Shown here: piece by piece, positions 1-64,000 of the stretch
How the letters are laid out: every line of letters begins with the position of its first letter
How positions within the stretch are numbered: position 1 is the stretch's first letter
DNA from: an uncultured delta proteobacterium
GTDB taxonomy: Bacteria > Desulfobacterota > Desulfomonilia > Desulfomonilales > Desulfomonilaceae
DNA length: 64,000 nt
Assembly (NCBI GenBank): GCA_963789265.1
Contig: CAWBKB010000005.1
Location: forward strand, 192,001-256,000
Direction of reading: 5' to 3'
The notes under the pieces: model-generated
The model's input: only the letters and a program-made list of their open reading frames with translations
Database searches by the model: none
What the model was told of the DNA's origin: nothing
Program-made: the position numbers and the translations under genes

Positions 1-1315
1 TGAATTCCTCGTCAAAGAACAAGTGAACAAGCTTGTGGATGAAATCCTTGATCCAAAGCTCCGTGCCACGAACCTCTTAATATTTGACGGAGTCAATCTC
101 GACACGGCCGGCCTTGCCTCGCAAGTGCAAACACCGTCTCTCTTCGGGGGGTCCCGTGTAATAGTGATCGATCAGACCGCACTTTTCATGGGGCGTACCG
201 ATGAACGTAAACTTGCTGTAAAGGCAATGGACTCCTGGAAAGCCGGCGAGCGGAAGGCAGCATTCAGAGCCATGGGACAGTTGTTAAACCTCGCGGGCCT
301 CAGGCCCCGCGATCTTCAACACGATTTCGATTGGACAAAACAGATACTGGGGGATTCAGCCGGGGCGGATGAAAAAGCAACGTTGGCTCGTTTGGCCGAA
401 GAATTCCTTGAGGGGGGAAGCTCGGCCAAAGCAGCGGGAGATGAAGAGTTGGTGGAAGATCTAATCCTTTCTCCGCTTCCCGAAGGGACTGCGCTGGTGT
501 TCACCGCGCCCGCGGTCGATAAGCGCAAAAAAATTTTCAAAGCCGTGGAACAGGGGGGCCGTGTCGTTGAGTGTTCCGTACGACAAGAAAAATACGGCCC
601 GGGCATGGAAAAATCCTTCTTCGAGGAGCGAGTTCGCGAAACCTTGCAGCGAGCCGGAAAAGAGATCGCCTCCGATGCCCTTGAAAAGATGTACTTACGC
701 TCCGGCAAGGAGATCAGGCAGCTCGAGAGCGAAATCGAAAAACTTGTCGGGTACGTCGGGGAACGCCGAAAGATCACTGGGCTTGACGTGGAGACCATGT
801 TTTCGGATTCCCACGAGGCAGCATTCTTCGAGCTGGCCAACATTTTGCGAACCGCAGACATCAAGAAATGCCTCCCTGCACTGCATGAACACCTGAAGCT
901 GGTGTCACATCCGTTGCAAACCCTTGCCTTGATAGCCGGTGACTTTCGAAAACTCATGGTTGCCCGAGAGTTGCTTTTTACCGTATTCCGGTCTTCGTGG
1001 AAGCCGGGCATGACTTATCAGAACTTTCTGCCGGTCCTTAAAGGTGTCCGTCAGCAAAATGCCGGCGCGGGGCTAAAAGAAAAATTTAACTTGCTGGCAA
1101 TGAAAGATTATCCGCTCTATCTATGCTTGAGGGATGCTCAAAGGTTCCCTATGGAAAACCTTATGCGAATTATGGAGGCGATTCTCGAGGCGGACATTCT
1201 GATGAAGTCATCCAAACTGGGGTCGCAGGCCCCGAAGACCATTTTGGAGAATCTGATACTGACGATCTGCAGTCCGGCCGATGCCAGAGCGGATAGAGCG
1301 AGAAGAGCTGTATAG
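1..1315 (+). CDS. holA: DNA polymerase III delta subunit (5' end lies before the window)
   Basis: Frame is open from base 2 (EFLVKEQVNKL...). Motifs TPSLFGGSRVIVI, VDKRKKIFK and LESEIEKLVGYVG, plus a C-terminal LEADILMKS...LENLIL helix, are typical of HolA. Confidence 0.85.
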   Translation, partial: EFLVKEQVNKLVDEILDPKLRATNLLIFDGVNLDTAGLASQVQTPSLFGGSRVIVIDQTALFMGRTDERKLAVKAMDSWKAGERKAAFRAMGQLLNLAGLRPRDLQHDFDWTKQILGDSAGADEKATLARLAEEFLEGGSSAKAAGDEELVEDLILSPLPEGTALVFTAPAVDKRKKIFKAVEQGGRVVECSVRQEKYGPGMEKSFFEERVRETLQRAGKEIASDALEKMYLRSGKEIRQLESEIEKLVGYVGERRKITGLDVETMFSDSHEAAFFELANILRTADIKKCLPALHEHLKLVSHPLQTLALIAGDFRKLMVARELLFTVFRSSWKPGMTYQNFLPVLKGVRQQNAGAGLKEKFNLLAMKDYPLYLCLRDAQRFPMENLMRIMEAILEADILMKSSKLGSQAPKTILENLILTICSPADARADRARRAV

Positions 1316-1438
1316 TCTTCGAAAAGACCCACAAAGGAAGACAAGAAAACCTCTCTCCCTGGAAGCTGTGCTCTCACAGACAATTTCTTGCCGCCCGTAG
1401 TAAGCATTCAGTTACAGGCCGAATTTGCCGGTGGCTTC

Positions 1439-1516
1439 GTGGGCTGGGCTTTCTAGCCCGCCATTGAACGGGGGTTTCCTTGGCAGGCAGTCCCGCGCCT
1501 CGCGGAACTGCCCCAC
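1439..1516. repeat. REP-like palindrome pair (GTGGGCTGGGCTTTCTAGCCCGCC ... GGCAGGCA[palindrome]TGCCCCAC)
   Basis: Imperfect inverted pair in an intergenic region. Related units occur at 5598-5880 and 19819-19873. Confidence 0.6.
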
Positions 1517-1570
1517 AAGACTGAATGGTTACCGTCCGTAAATGTTTACACTTGACGAGCGACTGCAACA

Positions 1571-1599
1571 TTGACAACAACAAGGCTGCATTCTAATAT
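1571..1599 (+). promoter_or_regulatory. Putative sigma-70 promoter of the hydantoinase operon
   Basis: TTGACA (1571-1576), 17-nt spacer, TAATAT (1594-1599). A palindrome GTAAA-TG-TTTAC at 1538-1549 is a possible operator. Confidence 0.5.
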
Positions 1600-1663
1600 T
1601 TTTGTTCCCGAAGACGTCTCGTCGTTTTACCGGAACTGCACCTTCCAATCGTAAGAGGTCATC

Positions 1664-3769
1664 ATGAACTACAAGATCGGAATCGACGTAGGCGGTACAT
1701 TCACTGATTTCTTGCTCACCCGCTCTGATGGGCAATCCCGGACTTACAAGGTACTCTCTACCCCTAAAGATCCGTCCGTCGCGACTATGCAAGGGATTCA
1801 CGAGATGGCGCAGGACGAAGGGGCGGCTTTGAAAGACTTTCTGGCCGCGGTGGATGTGATTGTGCACGGGACAACCGTTACGACGAATGCCGTTCTCACC
1901 TATCGTGGAGCTAAGACGGGCCTGCTGACGACCAAAGGCGTAAGGGACGCGCTGGAAATGAGGCGGGGAATCCGTGAAGAGCAATACAACAACCGTTATA
2001 CAAATGTGGTCCCACTTGCTCCGCGTTATCTCAGGCTTCCTGTGTCCGGCCGCTTGGATTATGCAGGCAAAGAGATCACCCCTCTCGACGAACAGGAACT
2101 GCGGCTTCAGACGGAGTTCCTGAAGAAGAACGGAGTCGAGGCGGTGGCAATATGCTTCATGAATTCCTTCGCCAACCGCGACCACGAAGAGCGGGCCGCA
2201 AGTATAGTCCGAGAGCTGATGCCCGACGCGTACCTTTCGGTTTCTACCGAGGTGCTGCCCTCAATACGATTCTACGACCGCGTCTCCACTACGGTTCTTA
2301 ATGCGTATGTGGGCCCGATTCTCCGGCGATACCTTCAGAGTCTTCTCAAGAAACTCGATGACGCCGGATTTCCCAATATACTTTTGATAATGCAGTCAAA
2401 CGGTGGCGTAATCTCCCCCGATTTTGCCCTCGATCATGCAGCCACCACGCTGTTGTCGGGCCCGGCAGGCGGTCCGGTTGCCGGAATCGTGTACGCGGGA
2501 ATACAGAATTACCGGGACTGCATCACCATGGATATGGGCGGAACCTCATTTGACTGTGCTCTCATTAAGGATGCGACTCCCTTCAGCACCAACGTTGGGG
2601 AGATCAACCGACTGCGGCTGGCCCTTCCTATGCTCAATGTGGTGACCATCGGCGCGGGGGGCAGCTCCATAGGTTGGATAGATGACGGCGGCCTCCTGAG
2701 AATGGGTCCGCAAAGCGCTTCATCCGACCCCGGTCCGACGTCGTATGGGCTTGGCGGCGAAGAGCCAACCTGTACCGACGCAGACCTGGTCCTTGGGTAC
2801 CTGGATCCGGACTTTTTCGCAGGCGGACGTATGCCTCTTTACGCTGACCGCGCGAAGAGAGCAATAGAGGCTAAGATTGCCAAGCCTTTGGGTTATGACC
2901 TTTACGAAGCCGCAGCCGGGATGTATCAGGTTATCAACGTCAACATGGCCGCGGCCGTCAGAGAAGTGGCTGTAAAACACGGCCAGGATCCGCGGGACTT
3001 TCCTGTGGTGGTTGCCGGCGGCGCGGGCCCGAACCATGCTTGCATGATCGCTTTGGAGTTGGAAAATCCTGTGCTTATCGTGCCAAGGGAGTCCTCGATT
3101 TTCTGTGCAGCGGGTATGCTGATGTCGGACCTCAAGCACAATTTCGTGAGAACTTATGCCGTCAACTTGCAGGACGCAGACCCTCTGGTTTTTGGGCGGC
3201 TTTTTGATGAAATGAAAACAGAAGGGAAACGGCTTCTGAAATCTGAAGGAATCAGAGAGTCTTCCATTGAGTACCAGTATTCCTTGGACTTAAGGTACGT
3301 CAAACAGTATCACGAAGTAGGTGTAACGGTCACGGCGCAGGAAATTGACGGATTCGACATCCTTGCCATGGCCCGTCGATTCCACCCCGCTCACAATGCA
3401 CTGTACGGTTATTCACTCGAGGATCAAGGAACTCCCATAGAGCTTATTAACATGCGTCTTGTATGCATAGGCAAAACGGACAAACCGCAATTCCAAGAGC
3501 AGAAATATGCCGGTGAAGATCCTTCTCGTGCATACAAGAAAACCCGCAACGTTTACCTCCCGCTCCAAAAGAAGTTTCAAGAAGTGAGCGTATTCGATGG
3601 GCTGGCCCTTGAATTCGGCAACCATATAAAGGGACCGGCGATCATCGAACAGGTGAACACTACAACCTTTGTCGCACCCGAGTTCAACGTCCTTACGGAT
3701 CGCTTCGGCAGCTTCACTATGTACCTCAAAGAGTGCGAGGAAGACGTAAAAAGGAGGATCGTCTCGTGA
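1664..3769 (+). CDS. Hydantoinase/5-oxoprolinase family subunit A (HyuA-like, ATP-hydrolysing)
   Basis: Motifs IGIDVGGTFTD, HGTTVTTNA, LSGPAGG, DMGGTSFD, IGAGG and GGAGP; 701 aa. Confidence 0.93.
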   Translation: MNYKIGIDVGGTFTDFLLTRSDGQSRTYKVLSTPKDPSVATMQGIHEMAQDEGAALKDFLAAVDVIVHGTTVTTNAVLTYRGAKTGLLTTKGVRDALEMRRGIREEQYNNRYTNVVPLAPRYLRLPVSGRLDYAGKEITPLDEQELRLQTEFLKKNGVEAVAICFMNSFANRDHEERAASIVRELMPDAYLSVSTEVLPSIRFYDRVSTTVLNAYVGPILRRYLQSLLKKLDDAGFPNILLIMQSNGGVISPDFALDHAATTLLSGPAGGPVAGIVYAGIQNYRDCITMDMGGTSFDCALIKDATPFSTNVGEINRLRLALPMLNVVTIGAGGSSIGWIDDGGLLRMGPQSASSDPGPTSYGLGGEEPTCTDADLVLGYLDPDFFAGGRMPLYADRAKRAIEAKIAKPLGYDLYEAAAGMYQVINVNMAAAVREVAVKHGQDPRDFPVVVAGGAGPNHACMIALELENPVLIVPRESSIFCAAGMLMSDLKHNFVRTYAVNLQDADPLVFGRLFDEMKTEGKRLLKSEGIRESSIEYQYSLDLRYVKQYHEVGVTVTAQEIDGFDILAMARRFHPAHNALYGYSLEDQGTPIELINMRLVCIGKTDKPQFQEQKYAGEDPSRAYKKTRNVYLPLQKKFQEVSVFDGLALEFGNHIKGPAIIEQVNTTTFVAPEFNVLTDRFGSFTMYLKECEEDVKRRIVS

Positions 3770-5517
3770 GTGTTGAGATCGACAAGGTGCTGGTTTCCAT
3801 CCTGCAGCGTCGTCTCAAATCAATTACCGAGGAGATGAGCATTGCGCTGACCATGACGACGAGGTCCCCCATTCTGTGCGAAGCAAGAGACTTCGTTACG
3901 GGCCTTTACGACACGCGAGGGAAAATGCTGGAGCAAACCGAAAACCTTCCTATTCTCTCATTTTCCCTGGGCCCGGTCTGCGAGTACATTGTCAACTACT
4001 TCGGCGACGAAATCTATCCGGGTGATGTGATTTTCCATAACGATGTGTTTTCCATGGGAAATCAAAACAACGACGTCGCGGCGTACAAGCCGATCTTTTT
4101 TGAGGGTACCCTTGTAGGGTGGGCAGCTTGTAAGGGGCACCAGGCGGATATCGGCGGCGCGGTCCAGGGTGGATACAATCCCAATGCCGTTGAGGTCTGG
4201 CAAGAAGCGTTGCGCATACCTCCGGTCAAAGTTTATGAAAGGGGCAAACTGCGCAAGGACGTTTGGGATCTGATCTTTGCCAATATCCGCCTGGACATTG
4301 TGGCTGAGGACATGCGAGCCGAGATCGGTTCCTGCGTGGTTGGCGAGCGCGGTCTCCTGAAAATAATAGAGCGTTACGGGCTCGATGTTTTCGAAGCTCA
4401 CAAAGAATACCTCTTTGACTCTACAGATAGGATGATGCGCTCGGAAATTCGCACGATTCCGGACGGAGTATATTTCGGTGAATCCACGTGCTACTTTGAC
4501 GGGAAAAATCCTGGTTCCAAGTATCAGATCAGGGTCAAAATCACGGTCGATGATGGGGAAATTACCTTCGACTACTCCGACACCGACCCCCAAACGACGG
4601 GTTTTGTAAACGGAACCTACACTTCAAGCGCATCAGCCACGATCCTGACATTCCTTCAGATGGTCAACCCGGATATGCCCCACAACGACGGAATGGTCCG
4701 GCCAGTCAAAATTATCATCCCGCAAGGGACTATACTCAACGCCGCATATCCTGCAGCAACCACATACGGCAACCATTTGTGCCCGAACAATGCCGATGCG
4801 ATCATGAGAGCACTGGGGCCGGTGATTCCGGAGCGAGTCACCGCGGAATGGAATGAGTTGTTGTGCTCGCTCACTACCGGAATAGACCCCCGCAAGAATA
4901 CACCATACGTGGATATTGGCTTTATGGGATTGAAGGGCGGCTCGGGGGCCATCGAAGGGGCGGACGGTTACGATCACATCGGCATGATTGACGCGTCCGG
5001 GGGAGTGTTGGATCAGGATTACGAAATGTTTGAACAACAGACTCCTCATCTTCTGGTCAAACATGAGTACTGGCAGGACTCAGCCGGGCCGGGTCGGTGG
5101 CGTGGAGGGCTTGGCGTTGAGACCGAGTTCGTCATCGGTTCAGATCAAACAAAACTTGTAACATTCGGCGATGGGGATGTGGAGCCCACGCGAGGGTCCA
5201 TGGGGGGAATGGAAGGGACGCTTAACAAGATCGAATTGACCTCTCCTGATGGCCGGCGATATCTTTGCACCACAAAAGACCTTGTGGAGGGTGTTCCTAA
5301 AGGGGCAATCTATTTTCAACAGGCAGGAGGCGGAGGCGGATACGGCGATCCATTTTTGAGGCCCAAGGAGAAGGTCGCCGACGAAGTTCGAAATGGAATA
5401 ATTTCTTTGGAAGCTGCCGGCAGGGATTACGGGGTCCTGGTGGAGCCGGAGAGCTTTGCGGTCAATGAAGGAGAGACCCTACGGCGACGGTCGTCACGAA
5501 ACATCGGGCCGTCATAA
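3766..5517 (+). CDS. Hydantoinase B/5-oxoprolinase family subunit B
   Basis: Motifs SPILCEARDF, HQADIGG, DSAGPGRWRGGLG and GGGGYGDP. The GTG start overlaps the subunit A stop (GTGA) and has an AAGGAGG RBS. Confidence 0.93.
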   Translation: MSVEIDKVLVSILQRRLKSITEEMSIALTMTTRSPILCEARDFVTGLYDTRGKMLEQTENLPILSFSLGPVCEYIVNYFGDEIYPGDVIFHNDVFSMGNQNNDVAAYKPIFFEGTLVGWAACKGHQADIGGAVQGGYNPNAVEVWQEALRIPPVKVYERGKLRKDVWDLIFANIRLDIVAEDMRAEIGSCVVGERGLLKIIERYGLDVFEAHKEYLFDSTDRMMRSEIRTIPDGVYFGESTCYFDGKNPGSKYQIRVKITVDDGEITFDYSDTDPQTTGFVNGTYTSSASATILTFLQMVNPDMPHNDGMVRPVKIIIPQGTILNAAYPAATTYGNHLCPNNADAIMRALGPVIPERVTAEWNELLCSLTTGIDPRKNTPYVDIGFMGLKGGSGAIEGADGYDHIGMIDASGGVLDQDYEMFEQQTPHLLVKHEYWQDSAGPGRWRGGLGVETEFVIGSDQTKLVTFGDGDVEPTRGSMGGMEGTLNKIELTSPDGRRYLCTTKDLVEGVPKGAIYFQQAGGGGGYGDPFLRPKEKVADEVRNGIISLEAAGRDYGVLVEPESFAVNEGETLRRRSSRNIGPS

Positions 5518-5613
5518 TACGTGTAATCGTGCAGTGGAATCATATCTCCGGGGGTCGCCGTTTCTCACAAGATCTAGGTGATTGTCATTGCGATAATGTG
5601 GGGCAGGCTTTCC

Positions 5614-5822
5614 GAAAGTGTCTCAAAACTATTTTGATGACCAGAATCGTGCCACGATTCAGGCTCATTCGTATAGTCGTCGCCCTCACCCCAACCCTCT
5701 CTCAAAGGGAAAAGGAGCAGATCCAGGGCAGTTTTGCACTTCCCTCGCCCTCTGGGAGAGGGACACAGGGTGAGGGATTCGTGCTACGATTCCGACCGCT
5801 TCATTGTTTTTGAGACAGTTCC
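5614..5822. mobile_element. MITE-like element, copy 1 (~210 bp)
   Basis: Terminal inverted repeats GAAAGTGTCTCAAAA...TTTTGAGACAGTTCC and an internal CCCTCACCC..CCCTCTC / GGGAGAGGG..GGGTGAGGG hairpin. Homologous to 9733-9943. Confidence 0.75.
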
Positions 5823-5921
5823 TTTCAGCCTGCCGTCAGCCAAGTTTAGAAAAGGGCAGGCTGGAAGAGACTGCCTCAAAAATGCGGACCATATCGAGAT
5901 CGTGTTACGAAAGCCGCTATA

Positions 5922-5966
5922 GTTCTGGTTCCCAATCCCGCGTCTCGCGAGACTGGGAACCAGAAC
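5922..5966. repeat. Nested hairpin GTTCTGGTTCCCA-[ATCCCGCGTCTCGCGAGAC]-TGGGAACCAGAAC
   Basis: Perfect 13-bp outer stem enclosing the dispersed CCCGCG palindrome. Confidence 0.7.
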
Positions 5967-6036
5967 AAGCGATCTCCGGTGGGGCAGCCGTCTCGCCTGT
6001 TGTCATTCCTGATTGCTGGAGAGGGAGCAATTCTGT

Positions 6037-7324
6037 ATGAGAACGTTCATGCCGACATACTCATCGTATGAAGAACTGGCTGAAATGCAACTCAAAGGAC
6101 TTCTGTGGACGCTTAAACACGCATACAACGGCTCTCCCGCGTACCGCCGGAAACTCGATGGTTCAGGCATCAGTAGCGGAGATATAAGGAACATCGAGGA
6201 CTTGAAAAGGCTACCATTCACCACATCCGAGGACCTTGCAGAAGGCTACCCGTTTCCGCTTTTATCGGTTCCTATAAGCGACGTAGTCAGGGTGCATGCT
6301 TCCTCCGGCACGACAGGCAAGAGGAAGGTGCTCTGTTATACTCAGAACGACATAGACGATTGGGCACATTTCTTTGCCCGATGCTATGAAATGGCCGAAC
6401 TGACCACCGAAGATCGGGTACAGATCTGCGTTGGATATGGTGTGTGGACCGCGGGTGTGGGGTTTCAGTTAGGTTGCGAAAAATTCGGCGCGCTCGGCGG
6501 TGCCGGCCGGTCCCGGCAATCTCGATATGCAGATAGAATTCCTTATAGATTTCCAAAGCACCGTGCTGTGTTGTACAGCATCAATGGGACTGTTACTCGC
6601 TGAAGAAGTGGAACGGCGAGGTGTACGAAACAAGCTGAGTCTCAAGAAAATGATCTACGGTTCCGAACGCTCTTCCGAAGCCATGAGGAATAGGATAAAG
6701 GATCTGCTCGCCCTCTCCGATATGTACGACATTCCCGGGTTGACCGAACTCTACGGACCGGGGACCGGGCTTGAGTGCTCGGCACACGACGGCATGCATT
6801 ATTGGGCCGACTACTACATTTTGGAGATACTGGATCCCGATACCTTGGAACCGGTGCCGGAAGGCCAAGTAGGAGAGATGGTCGTCACTACTCTTCGGAA
6901 GGAAGCAGTCCCGTTGATTCGCTACCGCACGAGGGACCTTTCAGCCCTCAAATCAGGCCCTTGTCCTTGCGGCCGATTACTACCCAGGCACGACCGCATC
7001 CTGGGCAGATCGGATGACATGTTCATCGTCAAGGCCGTAAATATCTATCCCGGTCAGATCGACAGCGTTTTGAGCAACATCCCGGGAATTGGAAGTGAGT
7101 ACCAGGTGATAATCGAACGTAACGAAGGGAGAGACACCATGAGACTCAAGCTGGAGCGCGCTCGGAATGCGGATGCCGCCTCCGATGCTCAAACGACGTC
7201 GGTGGTCAAAGAGGCGCTCAGGGCCAAGATTCTTGTCACCCCGGAAGTCGAGATCGTGAACTACGCTACTTTGCCGCGGAGCGAGCGCAAGACCAGAAGA
7301 GTGTTCGATAACCGGGACGTGTGA
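6037..7324 (+). CDS. paaK: Phenylacetate-CoA ligase family protein (one +1 frameshift near 6496)
   Basis: The 6013 ORF has VRVHASSGTTGK and YGVWTAG. The 6500 ORF has GLTELYGPG, PLIRYRTRD and GRSDDMFIVKAVNIYPGQI. Removing one G restores GALAVPAGPGN. Confidence 0.85.
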
Positions 7325-7399
7325 GGGACCATCGGGATCCCTGCTCACTGGCAATGCGTGTGGGCGCTTGGCACAGATGTTCTCGAGGTAGTACACATT

Positions 7400-7891
7400 A
7401 TGGCCACTGATTTTACGTTTGCCTATGGCTCGAATATGAACCGTTCCGACCTTCGTTCATGGCTGGAAGCGGACGGGTATGATTCTGGTTTGGTTATTGA
7501 TGCCAGTCCCGCAACGCTTGAAGGGTATGATTTCGTCTGGGATTACTACTCTCAGTCCAGGAGCGGGGGAGCGGCTAACCTGGAACGCAAGGATAATTCC
7601 ACCGTTTGGGGAGTGCTGATCGAGTTTGAGCTCTCTTTGCTGAAAGCTTTTGACAGGAAGGAAGGGCACCCTTACTTCTATTCACGGGGCGAGAAGCGAG
7701 TTCCCGTTCGTCGCGTCAGAGACGGTGAAATTATTTCCGCGTGGCTTTATCTGGCCAAGCCGAATAGAAGCGGCAGACGAGACGTGTGGCCGACACGGCG
7801 CTATAAAAAAATAGTCCTTGATGCCGCTCTGTTTTGGAAATTCCCAGAAGAGTATATCGCAAAGATCAATCGCTGGGAAACGCAGCCATAA
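7400..7891 (+). CDS. Gamma-glutamylcyclotransferase (GGCT/AIG2-like)
   Basis: Signature FAYGSNM, VWGVL and FDRKEG; GAGG RBS before the ATG at 7400. Confidence 0.85.
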   Translation: MATDFTFAYGSNMNRSDLRSWLEADGYDSGLVIDASPATLEGYDFVWDYYSQSRSGGAANLERKDNSTVWGVLIEFELSLLKAFDRKEGHPYFYSRGEKRVPVRRVRDGEIISAWLYLAKPNRSGRRDVWPTRRYKKIVLDAALFWKFPEEYIAKINRWETQP

Positions 7892-8138
7892 ATGACAAAC
7901 CGTCAGGGAGTAACGCCTGTCAGTCATGGACAGCCTGAGATTGTCATTGCGAGCGAAGGAAGGGGTAGGTCGGGCCATGCCCGACGTAATATGGCGGCCA
8001 CGGGCAATCCGGCCTGGGCAAGACTGTTCCACCGGAGATATAGTGTTACTCGCTTGTAAACGACTCGGTACAGGCTATTTTTCTTCGCGTTCTCGGCGCA
8101 GTCCCCGGCAAATCTTCATCGCCAGTTGCCTATGAATC

Positions 8139-9443
8139 TTAACCTCGGGAATCGCCAACGCGGGAATACATAGCCGTTTCCTCACTCCAACTTGCCTTTC
8201 CTAAAACAGGTCCGGCAGAAGCCGAAAATATCTTTGAAGCCTCCGGATCGAGGCTCGTCGGCTCATAACGATTTGTATGATAGGTGGTTCCCCTCCACTG
8301 CAAGGCGTCTTTCCACAGAATCTTCTTCAGAATAATGAGATAAACCCAGATGAGCATCAGGTTTCCTACGACCAAAAGAACGGAGTATTTCCTGGGCACG
8401 CCCATCTGCGCGCAGAACCAGGACGAGACCAGACACATCTCGATTGAACAGATCGCTGGGAGGAGAAACCAGGTAGCCGGCCAGATCTCTCGGGCCGTAC
8501 AAATGTAGATATATAAAGATATTGCCATGACCGGGAAGCTCACAAGGACGTGAACGGCCAAATATTTCAGCACCACCGGCATCTCGTAATTCATCGAGGC
8601 GCTGAGAATGCGGGTCCATCCTCTGACGATTGCTCCAAAAGTAGTGTACATCCGAGTTTTCAAAACGTTTTTTCCGTTTGCAAAAACAAGCCCTAGCCCT
8701 GCGGCCTTAATCCTTTTGCCGATCCCTATATCTTCAACAGCCAAGTCCCTCACTTCACTATGGCCGCCGATTTTCTTATAAGCAGATCTGCGGATCATGT
8801 AGAACATGCCATTAGCACTGGCCACGGGACTGGCCGGATCATTTACGCTACCGAGAGGGTAAAGAATGCAGGTCATCGCGGCGAAAACCGGCTGGAGGGC
8901 CTTTTCCCAGAAGGTTTTGACGACAAATCTTGGACTGAGAGTCACCATGTTTGCACGGCGCTTGACTGCTTCATGATAACACAGACTCAGTGCAGACTCA
9001 TGAAGGGAGCTATCCGCGTCGAGAAAGGCCAGCCATTCGCCGGAAGCGTAACTAACCCCCACGTCCAGCGCGTGGCACTTTCCGGTCCAGCCTGGGGGCA
9101 AATTATCCACGGAAATTACACGGAAATTCTCCTGCACATTTGACAGAGACCTTGCGATGGACGCAGTAAGGTCGTCAGACCTGTCGTCGACCAGAATCAG
9201 TTCAAATTGAGGGTAGTTCTGATTCAGCACCGACTCGAGACATTCGCGTATGGTCGACTGTTCGTTGTGCGCAGGCACAATGATGGAGATAAGCGGGGGA
9301 TCCGCAAGGATCGGCAAACTCGCGTTCGGATCCGGAGTCGGAACCCAGTGGAGCGAATTCAAGGCGTCTCGAATTCTCATTGTCCAGAAATAGCCTTCAA
9401 AAAGCAAAACGGCTGTGGCTATCGCAAACGCTAGATACGTCAA
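8139..9443 (-). CDS. Membrane GT2 glycosyltransferase (HpnB/CrtQ-like)
   Basis: Motifs IIVPAHNE, VDDRSDD, PPGWTGKCHAL, FLDAD, ANG.F and EDIGIG, with N- and C-terminal TM segments. Start TTG at 9443 is inferred. Confidence 0.85.
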   Translation of the reverse strand: MTYLAFAIATAVLLFEGYFWTMRIRDALNSLHWVPTPDPNASLPILADPPLISIIVPAHNEQSTIRECLESVLNQNYPQFELILVDDRSDDLTASIARSLSNVQENFRVISVDNLPPGWTGKCHALDVGVSYASGEWLAFLDADSSLHESALSLCYHEAVKRRANMVTLSPRFVVKTFWEKALQPVFAAMTCILYPLGSVNDPASPVASANGMFYMIRRSAYKKIGGHSEVRDLAVEDIGIGKRIKAAGLGLVFANGKNVLKTRMYTTFGAIVRGWTRILSASMNYEMPVVLKYLAVHVLVSFPVMAISLYIYICTAREIWPATWFLLPAICSIEMCLVSSWFCAQMGVPRKYSVLLVVGNLMLIWVYLIILKKILWKDALQWRGTTYHTNRYEPTSLDPEASKIFSASAGPVLGKASWSEETAMYSRVGDSRG

Positions 9444-9732
9444 TTTTTCCCCTTGATAAATCGAATGAGTTTGTTCGAAATGCGGCAACGATTGAAAGCG
9501 GCCCAGTCGGCATGCTGGTCGCATCGTAGGGGCACGATCCCGTGTTGGCAGAATGCCCTTACAATTCGGAGCCGATGTTACTGTACCACACTATATGGCA
9601 ATTGCCAAAAGTAATGTTGGAAAGAAAGAATGAGTCGGCGCGGATTGCAAGGTTAGTGGCAAAGCCCCCCGAAAATGTTTCAAAACTATTTTGATAACGT
9701 AAATCGTTCCATGACCGAGTCCCGGCGCTGAA

Positions 9733-9943
9733 CAAACTGTCTCAAAACTATTTTGATGCCCAGAATCGTGCCACGATTAAGCCTGGTGGGCATTTTCGGT
9801 GCCCTCACCCTGACCCTCTCCCAAAGGGCGAGGGGACGCTAATAGAGACCTTGGATCAGCTCCCTCTCCCTTTGGGAGAGGGCTGGGGTGAGGGAATTTC
9901 GTGGTACCGATCGCGTCCAGTTCAAGAATTTTGAGACAGTTTC
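9733..9943. mobile_element. MITE-like element, copy 2 (~210 bp); an extra degenerate left end lies at 9671-9714
   Basis: TIRs CAAACTGTCTCAAAA...TTTTGAGACAGTTTC flanked by a TGAA direct repeat. Shares CTCAAAACTATTTTGATG.CCAGAATCGTGCCACGATT with copy 1. Confidence 0.78.
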
Positions 9944-10155
9944 TGAAGCACCGGGCTACTTTCGGTCGCCTCTATGAGGCTCAAATGGGTTGTCACACAA
10001 GGACGTTTGATAGTAGCCCGGTCCACCGCGGAACGCGGGATTGCCGGGATAAGGAGCATCGAGGCATGATTTGGGGACAGTCTTGGATACTTGTAATACG
10101 CACTAACAACCCGCTTCGCAAAGCTGAATGCGCATGCCCTACAGGAGTCAATGAA

Positions 10156-10183
10156 CAAAAAACGGAGGGCTGAAAACCCTCCG
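10156..10183 (-). terminator. Rho-independent terminator of the outer-membrane protein gene
   Basis: On the minus strand, a CGGAGGG-TTTTCAG-CCCTCCG stem is followed by TTTTTTG, about 35 nt after the stop. Confidence 0.75.
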
Positions 10184-10216
10184 CTATGGCAAGGCGAGCC
10201 TTTTGTATATCATATC

Positions 10217-12175
10217 CTAGAACGATCCGACGACCCGCAACTCGATACCAAAAATCGGATCGATCTGCCTCTTTGGATTGACACCCCAAGCCGCCGGATT
10301 CATGTCTCCAAAGGCTGTCTTTGGCCCACTAGGGTTGTTCATCGACGCTTGAGCCCAATTTGGCACCGCCTTGTCAACGCAGGCCCAGCTAAACCATTGC
10401 CCGGGCTGCCAGTACGCGGATGAGAAGTTTATGGTAAATCCTTCCAGGAGCTTCCAGTCAAACCCTGCGTCGATTTCCCAACCCAGGTTGGCATCCGGTA
10501 TAGAGGGGGCACCTTCCCTCGCCACATCATGATAAAGGGTCACCACACCGGACGGCAACCCACTTGTCGTAGAAGTGGCGGGCTTGCCGAACGTCCCTGT
10601 ATAACCTATAGCCGGCGCCGTATAATGTAAATTTATCGCCCCATTGGGTACAATGGGCTTGATGAACCCCCACCCATAGCCGCTCTTGGATGCTCTGTCC
10701 GCCCAGAAGAAGCTCAAATAGGTATTCAGGTTGGATGCCACCGCGTAGTCCAGTCTGGCCCCGTAAACCGAAGCGTCTTCTACATACCCGTTTCCTGTGT
10801 CACCGTTAATATGAGTGCCCAGACCGTATGCATAGACCATGAGCAAACTGTAGGGCCGAAACAAACCGGTGTTCGAGTTAGAGCAAGACGGTCTCACGTT
10901 GGTGAAAGAACCAACGGTGGAAGTGCTGGTCCTGCCGGCCTGAAATAAAACTCCGGTTTTGTCTATCTGTGCGCCATTTCTCCGGTCAGGTCCCGATGAC
11001 CAGGCATAGATTACGGACATCTTGGCCGGGCCGCAAAGAAAGCCCCCTTCCGCGACGGCTCGCCAATTCTCGATATAGGTGGTCTCAGCACCGGGGAAGT
11101 GACCGGCTACACCCGGAGTGTTACCAAAGTCCGGGGCTCCTGTCGCCGTCCTCCGAATGTTCCTGTTGATCTGATGATCCCAGTCTAATTCCGTGTTGAA
11201 AAAGAATCGGCCATTGTTGTACTTTAGGTACCATACACCATAATTCTCATAATGCTCTACATACGGCCTGACTTTCCTCGTACCCGGACTGGCTATGATG
11301 CCTTCGCCCCCAACGAGCCATCGGACCGGGTTAAACAGGATGCCCATCTCAAACGGTCCGTTGTGATACCTGACGACTGGAAACGAGAAATCAAATTGCC
11401 GTTTGTTATTCTTGTCGAAATCCTGATTAAAATATCCTGAAGGGCTGCTGGTACCGACAACTTGGATATTCGGGTTGGGAGGAGTTCCGCCAAAGTTCAC
11501 AGTCGTGGTCCCCCTTCTGGATGTATCAACACGCAACCCAAACAGAAACGGGCCGAAAGGAACCTCTAGGGAGATCTTATGGGTGGATCGGGATTCCAAT
11601 CCATTGTAAAACATGCCGATACCGAATATAGAAGGCCTCTTGCCTATGCGGATAAGACCCCACGGAAGTTGGACGTCAGCCCAGAGAGTATTCCAGTACC
11701 CAGGTGAAAAGGATCGTTGAACTCCTTGAAACTTGCTGTTAGCATTTTCTGCCGCAACCAGATTGCCCATGCCAAAATCAACGCTGGGGGTGGTATTCGG
11801 ATTGAGTGTTTCCGCCCAAGCACCTATGTAATAATTGCCGTCGATTCGGATCGCGGGATTGATCCTCAGCTCCATATCCGTACTCATGTACTCGACTTGC
11901 CACGAGGAATCAGAGCCGGATACGAAGTTCCCCGCCTGCTCTCCCAGCCATCCATTGATCGGGGCATAAAAGCCCGCAACCGTGCCTGGGATTCCGCTAC
12001 CAGCGTCCTGATCGTAAGGACCGAAAAAGCCCTGACTGCCCCCCTGGGACCTGTAGTCAAACTCCCATGTAAACGCACCGTCCATAACAAATTCCCAGGC
12101 TCCAGCCGGAGCCCTGAACATGATAACGCTCAGGCAAAGAAATATTGCCAACAACCATACGTTATGTCGATGCAT
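10217..12175 (-). CDS. Putative outer-membrane beta-barrel/porin-like protein (652 aa)
   Basis: Signal peptide ending APAGA|WEF, aromatic/Gly-rich amphipathic strands (GWEIDAGFDWKLLEG) and a C-terminal Phe (ELRVVGSF); AAGGAGGA RBS. Confidence 0.7.
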   Translation of the reverse strand: MHRHNVWLLAIFLCLSVIMFRAPAGAWEFVMDGAFTWEFDYRSQGGSQGFFGPYDQDAGSGIPGTVAGFYAPINGWLGEQAGNFVSGSDSSWQVEYMSTDMELRINPAIRIDGNYYIGAWAETLNPNTTPSVDFGMGNLVAAENANSKFQGVQRSFSPGYWNTLWADVQLPWGLIRIGKRPSIFGIGMFYNGLESRSTHKISLEVPFGPFLFGLRVDTSRRGTTTVNFGGTPPNPNIQVVGTSSPSGYFNQDFDKNNKRQFDFSFPVVRYHNGPFEMGILFNPVRWLVGGEGIIASPGTRKVRPYVEHYENYGVWYLKYNNGRFFFNTELDWDHQINRNIRRTATGAPDFGNTPGVAGHFPGAETTYIENWRAVAEGGFLCGPAKMSVIYAWSSGPDRRNGAQIDKTGVLFQAGRTSTSTVGSFTNVRPSCSNSNTGLFRPYSLLMVYAYGLGTHINGDTGNGYVEDASVYGARLDYAVASNLNTYLSFFWADRASKSGYGWGFIKPIVPNGAINLHYTAPAIGYTGTFGKPATSTTSGLPSGVVTLYHDVAREGAPSIPDANLGWEIDAGFDWKLLEGFTINFSSAYWQPGQWFSWACVDKAVPNWAQASMNNPSGPKTAFGDMNPAAWGVNPKRQIDPIFGIELRVVGSF

Positions 12176-12491
12176 TTGATATTCCTCCTTAACGTACAAG
12201 GACGGAGAGGATTCCGTCCTCAAATAAAGAAGCACTCGATCTCTTCAGAATCTTGCAAGATAGCGATTCCGAAGCGATTCAAAGCTCATTTTCAAACATA
12301 GATTGAGAATTTAACAGCATATTAGGTAATGCATAGCGTTAGTGTCAAACCAAAAGATGCAAGAGGCTCCTAGGCGTCTGGGAACCTCCTTCCTTCTCTG
12401 AGCTAGTACGAAGGTTCTTTTGGCAAATGTCACGGTGTTCTCTGAACAGAGAAGAGGAGATTACGCCGACTTTGGTTGAGATTTCTTCTTG

Positions 12492-12507
12492 AGCAATTAA
12501 CATGCCA
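12492..12507 (-). promoter_or_regulatory. Sigma-54 (-24/-12) promoter upstream of the outer-membrane protein gene
   Basis: Minus strand reads TGGCAT-GTTAA-TTGCT, matching TGGCAC-N5-TTGCW with exact spacing. Confidence 0.65.
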
Positions 12508-12805
12508 CGACGGACTCTTTGTTCAGATGCGAAAATGGTAAACAGTTCACACTGGCACGTGTCAGATTTTTTGTCAGTTCGTAAAAGACCCCGGTCAGAA
12601 TGAAGACATCAGCGCGAGTTTGCAGTTCAAAATCCCGACGCGAGAAAATTTCTTGGAACCGAAAGGCAACTGGGGGAACTTAAAATCTTGGCTGTCACGC
12701 GGTATAGAGAAATCTAAACTACATGGTATACTTAGTACTCGATTTCCTAAATACGGTGTCTTATTTCGGGCGATGTTGTGTGTGCTTGCGATCTTATTCG
12801 ACGCC

Positions 12806-12862
12806 GTCACCCCGGACTCCGATCCGGGGTCCAGTCTGGGTTCCCGCGTACTCGGGAATGAC
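12806..12862. repeat. REP-like doublet GTCACCCCGGACTCCGATCCGGGGTCCAG..CTGGGTTCCCGCGTACTCGGGAATGAC
   Basis: Two GC hairpins bounded by GTCA/TGAC in an intergenic region. Confidence 0.7.
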
Positions 12863-13345
12863 GGCAATGGTGCGAGAATACGAGGCCGAATTTAGGCGTC
12901 AGAGCACTTAGTGGAACCACGGTGAAGGGCCGACGCGAGTTCGTACCCTCAGAGAGGATCTGAACTTCGTCCTAACAAAGATGATTGTTGGTGCTTCCGG
13001 CTCTGCTTCGTGAAGTCGGCCGGTCCAAAACAACAAGGACAAAGAAATTTCTAGCAAAAGAGGGAAGTCGCTGATAAGCTTAAAGACGATTGATGACACG
13101 AACCCATTTGTCTTGTCAGCCTGGAGTTCGGTGGCTTGAACAAGGTTTCTGATCCGAGATGCGCTCAGTTATCAGTGCGCGGTCATACATCGGCAGATGA
13201 CATTCGCCGATACAAGAACGTTGAGGAATGCCCTAAAAGCCTGTTCAAGCGGTCGTGTCTTGAAAATGGTTTCTTTTCCTTTTTCCTCTTCCTTAACCTG
13301 CAAGGACACACCATCTTTTAACAAAGAGACATAGAGGAGGTTGAC

Positions 13346-13573
13346 ATGACAAACGTCATTATCGCGTTAACACTTGTGGCATCTCTGGCCTTGGTTCCGA
13401 TTGCTTTGGCCAGGGATGCAAACAGAGATTCGGAACACGAGGTTTGGCATGAGCAGCGGATCTCCAAGAAAGACTGGCACGACGTAACGTACAAACATGG
13501 GAGCGCGAAAAAGGACGCCCTCAAGAGGTACATGGAGGATTCGCGGAAGCTCTGGAATCCTAGTGCGCGCTGA
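13346..13573 (+). CDS. Small secreted hypothetical protein (75 aa)
   Basis: Strong RBS GAGGAGG, a signal peptide ending ALA, and a charged mature part. Confidence 0.65.
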   Translation: MTNVIIALTLVASLALVPIALARDANRDSEHEVWHEQRISKKDWHDVTYKHGSAKKDALKRYMEDSRKLWNPSAR

Positions 13574-13755
13574 GCACTGGGCCGTCAGAATGTCTTGAGA
13601 TATTATGAAGACCGCAGCTAGAAGCCGGTCACGCCTGCAATCGGCTTCTGTTAACGTCCTGTTGCATATTTGCCGAAAAGTCGGATAAAACGGATTCCAA
13701 GTTTTGACCGAACCAACCAAGCGGCTGGTTGAATTCGGTCCGATTCCTGCCGCGT

Positions 13756-15760
13756 CTACACTTCGCAAGCCAAGGTGAAGCCACCATCAAGAGCGCTTCC
13801 AATACGTCCAACTTCTTTTGCATCGCCAATGGCGCACACATCCACGCCGGACTGCTCAAGTTTCCGGCTTAGAGAATTCTCCGGCCGCGAGCCCATTGCC
13901 AGCACTACCGAATCCGCAGGTATGGTGATGTCATTACCTTTGGAATCAGTGTATATTACCTTCTCCAAGGTGATATCTTTCATTTTCGCCTCGGTCACTA
14001 TGGTTACACCTCTCATTTTGAGTTCTTTAAGAAGCACCCAGCGAGTAGAAGGCCCAATATCCTGGCCAATCCGTGAGACCATCTCAATAACCGTCACCGT
14101 CTTTACGCCTTTGAGCATCAGTTCCCGAAGCACCTCGGGGGACTCTGCCTGGTGCATCGTGAGAAAATAGACCTGGCTCGGGGAAATCGTCCCTTTTGAA
14201 GCCAAGAAGACCGCTGTTTCCAGACCGACCGACCCTCCACCAACCACTACTACATTCGAACCTGTCTGAACCTTTCCCCTCAGAACATCCCAGGCCTGGA
14301 ACACGTTAGGGGCTTCCACCGCCTCTATGGGCGGCTTGAATGGAGCAGCGCCCGTGGCCACGACCACCAGATCAGGTTTTTCTGCTGCCACGAGCTCAGG
14401 CGTGACCTTCGTGCCTGTGCGCACATCTACCTCGTACTTGTGCAAAACAGCACGATAGTAGTCGAAGAGATAGTGGAAATCATGCTTATGGGTCGTTTCC
14501 GCGGACCAGTTGACTTGTCCTCCGATCTGCTGTTTCTTTCTCGCAAAGAATAATTTCGTGTCCACGCTGTGCCGCAGTGACCGCGAATTCGCATCCGGAC
14601 GGACCCGCGCCGGCCACAAGGATCTTCTTTGGGGACGCGGCCTTTACTATGACGGTCTCCTTTTCACGACCACACCTGGGATTGACCATGCAGCCAACGG
14701 GCTTTAATTGAAAAACGTGATCAAAGCACCTCTGGTTGCAGGCCACGCATCGACGAATTTCCTCGGCCCGCCCATCTCGCGCCTTGTTCACAAATTCTGG
14801 ATCGGCCAACATTCCTCTGGCAACCCCTACCAGATCGGCTACTCCCTCCCTGAGCACTTCTTCGGCTATGAAAGGGTCGTTGATACGGTTGCAGCCTATA
14901 ACCGGGATGCCGACGTTTTCTTTGATACCTCTTGCGAGGTAAACATAACCCGCTTGGGGGAGATCCATTGTTATCTGTGGAACTCGGCTCTCATGCCATC
15001 CTCCTGTAACGTTGATGCAGTCAGCCTCCGCTTTTTCCACCGCCGCGGCAAAGACACGTGCTTCCAGGTTGGTGTGGCTGTCGGGCACGAAGTCATTCCC
15101 CGCCACACGAACAATGACGGCCATGTCCGACCCCACTTCTTGTCGAACACGTTTGACCACTTCCAGCCCGAAGCGCATGCGGTTTTCCAACGGACCGCCA
15201 TAATCGTCCTCTCGCTTATTGGTTTTGGGGGAGAGAAACTGACATATCAGATAGCCCGCGGAGGCCAGCACCTCAACTGCATCAAACCCGGCCTGCTTGG
15301 CCCTTCGCGCAGCTTTGACGAAATCGTCCTGGACGCGTTCGATATCGTCCAGGGTCATAGGAGTTGTCTTTTGTCGCGTGAAATAGGTCGTGTACTCGGA
15401 AGGGGCAAGGGTGGGAAGCCCTCTAAGACCGCAGAAGGAGTAGGCACCCGCCATGTACAACTGCACCGCGGTTTTTGACCCGTTCCGATGTATAGCTTCT
15501 GTGAACCTTTGCAGCCCGGGAACGTAGCGATCGTCTTTGATGGAGAGCATCAAGCCGACACCCGATGCCTGATCGTTGATCTCCGCGCCGCCGATAATGA
15601 TCAATCCCGCGCCTCCTCGGGCACGGGTCGCGTAGAAATCGATGAAACGGTCCGTAACTTGTCCGTCGGGGGTGTAATTAAGGTGCATGGCCGTCATGAC
15701 AACTCTGTTGGACAGAGACATGGGACCTACGGAAATCGGCTCGAACAGTTTTGTAATCAA
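13756..15760 (-). CDS. NADH:flavin oxidoreductase / 2,4-dienoyl-CoA reductase (FadH-like); +1 frameshift near 14534
   Basis: OYE TIM barrel (AGFDAVE, GYLICQFLSP.TNKREDDYGG), Fe-S motif CVACNQRC..CMVNP, and two Rossmann motifs (GAGPSG, VVGGGSVGLETA) split across two ORFs. Confidence 0.88.
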
Positions 15761-15827
15761 TGAAACCTCCAGGTTGAATCAGATTTCGACCGCAATGAAG
15801 TGTGTGGCATTGTGTTCAATATAATAA

Positions 15828-15995
15828 TTCACCGCGGAGACCGCAGAGATCGCGGAGAACAGTCTCTTCTTCCCATTTCTGCGATATGGGTACGGCGCAT
15901 CAAGGACAATGCCATCCTATCCGTGAGACGGAGAAGTCACGTCGTCCTGTATAAGCCATTTTCGCCTCTGCGTTCTCTGTGCACTCAGCGGTGAA
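15828..15995. repeat. Inverted REP-like pair TTCACCGCGGAGACCGCAGAG ... CTCTGCGTTCTCTGTGCACTCAGCGGTGAA
   Basis: Imperfect inverted repeat; a related half unit CTCTGCGTTCTCCACGGTGA lies at about 29247-29266. Confidence 0.6.
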
Positions 15996-16025
15996 TCCTT
16001 TTGGCCGCTCTTTCAAGGCCCCACA

Positions 16026-16859
16026 TCACGCGCCTTTGAAATTTCCTTTTCTTTTTTCGAGATACGCGGAAATGGCCTCAAAAAGATCCTCCGATGGCAT
16101 AATCATGCTCGATCTCGCTGCATTGTAGTCCAGAGCCTGATCCATCGGCACCTCATCGTTGAAGAGGAAAACATCCTTGGCACCCTGGACCGCGAATGGC
16201 GGATTATCCGCTATTTCTATGGCCATTTCCAAAGCCTTGGTGTCGAGCGTGTCCTTATCCGGATATACGTTGTTCACCAGGTTGATGGCCCGGGCATGCT
16301 GGGCGTTGAACCGATGGCCTCGAAAAGCTATTTCGCGCGCATGCCCTTGCCCCACCACTTTCGGGAGCCGCTGCAGCCCTCCGACATCCGTGATAATGGC
16401 AAGCGTAGCCTCAGGAAGAGCAAACACGGTCTCTTCCGAACAGAGACGTATGTCGCAACACAGGATAAGTTCCAGTCCGGCGCCAAGGCAGTGGCCGTGT
16501 ATTGCCGCAATCGTGGGCTGTGAGAGGCGCTCCAGCCGCGTATGGATCGCTTGAACTTGCTTTACCTCTTTGAAGAGAGCCACCTTTTGGGCGGCATTCG
16601 CCGGGCCGGTGACCGTTGCTATTATCTTATTTTCAGGGCTCAGATCCAGACCTGCGCAAAAAGATTTGCCCGCGCCTGCCAGGAGTACGACCCTGGCCTC
16701 GGGGTCTTTTTCTGCCATTCCGATGGCCCGGTCCAGGTCCTTCCACAAGCTGAGACTCATTGCGTTCCGCTTTTGGGGCCTGTTAAGCGTGATAAAACCT
16801 ACCCGCCCATCCCTGTGGTAGGTCACGAGAGCCCCGGTTGCCGATACCTCCATGTCCAT
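16026..16859 (-). CDS. Enoyl-CoA hydratase/isomerase (crotonase family)
   Basis: Motifs ITLNRPQKRNAM, FCAGLDL, IAAIHGHCLGAGLEL..CCDIR and DVGGLQRL; GAGGAG RBS before the ATG at 16859. Confidence 0.9.
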   Translation of the reverse strand: MDMEVSATGALVTYHRDGRVGFITLNRPQKRNAMSLSLWKDLDRAIGMAEKDPEARVVLLAGAGKSFCAGLDLSPENKIIATVTGPANAAQKVALFKEVKQVQAIHTRLERLSQPTIAAIHGHCLGAGLELILCCDIRLCSEETVFALPEATLAIITDVGGLQRLPKVVGQGHAREIAFRGHRFNAQHARAINLVNNVYPDKDTLDTKALEMAIEIADNPPFAVQGAKDVFLFNDEVPMDQALDYNAARSSMIMPSEDLFEAISAYLEKRKGNFKGA

Positions 16860-16944
16860 GATCGAATTTCTCCTCACTTTCAGACTCATGTCTCGACGCC
16901 CGTGCGGAGGCGTCCGGCCGCTGTATCGAGAGCTGACGCTCAGT

Positions 16945-19345
16945 TCACAATTCCTCTGATTCACTCCCGTATGCCCCATGTACAAGCTGTATTCCGACAG
17001 GCCTGCCACCCTTATGGATGGCCTCCCGGCCGAGTGCTGCATTTACCCTGAGATCCAGTACATGACGATCGAGAGAAGGGATCCGGGCTGAATCGGGCCG
17101 AGTCGCTTTGAGACACTCTAACAGCGTTTCCTGGAACTCCTTATCGGAAAGCTCCGGAATTGTTTCCAGCAATCTCATGGCCTCTTCAGATCTTTCCATG
17201 TTGAGAAGGCAGCGAACTCTTTTCAGCATGGAGGACGGTACTTCCTCTGAAATTGCCTGGTAATATTCCATAGCCCATGCGTACTTCCCTGCGTTGACCA
17301 GTGTGTCCGCCAATGCGTTCAGCGGGGTGGGCTTGCCTTCCAGCAAACCCGCCAAACTGCGCACGTTGTCGCGTTTATCCAATTTTGCCATCATGTGTAC
17401 CAGCATTAGAAAATGACCTGGAGTCCTCAGCAGAGCACCGGGGTCAGCATCACGCAAAGCCAGGTAGTAAAGGACCTCGTTTTGTTCTCGTAGCAAATCG
17501 AGATCGGGAAATGGATACGTGTTGGATATTCGGAGGTGCTTCACTTCATCGATGGTGCTTGCATTCACCGATATCAATACCTTGTGGATCTTTGCATGCA
17601 CTTGGATTTCTTTTCCCCGCAACTCTTCTTCAACGTAGTCATCGGGAAAAACAAAGTCGAAGTCAATCTCGTTTCCCTCTTTGGCGCCGACAAAACCCGC
17701 TTCAAAAGTTGGGAGCAAAAGCCCTCGTCCCAGCAACACATCCCAGTACTTTCCTGATATTCCTGTAAAGGGAACCCCTTGGATCCAACTCCGTGAGTCG
17801 AATATGATTCGGTCTGTGGGACCGGCCGAGGTTCCGCTCTCTCTAAAAAATCCCAAGGAGGAAATCAGCTCCTTCACCGCTGACTCTTCCCCATTAAGTG
17901 TTGCGCGGTATCCTTCCAAGAATTGTTCTAGCAGCGAAAACTCCTCAATGGCGCTGGCGGCAAGGGCCCCATACGCATGAAACATCGACTCATCCGATAG
18001 ATCCTCCCGATTCGTCAGCAAGAAATCCAGGATCTCAAATAAGCGCTGTTTGTAATAGACGTCTCTTTCCATCTGTTCATTGGCAAGGGCCCAAAGGTTG
18101 CGCACCTTTTTGATGTCCGCCTTTGACATTTGTTCAGTTTCGTACCGGTCCCCAACAGAGAGGTAAGTGGGTCTGTATCCGGGATGGGGCCTGATGCCGA
18201 AGCGTTTCGGGCCGTGTTGGTACACCGATCCAAAGTAAAGCTGCATTTGTTGTGAGCCTGAGTTCGATTGAATAGGGATTTCCAGTGAGCGTAGGAAATT
18301 CATGGTCTCACGCGCGTCATCGACAGTTTCACCCGGAAGCCCGAAAATTGAGAAAAGTTCCGCTTCCATACCCAGTGAATGAACAACCTTGATATTTTCT
18401 TCAAGCTGCCTCAAGAATATCCCCTTGTTGGTATTCTTGAGCACGCCGGGGCTTCCGGATTCGAGGCCGAACGCCACCGTGTCGGCTCCGGCTTGCGCCA
18501 GCTTCTTCAGCAGGGAAGGATCCACGAGATCGGCCCTGGTTTGGAGCCAGAACGGAGTGGTAATCTCCCTCCTGATTTTCTCTTCGAGTAGTCTCTCCGT
18601 TCTGTCCCTGTTCTTCGGTGAAATTGGGGTCGGCAAACCAGAACCGTTTTATTCCCTTTCCTGCGAGGAACTCCATTTCAGCTATTGTTCTTTCAACAGA
18701 ATGGCAGCGTACTTTACCTCCGCAAATGCGGGGAGTTATGCAGAACCAGCAAACATGTCTGCACCCCCTGGAGGAAAGGAGAATTGCCGTATTCTTTCCT
18801 TCCAGATTAAGCAGATTCGCCAAATAAGGGGAAGGATAGAAATCTAGATCTTCAGGCCCTTCCGGCACCGGACCGCTCTCGATGATGCGTCCGTCGCTCC
18901 TGCACGTAATTCCCGGGATCTCTTCAAGGTTCCCGCCCGCCTGAAGGGCCCGGCCTATTGCGGGCAGTATCACTTCGCCCTCTCCCCTTACGAGGGCATC
19001 CACGTCGCAGAGAGCTTCCAGGGCACCTGAAGGCATGGCCGATACCTGCGGACCGCCTAGAACCACCTGTATTTTGGGGTGCCTTGACTTGATGTACCGG
19101 CAGAGAAAGCGAATCCGGCTCATGGTGCTCTGATAGGCCGTGAACCCTACAACCCATGGGTCGATACGGCGAATCCACTTTTCAAGGTTCCTAAGGCTCA
19201 AGGGCCTGTCCCTAAGGTCATCGAGGATTATGCCGTCGAATCCGCCGGCCTTGAGCGCCGCAAGGATATAGCCCGTGGAGATAGGGATACTCTCTGACGA
19301 TTCATAGCCCACATCATGGTTCACATTGATAAAGAGAAAAGCCAC
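16945..19345 (-). CDS. B12-binding radical SAM protein with C-terminal trigger-factor FKBP-like domain and TPR-like helices; +1 frameshift near 18614
   Basis: Cobalamin-binding region (VGFTAY, VVLGGPQ, VRGEGE), SRGCRHVCWFC, FADPNFT and FGLESGS, followed by LLPTFEAGFVGAKEG..FDFVFPDDYVEEELRGKEI. Confidence 0.82.
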
Positions 19346-19461
19346 GGATCACCGTTCCATTGCTGCATAGTTGAGGAGAGGTATAAGAATAACACCAAAT
19401 GAATTTGACAGACAACATGCGCGGTTGACCGACCGTCCCGCCCCTGCTAAATCATGACCTC

Positions 19462-19749
19462 ATGAAAAAGATCAAGAGTCCGTGGTATGGAGCTTTGTGG
19501 ACACTGGTTTGGACGGCAGCCCTTATCTGGTTCCTTGCCTCAGGCATGTTCAATACAAGGGAATGCGTCGGGTTGGTCCTGATATGGTTGGTTCTTGTTG
19601 GTTTTACCGGCTATTTGATTCTGCGCCACCTGAAACATAGAGCGGGGCACGCGGTGGAGCCGCCATCACGTGTCGTTGCTCTCCCTGCACTGAACGCGCC
19701 CTGCCCATGCGGCTCCGGCAAAAAATACAAGCGCTGTTGCGGAGCCTGA
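19462..19749 (+). CDS. Small two-TM membrane protein with C-terminal SEC-C Zn-binding motif
   Basis: Two hydrophobic segments followed by NAPCPCGSGKKYKRCCG. Confidence 0.8.
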   Translation: MKKIKSPWYGALWTLVWTAALIWFLASGMFNTRECVGLVLIWLVLVGFTGYLILRHLKHRAGHAVEPPSRVVALPALNAPCPCGSGKKYKRCCGA

Positions 19750-19818
19750 GGCAAACAAAAGAGACTAAGTTCAGTTTTTCGTAAGTACGGTCGCAGATTT
19801 TCACGCTGGAGATTGCCA

Positions 19819-19873
19819 GTGGGACGGGCATCCTGCCCGTCATCCATAACAGACAGGCTGGAAGCCTGTCCCA
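19819..19873. repeat. REP doublet GTGGGACGGGCATCCTGCCCGTC...GACAGGCTGGAAGCCTGTCCCAC
   Basis: Inverted pair, each unit self-complementary, between convergent genes. Confidence 0.75.
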
Positions 19874-19987
19874 CCATTCACGCGCAATGACATTCCCATT
19901 ACATGTCATAGCGAGCGCAGCGAAGCAATCTTCTTCCGGACCGAGTTCTTAGCTTCACCGTATTTGCGAAAAGGAGCACTAAGATTA

Positions 19988-20557
19988 CTATCTCGTCAAC
20001 CTGTACGTGCTTTCTATCGTGTTAATTACTTGTTGCCGCGCCTGATCCATCCCCCAACCACTATCCAGCAGACAGGTTAAATATAGCCTGGCGGTCATTT
20101 GCATCTCAGGCTCGGTCCGAGCCCTAGCAATCATCATGGGATACCGTGAGCAGTCAGGCCGCTGCTGCACTTGAGGTGGCGGGGGAGGCTGATAAGCCGG
20201 TTCTGGATGCCATTGCTGGAGGACCCGGCTGCTGGTAATGCTCGTGAGACCGCGACGCCCGTTTGCGCGAGGGAGCTGGAGCAGCATTTTCGGTACATAG
20301 GGCTTCACCGATCCGTAACGAAGGCTGTTGCTATTCTGCTGCTGGTACCGTCGCGAGTGCCGACGGTGTCGGGAATCAAGCGGTTGGGTCGAACCGGTGT
20401 CGAGGTGGTTCCCGCGGTTGTCGAATTCAGGGGCTTTGGGCACGCTGTATGGAAAATCCTGGGCCACGACACTCTGAGTGACCACAGTTCCTACCAGGAC
20501 CATAGCCACCGATAATACAATAACCATACCGAATCTCATCATAACAACGATCTCCAT
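19988..20557 (-). CDS. Secreted hypothetical protein, Q/P-rich with a C-terminal two-Cys helical domain
   Basis: Signal peptide (..SVVA|QDF). The middle part may carry compensating frameshifts. Confidence 0.6.
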   Translation of the reverse strand: MEIVVMMRFGMVIVLSVAMVLVGTVVTQSVVAQDFPYSVPKAPEFDNRGNHLDTGSTQPLDSRHRRHSRRYQQQNSNSLRYGSVKPYVPKMLLQLPRANGRRGLTSITSSRVLQQWHPEPAYQPPPPPQVQQRPDCSRYPMMIARARTEPEMQMTARLYLTCLLDSGWGMDQARQQVINTIESTYRLTR

Positions 20558-20761
20558 CTAAATCGGCGCCGCACTATATCACAAGCACGTTGAGAACGCT
20601 ATTTCGCCCCACGGGCGGGTAGTGCCCCAATTCAGTGTGTCAATCGTTATTCCTGCGTACGCCGTCCCGCGTTTCGCGGGACAGTAGGATCGGCCACCCC
20701 GCGGGACGCGGAGCTTCTTCCCCTTATTGAAGGGGGGCCTTGACCGTTGGGGTTCGGAAAT

Positions 20762-22540
20762 CTATCGGCCACCCGAACCGAACTTGTGAATCTTGTTTAG
20801 CAGACCCTGTCTCGACAGCCCCAACTGCTTCGCCGCGAGACTTCTGTTGCCGGCGCAGCTTTCGAGCGCTTCCTGAAGCATGGATTTCTCCATCCTTTCA
20901 GTAGCTTCTTTTAGAGTGAGAGGATTGGAAGTCGCCTTATCTTCAATCATTTTTTCAACCGAATTTCTTATACGAGGCGAAAGACAGCGAACCGACAAGT
21001 TTCCTCCGTCGCCCGCAAGTATATGGGCACGTTCGATCTCATTTTCCAATTCTCTCACGTTCCCCGGCCAGGGATAACGAACCAACAATTCAAGGACGGT
21101 CGGATCTAGACCGCGGACGGGTTTGCCGGTCAGCACAGTCAATTTGTCCAGAAAATGTAGAGCCAGCAAAGGGATATCATCGGCACGTTCGCGCAAAGGC
21201 GGGATCACAATGGGAAATACATTCACTCTGTAAAACAAGTCTTCGCGAAACATGCCTTGCTGGATTCGTTCGTTCAGGTCTCGGTTAGTTGCGGCAATAA
21301 GGCGTACATCAACAATCTGGGACCTGTTTTCACCTACAGGCTTTATTTCCCCGGACTGAATAGCGCGAAGCAGCTTCACCTGCATGGAGGGGGAGGTCGC
21401 TTCGATTTCATCCAGGAAAAGTGTCCCGCGGTGGGCCGCCTTGAACACCCCTACATGATCGGCTACCGCGCCGGTGAAAGCGCCTTTCCTGTGCCCGAAC
21501 AGTTCACTCTCAATCAGCTCCGACGGGATCGCGGCGCAGTTCAAGCTTACGAGTGATTCATTTACTCTCGGGCTAAGCCGGTGGATCGCTCGGGCCACCA
21601 GCTCTTTTCCTGTTCCGGATTCACCCTGTATCAGGACCGTAGTTTCAGTGGGCGCAACCTTACGGATTAGAGATCGAACTTCCTGCATGCCTGCGGCGCT
21701 TCCGATAATCTCTTCCAGCAAGTCACTGTGGTGAAGAGCCTGCTTCAGACCGACGTTTTCTTGCCTCAGTAAAGAAGCACTCTGTCTGAGATGATCCCAT
21801 TCCAGCGCATGCTCCATTGATCTAGCAGCCTGGGATGCGAGAATTTCAAGTATTTCCAAATCAATAGAAGTGAAGACTCCGGCACGCTTATTAAGCACCT
21901 GGAATACCCCTATTACGGGTCCCCCTGGGACGCGCAACGGCACACAAAGGAGGTTCTTTGTTCTGAACCCTGTCTGAGGATCAACCGCCTTGTTAAAGCG
22001 AGGGTCTTTGTACGTGTCGACGATGTTCAGCGATTCGCCGTGCGTAAACACCCACCCGGCAATACCGGACTGCCAAGGTATACGGATCTGATCGTGCTTT
22101 AGCCCCACCCCGAGGTGCGAATACAGTTCCTTGGTTTGGTGATCCGCCAGAAATATGGTCGCGCGTTCCGCATTCATGACGGAAGGGGCTTCCCTTATGA
22201 GAAGCTCAATCAGTGAACTCATATTCGTTTCGCTGCTAATCAAAATCCCCATCTTGAACAGCAGCGATATCCGTTCCAGATAAGAGCCGAGAGGTTTGGC
22301 TGGTCTCGTGAAGCGCTTCGATCCCTCTTCCATTCCCAGGGCTTCTTTGAGTAAGGTTATGTCAACATGAATGGTGATCGCTTGGACGAGTTCCTCCACC
22401 GAGATCTTGCCTTTCGACAGGAGAATCTCTTGAGGGGACCTTCCTGTCTCCTTTGCCTCATTAATGGCCTTCGCATAATCGTCTTTGCCTATTCTTCCCG
22501 TTTCCAGGAGGAGTCGGCCGATGGAATGGAGATCAATCAC
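20762..22540 (-). CDS. Sigma-54 enhancer-binding protein: MshEN-like + GAF + AAA+ + Fis HTH
   Basis: GESGTGKE, ESELFGHRKGAFTGA, LFLDEI, FREDLFYR, WPGNVRELEN and HTH AAKQLGLSRQGL. GAF region: GIAGWVF..DPRFNKAVD.QTGFRTKNLLCVPL..QVLNK. Probable start GTG at 22540 (GGAGAG RBS); the alternative is ATG at 22564. Confidence 0.92.
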   Translation of the reverse strand: MIDLHSIGRLLLETGRIGKDDYAKAINEAKETGRSPQEILLSKGKISVEELVQAITIHVDITLLKEALGMEEGSKRFTRPAKPLGSYLERISLLFKMGILISSETNMSSLIELLIREAPSVMNAERATIFLADHQTKELYSHLGVGLKHDQIRIPWQSGIAGWVFTHGESLNIVDTYKDPRFNKAVDPQTGFRTKNLLCVPLRVPGGPVIGVFQVLNKRAGVFTSIDLEILEILASQAARSMEHALEWDHLRQSASLLRQENVGLKQALHHSDLLEEIIGSAAGMQEVRSLIRKVAPTETTVLIQGESGTGKELVARAIHRLSPRVNESLVSLNCAAIPSELIESELFGHRKGAFTGAVADHVGVFKAAHRGTLFLDEIEATSPSMQVKLLRAIQSGEIKPVGENRSQIVDVRLIAATNRDLNERIQQGMFREDLFYRVNVFPIVIPPLRERADDIPLLALHFLDKLTVLTGKPVRGLDPTVLELLVRYPWPGNVRELENEIERAHILAGDGGNLSVRCLSPRIRNSVEKMIEDKATSNPLTLKEATERMEKSMLQEALESCAGNRSLAAKQLGLSRQGLLNKIHKFGSGGR

Positions 22541-25500
22541 GAATACTCTCCCCGGTTTTGCCATACAGAGCTATCTCGCCGGTCTGACCGTGAATAATCA
22601 TTTTACTCCCCACCACCACGTCATGTTCGTTGAATCGCACTATTTCGGGCTTGCCCGAAAACTTGGCTATCTGCCGAACCTGACCCACATAAACCTTGTC
22701 CAAGGATTTGGAGATATCCGCCGCGTGCGCTCCTCTGCCACCTAGATGGCTTATGAGAGCGGTAGCCACCGGAAGCGAAAAGATCTCTTCCATTATCTCC
22801 TCGGGAATAGGATCGTTAACCACAAAAATGAATCCGTCCAGTTTATCATGTTCCGGGAGACGTTCGTTCATGGCATCTATAATGGACTGGGCCTTACTGA
22901 TGTGCTTGAAAGGGGCAATTTGATTCCGATCGGTAACCATGATCCCTCTGAAAATTTTGCCGGAAACTCCCGTACCCTGCGCAATCACATCGTAGCCCGA
23001 CGAACTGAGAGGCGGGACTCTCTCTTTGCGCTCTCTATCCTTGCGAATCTGCAGAATGAAAACTTTCCCTTTTTCTATGGTGTACTCAAGACGAGTGTCA
23101 AAATGCAGCCGCTCCGCGGTCCGGAAGAGTACGGAATGAAGTTGCTTCCAAGCGTCAGGCATTTGAGAGGCGAGTGATTCCTGGGCCTTCCAGAGGTCGT
23201 ACACGGGAATCGTTGCCACCTTGCCGTCTACAACGTCGGTCCCCTGATCGCCTTGTGCGAAATCACCCCGAAGATCCATAGTGAAGGGATTGTAAGACAC
23301 AACACCCGTTCCCGAGGAATTGAGTTCCATGTTCCCGTAGACCATACCCTGAACGATGACCGGAGTGCGCCAATTCCCATGGATACCCGCCGCTTCTCTG
23401 TATTTGCTCGCTGCTCTTCCGTCATAGGAATGCAGCACGACGATGGCACAATGGATGAGAATGTCCAGGAATTGTCCCTTGTCAAGCAGCTCCACCACTT
23501 TGGGGGCCAACTCCGCAACTCGCGCCTTGTAATCGAATGCAAGACTCTTCATCTGCTCAGCGCTCATGTGGGCTTTGCGCCTCACTTTAAAACGTTCTTT
23601 GCGCTCATCGATGATTCCCTGAAACTCGTCTCTCTCCAAACCAAATACTGACTGGCTGAATTCCTGCAAGAAACGCCGATAACAATCGTATGCGAACCAA
23701 GGCCCCACTTTGGCAGCCAAAACTTCGGCCGTTTCATCGTTGATCCCAACATTGGTAATAGTTGTCATCATACCGGGCATGCTGACACGGGCCCCGGACC
23801 TCACTGAAAAGAGTGCGGGATTGGACGGATCACCCAAAGATCGACCCCAGAGCTGCCCCAGCTTGGCCACAGCGCGGCCCAACCCTTGTCTGAAGTCGGG
23901 GTTTGTCAACATTTCTTTCGGTTCCAGCAGGGATTGGTCTGTGGTGATGACAAAGTAAGGGGGGGTGTTTTCCGCGAATCGCAGCAAGGACGCCTTCAAT
24001 CCTATCCTGCAAGGTGAAATGTCTTTGGGGTCCGGAAAGTAAAAAGGTACCGAACGTAAAGGCCCCGGCCCTTTGCGAACGACCCTCTTACTGGACTCAG
24101 CAAGGCGCTGATTGAGAAAAAGCTCTATCTTATCTATGAAGGTTTCCAGGACCCTCAGGTTTCCATCTCGTGCCTGAAGATCGGATACATAGAGTGTTTT
24201 CAGATAGTTCTTGAAGAAATCGGTGTCGGGGACCTCTTTCAGGGTGGTCAAGTTCTTGAGCTTGCGCGGCAGTTTCTCCATCGGGCAGAAGGAAAGGAAA
24301 TTGTCAAAAGGCTCCTCGAACGAGCTTCGATAACTGACATATATATCATCGACCTCTTTCTTGATGATGGTCACCAGATCTCGCACTTTGTCCAGAGTCA
24401 GGCCGAGATCGCCGGCGCGGCGCAAATCGCGACCGCCTTGTTCCAAATAGAAACTCGAATGCCCGTTTACGGAGACTCCGCGCACCAGGCAATCGAGAAA
24501 GACGAGCGCATCCGCAAGATTCTCCAATGTAATTGTATCAAAATGAGTATTGTTTACGCTCGTGGCAAGGGTCTCCTGGAGTCCTTCAAGCTGGAGATCT
24601 TTATTGAAAGCCTCGAAACGTTCCTCAATGTATGTGGCTTTTTGCGCGTACGCATGTCCTGCCTTTTTCGCTCGCAAGATAATAGGCGTGCCGGGTCGCT
24701 CCCTGTTTATGAGCTCCATTTCCCGGGCCGCGTCTTCAGTCCCCTCCGTTAGGGTCACCGGCGCTGAAAGAGGTTCTGAAATATCGGGAGTGAGGAATTT
24801 TTGCTTGGTCTCTCCCCGCTCCAGAATGATTTGATCGAGACGGTTGAGGCCTTCCTCAGCCGTGGCGCCGGAGGCGGATTGGAGGACTATAAAATACTTC
24901 GCATACAAACCCTTGGCCAGCTCAATGACGTCCAGGACCATACGCCGGGAGAATTCCGGCCACGTCGGGTCGGAACGGTAGGGCGCAGTATCGAGGAATG
25001 CAAGCTGCATCATGCCTTCTTTTTCGGAAGGGTCTATTTTCAGGTCATCGAAGATGCGGCGGCACAGATCTCGCATCCCCTGCTCTTCCGGCATCGAGCA
25101 CCACTTGTTCATCGGCAGGTACGGCATTGATTCGGAGGGCATCCATTCCGCGATGGCTTCCGGTCGTCCCTCAGAAAAATATTTGACTATTCCCCGGCAA
25201 AAATAGAAATTTTCGATGCTTCCGCGCCAATGTATATCCCCGCGAAGCTTTCCCAGAAAGTTGCCGATGGGCTTTACACCTCGATTTGCCAACTCTTTCG
25301 CAAGCCCCGCTGCCGTGAGCCTCAGAGTGTCGAGCGGCCCTATATCCTTAAAAGAGTATGGAATCGCCTTTATAAGCGTCCGGATAGGGAAGTGCATAAC
25401 AGACGAGTTGGCCTGTAATAGCCTGGAGATCCAATATTGGATGAGGTCCTCATCGCACAGGCGCGTTTGGCCGATTTCGATCTGAATAACAAGATATGGT

Positions 25501-27017
25501 ACGAGGCGATGCATGATCCGCGGATTCGAGGCAATGATGGAGATCAAACACTTTATGTGTTGTGCGTGAGCCCGGTTTGCCCCTGATTCCTCGGCCAAGA
25601 CGAGGGGCTCGCCCGTATCGTCATCCTCGATGGTATATTTCTTGTCCAAAGGCTGAATTATCGGCCGTTTCACAAAATGGTCGATAAGCTCTTGGGCCAT
25701 AAGGAAATACCCGGATTTACCGAGCGTGACACCCAGTGATTCCAGCGCGTTCAGCGAGGATATCACTTCGCCGGTGTCTTTTGACGAATACGCGCGCTCC
25801 AGAAAGACATTGGCAAATGTATTTACAAGGTTCCTGGATGCTTGCTTTCTGGTCTTCTCCAGTCTGACTACTATGCGGCAAAGCCCGTCGATGAACAGCT
25901 CTTTGACTTCCGGTTTATCCACTGCAATGATCTGAGCAGCCAAAATCTCTGCAAAGGCCTCTTGCAAGTCCATCGGAAGCTCATCAATCATTTCCTGGAA
26001 AGCCGAAAGAATTGCTCTCCATTCTTCCGCCAGATTCTTGATGAATGAAATGCCCTTTGTAATCTCGCCTTCGTCTATTTGACCCCGTCCATCCAATGCG
26101 CTTTGATAGGTTTGCCTGCGTTTCTCGATTTCTTCGGCCGAGTGGAGGTTGATCCTTTCCAGGATCTCTTTCCGGAAGCGTTCCTTGGATGCAAAATTCT
26201 CGACCTCCAAAGCGCTTTCCAACCTTTTCACGAGACCTTCGGGACAAGCGCGTATTTCTCCCAGAGCAGTGATCAATGCCTGAACCGCCAATCTGTCCAC
26301 GTGCGAAGTCAGAGCGAATTTGATCTCATCCGACCGCTTCTTCAGGGCTGACCCGATCTCGGAAACTTCCAGAACGCGTCGTTCAAAAGAGTTCAAGGAG
26401 GTGCGAAACGGCTCTTGAGCCAAGAAATCGATGACGGATTCCACGAACGGCTGGTACTGCTGAAATGTCTTATCATTGGCAGTATTCAGAATGCCGGCCA
26501 CCAGACGTGACAAGACGTGTTCTCCTTCAGACCGGGCAGCCGCATCAAACGGCTGACGCACCGCTGCAAACAAATAGCTGAAGAGGATCTCCATTACAGA
26601 GGGAAGGTGGTCGCCCAGCGACTCGTCATCTCTATCCAGCGAATATCGGGAGATCAATCGGACTACTTCCAACCAGTTGGGGATTTCGTACAGCGCTGAT
26701 ATGAGGTTTTCACGGATGGCAAGCCGCCGGCCTTCAAAGGAAGTGAGATAGACAAGCTCTTCCAAAGATTCACGCGAAAACCGGCTGAAGAGCGTAAGTC
26801 GCGAATCATATTGCCGCAAGGCGACCAGATAAGGGGAAGCCTCCTTACCCGTACGGTCGAGGATCATTAAGACTGTAGGGAGAGCCTCAACCGCGAGCGT
26901 CGTTTGATCCCCGAACTTGATGCCGGAAAGATTGATGACCTCGGCCATTCCGGCGATCTGGTACGGATTGAGCGGTTCGTGATCGCTGATCTGCCGTATG
27001 AGATTCCTGACTTCCAC
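22533..27017 (-). CDS. Atypical PPDK-family dikinase: ~1000-aa unknown N-terminal region + ATP-grasp + phospho-His domain, no pyruvate/PEP barrel
   Basis: Motifs SVRSGARVSMPGMM, FAYDCYRRF, VQGMVYGN..SGTGV, QGTDVVDG, EYTIEKGKVFILQIR and GGRGAHAA. The ORF ends right after IIHGQTGEI. Confidence 0.8.
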   Translation of the reverse strand: MEVRNLIRQISDHEPLNPYQIAGMAEVINLSGIKFGDQTTLAVEALPTVLMILDRTGKEASPYLVALRQYDSRLTLFSRFSRESLEELVYLTSFEGRRLAIRENLISALYEIPNWLEVVRLISRYSLDRDDESLGDHLPSVMEILFSYLFAAVRQPFDAAARSEGEHVLSRLVAGILNTANDKTFQQYQPFVESVIDFLAQEPFRTSLNSFERRVLEVSEIGSALKKRSDEIKFALTSHVDRLAVQALITALGEIRACPEGLVKRLESALEVENFASKERFRKEILERINLHSAEEIEKRRQTYQSALDGRGQIDEGEITKGISFIKNLAEEWRAILSAFQEMIDELPMDLQEAFAEILAAQIIAVDKPEVKELFIDGLCRIVVRLEKTRKQASRNLVNTFANVFLERAYSSKDTGEVISSLNALESLGVTLGKSGYFLMAQELIDHFVKRPIIQPLDKKYTIEDDDTGEPLVLAEESGANRAHAQHIKCLISIIASNPRIMHRLVPYLVIQIEIGQTRLCDEDLIQYWISRLLQANSSVMHFPIRTLIKAIPYSFKDIGPLDTLRLTAAGLAKELANRGVKPIGNFLGKLRGDIHWRGSIENFYFCRGIVKYFSEGRPEAIAEWMPSESMPYLPMNKWCSMPEEQGMRDLCRRIFDDLKIDPSEKEGMMQLAFLDTAPYRSDPTWPEFSRRMVLDVIELAKGLYAKYFIVLQSASGATAEEGLNRLDQIILERGETKQKFLTPDISEPLSAPVTLTEGTEDAAREMELINRERPGTPIILRAKKAGHAYAQKATYIEERFEAFNKDLQLEGLQETLATSVNNTHFDTITLENLADALVFLDCLVRGVSVNGHSSFYLEQGGRDLRRAGDLGLTLDKVRDLVTIIKKEVDDIYVSYRSSFEEPFDNFLSFCPMEKLPRKLKNLTTLKEVPDTDFFKNYLKTLYVSDLQARDGNLRVLETFIDKIELFLNQRLAESSKRVVRKGPGPLRSVPFYFPDPKDISPCRIGLKASLLRFAENTPPYFVITTDQSLLEPKEMLTNPDFRQGLGRAVAKLGQLWGRSLGDPSNPALFSVRSGARVSMPGMMTTITNVGINDETAEVLAAKVGPWFAYDCYRRFLQEFSQSVFGLERDEFQGIIDERKERFKVRRKAHMSAEQMKSLAFDYKARVAELAPKVVELLDKGQFLDILIHCAIVVLHSYDGRAASKYREAAGIHGNWRTPVIVQGMVYGNMELNSSGTGVVSYNPFTMDLRGDFAQGDQGTDVVDGKVATIPVYDLWKAQESLASQMPDAWKQLHSVLFRTAERLHFDTRLEYTIEKGKVFILQIRKDRERKERVPPLSSSGYDVIAQGTGVSGKIFRGIMVTDRNQIAPFKHISKAQSIIDAMNERLPEHDKLDGFIFVVNDPIPEEIMEEIFSLPVATALISHLGGRGAHAADISKSLDKVYVGQVRQIAKFSGKPEIVRFNEHDVVVGSKMIIHGQTGEIALYGKTGESIRD

Positions 27018-27203
27018 GGTGCTGTCCAGCGTGGTGAATTTTCGAATAACAAGCTTAAATCATTGCGATCACTATCGCAAGAAGTACGGATGGTCAGTAT
27101 GTGAAAGGCTTCACAAAGAAACTTTTATTGCGAGGGTCCTACTCCCATAGGCGATAACTGAAGTGCATTTCGTTACCTCTGAAGAGGTCCCAGGGCCATC
27201 AAA

Positions 27204-27291
27204 GTCCCCCTTTTATAAAGGGGGATTTAGGGGGATTTTCAATGGGTTATCTCAAAATCCCCCCTAGCCCCTCTTTATAAAAGGGGGGAAC
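27204..27291. repeat. REP-like inverted repeat TCCCCCTTTTATAAAGGGGGATTTAGGGGGATTTT...AAAATCCCCCCTAGCCCCTCTTTATAAAAGGGGGGAA
   Basis: Long imperfect inverted repeat with internal hairpins. Confidence 0.75.
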
Positions 27292-27312
27292 CCCGCGTCC
27301 CGCGGGGTTGAG

Positions 27313-28848
27313 TTAGCGCCTATGGGGTACTACTCCTGGTTCGGATCTTGTCTCCTGATATAAGAAACACAATTCTCGGCCCAAACTTGAGGTGAGTTTG
27401 ATTCTGTCGTAATTTATGGCCACATTGTTAAAATATTGGAGGATGAGCGAATCTCCCAATGAGGAGGATGGCTTGATCCCAACGAAGAAAAATCCGAGCT
27501 GTTCAAATTCACGGGTCATGTAATAGGTCAAAGGGTCTTCCAGGCTGCAATATAGCTGTATGACCTCAATATGCTGGAGGCAAAGCTCTTTGAGCCTTGC
27601 TTTCACTTCCAATAAGACGTCGGACCCGTACTCTTCAACGTCAATCCACCCGAATCCTGTAGGGCCGTAGTGAACTGTATTCAATCTTGAATGAGGCCCC
27701 GAAAATCGTGGCCCCGGGACGGACGGGGCTTCAAAGTCAGGCTCGACACCGATGTTGATATACAGCTTGCGAATGATTTCTTTATGATGCTCGGGCGCAT
27801 ATATGGGAAATAATTCAAGCTTTGTCATATATCTAAAACAAATCAGGTAAGTTTCACGCTGGGGAAGCGTTTCGGTAAGGCCCTTGAACGACAACGTCGC
27901 AGGGCCGAAACCAACAAGCAATCCGCAATCGTTAAAACCAAACCGATGAATGGCCTGCTGGGAATAAGTGTGGTTGGTTGCGGCCACGACGTAGAGCGCT
28001 CGCGTATTTTCGGATTTTGCTTTTGCGATAAGGTACTCTGTGAGCCGAGTGAGGCACCCCTGCCACCGAAACTCAGGTTTCACAACGGCAAAGCCAAGTT
28101 CTGCCACGTTTGAGCTGGAATCCCACCTGAGCAGCGCACAATGGCCTATTATTTCGCCATCTCGAGTGACTGCCACCACTGATAAAATTTCGCCTTTTTC
28201 GTTGAGTTCGACAATCCTATCCGGATAGTAAATCTGACGATAAGCAAAAGAGTATCCGTAAGCCTTGTAGAAGCACTTGGAAACTTCTATCGCTTCGCGC
28301 GGCTGCATCGGCCGGACTTCAAATTCTACCGTATTCGGCGGGAAAACACGGACTGACGCGGGCCCTTCGTAAGGTTCCAACTCGCAGACATTGTAATAGT
28401 CTTTGATGGTGCCTGTTTGTAGGTAATTGATCAGGTGCGTTTCTTTTCCTTCCAGACCCAGGTTGTGAAAAGAAACTTCATCCATGGCTTGCGTACCCGG
28501 AGAGAGAACACATTGGGGCCTGAACATGAGTTTGGCGTTCGATTCACACTCGGGCGGCACAATCTCGGCAGACTGAAGCGGGAGGCCCTTGTCTTTGATG
28601 ACGATTTTGAGCCCCATGAGGACTCTTTCGCAACTTATATCAAGAGTGGCTCGCTCATTCGGTTCGAATGCCTTCTCGATGACTTTTGAGACTACATCCT
28701 CGACTCCACTAGCAATATCTCGGCAGGTTGTTTCGTCGAAACCGAAACTTTGAGCCACATTTCGAATGTAAGCGCCGACTACACCAAGATAGGAAGCATC
28801 GGTGGGGATAGTAAGCTTTGAGTATTGGCATGGTTCTGTAGTGCTCAT
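27313..28848 (-). CDS. RsbW-like HATPase domain fused to GNAT N-acetyltransferase
   Basis: N-terminus has LTIPTDASYLGVV, VIEKAF, IVIKDKGLP and AMDEVSF. The GNAT part has IIGHCAL, AELGFAVVKPEFRWQG and HTYSQQ. The true C-terminus may be CSYIRRQDPNQE* (stop at 27330) if one T near 27366 is an error. Confidence 0.78.
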   Translation of the reverse strand: MSTTEPCQYSKLTIPTDASYLGVVGAYIRNVAQSFGFDETTCRDIASGVEDVVSKVIEKAFEPNERATLDISCERVLMGLKIVIKDKGLPLQSAEIVPPECESNAKLMFRPQCVLSPGTQAMDEVSFHNLGLEGKETHLINYLQTGTIKDYYNVCELEPYEGPASVRVFPPNTVEFEVRPMQPREAIEVSKCFYKAYGYSFAYRQIYYPDRIVELNEKGEILSVVAVTRDGEIIGHCALLRWDSSSNVAELGFAVVKPEFRWQGCLTRLTEYLIAKAKSENTRALYVVAATNHTYSQQAIHRFGFNDCGLLVGFGPATLSFKGLTETLPQRETYLICFRYMTKLELFPIYAPEHHKEIIRKLYINIGVEPDFEAPSVPGPRFSGPHSRLNTVHYGPTGFGWIDVEEYGSDVLLEVKARLKELCLQHIEVIQLYCSLEDPLTYYMTREFEQLGFFFVGIKPSSSLGDSLILQYFNNVAINYDRIKLTSSLGRELCFLYQETRSEPGVVPHRR

Positions 28849-29092
28849 AACGACTTCACTCTAAGAGTTGGGCGAGATCAGGTCAAGTAAAGGTTTTGAC
28901 AGATTCCGTTGGGGCTTATTAAAGAGATTCTCGAAACTAGTCACGGGACGAGAAAATGATGTGGTGGGGACAGGTTGTCCTGCCTCGAGGGACCGTCCCC
29001 CCAATCTGAATTAGGTGAGAACACGCATCACGTGTGACGACAATTTTCGAAAATCAGCATAGAGGACTACAATCGTGGTTGGAGGCTTGCGG

Positions 29093-29164
<72 letters not shown>

Positions 29165-29419
29165 AAACACAACCTTTATTGGCTGTCTTGCGTCTCAAAA
29201 GACGGAATTTGGGGGAGCCCATATAAACGTTCAAAAAAAGAAAACTCTCTGCGTTCTCCACGGTGAGGCTTTACTTCATCTCTTTTGACTAATTTCTGTG
29301 ATGCTGCTACCTTACTGCAACAACTCCCTTGTGCTTTCTGCGGCTGTGGCCCGGCCGGGTCAGCCGGCAGATTGATCGATAACAGCCGCCATAAAATTCA
29401 AGTGGATTCGGGGACGATT

Positions 29420-30532
29420 ATGGTCATAGGAGTTCCTAAAGAAATCAAAGAAGACGAGTATCGGGTGGGCATCATTCCCCACGGGGTACGCGACCTTACC
29501 GAACATGGCCATACCGTACTGATCGAACAGGGTGCAGGCGAAGGTTGCAGGATTTCCGATCAGGAATTCGCGGCCGCGGGTGCTCGGATTATCCTCGACA
29601 AGGCCGAGGTCTACAGCCGAGCCGACATGATTATTAAGGTGAAGGAGCCTCTGAAGCAAGAGTACAACTTGTTCCACGAAGGCCAGATTCTGTACGCCTA
29701 TCTTCATCTCGCGCCTGCTCCGGAGCTTACCGCGGCCCTTCTTGACCGAAAAGTCATCGCGGTTGCGTATGAGACGATCCAACTGGATGACGGAACCTTG
29801 CCCTTGTTAGTACCTATGAGCGAGGTAGCCGGCCGCATGGCCGTACAGATCGGAGCGCATTTTCTGGAAAAGACCCAGGGAGGGAGAGGCGTGCTGTTGG
29901 GTGGCGTGCCTGGGGTCGGTCGCGGTCGAGTAACCATAATAGGCGGGGGAACTGTAGGCCGGGCCGCGACAAAAATTGCTGTCGGATTTGGCGCGGATGT
30001 CCATGTTCTGGATGTGGACCAGCAGCGTTTGATATACTTGGACGATATCTACGGGAATCAAGTGACTCTTCTGATCTCGAACTACGAAAACATCCTGCGA
30101 GCTGTGATAAAATCCCACGTTGTGATCGGGTCGGTTCTCATTCCGGGAGCCAGGGCGCCCCGACTTATAACCCGCGACATGGTCGGAGCTATGAAAGCGG
30201 GAAGCGTAATCGTAGATGTATCTATAGATCAGGGTGGATCCTGCGAGACCTCCAAACCTACAACTCACCAGCACCCCACGTTTGTAGTAGATGAGGTGCT
30301 GCATTACTGCGTTCCTAATATGCCGGGCGTGGTGTCTCGAACTTCGACGTTTGCGCTAACAAATATCACTCTGCCTTATGCATTAAAGTTGGCGGACCAA
30401 GGGATTGACGGAGCAGTCGCGGATGATCGTGTTTTGGCCAAGGGAGTCAACCTTTACCGGGGCGCGGTGACCTACGCTAATGTGGCAGCCGCTTTGGGGT
30501 ACTCGTATACTCCACTGCGAGAAGTTATTTAG
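29420..30532 (+). CDS. ald: Alanine dehydrogenase
   Basis: Motifs MVIGVPKEIK..EYRV, KVKEP, YLHLA, PLLVPMSEVAGRMA, IDQGG and HYCVPNMPG. Confidence 0.96.
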   Translation: MVIGVPKEIKEDEYRVGIIPHGVRDLTEHGHTVLIEQGAGEGCRISDQEFAAAGARIILDKAEVYSRADMIIKVKEPLKQEYNLFHEGQILYAYLHLAPAPELTAALLDRKVIAVAYETIQLDDGTLPLLVPMSEVAGRMAVQIGAHFLEKTQGGRGVLLGGVPGVGRGRVTIIGGGTVGRAATKIAVGFGADVHVLDVDQQRLIYLDDIYGNQVTLLISNYENILRAVIKSHVVIGSVLIPGARAPRLITRDMVGAMKAGSVIVDVSIDQGGSCETSKPTTHQHPTFVVDEVLHYCVPNMPGVVSRTSTFALTNITLPYALKLADQGIDGAVADDRVLAKGVNLYRGAVTYANVAAALGYSYTPLREVI

Positions 30533-30659
30533 TATGAACAATCAATGGCCTGGAAAGCGATTTTTTGGCGGGGGATACCTAGTGTGTGGACGTCTCGTGT
30601 TAATGACACCGGGAAACGACTTGGCGGAACGGTTCGGGCTTGAAGAGGAGCCTGTTCTG

Positions 30660-30936
30660 GAGCGCATAGTCGGCCAGTCTGGCCAGAGGGATATTCTCGC
30701 CCAGCAGCAACTCCATACCTCTGTCAACAAAGAAATCCTGATGTCGAAACAATGGACTTCGGCCCGAAAGCGCATCCAGGATCATCGCTAGCACCACCCT
30801 GCCAGGTCTGACTTCCATATCGCAGGCAACCAAGTGGTCAATCTCTTCCACCGAGACCGATCCTGCAGGCGTAAGCGGAAACGACGGGGAGAAACCTCGC
30901 GTCCGTAATCTGAAAACCAACCTCTTCCGAACTCAT
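30660..30936 (-). pseudogene. IS1634-family (DUF4277-type) transposase N-terminal remnant
   Basis: GAGGAGG RBS and ATG at 30936. Reads MSSEEVGFQITDARFLPVVSAYACRIGL/VEEIDHLVACDMEVRPGRVVLAMILDALSGRSPLFR..FF..MELLLG (frameshift near 30851), after which recognisable similarity stops; no DDE domain. Confidence 0.7.
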
Positions 30937-31202
30937 GGGAACCTCCTCAAAAAGGCCCCCCTCGTCCTATCACAGAAAACGTCTCCTCGTGCAAGCTGTA
31001 ACATATTGATATTATCATGCGACCCAAATGAAAATAATCCGAATCTGGAGCCCACTGCTGCCGAACGCAAGATTTATCATCAGCGCATTGTTCTTGTCTT
31101 TTCCCTTCTCGGAAAACCCGTTGGAGTAGACGGAGTAGCGGACGACACAGAAATTGTTTATCCAAAAGAGTTTACCAAATAAATCGCTTCCTACGCAATG
31201 CT

Positions 31203-31592
31203 TTAGAGCAGAACAGCGATAAAGGCAAAGAGGCCGATGAGCAGTAGCAATATCGCCACAATCAGGGTGATAGGACGGAAATCGCCGTACTGAAACTGCT
31301 GTTTCTCAACTCTTTTGAGAATACGAAAGTGTTGCACAACCGCTGAAATCAAGCCAAGAATCCCCAGGGCTATGAAAGCGCTGCCAAAAACCCTGGCGCT
31401 GTGTAATGGGTCGTGAATTCTATCCGGCCGAACCATCTGCACATAGTCAAGGACTTTACTGATGCCGAATCCGAAGCCTATCAACGCAAGCGACGTCCTG
31501 ATCCACGCCAGAAGAGTTCGATCAGCAGCCTCTCGAGTGCGCTCTTTGGCCAGTTCAGTCGATATGTCGGAGCTTGTTGGCTTGTCTGACAT
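31203..31592 (-). CDS. YidH/DUF202 membrane protein
   Basis: Signature LAKERT..AADRTLLAWIRTSLALIGFGFGI; three TM segments. Confidence 0.88.
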   Translation of the reverse strand: MSDKPTSSDISTELAKERTREAADRTLLAWIRTSLALIGFGFGISKVLDYVQMVRPDRIHDPLHSARVFGSAFIALGILGLISAVVQHFRILKRVEKQQFQYGDFRPITLIVAILLLLIGLFAFIAVLL

Positions 31593-31756
31593 TGCTTTCT
31601 CCACGTAACCTATCGCATCATAAGTTAAACACGATTAGTGTGAGCCCCTCCACCCCAGTTGCCGGAGAGGGGTGCAATTGTCTTCAGTGAATCCGTTCCA
31701 TTCAGGTTCTTTCACAACATGATACTCACAGAAGTGAGACACGCCCGATCATATTC

Positions 31757-32395
31757 TCACGGCACAACCGCCGGCAAAGCCCCAAGCGTCTGCAAACTCT
31801 TGATGATGAACTCCGTAGCCAGCATGGCCTGGAGCACGGCCATGATCCACCCGATCACCTGCAGAATTGAAGCAGGGAAGTGCTTGAGCAATGCATCGGA
31901 ACACCAAAACGTAATCAGGTTCAGCACCATGATCACGAACAATAGCACAATAGTAATGACCTCCTGAAGGGAATCGCCTTTTGCGATGGCCACCAGGGCC
32001 GTAATCGCTGCAATGCCGGGTGCGGTGACAATAGCAGGAATCACGAGGCGAAAGGAGGCAATGGGTAAAGATGGGTGGGATGGTCCGGCTGTTTCTCTTG
32101 GAGGCGGCGGAGCAGCCGGTCGTGGTCGCATCACTATCTGGAGGGCCTGGTAGAAAAGGATGATGCCACCGGTGATCGCGATGGCGGGAACAGAAACGTG
32201 CCATCTGGCCAACACTATTGAACCCAGCAGCGCCACACTGAGGACAATGGCGGTGGCTGTTGCCGTGGCCCGCCAGGCCACTGATCGGCGGAACCCCGGT
32301 TCTGTCCCCTGGGTTAACTCTGCAAAAGGTCCGATGGCCTTGAGGGGACCAAGGGTGACGAAGAAAAGTATGAAGATGTCTGACGTCGTAAACAT
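31757..32395 (-). CDS. MarC family membrane protein
   Basis: Motifs LFFVTLGPLK, ITGGIILF and IPAIVTAPGIAA; six TM segments. Confidence 0.82.
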   Translation of the reverse strand: MFTTSDIFILFFVTLGPLKAIGPFAELTQGTEPGFRRSVAWRATATATAIVLSVALLGSIVLARWHVSVPAIAITGGIILFYQALQIVMRPRPAAPPPPRETAGPSHPSLPIASFRLVIPAIVTAPGIAAITALVAIAKGDSLQEVITIVLLFVIMVLNLITFWCSDALLKHFPASILQVIGWIMAVLQAMLATEFIIKSLQTLGALPAVVP

Positions 32396-32765
32396 ACAAA
32401 CCTCTCGGTTATTTGTTCATTGAAAAGCTGTAACATCCGGGCAATGTTGAACCCGTAAGCTCGGCTTCGTACTCCAAGACCGGCTTGCGGAGGGATCGCT
32501 GCCTTGCGCTCGGCGTAGTCGTAAAAGTGCCATGGTTCTTGGCAACCGAGGGCACTGCCGCGTTGCAAACAGACTGAGAAGGTTTAGTTGCGCGCCATGA
32601 AACGCAACCTTGATCCAGCCCTACTCAAATCAGTACCCCCGCAGATCGGCAGTACTCTGTGAATCTGCTGCTTCGCGCGCTACTTCACCCCTTCTGGTCC
32701 CATTTAGTGAGGGGCCCGGATGCTGTGCGCAAACCAGCCCCCCGCTGTCTCGTCTCAGAATACTG

Positions 32766-34260
32766 CTAGCGGCTCCCGGCACCCTGTTGGAGCTTCTCCA
32801 GGACCTGATCGATCGTGAAGCTCGCCGCCTTCTGGCGCGGCGGGAACTCCTTGAATGTCGCCAGGAAGTCACCCACGTACTTCTGCGCGGGAAGGAACAG
32901 GTAGACGTGATCGAGCACCCAATCCCAGTAAGTGTTCGATGTGATGTCCGCGCGCTCAAAGGGGTCCGTGCGCAGGTTGAAGAGCTTCGGAAACCGCAAA
33001 ACTACCAACGGTTCCTGCCAAATCCGAAGGGTGCCTTGCATCCGCTGCTCCATGAAGATTAGCTTCCAGTTGTCGTAGCGCACGGCCATCAGGTCGCCGT
33101 CGTCGGAGAAGTAGAAGAATTCCACGCGCGGGCTCTTCTCCTCTTCACCTTTCAAGTAGGGCAGGAGATTGTAGCCGTCGAGGTGCACTTTGAACTTCTT
33201 GCCGCCAGCCTCGTGGCCCTTAAGTAACTTGTCCTTGATGGTCGGTTCGCCCGCAGCCGCCACTAGAGTGGGCAACCAGTCCATATGGCTGATGATTTCA
33301 TTAGATACGGTGCCGGGCTTGATCACACCGGGCCAGCGCAACATTGCAGGAACCCGGAATGCCCCTTCCCAGTTGGAGTCCTTCTCATTGCGGAAGGGCG
33401 TCATACCCGCGTCAGGCCAGGAGTTCATGTGCGGTCCGTTGTCGGTGCTGTACATGACGATCGTGTTGTCGGCGATGCCGTGCTCGTCCAGCTTCTGGAG
33501 CAGCGCGCCCACGAGTTTGTCGTGGTCGATCATGACGTCGTGGTATTCCGACTGCCAGCGATGGGACTGGCCTATGCTCTCAGGCTTGGCATGCGTGCGG
33601 AAGTGCATGTGCGAGGTGTTGAACCATACAAAGAACGGCGTCTCTCTCTTGACTTGGCGGTCAATAAAGTCCGTTGCCTTGTCAAAGACCTCGTCGTCGA
33701 TGGTCTCCATCCGCTTCTTCGTCAATGGGCCGGTGTCTTCAATGCGACCGTCTGCGTAACACTGGAGCACGCCGCGCGGACCGTAGTTCTTCTTGAAGTT
33801 CGGGAAGTCCGATTCCGGGGGATAGTCGCGGCAGTTCTGGCTCCTCACATGCATTCAGGTGGTAAAGAAAGCCAAAGAACTCGTCGAAACCATGGTTGGT
33901 CGGCAGGAATTCGTCCTTGTCGCCGAAGTGATTCTTGCCGAACTGACCTGTGGCGTAACCCAGCGGCTTCAGTAGCTCGGCGATAGTGGGATCCTCAGCG
34001 CGCATGCCGAGGTCGGCGCCCGGCATTCCTACCTTGCTCAATCCCGTGCGGAAAACGCACTGCCCGGTGATGAACGCCGACCGCCCTGCTGTGCAACTCT
34101 GCTCGCCGTAGCAATCTGTGAACAGCACCCCTTCCTCGGCGATGCGATCGATGTTCGGTGTCCGATAGCCCATCATGCCGCGATTGTAAGCACTGATGTT
34201 CCAGTAGCCGATATCATCTCCCCAGATGACCAAAATGTTGGGTTTATTCTGTGTCGCCAT
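32766..34260 (-). CDS. Arylsulfatase (Cys-type); +1 frameshift near 33829
   Basis: Motifs [45 protein letters not shown] and [17 protein letters not shown]. Confidence 0.9.
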
Positions 34261-34299
34261 AGATCCTCCTGAATTTGTTGTGAAAAGTGGATTGGTCAA

Positions 34300-35722
34300 T
34301 CATCGCTCCGGAACTTCTGCTTCAAGGTTTTGCTGGCCTGGTTGGCCACATCGCACCTCCTTCCGCCCGCGATTGGATTCGGTTAGTTGGTTTCCTTGAG
34401 CTCTCTTACCCTCAACGGACTCCTCCCTACCGTGACATCGCTTGAACTTAAGACCGCTGCCGCATGGGCAGGGATCATTGCGACGTGCTTTGGCAAATGT
34501 CTCGGCCAGTTTGACATCCTCACTCACCAGGATCTGCATTACCTGGGTGGCCGGCCATCCCCGACGAAGCAGCGCCGCCATGATTTTGATAGGTCGGTCG
34601 ATGTGATGGAAAAACGCCTTATAACCTGCACACAGATAATTTAATCCCGGCTCCCCATGCGGTGTCGTGCGAAAACGGTTTTTCGGACACTCCCCATGGC
34701 AGGCAAATCGGACCTCGCATTCAGTACAGTAACGTGGCAACATATCTAGCTTGTCGCGGCCAAACTTGAGCTGCTGATTGGAGCCGACCAATTCGATCAT
34801 GTGGGTTTGCTGGAGGTTGCCCAGCAAGTAGTTCGGCTCGACAAAATGGTCGCAAGAGGTACAAATCGCCGTTATGTTCCAGGGCGAGTCCATGACCGCA
34901 CGTAGCATCGAAGACACACATTCCGCATGATGGCAGGCCGAGCCAATTTCTCAGGGCTGCCTCGAACGTTTGCACAAACACCTTGCCCACATCGTTCCGC
35001 ACCCATTTGTCAAAGATGGTGATCAGGAAGTTTCCGAGTTGCTCCGGCCTCACAGAGCGATCCGAAACGCTGTTCCCGTCTTGGTAGAGAGTGACGCTCC
35101 CTTCGTTTAGGCGCTCGATGACCGGAATGAACTGAATCCAGGTGGTACCGGCCTCGTCACGGAGAAATTGGTAGACCTCGAGCGGGTGATCGGCATTTAC
35201 ACGATTAACGCTCGTCAGAATGTTGTATTCAACTCCATGTTTCTGCAGCAGCCGGAGGCCTTGCATCACCGTTTCAAAGGTGGGCCTTCCTCTCTTGTCT
35301 ACCCGGTGTGTATCGTGCAGTTCACGAGGACCGTCTATACTGATACCAATCAGGAAATTGTTCTCACGGAAGAACTCGCACCATTTGTCGGTTAACAGTG
35401 TGCCGTTTGTTTGCATGGTGTTCTCAAAGGTCATGCCTGGCTTCTTGTATTTGCTCTGGTATTCTATGGCACGCCGAAAGAAGTCGATCCCCATCAGGGT
35501 GGGTTCTCCACCTTGCCAGGCAACCGTCACTTTGTCCGTGAGATGAGACCCGATGAGCTGGCGGATATAGACTTCCAGCACTTCGTCACTCATGCGAAAG
35601 TGACTTCCGGGGTAAAGAAGTTGTTTGTTCAGAAAGAAGCAATAGGAGCAGTTCAGGTTGCAAATCGCACCCGTTGGCTTGGCCAACACATGAATCCGCC
35701 GGGGTCTTTCTTGGTTCGTCAT
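34300..35722 (-). CDS. Anaerobic sulfatase maturase (radical SAM/SPASM) with C-terminal SEC-C motif; +1 frameshift near 34858
   Basis: Motifs AKPTGAICNLNCSYCFF, WQGGEPTL, QTNG, NGDLY/SCDHFV, C..C.VRFACHGECPKNR, NYLCAGY and RNDPCPCGSGLKFKRCHG. Confidence 0.92.
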
Positions 35723-36452
35723 GACTGGCACTCCATGAAAGCTTGTTGGCACCTAATCAGTGACGGATATTCGTAGACACTGTTCAGGGTCAAATCCGCT
35801 GGTAAGAATCACCGCGTCCCGTGTTCGCCCATTTCTTCGATCCCGGCTCAAATTGAAATTGTGCGGCGGTCTTGCCGTTTCGGGAGTGTTTGGCCTGGCA
35901 ACCAGTCATTTGATGGTTGCTCGGACCACGAAAAGGTCGCCGCGTTGTCTATGAGAGCCTCAATTGAGCCAAAGAGTGTCATTACGTAGATTGAAAAATG
36001 AATTCAACATGTCCGTTTGTTGACAAGAAACAACAACAATCTGCTTATAATTATTATACGTGCCAAACTAAGTAACTCTGTCTCAAGGGAATAATTCCTA
36101 CAATCATCCTTCCCGTATTAAGCATCGCCGCGTGAGACCGATCTGTCAACCATGTTTTTCTCATGGCTCCGACACTTCACACAGCCTCGGACAATCTCAT
36201 CTGTGGCAGCCGATGCACCTCCGGGATGCAGCGGGAAGCCCGTGAGGCCGAAGGTGGTGCGGCGGAGACTTTGCGCCGGGAATTTAGGTTAGGGCCTACA
36301 AAGAGAATGGTTTACTGATTTCGCCGGAACGAGCGGCCAACGGTTCGGTTAAAATCTTAACCGAAAACCCGAGACGCTTTCATGGCCGGATCGCAAACGC
36401 CTAAGGACTCCCTTTCGCAAATACGGTGACGTTAAAAAAACCTGCACCGAAG

Positions 36453-36538
36453 GAGATTGCTTCGCTGCCCTCGCAATGACAGACAATGGGCATGTCATTG
36501 CGAGGAGTGAAATCCCGCGCCCCGCGGGAAAGCAATCT
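36453..36538. repeat. REP-like doublet GAGATTGCTTCG..CTCGCAATGACA / TGTCATTGCGAG..AAGCAATCT
   Basis: Inverted pair. Related units occur near 7942, 19904-19931 and 63911-63947. Confidence 0.7.
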
Positions 36539-36676
36539 GCACCCTGAAGTTATGTGACGAATGTGTGAAATAGAGTGCGAAGCTAAGCCCTGACGCCGGG
36601 ATAGCGGCCGCAGTATTACCACACGACACTCCGAAGAGTCAGTTCTTCTCTTCAACCCTTGGGACGCCGTTTAGAT

Positions 36677-36847
36677 TCAACTTTTGAGTTTAAGTGGCTT
36701 GTCGCAGCAGGTCAGACATTCATTTGGTTTGCAAGCCTTTGACTCTTCCCGTGCGCAGTCGCATTCTTTGGTGATTTTAATCTCGAGTCCGCAGGTCTCG
36801 CAGGCCCACACTTGATTCAATTTCAGGTCAGCGCAACATGACGACAT
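36677..36847 (-). CDS. 56-aa Cys-rich desulforedoxin-like protein (absent from the ORF track)
   Basis: Manual translation: MSSCCADLKLNQVWACETCGLEIKITKECDCAREESKACKPNECLTCCDKPLKLKS*; AAGGAGG RBS. Confidence 0.8.
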   Translation of the reverse strand: MSSCCADLKLNQVWACETCGLEIKITKECDCAREESKACKPNECLTCCDKPLKLKS

Positions 36848-37056
36848 GAGTGGTCCCTCCTTTATTGTTCAATTGTGCCTACAAATTAAGGTCCCGAAAT
36901 AAGGATGGCACGTGTTAGCCGGCGTGTCAATCTTCAGATCTTGGGGAGGTTCTGCTAATTTCTTGCCCTTGCGGGGGCGCTTCAGTATTGTGGTGGAGTC
37001 GCGTGGAAAGATACGTGGAGTGTTGATGTGCGCAGGGGAAAGGCTCATGCTTATAA

Positions 37057-37246
37057 ATGAGCAGTCATGAAATCATTAGGAGACTGGAAGCTGACGGATG
37101 GTATAGGCTCCGACAAAAAGGAAGCCACATCCAGTTTGGACATCCGACCAAAAAAAGGGCGCGTGACAGTACCGCACCCGAAGAGAGACAGGACGATACG
37201 GACCATCAAAAGTATTGAAAAGCAATCGGGACTCCGTCTTTTGTGA
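37057..37246 (+). CDS. hicA: HicA mRNA interferase toxin (+1 frameshift in an A7 run at 37150-37156)
   Basis: Manual translation: MSSHEIIRRLEADGWYRLRQKGSHIQFGHPTKK/GRVTVPHPKRD...SIEKQSGL; the catalytic GSH motif is present. Confidence 0.88.
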
Positions 37247-37261
37247 TCCGAGGGAACTTAA

Positions 37262-37615
37262 ATGGCTGACTATGTGGCACTGTTGAGCAAAGACCCTGGT
37301 AGCTCCTATGGTGTAGATTTTCCGGACTTTCCGGGCTGTGTAACGGCAGGCGATACCTCTGAGGAAGCCAGAGAATTGGCGTTAGAAGCGCTATGCCTGC
37401 ACATAGAAGGCATGGTCCGGGACGGCCAACCTATTCCCTCACCGACCCCCGCCGAGCGCATTACGAATGACCCGGCTAATAAAGACGCTGTGGACTTTTT
37501 TCTGGTTAGCGTGCCTGACAATTTAATGAACAAAAGTAGGCAACATCGCAGGACCGATCAGTCATTCGAAATGGAAACCTGCGATTTGTCCTGGAAGAAC
37601 ATGGATGCTATGTGA
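37262..37615 (+). CDS. hicB: HicB antitoxin
   Basis: YGVDFPDFPGCVTAGDT.EEA..LA.EAL.LHIEGM..DGQPIP.P; directly follows hicA. Confidence 0.9.
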   Translation: MADYVALLSKDPGSSYGVDFPDFPGCVTAGDTSEEARELALEALCLHIEGMVRDGQPIPSPTPAERITNDPANKDAVDFFLVSVPDNLMNKSRQHRRTDQSFEMETCDLSWKNMDAM

Positions 37616-37651
37616 TTTTTCACCTTGCGGCGCTAGTCCTAACTGATTCTC

Positions 37652-38515
37652 CTACTCGCTCTCAATCTTCTCCTCAACCTTGATCGCGTTTGCGAAGCGG
37701 GCGAATTCCTCAGGAGAAAGCGTTTCACCTCGCCTGCCGAGATGAATGCCCGCGTTACGCGCCGCCAGCGCCAGCGTTTGTGAGCTCAACCCAAGTGTGG
37801 GAGTATTGCGTAAAGCGTTCTTCAGAGTTTTGCGACGCTCGGCAAAGGATGCCTTGACGAGACGTGCCAGTAGACCGCGGTCTGTCACCCGAAACGGGGG
37901 TACGTCGGGAAACAACACTTTTACGAGAGTTGAGGTCACCTCCGGCACAGGAAAAAACGCATGTGGAGGAATGTCGAAAACCAACTCCACCTTGGCACTT
38001 ATCCCGAGCAGGACGGTAAGTACTCCATACTCTTTTGCTCCCGGTTCCGCAATCAGACGCTCAGCGACCTCCTTTTGAAGCAAAATGTAAAGAGACGTGA
38101 AAATTTCACGATTTTCCTGAAACATGAAAAGAAGACGACTGGAAATGTTGTAGGGCAAATTTGCGACCACCCGAAGTTTTCCGATTCTTCCGGCAAGAGC
38201 ACGAAAATCATACTTCAAAGCATCCGCGTGTATGAGTTCCGCGTCAGGAGAATGGGCAAATTTTTCCTCCAGGACTCGAAAGAACCCTGAATCAACCTCC
38301 AGAGCGCAGACCTTGGCGCCGCGTTTGACAAGAGCCTCGGTCAATATACCCAGTCCGGCCCCCACTTCGACTACAGCTTCACCGGAAATGATTTTGGCCG
38401 CGTGCACGATTTTGTTCAGATAATGGAAATCTACAAGGAGATTCTGTCCTAGCCATTTCTTTGGCGCCAAGCCATATCCCTTGAAAATCTTTCTTATTTC
38501 AGATGCGTCGGACAT
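37652..38515 (-). CDS. rsmA: 16S rRNA adenine dimethyltransferase
   Basis: Motifs KKWLGQNLL, EVGAGLG, VANLPYNIS, QKEVAERL and RRKTLKNAL. Confidence 0.95.
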   Translation of the reverse strand: MSDASEIRKIFKGYGLAPKKWLGQNLLVDFHYLNKIVHAAKIISGEAVVEVGAGLGILTEALVKRGAKVCALEVDSGFFRVLEEKFAHSPDAELIHADALKYDFRALAGRIGKLRVVANLPYNISSRLLFMFQENREIFTSLYILLQKEVAERLIAEPGAKEYGVLTVLLGISAKVELVFDIPPHAFFPVPEVTSTLVKVLFPDVPPFRVTDRGLLARLVKASFAERRKTLKNALRNTPTLGLSSQTLALAARNAGIHLGRRGETLSPEEFARFANAIKVEEKIESE

Positions 38516-38531
38516 GCTAAAGAATTGCGAA

Positions 38532-39282
38532 CTACCACGGACTCTCGAAAATGTCTTGCCGGCGACCGGAGGGAGGCTTGGAAGAGGCTATTTGCATCGC
38601 CTTGTTCAGATCTTCAACCGCTTCTCGGGACCTGCCCAGATTGGCCAAGGCAATGCCTCGGTTGTTATAAGCTGTTGAATCATCAGGATCGAGTTGAATT
38701 GCCGCGTCATAGTCTCTGACGGAATTCTCATATTCACCGGAAGCGGAATAGATATCACCTCTGAGTCTGTAAAGCGCTGCATTGTTCCCATGAAGTCGGA
38801 TGCTCTGAGAAAGATCATCCAGGGCTCTTTGCGTCTGACCACGATAGAAACAGTGCCTGCGCGAGTTTGCTTCGGGCATAAGGATTCTTTGGCTGAAGCT
38901 CCATAACCTTTGTGAAGTCCTTAACGGCTTGCTGATATTGACCGGTCCTGAACAAAGAGAGCCCACGCCGCATGTAGTATGATGCCTGGTGTAGTTTGAG
39001 AGAGATGGCTCTGGTAAAGCCCTTTATGGCAAGATCCTCCCGATCTTGGGCACTGTAGGCGAGGCCGCGGTAGTGATACAAAACAGTATGTGGATCGCTC
39101 GCGATAGAGCGAGAAAAGAGGTCAACGGTCTCATCGGGTCTTCCGGACTTGATGGCTTCTCTTCCGGAAGATAACGTTGCCTCGATGTTATCTGCCAGGA
39201 GCAGAGGCGTTTGGCCGATGAAAAAAACCATAAATGCGAATACTACCGGCCATAAGGCCTGCCGGATTTTCATGTTAAGCAT
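38532..39282 (-). CDS. Secreted TPR-repeat protein; +1 frameshift near 38849
   Basis: Signal peptide and repeated YxxRG..A..DF..AI.L.P units across two ORFs. Confidence 0.82.
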
Positions 39283-39649
39283 ACCCTCCGAAAGAAATAG
39301 ATAAGTGGTCCAAGTCCCTGTTGGCTCTGCCTGAAAAAATTCAAGTCCCAGGAGCCAAAGGCTTTGCGGGCTTAAACTTCAGGCTTGGCTAGTTCAGAGG
39401 AACGAGGGAGCGCAGATAATAGAGCAAGGAGGCCTGACTTTGCAACCTCACGCTCTCTCCTAAGGATAGGCGGCGCGTCTAAAACGAATTCCTATGAAAA
39501 CGTCCTGTTATTGGCCGGCAATCCCGCGTCCCGCGCGGAACGGTCCTACTGACGTTTTCATGTTTCGTTGTAGCTTTCTAGCTATGGGAGTTGGTATCAC
39601 ATAGGCGATTCCGATTTCCCCGAGAAAGCTGTCTCGGTTTTCTACGAAC

Positions 39650-40549
39650 TCATGAAGAGAGCGCGAATACGTCCATAGCAATCTTATCGGCCAGCCGAGA
39701 CTTTTCCTCGTTAGCTATGCCGAAACGTCTGCAAAAACCTTCTAGCAGCTCTGGTAGTGCTTCAATCGCGTGCATGGAAAAACTGTCACCGCCGGTTTGC
39801 CAGTAGAGAGCGCGGACCTCCCGGCAATCCTTTTCGCTGAGCCGAGGGTTGCAAGCGTTCAGGTTCCGGTCGCTCACACGCAAGGCGTTGGTTAGTTGAA
39901 GGTCGGAGTTTCTGACCGAGGCTTGCGGGCCGTCCGGCACCATTCTGTAAAGATATAAAACCTCAGGCACAATTTCGGTGTTGTTCTTGGTCGAAATTCG
40001 AGACCAGAGGTCGTAATCCTGAGCGCATGACAAATTTTCATCATACAAACCTGCATCGAGCACCGACTTCCTCCGCAGCATCACTGTTCCGTGGCCGTAA
40101 TTATTGTGGAACTGTAGCCGCCAAAGCCTGTAGACGGGATCGGTGATAAGCTCCTTCCTTTCGATAAGTAGGCCCTCAGCATCAACTATGTCGAAAAAAC
40201 AACCCACCAGGTCCAGTCGGCTGTCTGCGTCAAGTTCGTGCACTTGCGCTTCGAGCCTGATCGGCAAGCTCACGTCATCTGCATCCATTCTCGCAATGTA
40301 TTCGCCACGTGCCAGGATCAGGCCCTTGTTCAACGAACGAGTAAGTCCCATGTTATCTTGATGCACAACTATAATTCGTTCGTCGTTGAAGCGGTGAAGT
40401 ATAGGATCAAGTGGTTCAGTGGAACCGTCGTCTATAATGAGGAATTCAAAATTACGGTAAGTCTGATTGAGAATGCTCCGGATTGCTTCCGCAAGAAAGT
40501 CTTCCCCATTGAATACGGACATCAGCACTGTGACCTTTGGATTTGCCAT
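39650..40549 (-). CDS. GT2 glycosyltransferase
   Basis: Motifs PKVTVLMSVFNGE, IIDDGS, ARMDADD and QDYDLW. The start is either 40549 or 40564. Confidence 0.9.
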   Translation of the reverse strand: MANPKVTVLMSVFNGEDFLAEAIRSILNQTYRNFEFLIIDDGSTEPLDPILHRFNDERIIVVHQDNMGLTRSLNKGLILARGEYIARMDADDVSLPIRLEAQVHELDADSRLDLVGCFFDIVDAEGLLIERKELITDPVYRLWRLQFHNNYGHGTVMLRRKSVLDAGLYDENLSCAQDYDLWSRISTKNNTEIVPEVLYLYRMVPDGPQASVRNSDLQLTNALRVSDRNLNACNPRLSEKDCREVRALYWQTGGDSFSMHAIEALPELLEGFCRRFGIANEEKSRLADKIAMDVFALSS

Positions 40550-40638
40550 CCGGATGGGTTTCACCTTGGTTTACTTATGAATACAGCCCCGCTGAGGGTG
40601 AATTGCGCTGGATGTTATCTGTTCGGCGGCGCAGGGGC

Positions 40639-41748
40639 CTACGTCGCCGCATCCTTCAGCAAAGCCAATTCCGACTCCAGGATTCTATCCAGAGAATAAT
40701 ACTTCATCACATAATGTCGGGCATTGTGCCCCATTCGAGCACGTAAGGCGGGTCGGGCAATAAGTTCCTCGATCGCTTGACGAATGGCTGCGGGTTCGGC
40801 AGCGCTCAAGTAACCCGTTTCACCGTGGTGGATCAATTCTCTAATTCCCGGGGAGTCGGCACCGATCACAGGCAATGCGCAGGCCATGGCCTCAATCAGA
40901 GCTTTGGGATGCCCTTCATAAAACGACGGGAGTACGAATAATGCGGCACCGTTCAGGTACCCTGGAAGGGCCGAATTCGGCACGTTGCCCTCCCAGATGA
41001 CCCTGCCGTCGAGTGAGGCAAAACGCCGTTGCAGATCGGGGCGGATCTTGCCCTCACCTATTATTCTCAGTCTGACTTTAAGAGACTCAATGGCTTCCAG
41101 CAGAGCCGGCAGGTTCTTTTCGGGAGCGATTCGTCCGACGAATATCAGTTCTCTTTCATCTCGAAGGTCGGAGCGTGGCTGAAAAACGCTCGTATCTACA
41201 TAGTTAGGGATAACGGCTATTTTCGAGGCCGCGTCGGGGATCCTTTTAACTACGTCAGACTGCATTGCAGGCGTAGTCACCACCACTCGATTTGCCGCTC
41301 TGAAGACCTGTTTCTCGACCTCACGTGCATGGATGGCGGCTTCGGAGTGGAACCCGTGCTCCCTTGCGGCATTCTGCGACCACAAGTATCCGCAACGTGC
41401 TATCAAAGGCTTTTGGAAGGCCCGACATGCTCGGAGCGCCAAATCCGCACCATAGATTTGATTGGTCTTTATGATGTGGCAACGGCTGAGAGTGTCTCCA
41501 TGAAGCGAGCACAATGAATTCTCGTAAGCTGCCGAGGGTAGATCAGTTTCGTTGCACAGGATGCTGATGCCTTCCATTCTGTCTGAATAGGCCAGATCCG
41601 CGGGGCCGCCGTACGTCACAAAGCTGACTTGGAAGTCTCGCTTCAGTAATCTTTTGTATATGGCTATCTCCCTCTCGAGCATCCCCATCATGCTCCAGGT
41701 CCGCAATGAGACGCCGCGGGTAAAGAAGAGAACCAGGTGAGTGTTCAT
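40639..41748 (-). CDS. GT4 glycosyltransferase
   Basis: Motifs VIPNYVD, FVGRIAPEKN and PSFYEGHPKALIEAMAC. Confidence 0.9.
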   Translation of the reverse strand: MNTHLVLFFTRGVSLRTWSMMGMLEREIAIYKRLLKRDFQVSFVTYGGPADLAYSDRMEGISILCNETDLPSAAYENSLCSLHGDTLSRCHIIKTNQIYGADLALRACRAFQKPLIARCGYLWSQNAAREHGFHSEAAIHAREVEKQVFRAANRVVVTTPAMQSDVVKRIPDAASKIAVIPNYVDTSVFQPRSDLRDERELIFVGRIAPEKNLPALLEAIESLKVRLRIIGEGKIRPDLQRRFASLDGRVIWEGNVPNSALPGYLNGAALFVLPSFYEGHPKALIEAMACALPVIGADSPGIRELIHHGETGYLSAAEPAAIRQAIEELIARPALRARMGHNARHYVMKYYSLDRILESELALLKDAAT

Positions 41749-43767
41749 TGAACCAATTCGCGGGCAAGCGCCAGGTATTTTTCGGCCACTTCTTCCATTT
41801 TGGAAACGGATATAAGCCGCTGGAAAGTTTCGTAATAATCGACTAGCCTTTCCAACTGAGACAAAATCTCTTCTTTGTCTTCAAATGACAAACCACCGTA
41901 CCCCACCAGCTCAGGATGCCCTCCATCGTTAACGTAGAGTGCCGGCAGTCCACAGGCCAAGGCCTCGATCAAGGCATTGGAGCACGGGTCGTTCCGGCTG
42001 GCCGTAATGTAAATGTCATGGCTGCGCAATGTCGCGGCCAACTCTTCGGAAGAAACCGGAGGTATATGCCGAATGCGCCGGAAGCTCTCCGAAACATTTC
42101 CCACAAAAGTGTAGTCAAAGCGATCCCAGTCGAGACGCTCCTCGAGCCATCTATACGTGGGGCCCCCTTTACGGGGATTGTCAGACCAACTGGTTGAGAT
42201 GAGACGTATTTTTCGGTTTCGTTCAAACGGTACGCGGCCCCGTGCATGAAAGATATCGGAGTCTACGGCATTATGAATGATCACCGGACTTACCGGGTTG
42301 TATCCCATTTCCACGATCCTTTGATACGTCCAGGCAGATTGCAAAACTGTGGCCGATGCGAATCGTTCGTTTAACCGGAAGCAGAGCTCGTCCTTTTCCC
42401 GGTCATAACCGCGGATGAGATGAATCGGTCCGTCAATGCGATGAATCACTTTCAGCCCGTGATGAAGGCTGAATTCCATGAACCGGTCCACGTCGAAATG
42501 AATCGAGTTGAGAAACGTACGCGTCTATCCTGTCGTGAAGCTCATTTTCTCTAACGTCAGGGCCAAGTTTGGTGAGAGCTTTGCGCAGCGCTAACATGAA
42601 CTGGTTTCCACCGCCGTACGGGGGCTTGAAGAAAGTATGCCACAAACCTATAGTCAGCTTGCCGTTTTGGATGTGATAGCGCTCACCCTCGGAACAAAGG
42701 AAGGCATTGCTTCCAGGGGTCCTTGTTTCAGGCCCTGTCTCTTTGGCCGGATGGAATTTCGGGACCTCTCCAAGCCCTTCGTAAAGCTTCCGAAATAGGG
42801 GCACAACCGATTCCGGGCAGTGATTCGAGTGGACGCGTTCACGATGAGCTTTCACCGTGGGAGCGAGAGAGTTTCCGATCATGTCTGTCTCAATGATTTG
42901 GACTGCTTGGTCGACATGCCCAAAAATGCAGGAGGGATCGAGAATGTCCGGCGCGGCGCCGACTGGGGGGCTTATTACTTTGCAGCCGCACGCTGCTGCT
43001 TCAAGGACCGAGTGAGGTCCACCCTCTGAACGGCTTGCAACAATGAATAAATCGAGCAGATTATACAGCAAATTCAGCGTTGGTCGCGGTAGCGCGTTGA
43101 TCTTGATATCGTCGGCCTCGGTCAAGCCTCCCACATAGGTAAAGGGAATGTCATGTTCCCGAAACCTTCTAAGAAGCCAATGCCTGCGCGGCCCCGCGAG
43201 CAGTACGTGGAACTTTAGACCTCGCCTCTTTAGACCTGCCAAAATTTCTAGAAATACATCGGGTCCTTTCATCAACTTTGGGGTTCGTAAATCCGAGCCC
43301 TCTGTGTCCCGCTGGAAACTCCCGATCATGTAAGCATCCGCGGGCACTTGCCACTCGCTTCTAATCACCCGCACAGCTTCGTCGTCGGATGCAAGCGGCC
43401 TGAACATATTCAGATCGACGAGGTACGGTATCAGGTCGCTCTTAACCCCTATTCCTTCGAGTTGCCGAGCCGCCTGTTTCGAACGGGTCACCCATCTGCC
43501 GACCATGGGCATGGCTGTACGATGTCCCGGCATAGTCAGGTACCGGAACGGCTCGCCGGGAACGTGGCAAATGATACGCTTGCCTATAAACTCGTCCTGG
43601 GCCCGCATGGTCAGCCCTTGCCACCATACTGTATGGACTACGTCGCTCTCCTGGAAATCGACCAGTTCAACCATATTTTCAATGGATTGTTTGATAAGCC
43701 TGAGATCCTCATCCAAGGCCCAGCCGCTTTCATCGCCGCCGGTCAGGAAAACTCTGGGTCTATTCAT
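41745..43767 (-). CDS. Tandem two-module GT4-like glycosyltransferase; +1 frameshift near 42514
   Basis: Module 1: SRSEGGPHSVLEAAACG. Module 2: PPYGGGNQF...SRNDPCSNALIEALACGLP. Removing one T gives DAYVLNSIHFDVDRF and joins the two ORFs. Confidence 0.8.
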
Positions 43768-44435
43768 TCGTCTCGCTGATCCCGAATTCCATCGTCGTCT
43801 CTGCTTTGCTTTTGCCCTATTGCCATGAGGCTGTCGCACCAATCCACCCGGAACTCCTTGCAGACTGTCTTGACGACCCAGCGCTTGAAAGGGTTGGCAG
43901 TCAGAGGAAACTTGTTGAACCGGCTCATGCTTGTAACTACAAAGCCTGCGCAGCGCAGGAGGCTGTACAAGTCATTCATAGGCCAAGGGGTCACGTGGGT
44001 ACAATCCCACTGCCGCACAGGATGAGCAGCATTAGGGACAGTCGCGATGAACCAGCCGTTGTCCGACAAATGTCGAAGAATCTCTTGCACAATTCCGAAC
44101 GCGTCCTCCACAGGCAAATGTTCCAGCACTTGATCGGCCACCACAACGTCGAAGCACGCTTCTGACGGCACGTCGTCAAAAGATCTAAAGTCGAAAATCC
44201 CCTGTGGGTCAGTGTCCATGGAAAAGTAAGTTCCTGATGAGCGTTCGATGGTTGCTTGCAATGGCTTGTGTGCCCCGGCCCCCACGTCCAGTACTCGGCT
44301 CCCGGAATTCAAGAGCAAGACCAGTTCATCTACCGGGAATCGAATAGGCAGTTTTAGGACTGAGCCGAAGCGCTTGTGGCACTCGCTTCGCCATTGCATG
44401 AGACGGTTCCAGGAGCCGTGGAATGTTGTATTCAT
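43764..44435 (-). CDS. Class I SAM-dependent methyltransferase
   Basis: Motifs VLDVGAG, FDVVVADQVLEHL and ATVPN. Confidence 0.85.
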   Translation of the reverse strand: MNTTFHGSWNRLMQWRSECHKRFGSVLKLPIRFPVDELVLLLNSGSRVLDVGAGAHKPLQATIERSSGTYFSMDTDPQGIFDFRSFDDVPSEACFDVVVADQVLEHLPVEDAFGIVQEILRHLSDNGWFIATVPNAAHPVRQWDCTHVTPWPMNDLYSLLRCAGFVVTSMSRFNKFPLTANPFKRWVVKTVCKEFRVDWCDSLMAIGQKQSRDDDGIRDQRDE

Positions 44436-45709
44436 CGCTTATCCTGAACCGTTAAAGGTTGGCCGATCACGTCTCGATCGCCGGACTGCGTCTTGGATTC
44501 GAACGGAAAAAGCTCCCAATGGCAAGGTCCTGCCACGATGCCCCTGGCCCGGCGAGAGCCCATAACAGCAAAGCTCGCTACACCGGAAAGTCGTTCGGAG
44601 GCATCCGAGGCTGATGCGTCTCGTGCTGAAAAACGTACCTCGTAGGCTCCATTCATCAAATGGTTTTCCGGATACCATGCCCGTAGAATGCATGCACTGT
44701 ACGTTCCCGTTGCAGCGAGGTCTTCTCGTTCCAGCACGTCCCACTTGCATAAAATTCCTGCGGCATTCAGAATCCCTAGTGAAAACATAAGCCGCTTAAA
44801 TGGACGACTGATTCTTAATTTCACTTCGATTCCGAACGGGGCGCCCGCATGAATTTCGTTTAGAGTTCGGTCGTCCTCTCCGTATATGCGGCAGCTCCCG
44901 ATTTTTATATCTTCCGTGGCCGCCGGGTTCCGTGCCTGTTGTTCAAGCCGCTTCTGTTCGGACCGAAACACGAGTCTCTCGTACCCGGTGATCACCTCCA
45001 CTGAGGAGCCTGTAGCCAGGAGTTGTCCTTGTTCCAGCAGGATGCCGCGTCGGGCCACAAATTGCAGTGTTTCCAGGCTATGACTTACAAGTAGCACAGT
45101 AGCGCCGTTCTCCCGCATTTCTTTGATACGTGCAAGGCTTTTGTTTTGAAATTGGAGGTCCCCCACGGCGAACGTTTCGTCAATCAGAACCACATCGCTC
45201 TTTATGTTCACGGCAACTCCGAACCCGAGACGTCCGAGCATGCCGGTTGAATACATTCTGACCGGCTTGTCGAACCAGCTACCCAGTTCGGTGAAGTCCT
45301 CGATGCCGGCCAATCTGGATTCGATTTCTTTCCGCGACAACCCCATGACTGCGCCCAACAGACGCACGTTTTCGCGGCCGGTCAATTCCATGTGCAATCC
45401 CACGTTCAGCTCTATCATTGGGAAGATTCTACCGAGGATCTCAACTCTGCCCCTGGTGGGGGCCGTCACACCGGCTAACACCTTGAGAAGAGTGCTTTTG
45501 CCTGCGCCGTTGCGGCCCACTATTCCGATAGTCTCGCCTCTCCGAATCTCGAGGTTGACATCTCTAAGCGCCCAGGGCTCGTTATGCCCGTTGACGGATT
45601 CGAAATGCCCGTGTCTGACCAGGTTCCATCCCTTTCGGAGAGCGGCCGGCACTGGTAGCCCGTAACGTTTCCAGAGGCCGTCAATTTTTATGACTATCTC
45701 CCCGGACAT
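44432..45709 (-). CDS. wzt: Polysaccharide ABC exporter ATPase with C-terminal carbohydrate-binding domain (Wzt)
   Basis: Motifs WALRDVNL, GRNGAGKST, YSTGMLGRL and IDETFAVGD..FQ, plus a C-terminal extension. Confidence 0.9.
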   Translation of the reverse strand: MSGEIVIKIDGLWKRYGLPVPAALRKGWNLVRHGHFESVNGHNEPWALRDVNLEIRRGETIGIVGRNGAGKSTLLKVLAGVTAPTRGRVEILGRIFPMIELNVGLHMELTGRENVRLLGAVMGLSRKEIESRLAGIEDFTELGSWFDKPVRMYSTGMLGRLGFGVAVNIKSDVVLIDETFAVGDLQFQNKSLARIKEMRENGATVLLVSHSLETLQFVARRGILLEQGQLLATGSSVEVITGYERLVFRSEQKRLEQQARNPAATEDIKIGSCRIYGEDDRTLNEIHAGAPFGIEVKLRISRPFKRLMFSLGILNAAGILCKWDVLEREDLAATGTYSACILRAWYPENHLMNGAYEVRFSARDASASDASERLSGVASFAVMGSRRARGIVAGPCHWELFPFESKTQSGDRDVIGQPLTVQDKR

Positions 45710-45716
45710 GGGCACC

Positions 45717-46520
45717 TCACAAAACATCCGCAAAATATCCGGAAAGCCTGCGAAAAAGCGGCCAGGAAATGGCGAGAAGAACTACTGTGACTACAGTCGA
45801 GATTGCTAAGGCTTGGACGGGTGGGGCCTCGGCTTTAAGCAAGACATTGCGAAAGCCCTCGATCACGCCGACCATAGGATTAAGCATGTAGAGGGAGCGC
45901 CATTTTTCCGGGACGGTGCTGAGAGGGTAGATTACCGGAGTCACAAACAGCCATGCCTGTGTGAGAAACGGGGTCGCAAAAATAAAATCCTTTCTGAATG
46001 TACCCAAACCGGCAAGGAGTATTCCCACCCCGAATGAAACTGCAACCATCAGAACTGTTAAGATCGGCAGCCACAATAGTGCCCAACCCACCTGAACCCT
46101 GAACCAAATCATCATTCCTGCCATCACTATTCCCGACATGCAGAAATCAAAGAGCGTGGCGGTAACGGCTGCCAGAGGGAAGACTTCTCTGGGAAGAGCG
46201 ATCTTCTTTATGACTTCGCCGTTGGTGATTATGCTCGGGCCGCAAGCGGTCACGGAATTGGTGAAGAAGGTCCACGGGACCAGGGCGGAGTAGCTGAAGA
46301 GCACATACGGAATGCCGTCGCTTGGGATGTTGACGAAGCCACGCAACATGTTGAATAGCAACATCAATATCATCGGCTGAAGGAATGCCCACCACATTCC
46401 CAGGGCGGAACGCCTGTACCGGCTGGTTACATCCCTAACGACCAGCGCCTGCAAAAGGGTTGCGAAACGGGAGATCCTTTGCCCTTTGGGAGCCGCATTG
46501 ATATAAACTCCAACACTCAT
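45717..46520 (-). CDS. wzm: Polysaccharide ABC exporter permease (Wzm)
   Basis: Motifs RYRRSALGMWWAFLQP, TPVIYP and LNPMVGVIEGFR. Confidence 0.9.
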   Translation of the reverse strand: MSVGVYINAAPKGQRISRFATLLQALVVRDVTSRYRRSALGMWWAFLQPMILMLLFNMLRGFVNIPSDGIPYVLFSYSALVPWTFFTNSVTACGPSIITNGEVIKKIALPREVFPLAAVTATLFDFCMSGIVMAGMMIWFRVQVGWALLWLPILTVLMVAVSFGVGILLAGLGTFRKDFIFATPFLTQAWLFVTPVIYPLSTVPEKWRSLYMLNPMVGVIEGFRNVLLKAEAPPVQALAISTVVTVVLLAISWPLFRRLSGYFADVL

Positions 46521-46927
46521 GAACCCAACCGTGCCTAATTCCTAATTTTAACAGCGAATGTCGGCCATCGAAGCACCCGGACGCGACAGGAGGCATCCCT
46601 CACACGCGGCTCCCATGGATCGCAACCCGATCCGAACCCTGGTAATCTTCTGACCGCCTCTCCAGAGTGCAAACTCTCAAACAATGCTCGCATCCTCGGC
46701 AGCCTGATAAACGAACCCAGCTCTCGCTGCAATGCTGGTGGATTCTCGGGAATAGTCTTGTGTTTGTCAAGGGTCGGACTGCCATGCTCCAGCGAGGTCA
46801 GTCCACACCGGCCACAGCAGTTTAGACAAAAGACTATTGCTATGAGGCAGCATCGTGGTAATCTTCACCCCGTAATTTGTAGACTAGCTTAAGGCAAATT
46901 TTGAGACGGTGTTGAAAGGAATTTTTC

Positions 46928-48445
46928 ATGGCCGCCCAACGATCTGCGTTGCTGATTTCTCTAATTGACACTACGGACAATCTTGGGCTTAAATACGTAC
47001 ATTCAGCCCTCATCAAGCAGGGATTCAGATCTCTGATCCTATTTCACACCGCTGAAGATACCTCCTATTTCAATGCCGTCGCGGATTTCGTAAAGGAAAG
47101 CAAAGTCGATGCGGTCGGCATCAGCCTCATGAGCCGTTTCTTCTACACCGCGGTCGGGTTGACTGATGCCATCAGGAACAGGTGTGGCGACAGCGTTTCC
47201 GTTGCATGGGGAGGAATCCACCCGACTATCGATCCCAAGGGGTGCGAAGGTCACGCGGATTATGTTTGCGTTGGGGAAGGTGAGGAATTGTTCGGGGAAT
47301 TTCTCAGAGGCTTAGACGCCAAAAGCTTATCCGAACGAACCTCAGCGACAGGCGCAAGTACTATCAGCCAGTCTTCAGCGAGCCCTGTGGTCGAAGATTT
47401 GGATGCCTTGCCTTTCCCGGAATTCTTGCCCGCGGATGCATGGGTAACTGACAGGGGGCGAATAGCCAAACTGACTCACGCGCTTGTGAGGAAGCACAAC
47501 CGGCACAACACGGCGTACCTGTCGGTGATGACCTCTCGAGGCTGCCCTTTTAGCTGCAGTTACTGCTGTAATAACCTGCTTCACGCCATATATGGCAAGA
47601 AGATACGAAAGAGGAGCCCAGAGAGTGTAATCCAAGAGATTGAAATGAATTTAAGTCGCTCCGACATAAGTTTTCGCTACCTCAATGTCTACGACGACTG
47701 CTTTACAGCGCATTCTCCCGAGTGGTTGGAAACTTTCGTTAATAGTTACAAGCATATAGGTATCCCACTAATTTTTAGAGCTATTCCTCAATTCATCACG
47801 AGGGAGAAAATCGCGATTTTGAAAGATGCCCCTTGCGGATTCGCACTGATTGGTCTTCAGAGCGGCAGCGAGCGGACGCTGCGAGACGTGTACCAGAGGA
47901 AGCATTCTCAAAAGTCTTTTGTGCAATGCTCGCAGCTACTTGATGAGCACAGCATTCCGACTGTCTACGATGTCATCGTGGACAATCCTTATGAGACGAC
48001 AGCCGACATCAAAGAAACGGCCAAAGTGATCGCAGGGTTGCCCAGCACAGCTTATGTGTCTCTAGCTTCCCTCACTTTTTACAAGTACACGGCCATGTAC
48101 GACAAAGCGAAAGCAGACGGCTTTTCTGTTGACAACCATCTGATCAAAAACCAGGACTCCTGGAACAAATCCAGCAAGGAGGTTCAGGCAATAAAATTCG
48201 CAGTTTTCCTGGGCGAAGAAAAAGCCATGAAGGTGCTCAACGGAGCAACCTCATTCGAGAGAATTCAGTTTAAGCTTCTCAGTGTGCTTGTTGCGAAGTT
48301 CTTGGAACCTCTGCGATATTTGAAACTCATGTACTTGTCGTACGGCAGAAATAAAATCGCGTTTATGGGCCTCTTGTTAGTTCATGCAAGAGATTTCGGG
48401 AAAAGGTACTTCTCGCTCGCTCAGACGAATAGGCATGTGCACTGA
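46928..48445 (+). CDS. B12-binding radical SAM protein
   Basis: Motifs WGGIHPT, VCVGEGE, TSRGCPFSCSYCCN, DDCF and GLQSGS. Confidence 0.9.
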   Translation: MAAQRSALLISLIDTTDNLGLKYVHSALIKQGFRSLILFHTAEDTSYFNAVADFVKESKVDAVGISLMSRFFYTAVGLTDAIRNRCGDSVSVAWGGIHPTIDPKGCEGHADYVCVGEGEELFGEFLRGLDAKSLSERTSATGASTISQSSASPVVEDLDALPFPEFLPADAWVTDRGRIAKLTHALVRKHNRHNTAYLSVMTSRGCPFSCSYCCNNLLHAIYGKKIRKRSPESVIQEIEMNLSRSDISFRYLNVYDDCFTAHSPEWLETFVNSYKHIGIPLIFRAIPQFITREKIAILKDAPCGFALIGLQSGSERTLRDVYQRKHSQKSFVQCSQLLDEHSIPTVYDVIVDNPYETTADIKETAKVIAGLPSTAYVSLASLTFYKYTAMYDKAKADGFSVDNHLIKNQDSWNKSSKEVQAIKFAVFLGEEKAMKVLNGATSFERIQFKLLSVLVAKFLEPLRYLKLMYLSYGRNKIAFMGLLLVHARDFGKRYFSLAQTNRHVH

Positions 48446-48552
48446 CCCGGCACGGTGTTCGGGCCGGCAACGCCAGGGGCTTGGAATCTTCGGGAAAGCA
48501 GTGAAATTGACTGAAGCATCAAGGGCAACAAGCGGTCATTAGCCTGAATCCT

Positions 48553-48966
48553 ATGACGAGGGTGAGCATTGTGTCGCCTAAGTTACCGGAAAAAAATGTC
48601 GGCCGACTGGATCGGATCATTGCCGAGGCTCGGCGGAATCGAGATCGGCGGGAGGCTGACTATCGAGGTCGCGCCCTCAAGATTTTCTCCCACATCTGTG
48701 CGCGGTGCGGCCGTGAATTCGTGGGGAAGAGACTAAGCGAACTGACAGTTCATCACAAAGATCACAACCACGAGAACAATCCCCCTGACGGCAGCAACTG
48801 GGAACTGCTCTGTCTCCAATGCCATGACAAAGAGCACGCGCGGTATCTGGAGGATGATCCGGCAGAAGAGTGGGATGAGAAGGAGACGCCTGGAAGCGAG
48901 AAAGAGCCATCTTCGGCTTACAGGCCGTTCGCAAGCCTGGGAGACCTACTGAATAACAAGAAATGA
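48553..48966 (+). CDS. yajD: YajD-family HNH nuclease
   Basis: YRGRALKI..HICARCGREF..LSELTVHHKDHNHENNPPDGSNWELLCLQCHDKEH. Confidence 0.88.
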   Translation: MTRVSIVSPKLPEKNVGRLDRIIAEARRNRDRREADYRGRALKIFSHICARCGREFVGKRLSELTVHHKDHNHENNPPDGSNWELLCLQCHDKEHARYLEDDPAEEWDEKETPGSEKEPSSAYRPFASLGDLLNNKK

Positions 48967-49065
48967 TCCGATTTCACAATGCGGACACGTCCGTAGCAGA
49001 TTAACTCACCCGCAACACCATTCCCTGACGCGCTCAAACACAGTTGCGTGGTCAGCGCGTCGCTT

Positions 49066-49548
49066 TCAGCCCCCCAACTTCTTGCAGAGTTCAGAGACCC
49101 TGGCTCCAAGTTTGCGAGCAGTGTCGGCGGCTTTATCGTCGGGCGCGGCGACAGACGCGGCACCGTAGTGTCCGGTTGCCGATAAGGGATCACCGACCAC
49201 AATCATTCCGAAAATGAGAAAGCATTGAAGGATAGAGATGAGCGTTGTTTCATTGCCGCCCGCCCAGAAACCGGAACTGACAAAGGCCGCTCCGACTTTA
49301 TTCTCCATTTGTTTTCGCACGCCGACGAATTCGTCAAAGACTCGTTTCAAATCTGCGGCCATAACCCCGAAGTAAACCGGCGACCCTGCTATTATTCCAG
49401 CCGCGTTAATAAAGTCTTCTTTTGAAACTTCCTGGGTAGTTTTCAAAACAGCATCCACTCCCGACACGGATTGAACGCCTTCGGCCACGTATTGGGCCAG
49501 CTTCCGCGTATTACCGGTTTTGGAATAAAAGAGAACTAGCACGTGCAT
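49066..49548 (-). CDS. Flavodoxin-like NAD(P)H-dependent oxidoreductase (WrbA-like)
   Basis: Motifs YSKTGNTRKLA, GSPVYFG, KVGAAF and GGNETT. Confidence 0.88.
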   Translation of the reverse strand: MHVLVLFYSKTGNTRKLAQYVAEGVQSVSGVDAVLKTTQEVSKEDFINAAGIIAGSPVYFGVMAADLKRVFDEFVGVRKQMENKVGAAFVSSGFWAGGNETTLISILQCFLIFGMIVVGDPLSATGHYGAASVAAPDDKAADTARKLGARVSELCKKLGG

Positions 49549-49671
49549 GCTCCATCACCTCCGGCAAGTTTTGAGGCACCATTAACCAAGAGGAATCTCT
49601 TGGCAACCCTGACATACAACTATTCTCAAAGTATAAGAAGGTAGCGTAAGTAGACGCGCCGTGCCTCATAC

Positions 49672-49962
49672 TTAAGCCTTTGGCCTGTTAGTGCCCACCG
49701 CACATGCCTCGCCGCATGAAGTGCCCCACTCGGAATCCCAGTGGAAGCTGCTCATACAATTGTAATAGCACTGCGCCGCCGCTGCGGCCGGTGGGCCCGA
49801 ACCCGACAGAGAGTAAGCGCTGCCGGCTTTGAGTGCCTTCAGCGACTGACCTACGCTCATTTTCGTATCCCTAATAGCGGCCAAGAGAATTGCTGCAAAA
49901 AGGCCGCCGATGGCTAACGCCATTCCGAGAATTGACCATTGGAATATTATATCGGCGTTCAT
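49672..49962 (-). CDS. Small membrane-anchored protein with Cx3C...Cx3C motif
   Basis: N-terminal TM helix followed by CYYNC and CGEAC. Confidence 0.5.
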   Translation of the reverse strand: MNADIIFQWSILGMALAIGGLFAAILLAAIRDTKMSVGQSLKALKAGSAYSLSGSGPPAAAAAQCYYNCMSSFHWDSEWGTSCGEACAVGTNRPKA

Positions 49963-50479
49963 TTGTCACCCCGTTAGTCGACTTGTTACATTGGGAGCCA
50001 ATTAAACTCCTTTGGTTGAGTAGATGCGCAGAAGGTTAAAAAAGATTCAGCGATGGGAGTCGTCAAACATTGATGATTCATAAAGCCCCTTGATAGGAAT
50101 TGCCAAATTTGTGGCCGATTTGTCCAGGGTTTCGCGGGGTAACCCCTGGCTGCGAACCAGGAGCCGATCTGTCACCCGTTTGGATGGACCGCGTGTCCGA
50201 AATCATGGTGGCAAACCTGTCAGGTTGACCACCCAGGGGGCTATTCTCAATTGCCGTCGCTCAGTTAAAGAACGGTCCGCGGACAGTCGCAGAACTTGAC
50301 GGGAGGCGGCCTGTTTCATTAGGATCGCAGAATCGAAAGAGCACCGCGAATTCCCGCCCGGCAAAAAATAGCCGGGACTTGCGCCCCATTGGAAAAGGGG
50401 TAATTTAAATTGGCGTTGCAGGAACCGGCCGCACAACTATTTCCTACCCTGATGAAGATTCGGGCATAGCGAGACTGCC

Positions 50480-50875
50480 ATGGTTCATAAACAAAGAAAA
50501 AGATTGGTTTTGTTGACCTGGCTACTGCTGACCATCCCTTTGTCCGCACTTGGACAGGCCCCGTATAGCGGCCAACCTCCTCAGCCCCAGCCTGCGGTCC
50601 CTCAAGGCCAGGTCCCGGGTGTTCAGCAACAACCCTCGGAATATGCTTTCCGACCCGATCTCACTAATCCTGAGTTTGGTCAGTGTCTAAATCTGGAGAA
50701 GACTTGGCGGGCCTTGTGGCAGAGATATGCCCAAGGGTATCAGCAGGCTTCTATGATGAATCCCAGTGACCCACGATACGGTCAGATGACCTATTACCTT
50801 CAGAACCTGAGGCAGCAACTGGATGCCGCGTGGCAGAATTTCAGAAAATGCATTTACTTTCCCCGCCATCGATGA
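50480..50875 (+). CDS. Secreted Q/P-rich hypothetical protein
   Basis: Signal peptide (LSALG|Q) and a two-Cys helical hairpin region. Confidence 0.65.
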   Translation: MVHKQRKRLVLLTWLLLTIPLSALGQAPYSGQPPQPQPAVPQGQVPGVQQQPSEYAFRPDLTNPEFGQCLNLEKTWRALWQRYAQGYQQASMMNPSDPRYGQMTYYLQNLRQQLDAAWQNFRKCIYFPRHR

Positions 50876-50909
50876 TCGGGACTTCAGGCACGCCCGGGCA
50901 AAGGAGACT

Positions 50910-52015
50910 ATGTCAAAACAGGAAACCGCTACTAGATCAAGCATCACAGGCCCGATCAACCAAATTGAAACGGGCGGTGGAATCAATGGGATAGTTTCCG
51001 CCCGTCTTATTCGTTCCGTACTGCTCTTTGCTGTGGCCGGCATAATTCTCTATGCGGCTGCCACATTGGCGACGGACTACAAAGCTATTGTCACATCGCT
51101 CCGGCAGTTTCCTATCCGGACATTGCTTCTCGTTCTTGTGTTGGTGGTCTTCGGATGGCTGCTGCGGGGTTGGCGATTCTATTATTATCTCCGGCGGATC
51201 GGCAAAAGTGTCCCTTTGACGTACTCGCTTAAGGCTTTTCTTGCCGGATTCGCCTTGACGGGGACCCCGGCCAAGGTCGGCGAAGCGGTAAAGGGTGTTT
51301 TTCTCAAGGAGGATTACGGCATCTCGGTCACTCGAGTTGTTGGTATCGTAATGGTGGAGCGCCTCATGGATTTGTGGGGAGTGCTACTTCTCGGTTCATT
51401 CTCTTTGCTGCTGTTCAGCCATTGGCGATCCCTCTTCCTCCTGTGCACGGGAATCGTTATAGCAGGTGGCATCTTTATCTGTATGGAACGCGTGTATCGG
51501 CCGATTTTGGAATGGATAGGCAAGTTCTCGCTTCTGTCTTGGTTTTCGGCCAAAATCCTTAAAATCCTGCTAACCGGCCGCGATCTGATGACCCCGAGGA
51601 TTTTTCTGGTGGGACTAGTAGTTTCAACAGTTGCATGGGGCATGGAATCCTTGTCAATGTACTTGATACTCGCAGGCTTGCACCTTCCCTCTTCCCTTTT
51701 AGAAGCAAATTTTGTCTATTGTTTTTCGACTATCGTGGGCGCTCTGTCCATGCTACCCGGTGGAATCGGCGGCACTGAGGCCGGCATGATGGGGTTGCTC
51801 GGTTTTATGGGCATCTCCTACACCAAGGGTCTGCCCGCTGTTATTCTTATTCGACTGTGTACGCTTTGGTTGGCCGTTTTGGTGGGCATCGGGTTTATTA
51901 TCTTCATGTTGACTCGCTCCCGAAATAAGTTGAGGCATCCAGCGGGACACGGCCATCCCTTGCCCGAACCGGGGCTATGTAGTTCCGGACAATCCTTTGA
52001 TAAGGAGTTAAGTGC

Positions 52016-52019
<4 letters not shown>
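50910..52019 (+). CDS. Lysylphosphatidylglycerol-synthase-TM / flippase-like membrane protein
   Basis: Motifs LRGWRF, TPAKVGEAVK, ERLMD, LPGGIGGTEA and IRLCTLW; AAGGAG RBS. Confidence 0.85.
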
Positions 52020-54656
<2,637 letters not shown>

Positions 54657-54672
54657 TGAGGAGTTTCAATAA

Positions 54673-56277
54673 ATGACCCAGAGCCTACAGTGGCGAATAA
54701 TTATGATTGGAGTAATTCTGGCGGTATCCGCGTTCCTGGTCTATCCGTCGCTGGGTCCGGTACCCCCCTTCTGGGCAAAATACCTTCCGGATAACCCTGT
54801 ACGTCTTGGTCTTGACCTACAGGGGGGTCTTTATCTTGTCCTCGAGGTTGAGGCTGACAAAGCTGTTGAGGCGCTTGTGGATCAGAGCATCTCAGAGGCC
54901 TCAGCCGTGATGAAGAACGAAAAGATACATTATAGGGACATAAAGCGAACATCCTCCACTTCGATGGCTGTTTATCTCAAGGATGCGGACCAGGAAGGAC
55001 TCTTCGACGAGAAGATCCTGGATAAACTCCAGAATTTTAAAAAAGGCCCCACGGAGCAGACTGAGAAAGGGTTTGAAGTTCAGCTTCAAATGGACCAGAA
55101 GACCGCGGCAAGCATCAAGCAAAGGGCCGTCAGACAAGCCGTAGATACCATTCGGAACCGCGTAGACCAGTTCGGGGTCGCGGAACCGGACGTCGTGGGC
55201 GAAGGCACGGACAGGATCGTCGTCCAGTTGCCGGGGCTCAAGAAAGATATAAACCGCGCAATCGACATCATTAAGAAGACCGCGCGTCTGGAATTCAAGC
55301 TAGTAGATGAGCAGGGGGATCTGAATGCCGCCCTGAAGGGCGATGTTCCGGATGGCGATGAAGTTCTCTATCAAGTGGAACGCAATCCGCGTACCGGATC
55401 TACGAGCCGGAAGCCTTATCTCGTAAAGAAACAGATCCTCATGACCGGGGACTCTATCACTGATGCCAAAGTTCAGCCCGGGCGGATGGGCGGAATGATC
55501 GTTCACATGGATTTCAATTCGACCGGAGCAACTCAGTTCGAGAGAATAACCGGCGATCACATCCGTGAACGGCTGGCCATTATCCTTGATAACCGGGTCT
55601 ATTCAGCGCCGGTGATCAAGGATCGGATATCCGGTGGGTCGGCAATAATAGAAGGCACCTTTAGTCCGCAAGAAGCCAGTGATCTGGCCTTGGTGCTACG
55701 GGCAGGTTCGTTGCCCGCGCCGGTGAAAATCTTGGAAAACCGTACAGTGGGGCCATCGCTTGGTGAGGATTCCATCCGTCTTGGACGAAACGCAATATTG
55801 CTAGGCATAATCCTGATCGCAATCGGCATGGCCCTTTATTACAAGTGGTCGGGACTGGTGGCCGATGTGGCCCTCATTTCCAACCTTCTTCTCATCATGG
55901 CAGTCATGGTTTCGCCGGGCTTGCGCGCAACTTTGACCTTACCCGGGCTTGCCGGAGTCGCGCTGACCATTGGTATGGCAATCGATGCAAACGTCCTTAT
56001 ATTCGAGAGGATACGAGAAGAACTGCGAGCGGGAAAGTCGCCCAAGGCAGCCCTGGACAGTGGTTACACCAAGGCGTTTATGACGATTCTGGATACGCAC
56101 GTTACGAACATTCTGGCCGCACTTCCCTTGATACAATTCGGCACAGGGCCTATCAAAGGGTTTGCGGTCACCTTGTGCATAGGGCTTGTGATTTCCTTGT
56201 TTACCGCCTTCTTCATAACGCGTACGATTTTTGATTACGCGTTCCAGGTCATGCGGATAAAGAGCATAAGTATCTAA
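54673..56277 (+). CDS. secD: Protein translocase subunit SecD
   Basis: Motifs LGLDLQGG, IRNRVDQFGVAEP, LRAGSLPAP and GMAIDANVLIFERIREE. Confidence 0.97.
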   Translation: MTQSLQWRIIMIGVILAVSAFLVYPSLGPVPPFWAKYLPDNPVRLGLDLQGGLYLVLEVEADKAVEALVDQSISEASAVMKNEKIHYRDIKRTSSTSMAVYLKDADQEGLFDEKILDKLQNFKKGPTEQTEKGFEVQLQMDQKTAASIKQRAVRQAVDTIRNRVDQFGVAEPDVVGEGTDRIVVQLPGLKKDINRAIDIIKKTARLEFKLVDEQGDLNAALKGDVPDGDEVLYQVERNPRTGSTSRKPYLVKKQILMTGDSITDAKVQPGRMGGMIVHMDFNSTGATQFERITGDHIRERLAIILDNRVYSAPVIKDRISGGSAIIEGTFSPQEASDLALVLRAGSLPAPVKILENRTVGPSLGEDSIRLGRNAILLGIILIAIGMALYYKWSGLVADVALISNLLLIMAVMVSPGLRATLTLPGLAGVALTIGMAIDANVLIFERIREELRAGKSPKAALDSGYTKAFMTILDTHVTNILAALPLIQFGTGPIKGFAVTLCIGLVISLFTAFFITRTIFDYAFQVMRIKSISI

Positions 56278-56364
56278 TCGGCGAAGGACCTCAGAAATCC
56301 CACCCGCCGTTGGAATGAAGAGTTCTTTCTTAACGTCCCTGCAACTTTCGGAAGGATTGAACAG

Positions 56365-57273
56365 TTGGAGATTATAAAACCGAATACCAACATTAATTTT
56401 TTGGGCAACAGGCACTATGCCTACGCGTTCACTACGATCATGATCCTCCTGTCCCTGGCCTCCATTCCTGTCGTAGGGTATATGAAGCTCGGGGTCGACT
56501 TCACGGGCGGAGCCGTGGTTCAGGTGAAATTCAACAAGCCTGTGCACACAGATCAAGTGAGAGCAGCACTCAAACCACTGGGAACGAATCTGGTGGTTCA
56601 GAAGTTTTCAATGGCATCCGGTGAGGAATTTGTGATCCGCATGGAGCAGCGCGGTGAGGCTTCCGAAAAGTTAGCTCAGCAAGTGAAAGACCTTTTGGAC
56701 GGTAAAATCGGCAAGGGCAGCACCGAAATACGCAGCATGGAAGTGGTGGGCCCCAAAGTGGGGAAGGATCTTCAACAGTCCGCAATCTGGGCCACTGTCA
56801 TAGCTCTCAGCCTTCTCCTCATTTACATGGCCTTCCGCTTCACATTCACAATGGGATTGGGTGCTATTGTTTGTTTAATACACGATTTGTGCATAGTGTA
56901 CGGATTCTTTGCTTGGACGGGAAAAGAGTTCAATCTGACGATCCTTGCGGCCATGCTCACTATCATCGGATATGACATTAATGACACGATAGTCGTCTGC
57001 GATAGAACACGGGACAACTTGAAGCTGATGAAGAAGCGATCGCTCATCGACATCTTCAACGCGTCCATCAATCAGACGCTTTCAAGGACCGTGCTCACCA
57101 GTGGTTTCACTATGCTTTCGGTCGTCGCCTTCTTGATTTTCGAGACCACTGCGCTAAAAGATTTCGCGTGGGCGCTCATTGTCGGAATCATATTTGGAAC
57201 CTATTCCTCGATCTTTGTCGCCTCTCCCTTAGTTTTGGAGTTGGACAGGTTCTTGCCTGTAAAACGGGGGTGA
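56365..57273 (+). CDS. secF: Protein translocase subunit SecF
   Basis: Motifs GVDFTGG, VGPKVGKDL, GYDINDTIVVCDR and GTYSSIFVASP. Confidence 0.97.
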   Translation: MEIIKPNTNINFLGNRHYAYAFTTIMILLSLASIPVVGYMKLGVDFTGGAVVQVKFNKPVHTDQVRAALKPLGTNLVVQKFSMASGEEFVIRMEQRGEASEKLAQQVKDLLDGKIGKGSTEIRSMEVVGPKVGKDLQQSAIWATVIALSLLLIYMAFRFTFTMGLGAIVCLIHDLCIVYGFFAWTGKEFNLTILAAMLTIIGYDINDTIVVCDRTRDNLKLMKKRSLIDIFNASINQTLSRTVLTSGFTMLSVVAFLIFETTALKDFAWALIVGIIFGTYSSIFVASPLVLELDRFLPVKRG

Positions 57274-57299
57274 CGTATAACGCCTAGCGACCCTTCATA

Positions 57300-58310
57300 A
57301 TGACCTTCCTCGTCGGACACGAAAACAATCTGGCCTTGCTGAAGCAGACCGTCACAGAAGGACGGCCGGCTCATGCCTATCTGTTCACCGGGCCGGAAGG
57401 GATCGGCAAGAAGCGGATAGGGCTTAGATTTGCCTGCCTTCTGAATTGTCACGGCGCACATGAAAATCTGGAAGGTTCTTGCTCCGTATGTCGCAGGATA
57501 ATCGCTGAAAAGCACCCTGATGTGACGATTGAAAGGCCTGAAAGGGGCATGATCCGTATCGATCGCATACGGAATCTTCAGGCTTTTTTCAAGTATGCGC
57601 CAGTTGAGGGTCGATACAGGGTGACGATTATCGATGATGCGCATCTGATGAACAGGTCAGCCCAAAATGCTCTTCTGAAAACCCTGGAAGAGCCTCCATC
57701 CGGCCGTGTTCTTATTCTGGTCACTTCAAGACCTTCTTTATTGCTTCCTACAGTGCGGTCGAGGACCCGGCGGATGCGATTCAACCCTATACCCTTGTCC
57801 TCGCTGGCTAAGCTGTTGGAACAAATGGGGATCCCCTTGGAAAAGGCTCGTGCATTGGCGGTTATGTCGTCCGGAAGCGTCGCCAGGGCCATGGAGATGG
57901 ATGCGTCAAGCTTCCTTGATCTCCGGGAGCGGATCGTATCGGCCCTCTCCGATCCCAAGGGGAAAACAATCGGCGGATTGTTGGAGCTTTCAGCCACGAT
58001 TTCCACTGATAAACATACCGCGGTCCAGGCAATAGAAATAGCAACTACGTGGATTCGAGACCTGCTCGTTGAGCAGGCCGGCTTCGATCTCACGGAGCGA
58101 ATTCACGGAGATTTCCTTGACAGAATCGCCTCGGCGGCTCAACATGATAATAGTAGACAACTGCTTTCGGTCTACGATGAACTGGTGAAGGCATCTTCCC
58201 TCATTGAGTCTGACATCAATGTAAACCGGAACCTAGTTACTGATGTAATGCTTCTGCGGATAGCCCGCATATTAGCCGGACCTTCGCTCGGCGTGGTATT
58301 GGCCGGCTGA
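57300..58310 (+). CDS. holB: DNA polymerase III delta-prime subunit
   Basis: Motifs HAYLFTGPEGIGK, C..C Zn module, HPDV, AQNALLKTLEEP and LLPTVRSR. Confidence 0.93.
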   Translation: MTFLVGHENNLALLKQTVTEGRPAHAYLFTGPEGIGKKRIGLRFACLLNCHGAHENLEGSCSVCRRIIAEKHPDVTIERPERGMIRIDRIRNLQAFFKYAPVEGRYRVTIIDDAHLMNRSAQNALLKTLEEPPSGRVLILVTSRPSLLLPTVRSRTRRMRFNPIPLSSLAKLLEQMGIPLEKARALAVMSSGSVARAMEMDASSFLDLRERIVSALSDPKGKTIGGLLELSATISTDKHTAVQAIEIATTWIRDLLVEQAGFDLTERIHGDFLDRIASAAQHDNSRQLLSVYDELVKASSLIESDINVNRNLVTDVMLLRIARILAGPSLGVVLAG

Positions 58311-58331
58311 TGAAAGATTGACGAGAAACCA

Positions 58332-59597
58332 ATGAAAGACGCCACCTATCTTCCAAGGTCGTACGGATCTAGTACTCGAGGAAAAGTCGTTAACGAACAC
58401 GTGGACCAAACTGCTCACACCGCAAACGCCACCGAGAGCGCGAATCGCGTGGAAGAAGCTGCGGGGCAGCCTGAAGATGAGTTGACATTAGAGCAAGCTC
58501 CCGCTGAGCTCCGAGATGATTCTGAGGATGATTTCTCCGGTGGATGTGACGAATTCGACGACGGACTCGTAGACCCAACAATTGAAAATGAGCCGTCTAT
58601 TTCACTCAAAACCCATCCCCATTTGATAAGTTATAAGAAAGCCAGTGCCCAGGCGAGCCTGATCGCCTCTGAAGTCACCGACGAAGGGCACCTTCCATTG
58701 ATAAAAGTGAAGGTGGTAGGAGTTCGCTTCGGATACGCCTGCAAAATCTATCACTTCGACGCGGGAGACATGGACCTGGCTGCCGGTGACTGGGTGATTG
58801 TAAAGACTGAAAAAGGCAATGGACTGGGACATGTAGTTTTGGCTCCCTTTGAACGTTTCATAGATGCGTCTCAACTTGAAGGTTTGAGGAATGTTATCAG
58901 GAAGGCCTGTAAGGTTGATTTCGACCAGAAGGAGCGCTGTACTGAAAGGGAGACGGAAGCTTACGCCGATTGTCTGGAAAGGATTGAAGTTCTGGGACTT
59001 GACATGAAATTGGTCGCAGTCGAATGCTTTTTCGATGGGTCCAAGTATGTCTTCTATTTTACCGCGGACGGACGGGTCGATTTCCGAGAGTTGGTGAAGC
59101 AGCTCGTGGCCCGTTTCCCGGTTAGAATTGAAATGAGGCAAATAGGGGTCAGACATGAGGCAAAAATGACGGGTGGGCTGGCCTGCTGCGGACAGGAGCT
59201 GTGTTGCTCCCGTTTTTTGACGGATTTCCGGCCCGTATCGGTAAAAATGGCAAAGACCCAGAACCTTTCCCTAAACCCAACAAAGATTTCCGGTGTATGT
59301 GGCCGTCTCATGTGCTGCCTGGGGTATGAACACGACACTTACGAAGAATTTAGGAAACAACTACCGAAGGTCGGAAAAGCAGTCAAAACCCAAAAGGGGG
59401 ATGGAGTGGTTGTCAAACATAATCCTCTCGCCGAAAGTATTTTCGTTCGCGTGGACGAAGAAAACATAGTAGAAGTTGGCAGGGACGAACTCATTCAAGA
59501 GGTTGGGAGTTCGGGGCAAAAGAGGTGTTCGGCATGCGCTGAGGTGGGGGAGTTGAAGACCAAGGATTGTGACGAGTCGCCGCGCGACCGCGCATGA
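58332..59597 (+). CDS. ricT: PSP1-domain protein (RicT/YaaT family) with acidic N-terminal extension
   Basis: Motifs FYFTADGRVDFRELVK, RIEMRQIGVR, CGQELCC and KISGVCGRLMCCL; follows holB. Confidence 0.9.
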   Translation: MKDATYLPRSYGSSTRGKVVNEHVDQTAHTANATESANRVEEAAGQPEDELTLEQAPAELRDDSEDDFSGGCDEFDDGLVDPTIENEPSISLKTHPHLISYKKASAQASLIASEVTDEGHLPLIKVKVVGVRFGYACKIYHFDAGDMDLAAGDWVIVKTEKGNGLGHVVLAPFERFIDASQLEGLRNVIRKACKVDFDQKERCTERETEAYADCLERIEVLGLDMKLVAVECFFDGSKYVFYFTADGRVDFRELVKQLVARFPVRIEMRQIGVRHEAKMTGGLACCGQELCCSRFLTDFRPVSVKMAKTQNLSLNPTKISGVCGRLMCCLGYEHDTYEEFRKQLPKVGKAVKTQKGDGVVVKHNPLAESIFVRVDEENIVEVGRDELIQEVGSSGQKRCSACAEVGELKTKDCDESPRDRA

Positions 59598-59928
59598 CGA
59601 GCGGTATGCAGAATGCCGCGGACGACCTGGAACCTCGGGTTACTTCTGAAGAGGATCGAGGCTTATAGCATCAGTCAAAAATTTTGTCCGATTTGCTCCG
59701 CGTTTAGCGGGGTCACCTCGGACGCCGATCAGGGATCCAGTCTATCCCGCGTCGCGCGGGACCGTGTGCGTGGGAATAAAGATAAAAAGCCCCGGAGGGC
59801 AAGTCTTCAAATGACTGTGCTTCCAATGAACAAAGAGACATTTTGGGGGACAACTTCTATAAGCGTTCCCGTGCGCTCTGCTTGGCCTTGGTCGCTAAAT
59901 CTCAAGAGGCTTTTTTGAAAGCGGTAAC

Positions 59929-60823
59929 CATGAAATTCGGCACGAGAAATCGAAACCATACCGATGGCCGAGCGATTGGTAGCTTGATAGCATTCCGGTG
60001 CTGCCTGTTTGCCGCGCTTACAGCCGCGACCTTTTTTCTTTCCTGGACTAATGGTGAGTGCGGTGTGGTCTACGACCGGGTGATGAAAAGGGGAAGCGTG
60101 CGTATAGGAGTCCCCTACAACAGTATCCCTCAGGGATTTCTCAAATCATCCGGCGAATGGGTCGGCTTTGAGTTGGATCTGGCTTCAGAATTGGCCAAGC
60201 ACATGAGCCTCAAACTGGAGTCGGTTAAAGTCAACGAACAAACGTGGGGGCCTATGCTGACGCAAGGTCGGATAGACGCCGCTTTTTGCCGGATAACACA
60301 CAGGCGTTCTCTGGAGAGCGCTTTCGATTTTTCCGTCCCCTATTTTTTTGACTCCCGGAGCATTCTCATTCTTAAAGGCAGCTTTAAATCAGCCAGTGAC
60401 CTCAAAGGCAACAAGATCGCCGTGGTACAAGGTTCCGCTGCCGAAAAAGCCGCTATGCATCTCCTCAAAGAGGCCGGTGACCCTAACGCTGAAAAGAATG
60501 TGGTATCATTTCCGGATCGGCCCACATGTTTTATGGCTTTGGGGCAGGGTAAAGTTGCGGGATGGATGGATTCCGGAATGACCTTGATCGAATACTCTTC
60601 CCGCAGCGCCGGCCGTTTCGAGCTTCTCAGTGCCTCCGATGCGATCGAAGAGGTTGCTGCGGCCCTTCCTCAGAACGATTCCGCATGGCGGGACCTCATC
60701 AACTTTACCATCCAGGACATGGCGGCGGACGGCTCTTTCAAGAAGATATATGACCGGTGGTTCGGGCCCAAAACTCCTTACGCATTCCCTACAAAACGAT
60801 CCATTGACATCTGGCCGGAATGA
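59929..60823 (+). CDS. Amino-acid ABC transporter substrate-binding protein (family 3), orphan
   Basis: Motifs GFELDLA, L.QGRID, DFSVPYF and DGSFKKIYDRWFG. Confidence 0.85.
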
Positions 60824-60878
60824 CAATTCCCCACAGCCCCAAAGCGCTTGCAATGTCAACGCTGTCGGAGAACAGCCC

Positions 60879-62804
60879 ATGAAACGAGTGATCCTCGGCA
60901 CCGCCGGCCACATAGATCATGGAAAGACCGAGTTGGTGCGGGCCCTCACAGGTATTGAGACTGACCGCCTCAAAGAAGAAAAACAGCGAGGCATAAGCAT
61001 AGAGCTGGGGTTTGCTTTCCTGGATCTAGATAAGGACATCCGTATGGGGATTGTGGACGTCCCGGGACACGAGAAATTTGTCCGGCACATGGTGGCCGGC
61101 TCGGGCGGCATAGATATAGCGTTGTTGGTAATTGCTTTGGACGAGGGGGTAATGCCGCAGACTGTGGAGCACCTTGACATCCTGAGCCTACTCTCAATCC
61201 GACAAGGTTTGGTGGTGCTGACGAAGCTGGATCTGGTGGATGAGGAGCTGGCTCTCTTGGCCGAAGAAGATGCAAAAGAGGCCGTTAAGGGAACTTTTCT
61301 GGAAGGCGCTCCCATGATTCGCGTATCTTCCAGGACCGGTGCCGGAATAGATCGACTGCGCACGGCACTCACACAATTGGCTGCGCAAGTCACCCAGCGT
61401 CCTGTTCACGGCCTGCTTCGCCTGCCCGTGGACAGAGTCTTTACCATGAAGGGGCATGGGACGGTTGTAACCGGAACACTCATATCGGGCACACTGTCAA
61501 CTGGGGACGATGTGGAGATACTGCCGGGAGGCCTACGTTCTTCGGTTCGTTCACTGGAGTCTCACAACCGGCCCGAAGTGAAAGTCTTTCCCGGAGAACG
61601 GGTCGCGGTCAATCTGCGTGGGTTGGAACAGGCCCAGATCCACAGAGGAGAAGTATTGACTCACCCCGGGGAGTTCCAACCCTCGTACATGGTCGACGTG
61701 AAGCTTAAAGCTCTTGCGCGTTGTCCGACTGCTCTGAAGAATCGTAGGAAAGTTAGGCTGCATCACTACACTTCAGAAGTTGAAGCTCGCGTTGTGCTTC
61801 CGGGTTTGGAAAGCGTGGAGCCCGGTCAGGAAACGTTAGCACAGTTGCGAACCTCTTTTCCCGTTGTTCCATCCACCGGAGACCACTTTGTTATTAGGGG
61901 ACTCTCTCCGTCCATCACCCTTGGAGGAGGCGTGGTCCTTAATCCGAGAGGAGTCAAACTAAAGGCCCGCTCAGTCAAGTCATTCGCGGAATTGGGTGAC
62001 CAGGACGACACTGCCATTGTAGCCTCGTTAGTGCGGAGCTGCGGTTTGTCCGGCGTTGCACGCAACGAATTGTTGGGGATGTCCGGCTTTTCCGCCAAGC
62101 GATTGGACAAGACCCTGGATTCTCTTCGAAACTCCAGGACTGTGATCCGCTTTGATCCTTCTGAAAATAGGATGATACACGGCGACTTCTTCGATGTGGT
62201 AAAGAGCAAGATACTCAACAGACTCTCCATCTTTCACAGGGATCAGCCGCTCAAGGCAGGCATATCCAAACAAGAGTTACGGTCAATCGTCCCGGGCGGG
62301 GACAAGCTGTTCAAGACTGTAATTGAGAGCCTGGTTTCCAAAGGTGACGTCGTGGACCAGGGGGAAACGATTCGCCTTTCATCTCACGAGATCCGGCTCA
62401 AAGAAGATGAAAAGGGGCTTAAAGAGCGTCTGATGAAAATGATCGTTCAAGGAGGAAATTCGCCGCCGGTCCTTAAAGAAATACTTCAAGCCACCGGAAC
62501 GGATGTCAAGCAGATCCGGAACCTCTTGAATCTTCTGGAAAAGGAAGGTCAAGTTGTTAGAGTCAAAGAAGACATTTACTTTTCGGCGACTTTTGTCAAA
62601 GGAGTTAAGCAAAAGCTTGTCGAATTCATACAGCGGGAAGGGGGTTTGACCCCTTCGCAGTTTCATGAGATTACCGGATCGTCCAGGAAGTACAATATAC
62701 CTCTGCTTGAGTATTTCGACCGTGAGCGTTTCACTATGAGAATAGGAGATCAACGTGTGCTGAGAGGCTTGGGAACCTCCGGCGACGGAGGTAAGGTCGA
62801 ATAA
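60879..62804 (+). CDS. selB: Selenocysteine-specific elongation factor
   Basis: Motifs ILGTAGHIDHGKT, DRLKEEKQRGISIELGF, DVPGHEKF and C-terminal SRKYNIPLLEYFD. Confidence 0.96.
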   Translation: MKRVILGTAGHIDHGKTELVRALTGIETDRLKEEKQRGISIELGFAFLDLDKDIRMGIVDVPGHEKFVRHMVAGSGGIDIALLVIALDEGVMPQTVEHLDILSLLSIRQGLVVLTKLDLVDEELALLAEEDAKEAVKGTFLEGAPMIRVSSRTGAGIDRLRTALTQLAAQVTQRPVHGLLRLPVDRVFTMKGHGTVVTGTLISGTLSTGDDVEILPGGLRSSVRSLESHNRPEVKVFPGERVAVNLRGLEQAQIHRGEVLTHPGEFQPSYMVDVKLKALARCPTALKNRRKVRLHHYTSEVEARVVLPGLESVEPGQETLAQLRTSFPVVPSTGDHFVIRGLSPSITLGGGVVLNPRGVKLKARSVKSFAELGDQDDTAIVASLVRSCGLSGVARNELLGMSGFSAKRLDKTLDSLRNSRTVIRFDPSENRMIHGDFFDVVKSKILNRLSIFHRDQPLKAGISKQELRSIVPGGDKLFKTVIESLVSKGDVVDQGETIRLSSHEIRLKEDEKGLKERLMKMIVQGGNSPPVLKEILQATGTDVKQIRNLLNLLEKEGQVVRVKEDIYFSATFVKGVKQKLVEFIQREGGLTPSQFHEITGSSRKYNIPLLEYFDRERFTMRIGDQRVLRGLGTSGDGGKVE

Positions 62805-63241
62805 TAGTCAGCTATTTTCTTAATATGGTTAAGACAGTCCGTCCTTTGTGCTTCGAAGTGTCGGGCTGTGTCAGGCGTCTTGTCTTGTATGTACTCGATC
62901 AGTGCCTGGGCCTGATGATCCAAGCACCCATAAGCATTGTCAAGGAGCCCGATAAGGTGCTTGTCCGCGTTTGAAATCCGGCTTGCAGAAACGGCCTTGA
63001 ATTTGGCCCGAATTATTCGGACCCTTTTTCGGACGTTCGTGGCGATCTCGAGGGCAGTCCCTTTGGGAATTATGTCTCCCACAAATCCGTCAGCAGTAGT
63101 TCCCATCAGAAGAAAAGAGTCATTGAGATAAGCGGTAGCGGTCTCACCGAAGGCATTGAGAAACACCGCTTCATCAGCTCCGCGTGACATTGTAGGACAC
63201 AGTAGTGAGATGAAAATGAACAGGCAAGCAATTCGTTTCAT
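62750..63241 (-). CDS. Secreted helical hypothetical protein
   Basis: Signal peptide MKRIACLFIFISLLCPTMSRGA; fills the gap between selB and queH. Confidence 0.6.
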   Translation of the reverse strand: MKRIACLFIFISLLCPTMSRGADEAVFLNAFGETATAYLNDSFLLMGTTADGFVGDIIPKGTALEIATNVRKRVRIIRAKFKAVSASRISNADKHLIGLLDNAYGCLDHQAQALIEYIQDKTPDTARHFEAQRTDCLNHIKKIADYYSTLPPSPEVPKPLSTR

Positions 63242-63334
63242 AACTAACACGATCTCGAATAATATTCCGGGTTTTGCGAGGCCGGTTCGCGGCAAAACTC
63301 ATATCACGACGACAGAAAGGAGACAACCTTTTTC

Positions 63335-63870
63335 ATGAGAATACTTCTTCATGCGTGCTGTGCACCTTGCCTGGTGTACCCCTCGACGACTTGCGCTCCG
63401 AGGGCCACGAGATTACCGCCGTGTTCTTCAATCCAAACATACACCCTTATACTGAATACCTACGCAGGTTTGACGCCTTTACAGTCTATACAAGCGGAAA
63501 CAGCGTTCGGGTACTCACGGAGGATTTCCAGGAGGGTATGGAAGAATGGTTCCGTGAGGTAGTATTCAGGGAAGCTCAACGGTGCCGGCTCTGCTTCAAC
63601 TTCAGAATTGACAGGATCGCTCGGCTCGCCGAGACCAAGGGATTCGACGCGTTCTCCACTACGTTGTTGTACAGCCGCTTTCAAAAACACGAACTCCTGA
63701 AGTCGGTTTGCGAGGCAGTTTCTGAAAAATACGGAATCCCCTTTGTTTATAGGGACTGGCGCACAGGCTGGAATGAAGGCGTCAAGCGGTATCGGAAACT
63801 GGGTCTTTACCGCCAGAAATATTGTGGCTGTGTGTACAGTGAAAAGGAACGCGCTCAGAAAATCATGTGA
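63335..63870 (+). CDS. queH: Epoxyqueuosine reductase QueH; -1 frameshift in the C run at 63379-63382
   Basis: MRILLHACCAPC in one frame; FFNPNIHPYTEY, RC..C, FSTTLLYS and YRQKYCGCVYSE in the next. Confidence 0.92.
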
Positions 63871-64000
63871 GAGGATGCATTCGCATTAGCTTCTAAGCGG
63901 AAAAAGACTCTCATTGCAAATCCGGCGAAACGTGAGACGAAGCAATCCTCGCAATCACGAAGAACTGACAGTTGCCCCTTGTGAGTAATTGGTGACCTCG

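Follow-up and report, generated by a model that had tools for sequence, protein, structure and literature searches.

A candidate protein-modifying enzyme of Desulfomonilaceae: a predicted class B radical SAM protein whose TPR-like scaffold carries an inserted trigger-factor-type FKBP domain

The radical SAM gene described here occupies positions 16945-19345 on the minus strand of the window, that is, of the whole 64,000-nucleotide stretch of DNA that was analysed, and comprises about 799 codons after removal of an extra base at 18614. As assembled, it is represented by two open reading frames, 18401-19345 and 16945-18636. Directly downstream on the same strand lies a gene of the enoyl-CoA hydratase/isomerase family (16026-16859, with 16859 as the likely start; PF00378, E 5.9e-49), followed by the gene for a FadH/BaiCD-type Fe-S flavoenzyme with OYE and FAD/NAD domains (13756-15760, minus strand), which is split by a second frameshift in the window and forms one 673-codon frame in locus L001. 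On the other side, a divergently transcribed gene (19462-19749, plus strand) encodes a 95-amino-acid protein for which two membrane helices are predicted and which carries a SEC-C zinc motif at its C-terminus (Pfam SEC-C, E 1.6e-9). When the 64-kb window was scanned for the sigma-54 promoter consensus, no site was found near the radical SAM gene: with one mismatch allowed there were three matches against 2.4 expected, all of them away from this gene.

The earlier note had placed a frameshift near 18614, and it could indeed be located there: the extra base is an A on the coding strand within GAAGAAC, and it breaks the frame. One short-read contig, otherwise identical, lacks exactly one letter at this position (contig depth 2.3), whereas 18614 lies outside the coverage of sequencing runs X2 and X3. 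The 26 aligned relatives, which are 762-826 amino acids long (mostly about 799), run uninterrupted across the break (FADPNFTE-NRDRTE). Joined by one Glu codon, the two pieces (243 and 555 codons) match the closest relative in length, at 799 codons, and dN/dS against that relative is 0.099 upstream of the break (243 codons) and 0.133 downstream of it (555 codons). Because the short-read contig lacks the base, the relatives are uninterrupted and dN/dS is close to 0.1 on both sides, we conclude that the frameshift is very probably a consensus error of the assembly and that the organism itself carries an unbroken gene. A real frameshift, making the gene a pseudogene in its source, would agree with the two overlapping frames of the assembly as given and with the depth of only 2.3 of the correcting contig, but it is very improbable, since that contig is without precisely the base that restores the frame of the relatives, dN/dS speaks against it, and at least two further window genes, the FadH-like gene and a sulfatase gene, are split in the same way in an assembly whose nine contigs suggest long-read data.

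The N-terminal part of the protein forms the catalytic core. A cobalamin (B12)-binding domain (PF02310; 18956-19288, minus strand, residues 20-130 of the N-terminal frame) was detected with E 1.6e-16 and a score of 60.6 bits (cut-off 32.1), as is typical of class B enzymes. The radical SAM core (18292-18775, minus strand) was matched by PF04055 in both reading frames, with the frameshift falling inside it; in the intact relative P0002 it is a single stretch (residues 191-351, 85.9 bits). The sequence contains the CxxxCxxC iron-sulfur cluster motif as CRHVCWFC (18740-18763, minus strand), and its three cysteines show no variation across 31 aligned sequences. By its domain layout, the protein is thus a class B radical SAM enzyme, for which the use of cobalamin in catalysis is predicted from sequence.

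The same core, an N-terminal B12 domain followed by the CxxxCxxC barrel, is found in class B enzymes that act on proteins or peptides, namely those of TIGR04014, TIGR03975, ApyD (NF050148) and CysS (PDB 9n1b; match with E 1.6e-17). TIGR04014 is the methyl-coenzyme M reductase (MCR) glutamine C-methyltransferase, and TIGR03975 and ApyD are RiPP C-methyltransferases. In the profile search, none of the NCBIfam equivalog cut-offs was reached: the best radical SAM score of relative P0002 was 120.5 bits for ApyD (cut-off 750), and TIGR04014 and TIGR03975 gave 106.5 and 103 bits (cut-offs 360 and 282). The scores for the equivalogs ApyD, HpnJ, MCR glutamine C-methyltransferase, BchE, the ladderane lipid radical SAM enzyme, PhpK, HpnR and the TsrM-type enzymes were at most about one third of the respective cut-offs. 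Since the families acting on lipids or small molecules scored like the peptide-directed ones (HpnJ, 112.8 bits; BchE, 105 bits), the core can be assigned to none of them.

The remainder of the protein is a helical module that carries an FKBP domain. In the AlphaFold2 model, a helical block A (17857-18123, minus strand; helices 43-131 of the model) lies ahead of a trigger-factor-type FKBP (PPIase-fold) domain (17560-17853, minus strand), identified by profile, alignment and structure-model matches, and a TPR-like helical block B (17011-17553, minus strand; helices 233-413) lies behind it. The initial reading, in which the FKBP domain was simply followed by TPRs, was therefore right about the helices that follow but missed the block that precedes: in the model, the FKBP domain has a helical block on either side. 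In relatives, the block A region is matched by TPR_14/TPR_19 (P0136, residues 462-500; P0135, residues 276-318). For block B, TPR_19 was weak in the window and above its cut-off in P0136, and ANAPC3 was above its cut-off in P0135.

The FKBP assignment draws on several profiles and on the model. Pfam FKBP_C scored 16.8 bits on the window segment against a gathering score of 21.1, passed in five of the eight distant relatives scanned (22.3-34.4 bits), and had no match at E ≤ 0.01 in the close relatives P0002 and P0063; precomputed annotation assigns it to seven of the 120 proteins listed. The trigger factor profile TIGR00115 (tig) matched with 62.9 bits against a cut-off of 180.2, covering profile positions 148-257 of 410 only, and structural matches to trigger factor were confined to residues 149-246. 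The fused domain has the predicted FKBP fold, a five-stranded sheet around a short helix. Positions 177, 185, 198 and 221 of E. coli trigger factor correspond to F, W, F and Y in the fused domain, and these residues are invariant among the relatives; F177, F185, F198 and Y221 of trigger factor are presumably its PPIase pocket residues. Across 26 relatives, 24 of the 90 columns of the FKBP domain are invariant, and its mean column conservation (0.788) is close to that of the radical SAM core (0.805) and above that of helical block B (0.686). The order of class B radical SAM core, trigger-factor-type FKBP domain and TPR-like helices that had been read from the sequence is thus borne out by profiles, alignment and the AlphaFold2 model, and we regard it as near certain that the protein consists of a B12 domain, a radical SAM barrel and a helical, TPR-like scaffold with an inserted trigger-factor-type FKBP domain.

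The fused domain differs from complete trigger factor in lacking the ribosome-binding N domain and the C-terminal arm (no Trigger_N or Trigger_C Pfam match), and in having Ser and Val at trigger factor positions 168 and 233. A complete tig gene is present elsewhere in the genome of the window (375 bits). A recent copy of this host trigger factor was ruled out as the source of the fused domain, which shares no more than 25% identity with the host PPIase domain in an alignment of 68 residues. We also considered a fusion origin from a separate TPR protein of about 600 amino acids, whose gene follows that of the nearest stand-alone radical SAM relatives. No homology between it and the fused module was found (hhalign probability 1.7%, BLASTP E 0.49), so that this origin is unsupported.

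Other systems resemble parts of this architecture. The FKBP-TPR immunophilins (FKBP51, FKBP52, FKBP38, XAP2 and plant FKBP42) are eukaryotic co-chaperones without a radical SAM core, and their TPRs come after the FKBP domain, whereas the radical SAM enzyme has helices on both sides of it; joint alignment gave an rmsd of 11-14 Å, showing that the domain arrangement differs. RimO, which methylthiolates ribosomal protein S12 with an accessory YcaO, is likewise a radical SAM enzyme that acts on a folded protein with YcaO help, and YcaO-TPR genes flank the radical SAM gene in two distant clades; RimO and the S12-type YcaO gave weak NCBIfam matches. In contrast to the enzyme described here, RimO is cobalamin-independent and has a TRAM domain, and the genome of the window gave no YcaO with the query used, which produced only matches to the TPR part. 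In RRE/SPASM maturases such as PqqE and MftC, a substrate-binding domain is fused to the radical SAM core. The fusion logic is shared, but their RRE is a winged helix where FKBP and TPR are found here, and no RRE was detected in the radical SAM protein by Pfam search. To our knowledge, the TIGR04014, TIGR03975, ApyD and CysS enzymes have no FKBP or TPR module. The claim that no enzyme with such an architecture has been characterised held up: a full-text literature search for the radical SAM/FKBP/TPR architecture returned no relevant paper, and no NCBIfam equivalog scored at its cut-off.

The gene is present in 68 of 70 genomes assigned to Desulfomonilaceae by record title, including all 36 high-quality ones, and in all 26 genera; the genome of the window has a single copy. 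Distant relatives that are 25-31% identical in the module retain the architecture. Within the family, the 95-amino-acid membrane protein adjoins the radical SAM gene in 51 of 55 testable loci, the hydratase gene is kept in 48 of 54 and the FadH-like reductase gene in 42 of 49, counts that come from one bacterial family and hence not from independent loci. The estimated gap between the radical SAM gene and the hydratase gene has a median of 53 nt (35 loci), and the order radical SAM gene, hydratase, reductase recurs in metagenome loci of the same type. Matches spanning the membrane part of the 95-amino-acid protein were found, in a sample of 401 genomes, only in the family genomes (8 of 8). Its N-terminus, MKKIKSPWYG, is nearly invariant in the alignment and contains basic and aromatic residues and an invariant proline, and we consider this two-helix protein a candidate partner or substrate of the radical SAM enzyme.

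A different neighbourhood is seen around the distant relatives. YcaO-TPR genes flank architecture-bearing relatives in two separate distant clades, a DsrC gene adjoins relatives in one distant clade, another clade has a gene for a PrmA-like protein methyltransferase in 12 of its 31 loci, and in one locus genes for NarJ-like chaperones lie beside a relative. These neighbours favour a protein substrate, in a context that comes only from relatives 25-31% identical in the module. In the genome of the window, dsrC is absent from beside the radical SAM gene, the three dsrC-family matches being 217 kb off or on other contigs.

The intact gene thus encodes a cytoplasmic enzyme of about 799 amino acids whose cobalamin domain and CxxxCxxC radical SAM barrel make up the catalytic core and whose C-terminal 430 residues make up the TPR-like scaffold with its inserted FKBP domain. 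We propose that this C-terminal module is a clamp for polypeptides. An unfolded stretch of one particular protein, proline-containing and basic or aromatic, would be gripped by the FKBP pocket and the TPR groove, and the B12/radical SAM core would then modify the held segment radically. C-methylation would be the most likely modification, by analogy with class B enzymes known to act on proteins and peptides. The best client candidates in Desulfomonilaceae would be the co-inherited two-helix membrane protein, by way of its cytoplasmic N-terminal tail, and the neighbouring FadH-like Fe-S flavoenzyme or hydratase. Both the chemistry and the choice of client are guesses. According to PMC8719866, the reported signature of trigger-factor clients is basic plus aromatic residues, and the N-terminus of the 95-amino-acid protein, with its invariant proline, fits the signature as given there.

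How probable is such a protein-directed function? The initial suggestion of a protein- or peptide-directed enzyme remains plausible in that conservation of the FKBP domain equals that of the core and protein-related genes lie near distant relatives, but it is weakened by the hydratase and the FadH-like reductase downstream: the conserved co-directional neighbours in Desulfomonilaceae are acyl-CoA enzymes, a small-molecule context. TPR and FKBP domains can also act in assembly or regulation instead of substrate capture. We therefore put the chances that the enzyme acts on a protein at about even, and the proposal as a whole, from intact enzyme through polypeptide clamp to radical modification of a specific protein, could equally well prove right or wrong. 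A bolder version is rather doubtful: that, as the first known case, a cobalamin radical SAM enzyme has adopted a chaperone domain, the trigger-factor PPIase, along with TPRs to clamp its client. The enzymes would then form a protein-maturation class with clade-specific clients (DsrC or a ribosome-linked protein; in Desulfomonilaceae the KKIKSPW(Y) tail or the Fe-S flavoenzyme), and in these relatives of sulfate reducers a housekeeping protein would receive a radical modification not seen before.

The acyl-CoA neighbours suggest instead a non-protein substrate, whether small molecule, acyl-CoA or lipid intermediate, in a pathway shared with the hydratase and the FadH-like reductase, with the FKBP-TPR module merely assembling a complex or tethering the enzyme to the membrane through the SEC-C protein. 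The kept gene order and the short gap to the hydratase gene agree with this, as do thiolase and HMG-CoA-synthase-like genes near the nearest stand-alone relatives, which are without the module, and the fact that several class B families (among those scoring like the peptide-directed ones, also HpnR and the ladderane enzyme) act on lipids or small molecules. We nevertheless consider such a substrate unlikely, because 6 of the 54 testable loci carry other downstream genes, for example for an aminotransferase or a sigma-54 regulator, module-bearing relatives in other clades have no hydratase or reductase nearby, and conservation of the FKBP domain on a par with the catalytic core exceeds what a tether needs. 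Less probable still is that the module serves the enzyme itself, as an intramolecular chaperone, an active-site lid or a site where cofactor-delivery proteins dock, and binds no substrate: it accounts for over half of the protein, it is retained in relatives only 25-31% identical in it, and its closest match, the trigger-factor PPIase, is a client-binding domain.

The reactions catalyzed by class B radical SAM enzymes are among the most difficult in biology, and only a handful of protein substrates have been identified for them. In the present enzyme, the presumed substrate-binding part is itself informative: a trigger-factor-type FKBP domain in a TPR frame, conserved like the core and encoded by a single-copy gene in nearly every genome of the family. 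If the substrate is an acyl-CoA handled together with the hydratase and the reductase, the enzyme would add a new B12-dependent step to anaerobic fatty-acid or alicyclic metabolism. Should the module instead bind a protein, it would represent a new mode of client recognition by radical SAM enzymes, analogous to the RRE of RiPP maturases, and point to a new post-translational modification in anaerobes that are important for sulfur cycling and dehalogenation.

The radical SAM gene (window 16945..19345, minus strand) is called as two overlapping open reading frames, the first of 314 amino acids (18401-19345, minus strand) and the second of 563 amino acids (16945-18636, minus strand). Pfam assigns residues 20-130 of the first frame to a B12-binding domain (60.6 bits, cut-off 32.1); the Radical_SAM domain begins at the end of this frame and is completed by residues 15-115 of the second (52.7 bits). 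The DNA at 18740-18763 (minus strand) encodes the cluster motif CRHVCWFC. The window holds a second, unrelated class B radical SAM gene with B12-binding and Radical_SAM domains (46928-48445, plus strand, 505 amino acids), which adjoins a glycosyltransferase and ABC-2 transporter gene cluster.

The earlier note had placed a frameshift near 18614. Across the break the DNA reads ...TTC ACC GAA GAA CAG... in the first frame and ...AAG AAC AGG GAC AGA ACG GAG... in the second. Taking one A out of GAAGAAC restores the frame and gives FTENRDRTE, the reading of the closest relative (locus L001), and all 26 aligned relatives carry an unbroken FADPNFTE(N/D)R.RTE. Among public contigs over 18300-18900, a short-read contig of sequencing run X1 (151 bases, depth 2.3) equals the window sequence minus one letter at 18614, and the letter it omits is exactly the frame-restoring base; this is a single low-depth contig that may derive from the sample used for the genome assembly. 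Relative to L001, whose protein is 87% identical, dN/dS was 0.099 for the 243 codons that precede the break and 0.133 for the 555 codons that follow it, and 243 + 1 + 555 gives 799 codons, the length of the closest relative. At least two more genes of the window are split likewise. One, the FadH-like gene (13756-15760, minus strand), forms overlapping frames of 424 and 287 amino acids and is a single 673-codon frame in L001; this is probably a second frameshift, less than 5 kb from the first, and another assembly error. A sulfatase gene forms overlapping frames at 32766-33854 and 33739-34299 (minus strand), which match positions 141-300 and 1-133 of the Pfam Sulfatase profile. The genome comprises 6.06 Mb in 9 contigs. 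The dN/dS values, the other split genes and the 9-contig assembly agree with the X1 contig, and we attribute the frameshift to a consensus error in a long-read assembly, the long-read origin itself being presumed. Beside the split sulfatase gene lies a radical SAM gene (34721-35752, minus strand, 343 amino acids), an adjacency that suggests an anaerobic sulfatase-maturating enzyme.

The trigger-factor FKBP pattern described in the earlier note is present in residues 272-353 of the second frame (17578-17823, a few bases from where it had been placed). The Pfam matches in this region were weak: FKBP_C covered residues 271-349 (E 0.0089, 16.8 bits, cut-off 21.1) and TPR_19 reached 19.8 bits (cut-off 25). 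When the 97-amino-acid segment was compared with all PDB sequences by phmmer, eight matches were obtained at E ≤ 10, seven of them named trigger factor and the eighth (7zgi) a chloroplast trigger factor by its title; the best were Vibrio trigger factor (1t11, 1.9e-10) and the isolated PPIase domain of the E. coli protein (1l1p, 4.3e-10). The NCBIfam tig model matched residues 270-383 (E 2.4e-17), with profile positions 148-257 of 410 only. Searching the C-terminal 434 residues against 1.84 billion representatives yielded 2116 proteins at E ≤ 0.001; beyond the members of the enzyme family itself, the matches listed were mostly proteins of ~400-480 amino acids aligned at positions ~140-260. All four of these that we scanned had FKBP_C: P0166 and P0172 are typical trigger factors, P0152 has two FKBP stretches and Trigger_C, and the flagellar hook protein P0158 has three FKBP stretches. 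On the basis of the PDB, NCBIfam and wide protein searches, we conclude that the FKBP domain is real and of the trigger-factor type. The likeness is restricted to the PPIase domain, as Pfam found neither Trigger_N nor Trigger_C in the two frames and no structural match to the trigger-factor arms was found for the module.

Helices do follow the FKBP domain, as had been claimed, but the simple order of FKBP and then TPR does not hold: the domain (17560..17853) is inserted between one helical block at 17857..18123 and another, TPR-like block at 17011..17553 (minus strand). In an ungapped alignment, E. coli trigger-factor residues 177, 185, 195, 198 and 221 (F, F, I, F, Y) align with F290, W298, L308, F311 and Y334 of the second frame; four of these are invariant among the relatives, at least 90% of which share L308, while F168 and F233 of trigger factor are replaced by Ser and Val. 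We take these seven trigger-factor positions (168, 177, 185, 195, 198, 221 and 233) to line the PPIase pocket. Towards the C-terminus, the His-Gly of a P.VHG motif (H553 and G554, 16975-16980, minus strand) is invariant in 27 of 27 aligned sequences, in a tail that is otherwise variable and of low confidence.

A complete tig gene is present elsewhere on the same contig (L101, C5:721199-722419 of the window's genome, 375 bits), and its PPIase domain is only 25% identical to the fused one, which rules out a recent copy of the host trigger factor. The host domain appears the less canonical of the two, reading YLSDFDAKLEG in the BLASTP alignment where the fused domain reads LLPTFEAGFVG and E. coli trigger factor MIPGFEDGIKG.

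A word-indexed search scored 7999 candidates, of which 203 proteins reached E ≤ 0.001. The 120 proteins listed, next to one row for the window's own gene call, were 58-87% identical to the window protein and mostly 787-836 amino acids long, and where source names were given these were Desulfomonile or Desulfomonilaceae. Their automatic names were 'radical SAM protein', 'anaerobic Mg-protoporphyrin IX monomethyl ester cyclase' and 'YgiQ', with one UniRef entry named 'peptidylprolyl isomerase'. The C-terminal module was found in 68 of 70 whole genomes of the family (E ≤ 1e-25), including all 36 of high quality and all 26 genera, and in one copy in the window's genome. Mean column conservation within the family was 0.805 for the radical SAM core, 0.788 for the FKBP domain, where 24 of 90 columns do not vary, and 0.686 for the helical block that follows it. 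Within its family the gene is nearly universal, and it is single-copy, intact and under strong constraint. Across an evenly drawn phylum sample, 19 of 401 genomes had the module (E ≤ 1e-15), eight from this family and 11 from six others, one of which was positive in 6 of 7 genomes; the out-of-family modules were 26-32% identical, most in open frames of ~780-800 amino acids. The FKBP_C cut-off was passed by five of eight distant proteins scanned (22.3-34.4 bits). The ESM Atlas holds an 84-member cluster of 779-amino-acid proteins (Radical_SAM 100%, B12-binding 99%, FKBP_C 69%) and many B12 radical SAM clusters with TPR and without FKBP. The encoded protein is a class B radical SAM core joined to a helical-repeat scaffold that bears a trigger-factor-type FKBP domain.

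By catalytic core, the nearest relatives (42-47% identical over residues 9-182 of the second frame) are stand-alone proteins of 428-455 amino acids without the FKBP-TPR module; like the window enzyme, they matched no NCBIfam equivalog. Just downstream of the stand-alone gene, four of six loci examined (L070, L073, L075, L078) encode a separate TPR protein of ~600 amino acids with no detectable homology to the fused module, sometimes with a Thi4-family gene in the interval; the stand-alone genes face thiolase and HMG-CoA-synthase/DUF35-like genes nearby.

Neighbours in Desulfomonilaceae were counted in those of 61 genome loci (>80% of the second frame) that had enough flank; all come from a single bacterial family and are non-independent. 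An enoyl-CoA hydratase family gene (16026-16859, minus strand) lies directly downstream in 48 of 54 loci, followed by the FadH/BaiCD-type Fe-S flavoenzyme gene (13756-15760, minus strand) in 42 of 49. The radical SAM stop and the hydratase start are separated by an estimated 53 nt (median of 35 loci, with the starts guessed from alignment). Six loci lack the hydratase and have other genes there, including a class III aminotransferase and a sigma-54 regulator. A small divergent gene (19462-19749, plus strand) lies directly upstream in 51 of 55 loci, and a 189-amino-acid protein of no family (19988-20557) is encoded further upstream in 35 of 53. The same pattern recurs in metagenome loci of this type. 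Farther upstream, in 15-21 related loci, lies a pair formed by a GAF/sigma-54 activator gene (20762-22564) and a gene overlapping its end (22533-27017, minus strand) for a 1494-amino-acid protein, whose sole family match is a pyruvate phosphate dikinase ATP-binding domain in its last third (residues ~1015-1328).

The small divergent gene encodes a protein of 95 amino acids (62-109 in relatives). Its N-terminus, MKKIKSPW/YYG, hardly varies: P7 is the same in every sequence, and M1, K2, K3, I4, K5, S6 and Y9 are shared by at least 90%. The protein also has two hydrophobic helices and, at its C-terminus, a SEC-C zinc motif (Pfam E 1.6e-9). In a 12-locus subclade (L035, L036, L039, L040, L044, L046, L048, L051, L052, L057, L059, L068) the SEC-C tail is lost and the protein ends after the second helix (62-67 amino acids) with its N-terminus and both helices kept; therefore, the conserved part is the N-terminal tail with the helices and not SEC-C. 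Among the matches listed in the 401-genome sample (a further 655 fall outside the list), those that span the membrane part, starting at model position 1 or 2, were all in the eight genomes of the window's family, and the others listed began at position 35 or later and covered the SEC-C motif only. PMC8719866, which cites Patzelt 2001, describes basic and aromatic residues as characteristic of trigger-factor clients. The sequence of the N-terminal tail matches this signature, which provides a lead.

The architecture has other neighbours in distant clades. In clade one (one genus of the phylum sample with metagenome loci L107 and L108; L093-L095, L107, L108), the radical SAM gene comes after a YcaO-TPR gene and lies close to thrS-infC-rplT-pheS. 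Among NCBIfam models, the YcaO-TPR gene matches the McrA-glycine thioamidation YcaO best (148.7 bits, below cut-off). The radical SAM gene is convergent with dsrC, and the encoded DsrC, with its two-cysteine C-terminal arm ending CKIAGLPKPTGCI, could be the client there. With the query used, no YcaO domain was matched in the window's genome, and its dsrC-family genes are 217 kb off or on other contigs. In clade two (31 loci; raw counts, many contigs short), the recurrent neighbours are a CxxCxxCC metal-binding protein in 17 loci, a PrmA-like protein methyltransferase in 12 (PF06325, E 2e-46), YcaO proteins in 10, a 209-amino-acid TPR protein in 9 and, directly upstream, a conserved 115-amino-acid protein of no family in 9. 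A conserved cluster (L112, L118, L128, L132, L135-L137, L140, L141, L170, L181 and others) comprises the CxxCxxCC protein, the 115-amino-acid protein, the FKBP-TPR radical SAM enzyme, an opposite-strand 123-amino-acid zinc-ribbon-like protein and the PrmA-like methyltransferase, with YcaO genes on one or both sides. Two genes for NarJ-like chaperones occur at one further distant locus, together with a second B12-binding protein and a ferredoxin. To our knowledge, the characterized YcaO proteins all act on the backbone of peptides or proteins; the target of PrmA methylation is a ribosomal protein. Such neighbourhoods somewhat favour a protein client across the wider family.

In agreement with the earlier note, no publication describing an enzyme of this architecture turned up in the full-text literature searched, with most subscription journals outside its scope; the few papers retrieved appeared to use the terms in unrelated contexts. 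Methylation is the default chemistry of class B enzymes; BchE-, HpnJ- and AprD4-type chemistries scored alike for this core. The main rival reading, a small-molecule role together with the adjacent hydratase and reductase, seems to us improbable. We give roughly even chances to the module holding a polypeptide for the radical SAM core to modify; in Desulfomonilaceae, one candidate client is the N-terminal tail of the small membrane protein, and another is the adjacent Fe-S flavoenzyme.

Follow-up and report, generated by a model that had tools for sequence, protein, structure and literature searches.

A giant barrel-less dikinase-like protein as a candidate signal-input partner of a co-translated sigma-54 activator: an in silico analysis

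A dikinase-like protein without a barrel

What does a PPDK-like protein do if it has no PEP/pyruvate barrel and its gene runs into that of a sigma-54 activator? The question arises from the window analysed here (the whole stretch of 64,000 nucleotides from an uncultured delta proteobacterium, GCA_963789265.1 CAWBKB010000005.1:192001-256000), in which the ORF list and translation place a gene for a 1494-aa barrel-less dikinase-like protein (P0001, GTG start) at 22533..27017 on the minus strand (-), the strand of all features described below. The domain order of P0001 is an N-terminal region of 985 aa, an ATP-grasp domain and a swivel domain, with the C-terminus coinciding with the end of the swivel. 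Approximately 80 full-length homologues (55–93% identity) have the same length and architecture, and the ORF is therefore not an artefact, in agreement with the first-pass annotation, which had argued against truncation during assembly.

These homologues carry the source annotation 'pyruvate, orthophosphate dikinase', a label that favours an ordinary PPDK which is misassembled, truncated or served by a separately encoded barrel. We consider this explanation extremely unlikely. The PEP/pyruvate TIM barrel (PF02896) was absent from all of P0001 in a Pfam search, the score against TIGR01828 (209.9 bits) is far below the equivalog cut-off (843.45), homologues of like length are numerous, the N-terminal region is modelled as helical and a canonical PPDK with its barrel, spread over three reading frames, is encoded elsewhere in the same genome. 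P0001 is not a metabolic PPDK, as had been proposed from its missing barrel at first reading.

The ATP-grasp domain spans approximately residues 986–1330 (23028..24062) and was recognized by PF01326 (E 2.5e-12) and by TIGR01828, of which positions 32–337 (of 865) align with residues 1015–1328. Among known structures, P0001 matches PPDK 1ggo by sequence (E 7.3e-44) and PPDK 1kbl by Foldseek (550 columns, E 1.1e-24, rmsd 4.3). The characteristic motifs lie at residues 1071–1084 (SVRSGARVSMPGMM), 1235–1239 (SGTGV), 1258–1265 (QGTDVVDG) and 1311–1325 (EYTIEKGKVFILQIR); the invariant positions are K1008, E1311, Q1323 and R1325, and for R1073 conservation reaches 90% or more.

The swivel phosphohistidine domain (residues 1331–1494; 22536..23027) is divergent, scoring 17.9 bits (E 0.0023) against PF00391, below the cut-off of 23.1. 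It was assigned by alignment to P0209, a relative bearing PF00391, and by its fold, which matches the PPDK phosphoryl-carrier domain 2fm4 (TM 0.75, target-normalised, over 150 columns). Within the motif GGRGAHAA (1426–1433), His1431 (codon 22725-22727) aligns with the His of GGQTSHAA in P0209; GG1426–1427 shows no variation, and conservation of H1431 is 90% or higher. A 17-aa insertion relative to P0209 marks a conserved, lineage-specific helix (~1373–1386) in the swivel, whose conservation in the core family to which P0001 belongs (0.89–0.91) exceeds that of the ATP-grasp. Motif positions, PF01326, PDB matches and fold all confirm the motifs first read from the ORF: the PPDK-type ATP-grasp of P0001 is complete, and its swivel has His1431 at the catalytic position.

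Relation to known dikinases

PPDK itself (EC 2.7.9.1; TIGR01828; 1KBL, 1DIK) matches P0001 in the sequence and fold of the ATP-grasp and swivel phospho-His domains but, unlike P0001, has the PEP/pyruvate TIM barrel and no 985-aa N-terminal extension. A barrel-less precedent is VadK (Rv1127c) of Mycobacterium tuberculosis, a truncated PPDK that keeps the ATP-grasp and catalytic His and is reported to autophosphorylate on His and to regulate via protein partners (10.1101/2025.10.30.685616). VadK has ~490 aa, no extra domain and linkage to methylcitrate-cycle genes, whereas P0001 has its long N-terminal region and a transcription activator; against NF004531, the truncated PPDK/VadK group of two-domain proteins ~500 aa long, P0001 scores 162 bits (cut-off 456).

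Rifampin phosphotransferase (RPH) and the small-molecule dikinases of phenylphosphate synthase/HpeHI type likewise combine an ATP-grasp and a swivel His with another acceptor domain (PMC4844700, PMC12167813). Foldseek matches of P0001 to RPH were weak (E 8.5e-5 for the best, the ATP-binding domain 5hv6, to 5.9e-3; TMq 0.09–0.19), and the match to HpeI 9goj had an E of 8.2e-3. While RPH is ordered ATP-grasp, rifampin-binding domain, swivel, the order in P0001 is N-domain, ATP-grasp, swivel, and its candidate acceptor domain lies at the N-terminus, consists of helices and came out as unrelated in the searches done.

The N-terminal 985 residues

The first-pass annotation had described about 1000 aa of unrecognised, helical-looking sequence ahead of these domains, and this description holds: residues 1–985 matched no Pfam family, and their predicted fold is almost all-helical. 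A barrel concealed in this region is ruled out by the model together with Foldseek and VIA matches that are generic.

Two parts can be told apart. Residues 1–479 (25581..27017) form a lineage-specific helical-repeat, alpha-solenoid-like region, modelled entirely as helices (pLDDT 85.6), for which structure searches recovered nothing more specific than HEAT/ARM or designed repeats (Foldseek TM ≤0.20, VIA Z ≤11.0). Residues 480–985 (24063..25580) constitute an N-domain that is common to a widespread gap-linked family and contains residues invariant across 83 sequences: H484, D522, P553, G560, R566, R592, H596, K707, Y708 and G852. Residues 551–600 are the best-conserved block of the core family (0.96), though their pLDDT is low (54–67), and phmmer and HMMER searches match proteins ~1400 aa long. 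We regard residues 480–985 as a candidate acceptor or ligand site, whose conserved polar pocket residues argue for small-molecule chemistry.

An offshoot of a gap-linked family

The wide family in question is unnamed and consists of uncharacterised, ~1400-aa barrel-less dikinases encoded in gap/gapX/pgk clusters, for example in Magnetococcus marinus (ABK44898), cable bacteria and Thermosulfurimonas dismutans, where they are annotated as 'PEP/pyruvate-binding domain-containing protein'. It is collinear with P0001 over residues 480–1494 at 27% identity (BLASTP E 5e-72 over 480–1484), a relation that the earlier annotation overlooked. Conserved columns of the N-domain, ATP-grasp and swivel His are common to both (83 sequences), and the tree places the P0001 branch together with the wide family in a single clade from which canonical PPDK is separate (support 100). 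The P0001 branch differs in its first ~480 residues, which are barely alignable with the wide-family N-terminus (hhalign probability 33.6%, E 4.4e-4 for residues 1–479), and in its swivel, which has GAH in place of TSH and the additional helix. The stem of the core family measures 1.52 substitutions per site.

Gene neighbourhoods differ as well. Of 20 wide-family loci in the phylum sample, 17 contain gap or gapX, and in a further set of 80 loci gap lies upstream in 54; a sigma-54 AAA+ gene adjoined in none of the 20 and was present in none of the 80. None of the conserved neighbours in the window or in the 20 loci related to it was gap, gapX or pgk, and the one canonical GAPDH match of G000 lies elsewhere in the genome, without a gapX partner. 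P0001 is a very divergent, lineage-restricted offshoot of the wide family, in which the GAPDH neighbourhood has been exchanged for the activator. The gap/gapX/pgk clusters of the wide family indicate an ancestral role tied to lower glycolysis. Because linkage to the activator is almost always kept in one bacterial family, the comparison suggests that an enzyme otherwise associated with genes of sugar metabolism has been taken over for signalling in this lineage.

A receiver-less sigma-54 activator

The activator gene (P0002, ATG start) lies at 20762..22564 and encodes 600 aa, which Pfam, NCBIfam and alignment resolve into a GSPII/MshEN-like N-domain (1–97), a GAF domain (113–250), an AAA+ domain (286–452) and HTH_8 (556–595). 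The AAA+ domain matches PF00158 (E 1e-68) and contains GAFTGA (361–366) and the Walker motifs GESGTGKE and LFLDEIE; with its sigma-54 interaction AAA+ and C-terminal HTH, P0002 is a bacterial enhancer-binding protein. Its score against NifA (TIGR01817) is 363.8 bits, under the cut-off of 528.85.

As first reported, Pfam found no receiver domain (PF00072, Response_reg) in P0002, the N-terminal part of which is a small helical domain followed by the GAF. The original label MshEN-GAF-AAA+ can be retained for GAF and AAA+, while MshEN is weakly supported: the N-domain had no Pfam match even at E 10, and its PDB sequence matches were to PilF GSPII domains (E 1.4e-5), the MshE N-domain (0.091) and PilB (0.1). 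The c-di-GMP-binding motif of MshEN begins RLG; in the activators here the start of this motif is SIG or absent.

PTS-type phospho-His control of LevR-type sigma-54 activators is established. This precedent, the autophosphorylation reported for VadK and the pairing of a swivel His domain with an activator that has no receiver might all point to a receiver-less phosphorelay, in which His1431~P donates its phosphoryl group to an activator residue; this would be the strongest version of the first-pass proposal that the dikinase phosphorylates a protein or small ligand controlling the activator. We find such direct transfer quite improbable: the alignment of the activator N-domain shows no conspicuous invariant His, Asp or Cys (H14 and H66 vary), P0002 contains no PRD or receiver domain and the conserved N-domain pocket suggests that the acceptor is bound within the dikinase itself.

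Conserved linkage of the two genes

The 3' end of the dikinase gene overlaps the activator start at 22533..22564, as established from ORF coordinates and orthologous starts. The overlap noted in the first-pass annotation amounts to 32 nt from the ATG or 8 nt from a GTG inside CGTGATTGA, the latter being the start site of most activator orthologues ((M/V)ID...). Examination of homologue neighbourhoods in 20 related loci (55–93% identity) found the activator to be the next gene downstream, in the same orientation, in 19 of them, overlapping or within ~80 nt. Other neighbours of the dikinase vary between loci, and adjacency of the activator is kept down to 55% identity. The two genes constitute a conserved unit that is probably translationally coupled. 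In ntrBC and nifLA the sensor gene comes first and the activator second, an order with which that of the dikinase and activator agrees.

A full-length or fragmented copy of the core dikinase family was found in 21 of 24 related genomes and in none of 16 sister-family genomes, which hold just canonical PPDK; these phyletic counts are drawn from related genomes and hence non-independent. Across a phylum sample of 401 genomes, matches with E = 0 occurred only in the taxonomic family of the window, and sources label the core-family branch Desulfomonilaceae. The activators, in ~96 clusters at 55% identity or above, carry the same source labels as the dikinase, and for 25 of 80 dikinase clusters the longest contig is as long as that of some activator cluster. 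An ortholog of the activator N-domain and GAF was not found in G003 and G016, both of which have no dikinase. There are two departures from this pattern. G007 has a dikinase without an adjacent activator, and a search of the rest of its genome turned up no activator ortholog, which means that a dikinase can occur by itself. The activator of G012, a 402-aa variant, has no GAF, yet it retains the N-domain and still overlaps the dikinase stop; sensory logic thus differs between loci.

The linkage could also reflect plain co-expression: the activator would be an ordinary sigma-54 regulator encoded in the operon of a divergent metabolic dikinase, or controlling it, and neither product would act on the other. 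The genome holds 39 sigma-54-type AAA+ matches, making activator genes common neighbours in this organism, and locus L017 has a sigma-54-like site (TGGCAGATTGCTTGC) 40 nt 5' of the dikinase start. We nevertheless judge co-expression alone to be unlikely, given an overlap or short gap kept in nearly all loci while other neighbours vary, and an activator ortholog not found in two dikinase-less related genomes. Furthermore, no sigma-54 promoter was found upstream of the dikinase gene in the window, nor a site of conserved position upstream of the operon among related loci, and simple self-regulation is thus not evident.

A candidate signal-input partner

On this evidence, we tentatively propose that the giant dikinase-like protein is a signal-input partner of the co-translated activator, acting as a phospho-His enzyme or sensor (probability about 0.4). 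ATP would load onto His1431 a phosphoryl group that, by analogy with PPDK, PEP synthase and rifampin phosphotransferase, is presumably the beta-phosphate. This group would then be ferried by the swivel domain to the conserved N-domain pocket, where a small acceptor or effector would bind, probably a three-carbon phospho-acid of lower glycolysis as judged by family context. The resulting phosphorylation or occupancy state could be relayed to the receiver-less activator via direct contact, most likely between its GSPII-like N-domain and those dikinase parts, swivel or N-terminal, that are remodelled and highly conserved, and the activator would switch sigma-54 promoters elsewhere in the genome.

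Such a mode of action would be akin to that of the anti-activator NifL on the activator NifA, or of VadK binding metabolic partners. NifL controls NifA through protein contact and not His-Asp transfer. The likeness lies in a coupled upstream gene for a nucleotide-binding sensor followed by a receiver-less GAF sigma-54 activator, with contact being predicted here; unlike NifL, the dikinase contains neither PAS nor GHKL domains and, unlike nifLA, the locus has no nif context.

Several observations were counted against an input-partner role: the invariant pocket residues that the gap-linked family has in common with P0001 would suit a sensor and a plain enzyme equally, the activator N-domain has no invariant His or Asp that is conspicuous as a phospho-acceptor, G007 and G012 depart from the pattern and promoter searches found no target promoter or regulon of the activator. 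The first of these bears on a different arrangement, in which the dikinase is a metabolic small-molecule enzyme, with chemistry the same as or similar to that of its gap-linked relatives, and the activator GAF senses its product or substrate and adjusts other genes, with no direct signalling between the proteins. The two branches agree in the catalytic positions of the ATP-grasp, in the His of the swivel and in the polar positions of the N-domain, GAF is a small-molecule-binding domain whose closest non-orthologous relatives here are in cyclases and histidine kinases, and G007 manages with the dikinase alone. We consider product sensing somewhat unlikely, however: the GAF-less activator of G012 still has its N-domain and dikinase overlap, the gapX partner is missing in the lineage, with one canonical GAPDH match in G000, and the long stem and remodelled swivel point to a changed function.

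A more far-reaching reading would make a PPDK-derived swivelling-His enzyme the dedicated sensor of a receiver-less activator, which would read the ATP- and metabolite-dependent state of His1431 directly. We hold this to be rather doubtful. If true, it would constitute a third phospho-histidine route to sigma-54 transcription, beside His-Asp two-component systems and PTS-PRD, and would couple enhancer-dependent transcription to the carbon status of the triose-phosphate node.

Lastly, a gene at 19988..20557 encodes a 189-aa predicted secreted protein that matched no Pfam family; sigma-54 promoter matches upstream of this gene did not exceed background. The protein has a conserved C-terminal stretch of ~55 aa, and its gene is a frequent downstream neighbour, found in 11 of 21 loci (window included), among them that of the activator-less G007.

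A barrel-less dikinase overlapping a sigma-54 activator gene

The dikinase P0001 (22533..27017, minus strand; 1,494 aa, GTG start) and the activator P0002 (20762..22564, minus strand; 600 aa, ATG start) establish a lineage-specific variant of an uncharacterised, widespread family of barrel-less dikinases that has a conserved sigma-54 activator as its partner; the title under which the pair was first described, an undescribed phosphotransfer signalling system, goes beyond what is established. We found no literature on the combination of such a dikinase with a sigma-54 activator. The two ORFs overlap by 32 nt counted from the activator ATG, or by 8 nt from a GTG inside CGTGATTGA that is the start of most orthologous activators.

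The first-pass annotation had read this overlap, a series of dikinase motifs and the lack of a barrel from the sequence, and all three hold: every quoted motif is present in P0001 in the order described, and a Pfam search gave no match to the PEP/pyruvate-binding barrel of PPDK (PF02896). The ATP-grasp domain is recognised by Pfam (PF01326, E = 2.5e-12), residues 1015-1328 match positions 32-337 of the 865-position NCBIfam profile TIGR01828 (209.9 bits), and the PDB matches comprise 11 PPDK sequences, headed by 1ggo (E = 7.3e-44). The swivel domain has diverged beyond recognition by Pfam (PF00391: 17.9 bits, cut-off 23.1, E = 0.0023); His1431 (GGRGAHAA) nevertheless aligns with the histidine of GGQTSHAA in a PF00391-bearing relative. 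A predicted model of residues 480-1494 (pLDDT 85.2, pTM 0.82) matched PPDK 1kbl across 550 columns at an rmsd of 4.3 (E = 1.1e-24) and the isolated PPDK phosphoryl-carrier domain 2fm4 with a TM of 0.75 on the target. The swivel domain is remodelled, with GAH in place of TSH and a conserved helix inserted at about 1373-1386, and within the core family (P0001 and its close full-length homologues) it is more conserved than the ATP-grasp domain. The equipment for ATP-dependent histidine phosphorylation is intact. That P0001 is an ordinary PPDK is hardly credible, as the barrel is missing. PADLOC returned zero matches for the dikinase.

Residues 1-985 were modelled from 67 sequences as almost wholly helical (pLDDT 85.6, pTM 0.80), as had been suspected from sequence for roughly the first 1,000 residues. 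Foldseek matched this model only to karyopherin, CAND1 and designed-repeat proteins (TM 0.20 or less), and VIA-align only to designed helical repeats and four-helix bundles (Z of 11.0 or less, which is below the level meaningful for helical proteins). Since the model is helical and its matches are only generically helical, the N-terminal 985 residues do not hold the PEP/pyruvate barrel either, the fold that would have spoken against the original proposal. In the model, residues of about 80-450 look alpha-solenoid-like and 830-975 helical-bundle-like; the structure searches used 1-985 as a whole and barely probed 480-830 as a separate unit, and we make no claim of a new fold. For residues 1-985 the ESM Atlas gave nothing informative (top values 0.82 and 0.77, short of the 0.9 level). 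Residues 551-600 form the most conserved block within the core family (0.96) and were modelled at low confidence (54-67), as expected of a loop that may become ordered upon binding something.

A widespread family of gap-linked dikinases

A HMMER scan with residues 1-985 recovered 92 representatives with E values up to 0.001, and beyond the family's own fragments these were proteins of about 1350-1540 aa aligned to residues of about 480-900 at 23-30% identity. Pfam identified PPDK_N and PEP-utilizers domains in 23 of 30 scanned relatives and PF02896 in 0 of the 30; three (P0177, P0180 and P0154) carry an N-terminal hemerythrin domain. Another member of this wide family, P0096, is fused to enolase, and Magnetococcus marinus ABK44898 is annotated 'pyruvate phosphate dikinase'. 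Residues 480-1484 of P0001 are collinear with a wide-family protein in one stretch (27% identity, E = 5e-72), and over the first ~480 residues only a weak resemblance is left at profile level (hhalign probability 33.6%, E = 4.4e-4). Across 83 aligned sequences, invariant columns fall in the N-domain (H484, D522, P553, G560, R566, R592, H596, K707, Y708 and G852), the ATP-grasp domain (K1008, E1311, Q1323 and R1325) and the swivel domain (GG1426-1427), with R1073 and H1431 conserved in at least 90%; a conserved polar site is common to P0001 and the gap-linked family.

In a FastTree phylogeny of the ATP-grasp and swivel domains, the barrel-less proteins formed a single clade against PPDK (support 100), inside which the core family forms a monophyletic group with a stem of 1.52 substitutions per site; its pairing with the enolase fusion carries a long-branch warning. 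The N-domain was matched in 117 of the 401 genomes sampled from the phylum, and in a species-representative genome collection at least 598 stretches (598 of the 600 matches listed) encode wide-family relatives. We found no paper on this family of gap-linked dikinases of about 1,400 aa. Published barrel-less relatives include RPH, HpeHI, MarK, GWD and VadK; the last is described in a preprint (10.1101/2025.10.30.685616) as an autophosphorylating regulator derived from PPDK without the barrel, and is a recent precedent for such a protein in a regulatory role. Barrel-less PPDK derivatives are now emerging as kinases with new acceptors, among them rifampin phosphotransferase, aromatic dikinases and VadK.

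The core family is much narrower, with about 80 homologues (1246-1538 aa; 55-93% identity across 83% or more of the length) labelled as Desulfomonilaceae, Desulfomonile tiedjei MAGs or Thermodesulfobacteriota. Of the 24 genomes from the taxonomic family to which the window belongs, 21 contain the gene, either at full length or with a broken frame; it is missing from G003 (86% complete), G011 (82%) and G016 (99%). In the sister family, each of the 16 genomes gave an ATP-grasp match only, in frames of about 900 aa that represent canonical PPDK.

Exchange of gene context in the core branch

Within the phylum we compared 20 wide-family loci, each from a different genome. Either gap or gapX (a divergent long GAPDH of 416-443 aa that keeps the catalytic SCTT) lay within 17 of them; gapX was present in 15, pgk in 10, and one had a sigma-54 AAA+ gene, which was not adjacent. 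The best 80 of at least 598 wide-family loci all come from Thermodesulfobacteriota, cable bacteria and Thermosulfurimonas among them; canonical gap was upstream in 54, gapX in 17 and pgk in 11, and none had a sigma-54 AAA+ gene. At one locus gapX is apparently fused to PGK (814-aa ORF, L044:10154-12598). In 19 of 20 core-family loci the activator directly follows the dikinase on the same strand (in one of the 19, L021, it stops at the contig end after 91 aa), so that the coupling proposed from the window recurs in the homologues; it is the sole constant neighbour, the remaining ones varying between loci. No gapX was found in the window's genome, which has a single canonical GAPDH match. In the core branch, linkage to gap has given way to tight coupling with an activator, a natural experiment in which the same catalytic core was freed from GAPDH and joined to a transcription activator.

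P0002 comprises GAF, sigma-54 AAA+ (with GAFTGA), AAA lid and HTH_8 domains and, as the first-pass annotation had stated, Pfam detects no receiver domain. The same annotation had called the N-domain MshEN; it has no Pfam match, and its similarity to PilF GSPII domains (E = 1.4e-5), with a weaker resemblance to the N-domains of MshE and PilB, makes an 'MshEN-like' label plausible, any c-di-GMP binding being putative. The ESM Atlas was uninformative for this domain, and PADLOC matched the activator to RtcR-type AAA+ models only. About 96 clusters are at least 55% identical across the N-domain and GAF, past which similarity falls to GAF alone (cyclases and histidine kinases), and 25 of 80 dikinase clusters match an activator cluster in longest-contig size, a proxy for the same contig. 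An ortholog of the N-domain plus GAF was not found in the dikinase-less G003 and G016, nor elsewhere in G007 and G012, where, as in the former two, the top matches cover only GAF at 33-35% identity. The activator is as restricted in distribution as the dikinase. No fusion of the two was present among 120 matches listed (821-2615 aa).

Possible signal input to the activator

We give a probability of about 0.4 to the reading that the dikinase serves as a signal input. His1431 would still be loaded from ATP, the N-domain would still bind a small acceptor or effector (by gene context, probably a three-carbon phospho-acid), and the resulting state would reach the activator through contact between the proteins, much as with NifL and NifA. 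In the NifL-NifA pattern the sensor gene comes first, followed by the activator, and the two are coupled; P0001 and P0002 share this order and coupling. Complex prediction with dikinase residues 1-480 and 1330-1494 and activator residues 1-280 scored 0.40, 0.28 and 0.17 (median 0.28 against a mark of 0.32), with controls not folded, and speaks neither for nor against binding.

Several observations count against signal input by contact. The activator has no residue that would be an obvious acceptor; direct phosphotransfer from the dikinase is quite improbable. G007 retains the dikinase alone, with no activator adjacent. Plain co-expression of the two overlapping genes is an unlikely account of their linkage. 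It is somewhat doubtful that the GAF domain of the activator senses a product of the dikinase: P0002 has this domain, and G012 has an activator of 402 aa whose start overlaps the stop of the neighbouring dikinase gene and which retains AAA+, HTH and the helical domain at the N-terminus and is without GAF. Also against signal input by contact, the genome holds 39 sigma-54-type AAA+ matches, and the genome counts come from kin and are not independent.

A target promoter was likewise not found locally. Scans with the consensus TGGCAC-N5-TTGC gave 52 matches in the window against 59.5 expected, no site at a conserved position across the window and 19 related loci, no site with intact GG/GC upstream of the gap gene in the window's genome, and best matches with 2-6 mismatches, equal to background, upstream of 11 orthologues of a 189-aa neighbour. 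The sequencing runs listed for this DNA were five DNA metagenome runs from two studies, none of RNA. If the pair does signal, it would be a novel class of input to sigma-54 activators, and the read-out of its regulon would offer a way to the ligand or acceptor of the whole family.

Repeats and neighbouring genes

A good sigma-54-type site, TGGCAGATTGCTTGC, lies 40 nt upstream of the dikinase start at one related locus (L017:5967-5981), and no similar site was seen at this position in the other loci. In the window, an inverted repeat (TTGCGAT-N4-ATCGCAA, 27063-27080) precedes the dikinase start by about 60 nt. Its counterpart in L013, the closest relative, reads TTGCGGT-N4-ACCGCAA and occupies the equivalent position, with both arms changed; we did not find the repeat in loci further away in relationship. 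Upstream of the dikinase, at 27200-27320, are GC-rich hairpins whose core is AT (CCCCCTTTATAAAAGGGGG and AACCCCGCGGGACGCGGGGTT), and a long near-perfect inverted repeat at about 29094-29164 sits between the GNAT and alanine dehydrogenase genes.

The gene adjoining the dikinase upstream (27313-28848, minus strand) encodes a protein of 511 aa that combines a GNAT acetyltransferase domain with an N-terminus weakly similar to RsbW-like HATPase_c_2, and has this position only in four same-genus loci (L013, L014, L031 and L032). Downstream of the pair, the 189-aa protein (19988-20557, minus strand), with a signal-peptide-like start, a conserved C-terminal stretch of ~55 aa and no known family, is found in 11 of 21 loci, including the activator-less G007. 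A 95-aa hydrophobic protein (19462-19749, plus strand) ends in CPCGSGKKYKRCCG, which we take to be of SEC-C metal-binding type. The B12-binding radical SAM gene (16945-19345, minus strand) is split into overlapping ORFs of 314 and 563 aa, and its orthologue is a single 799-aa ORF in L013 and L019, so that the split reflects either a frameshift or an assembly error. Outside the window, the canonical, barrel-containing PPDK of the same genome (G000:C4:79803-82537) was matched in three reading frames and is either frameshifted or hit by assembly errors.
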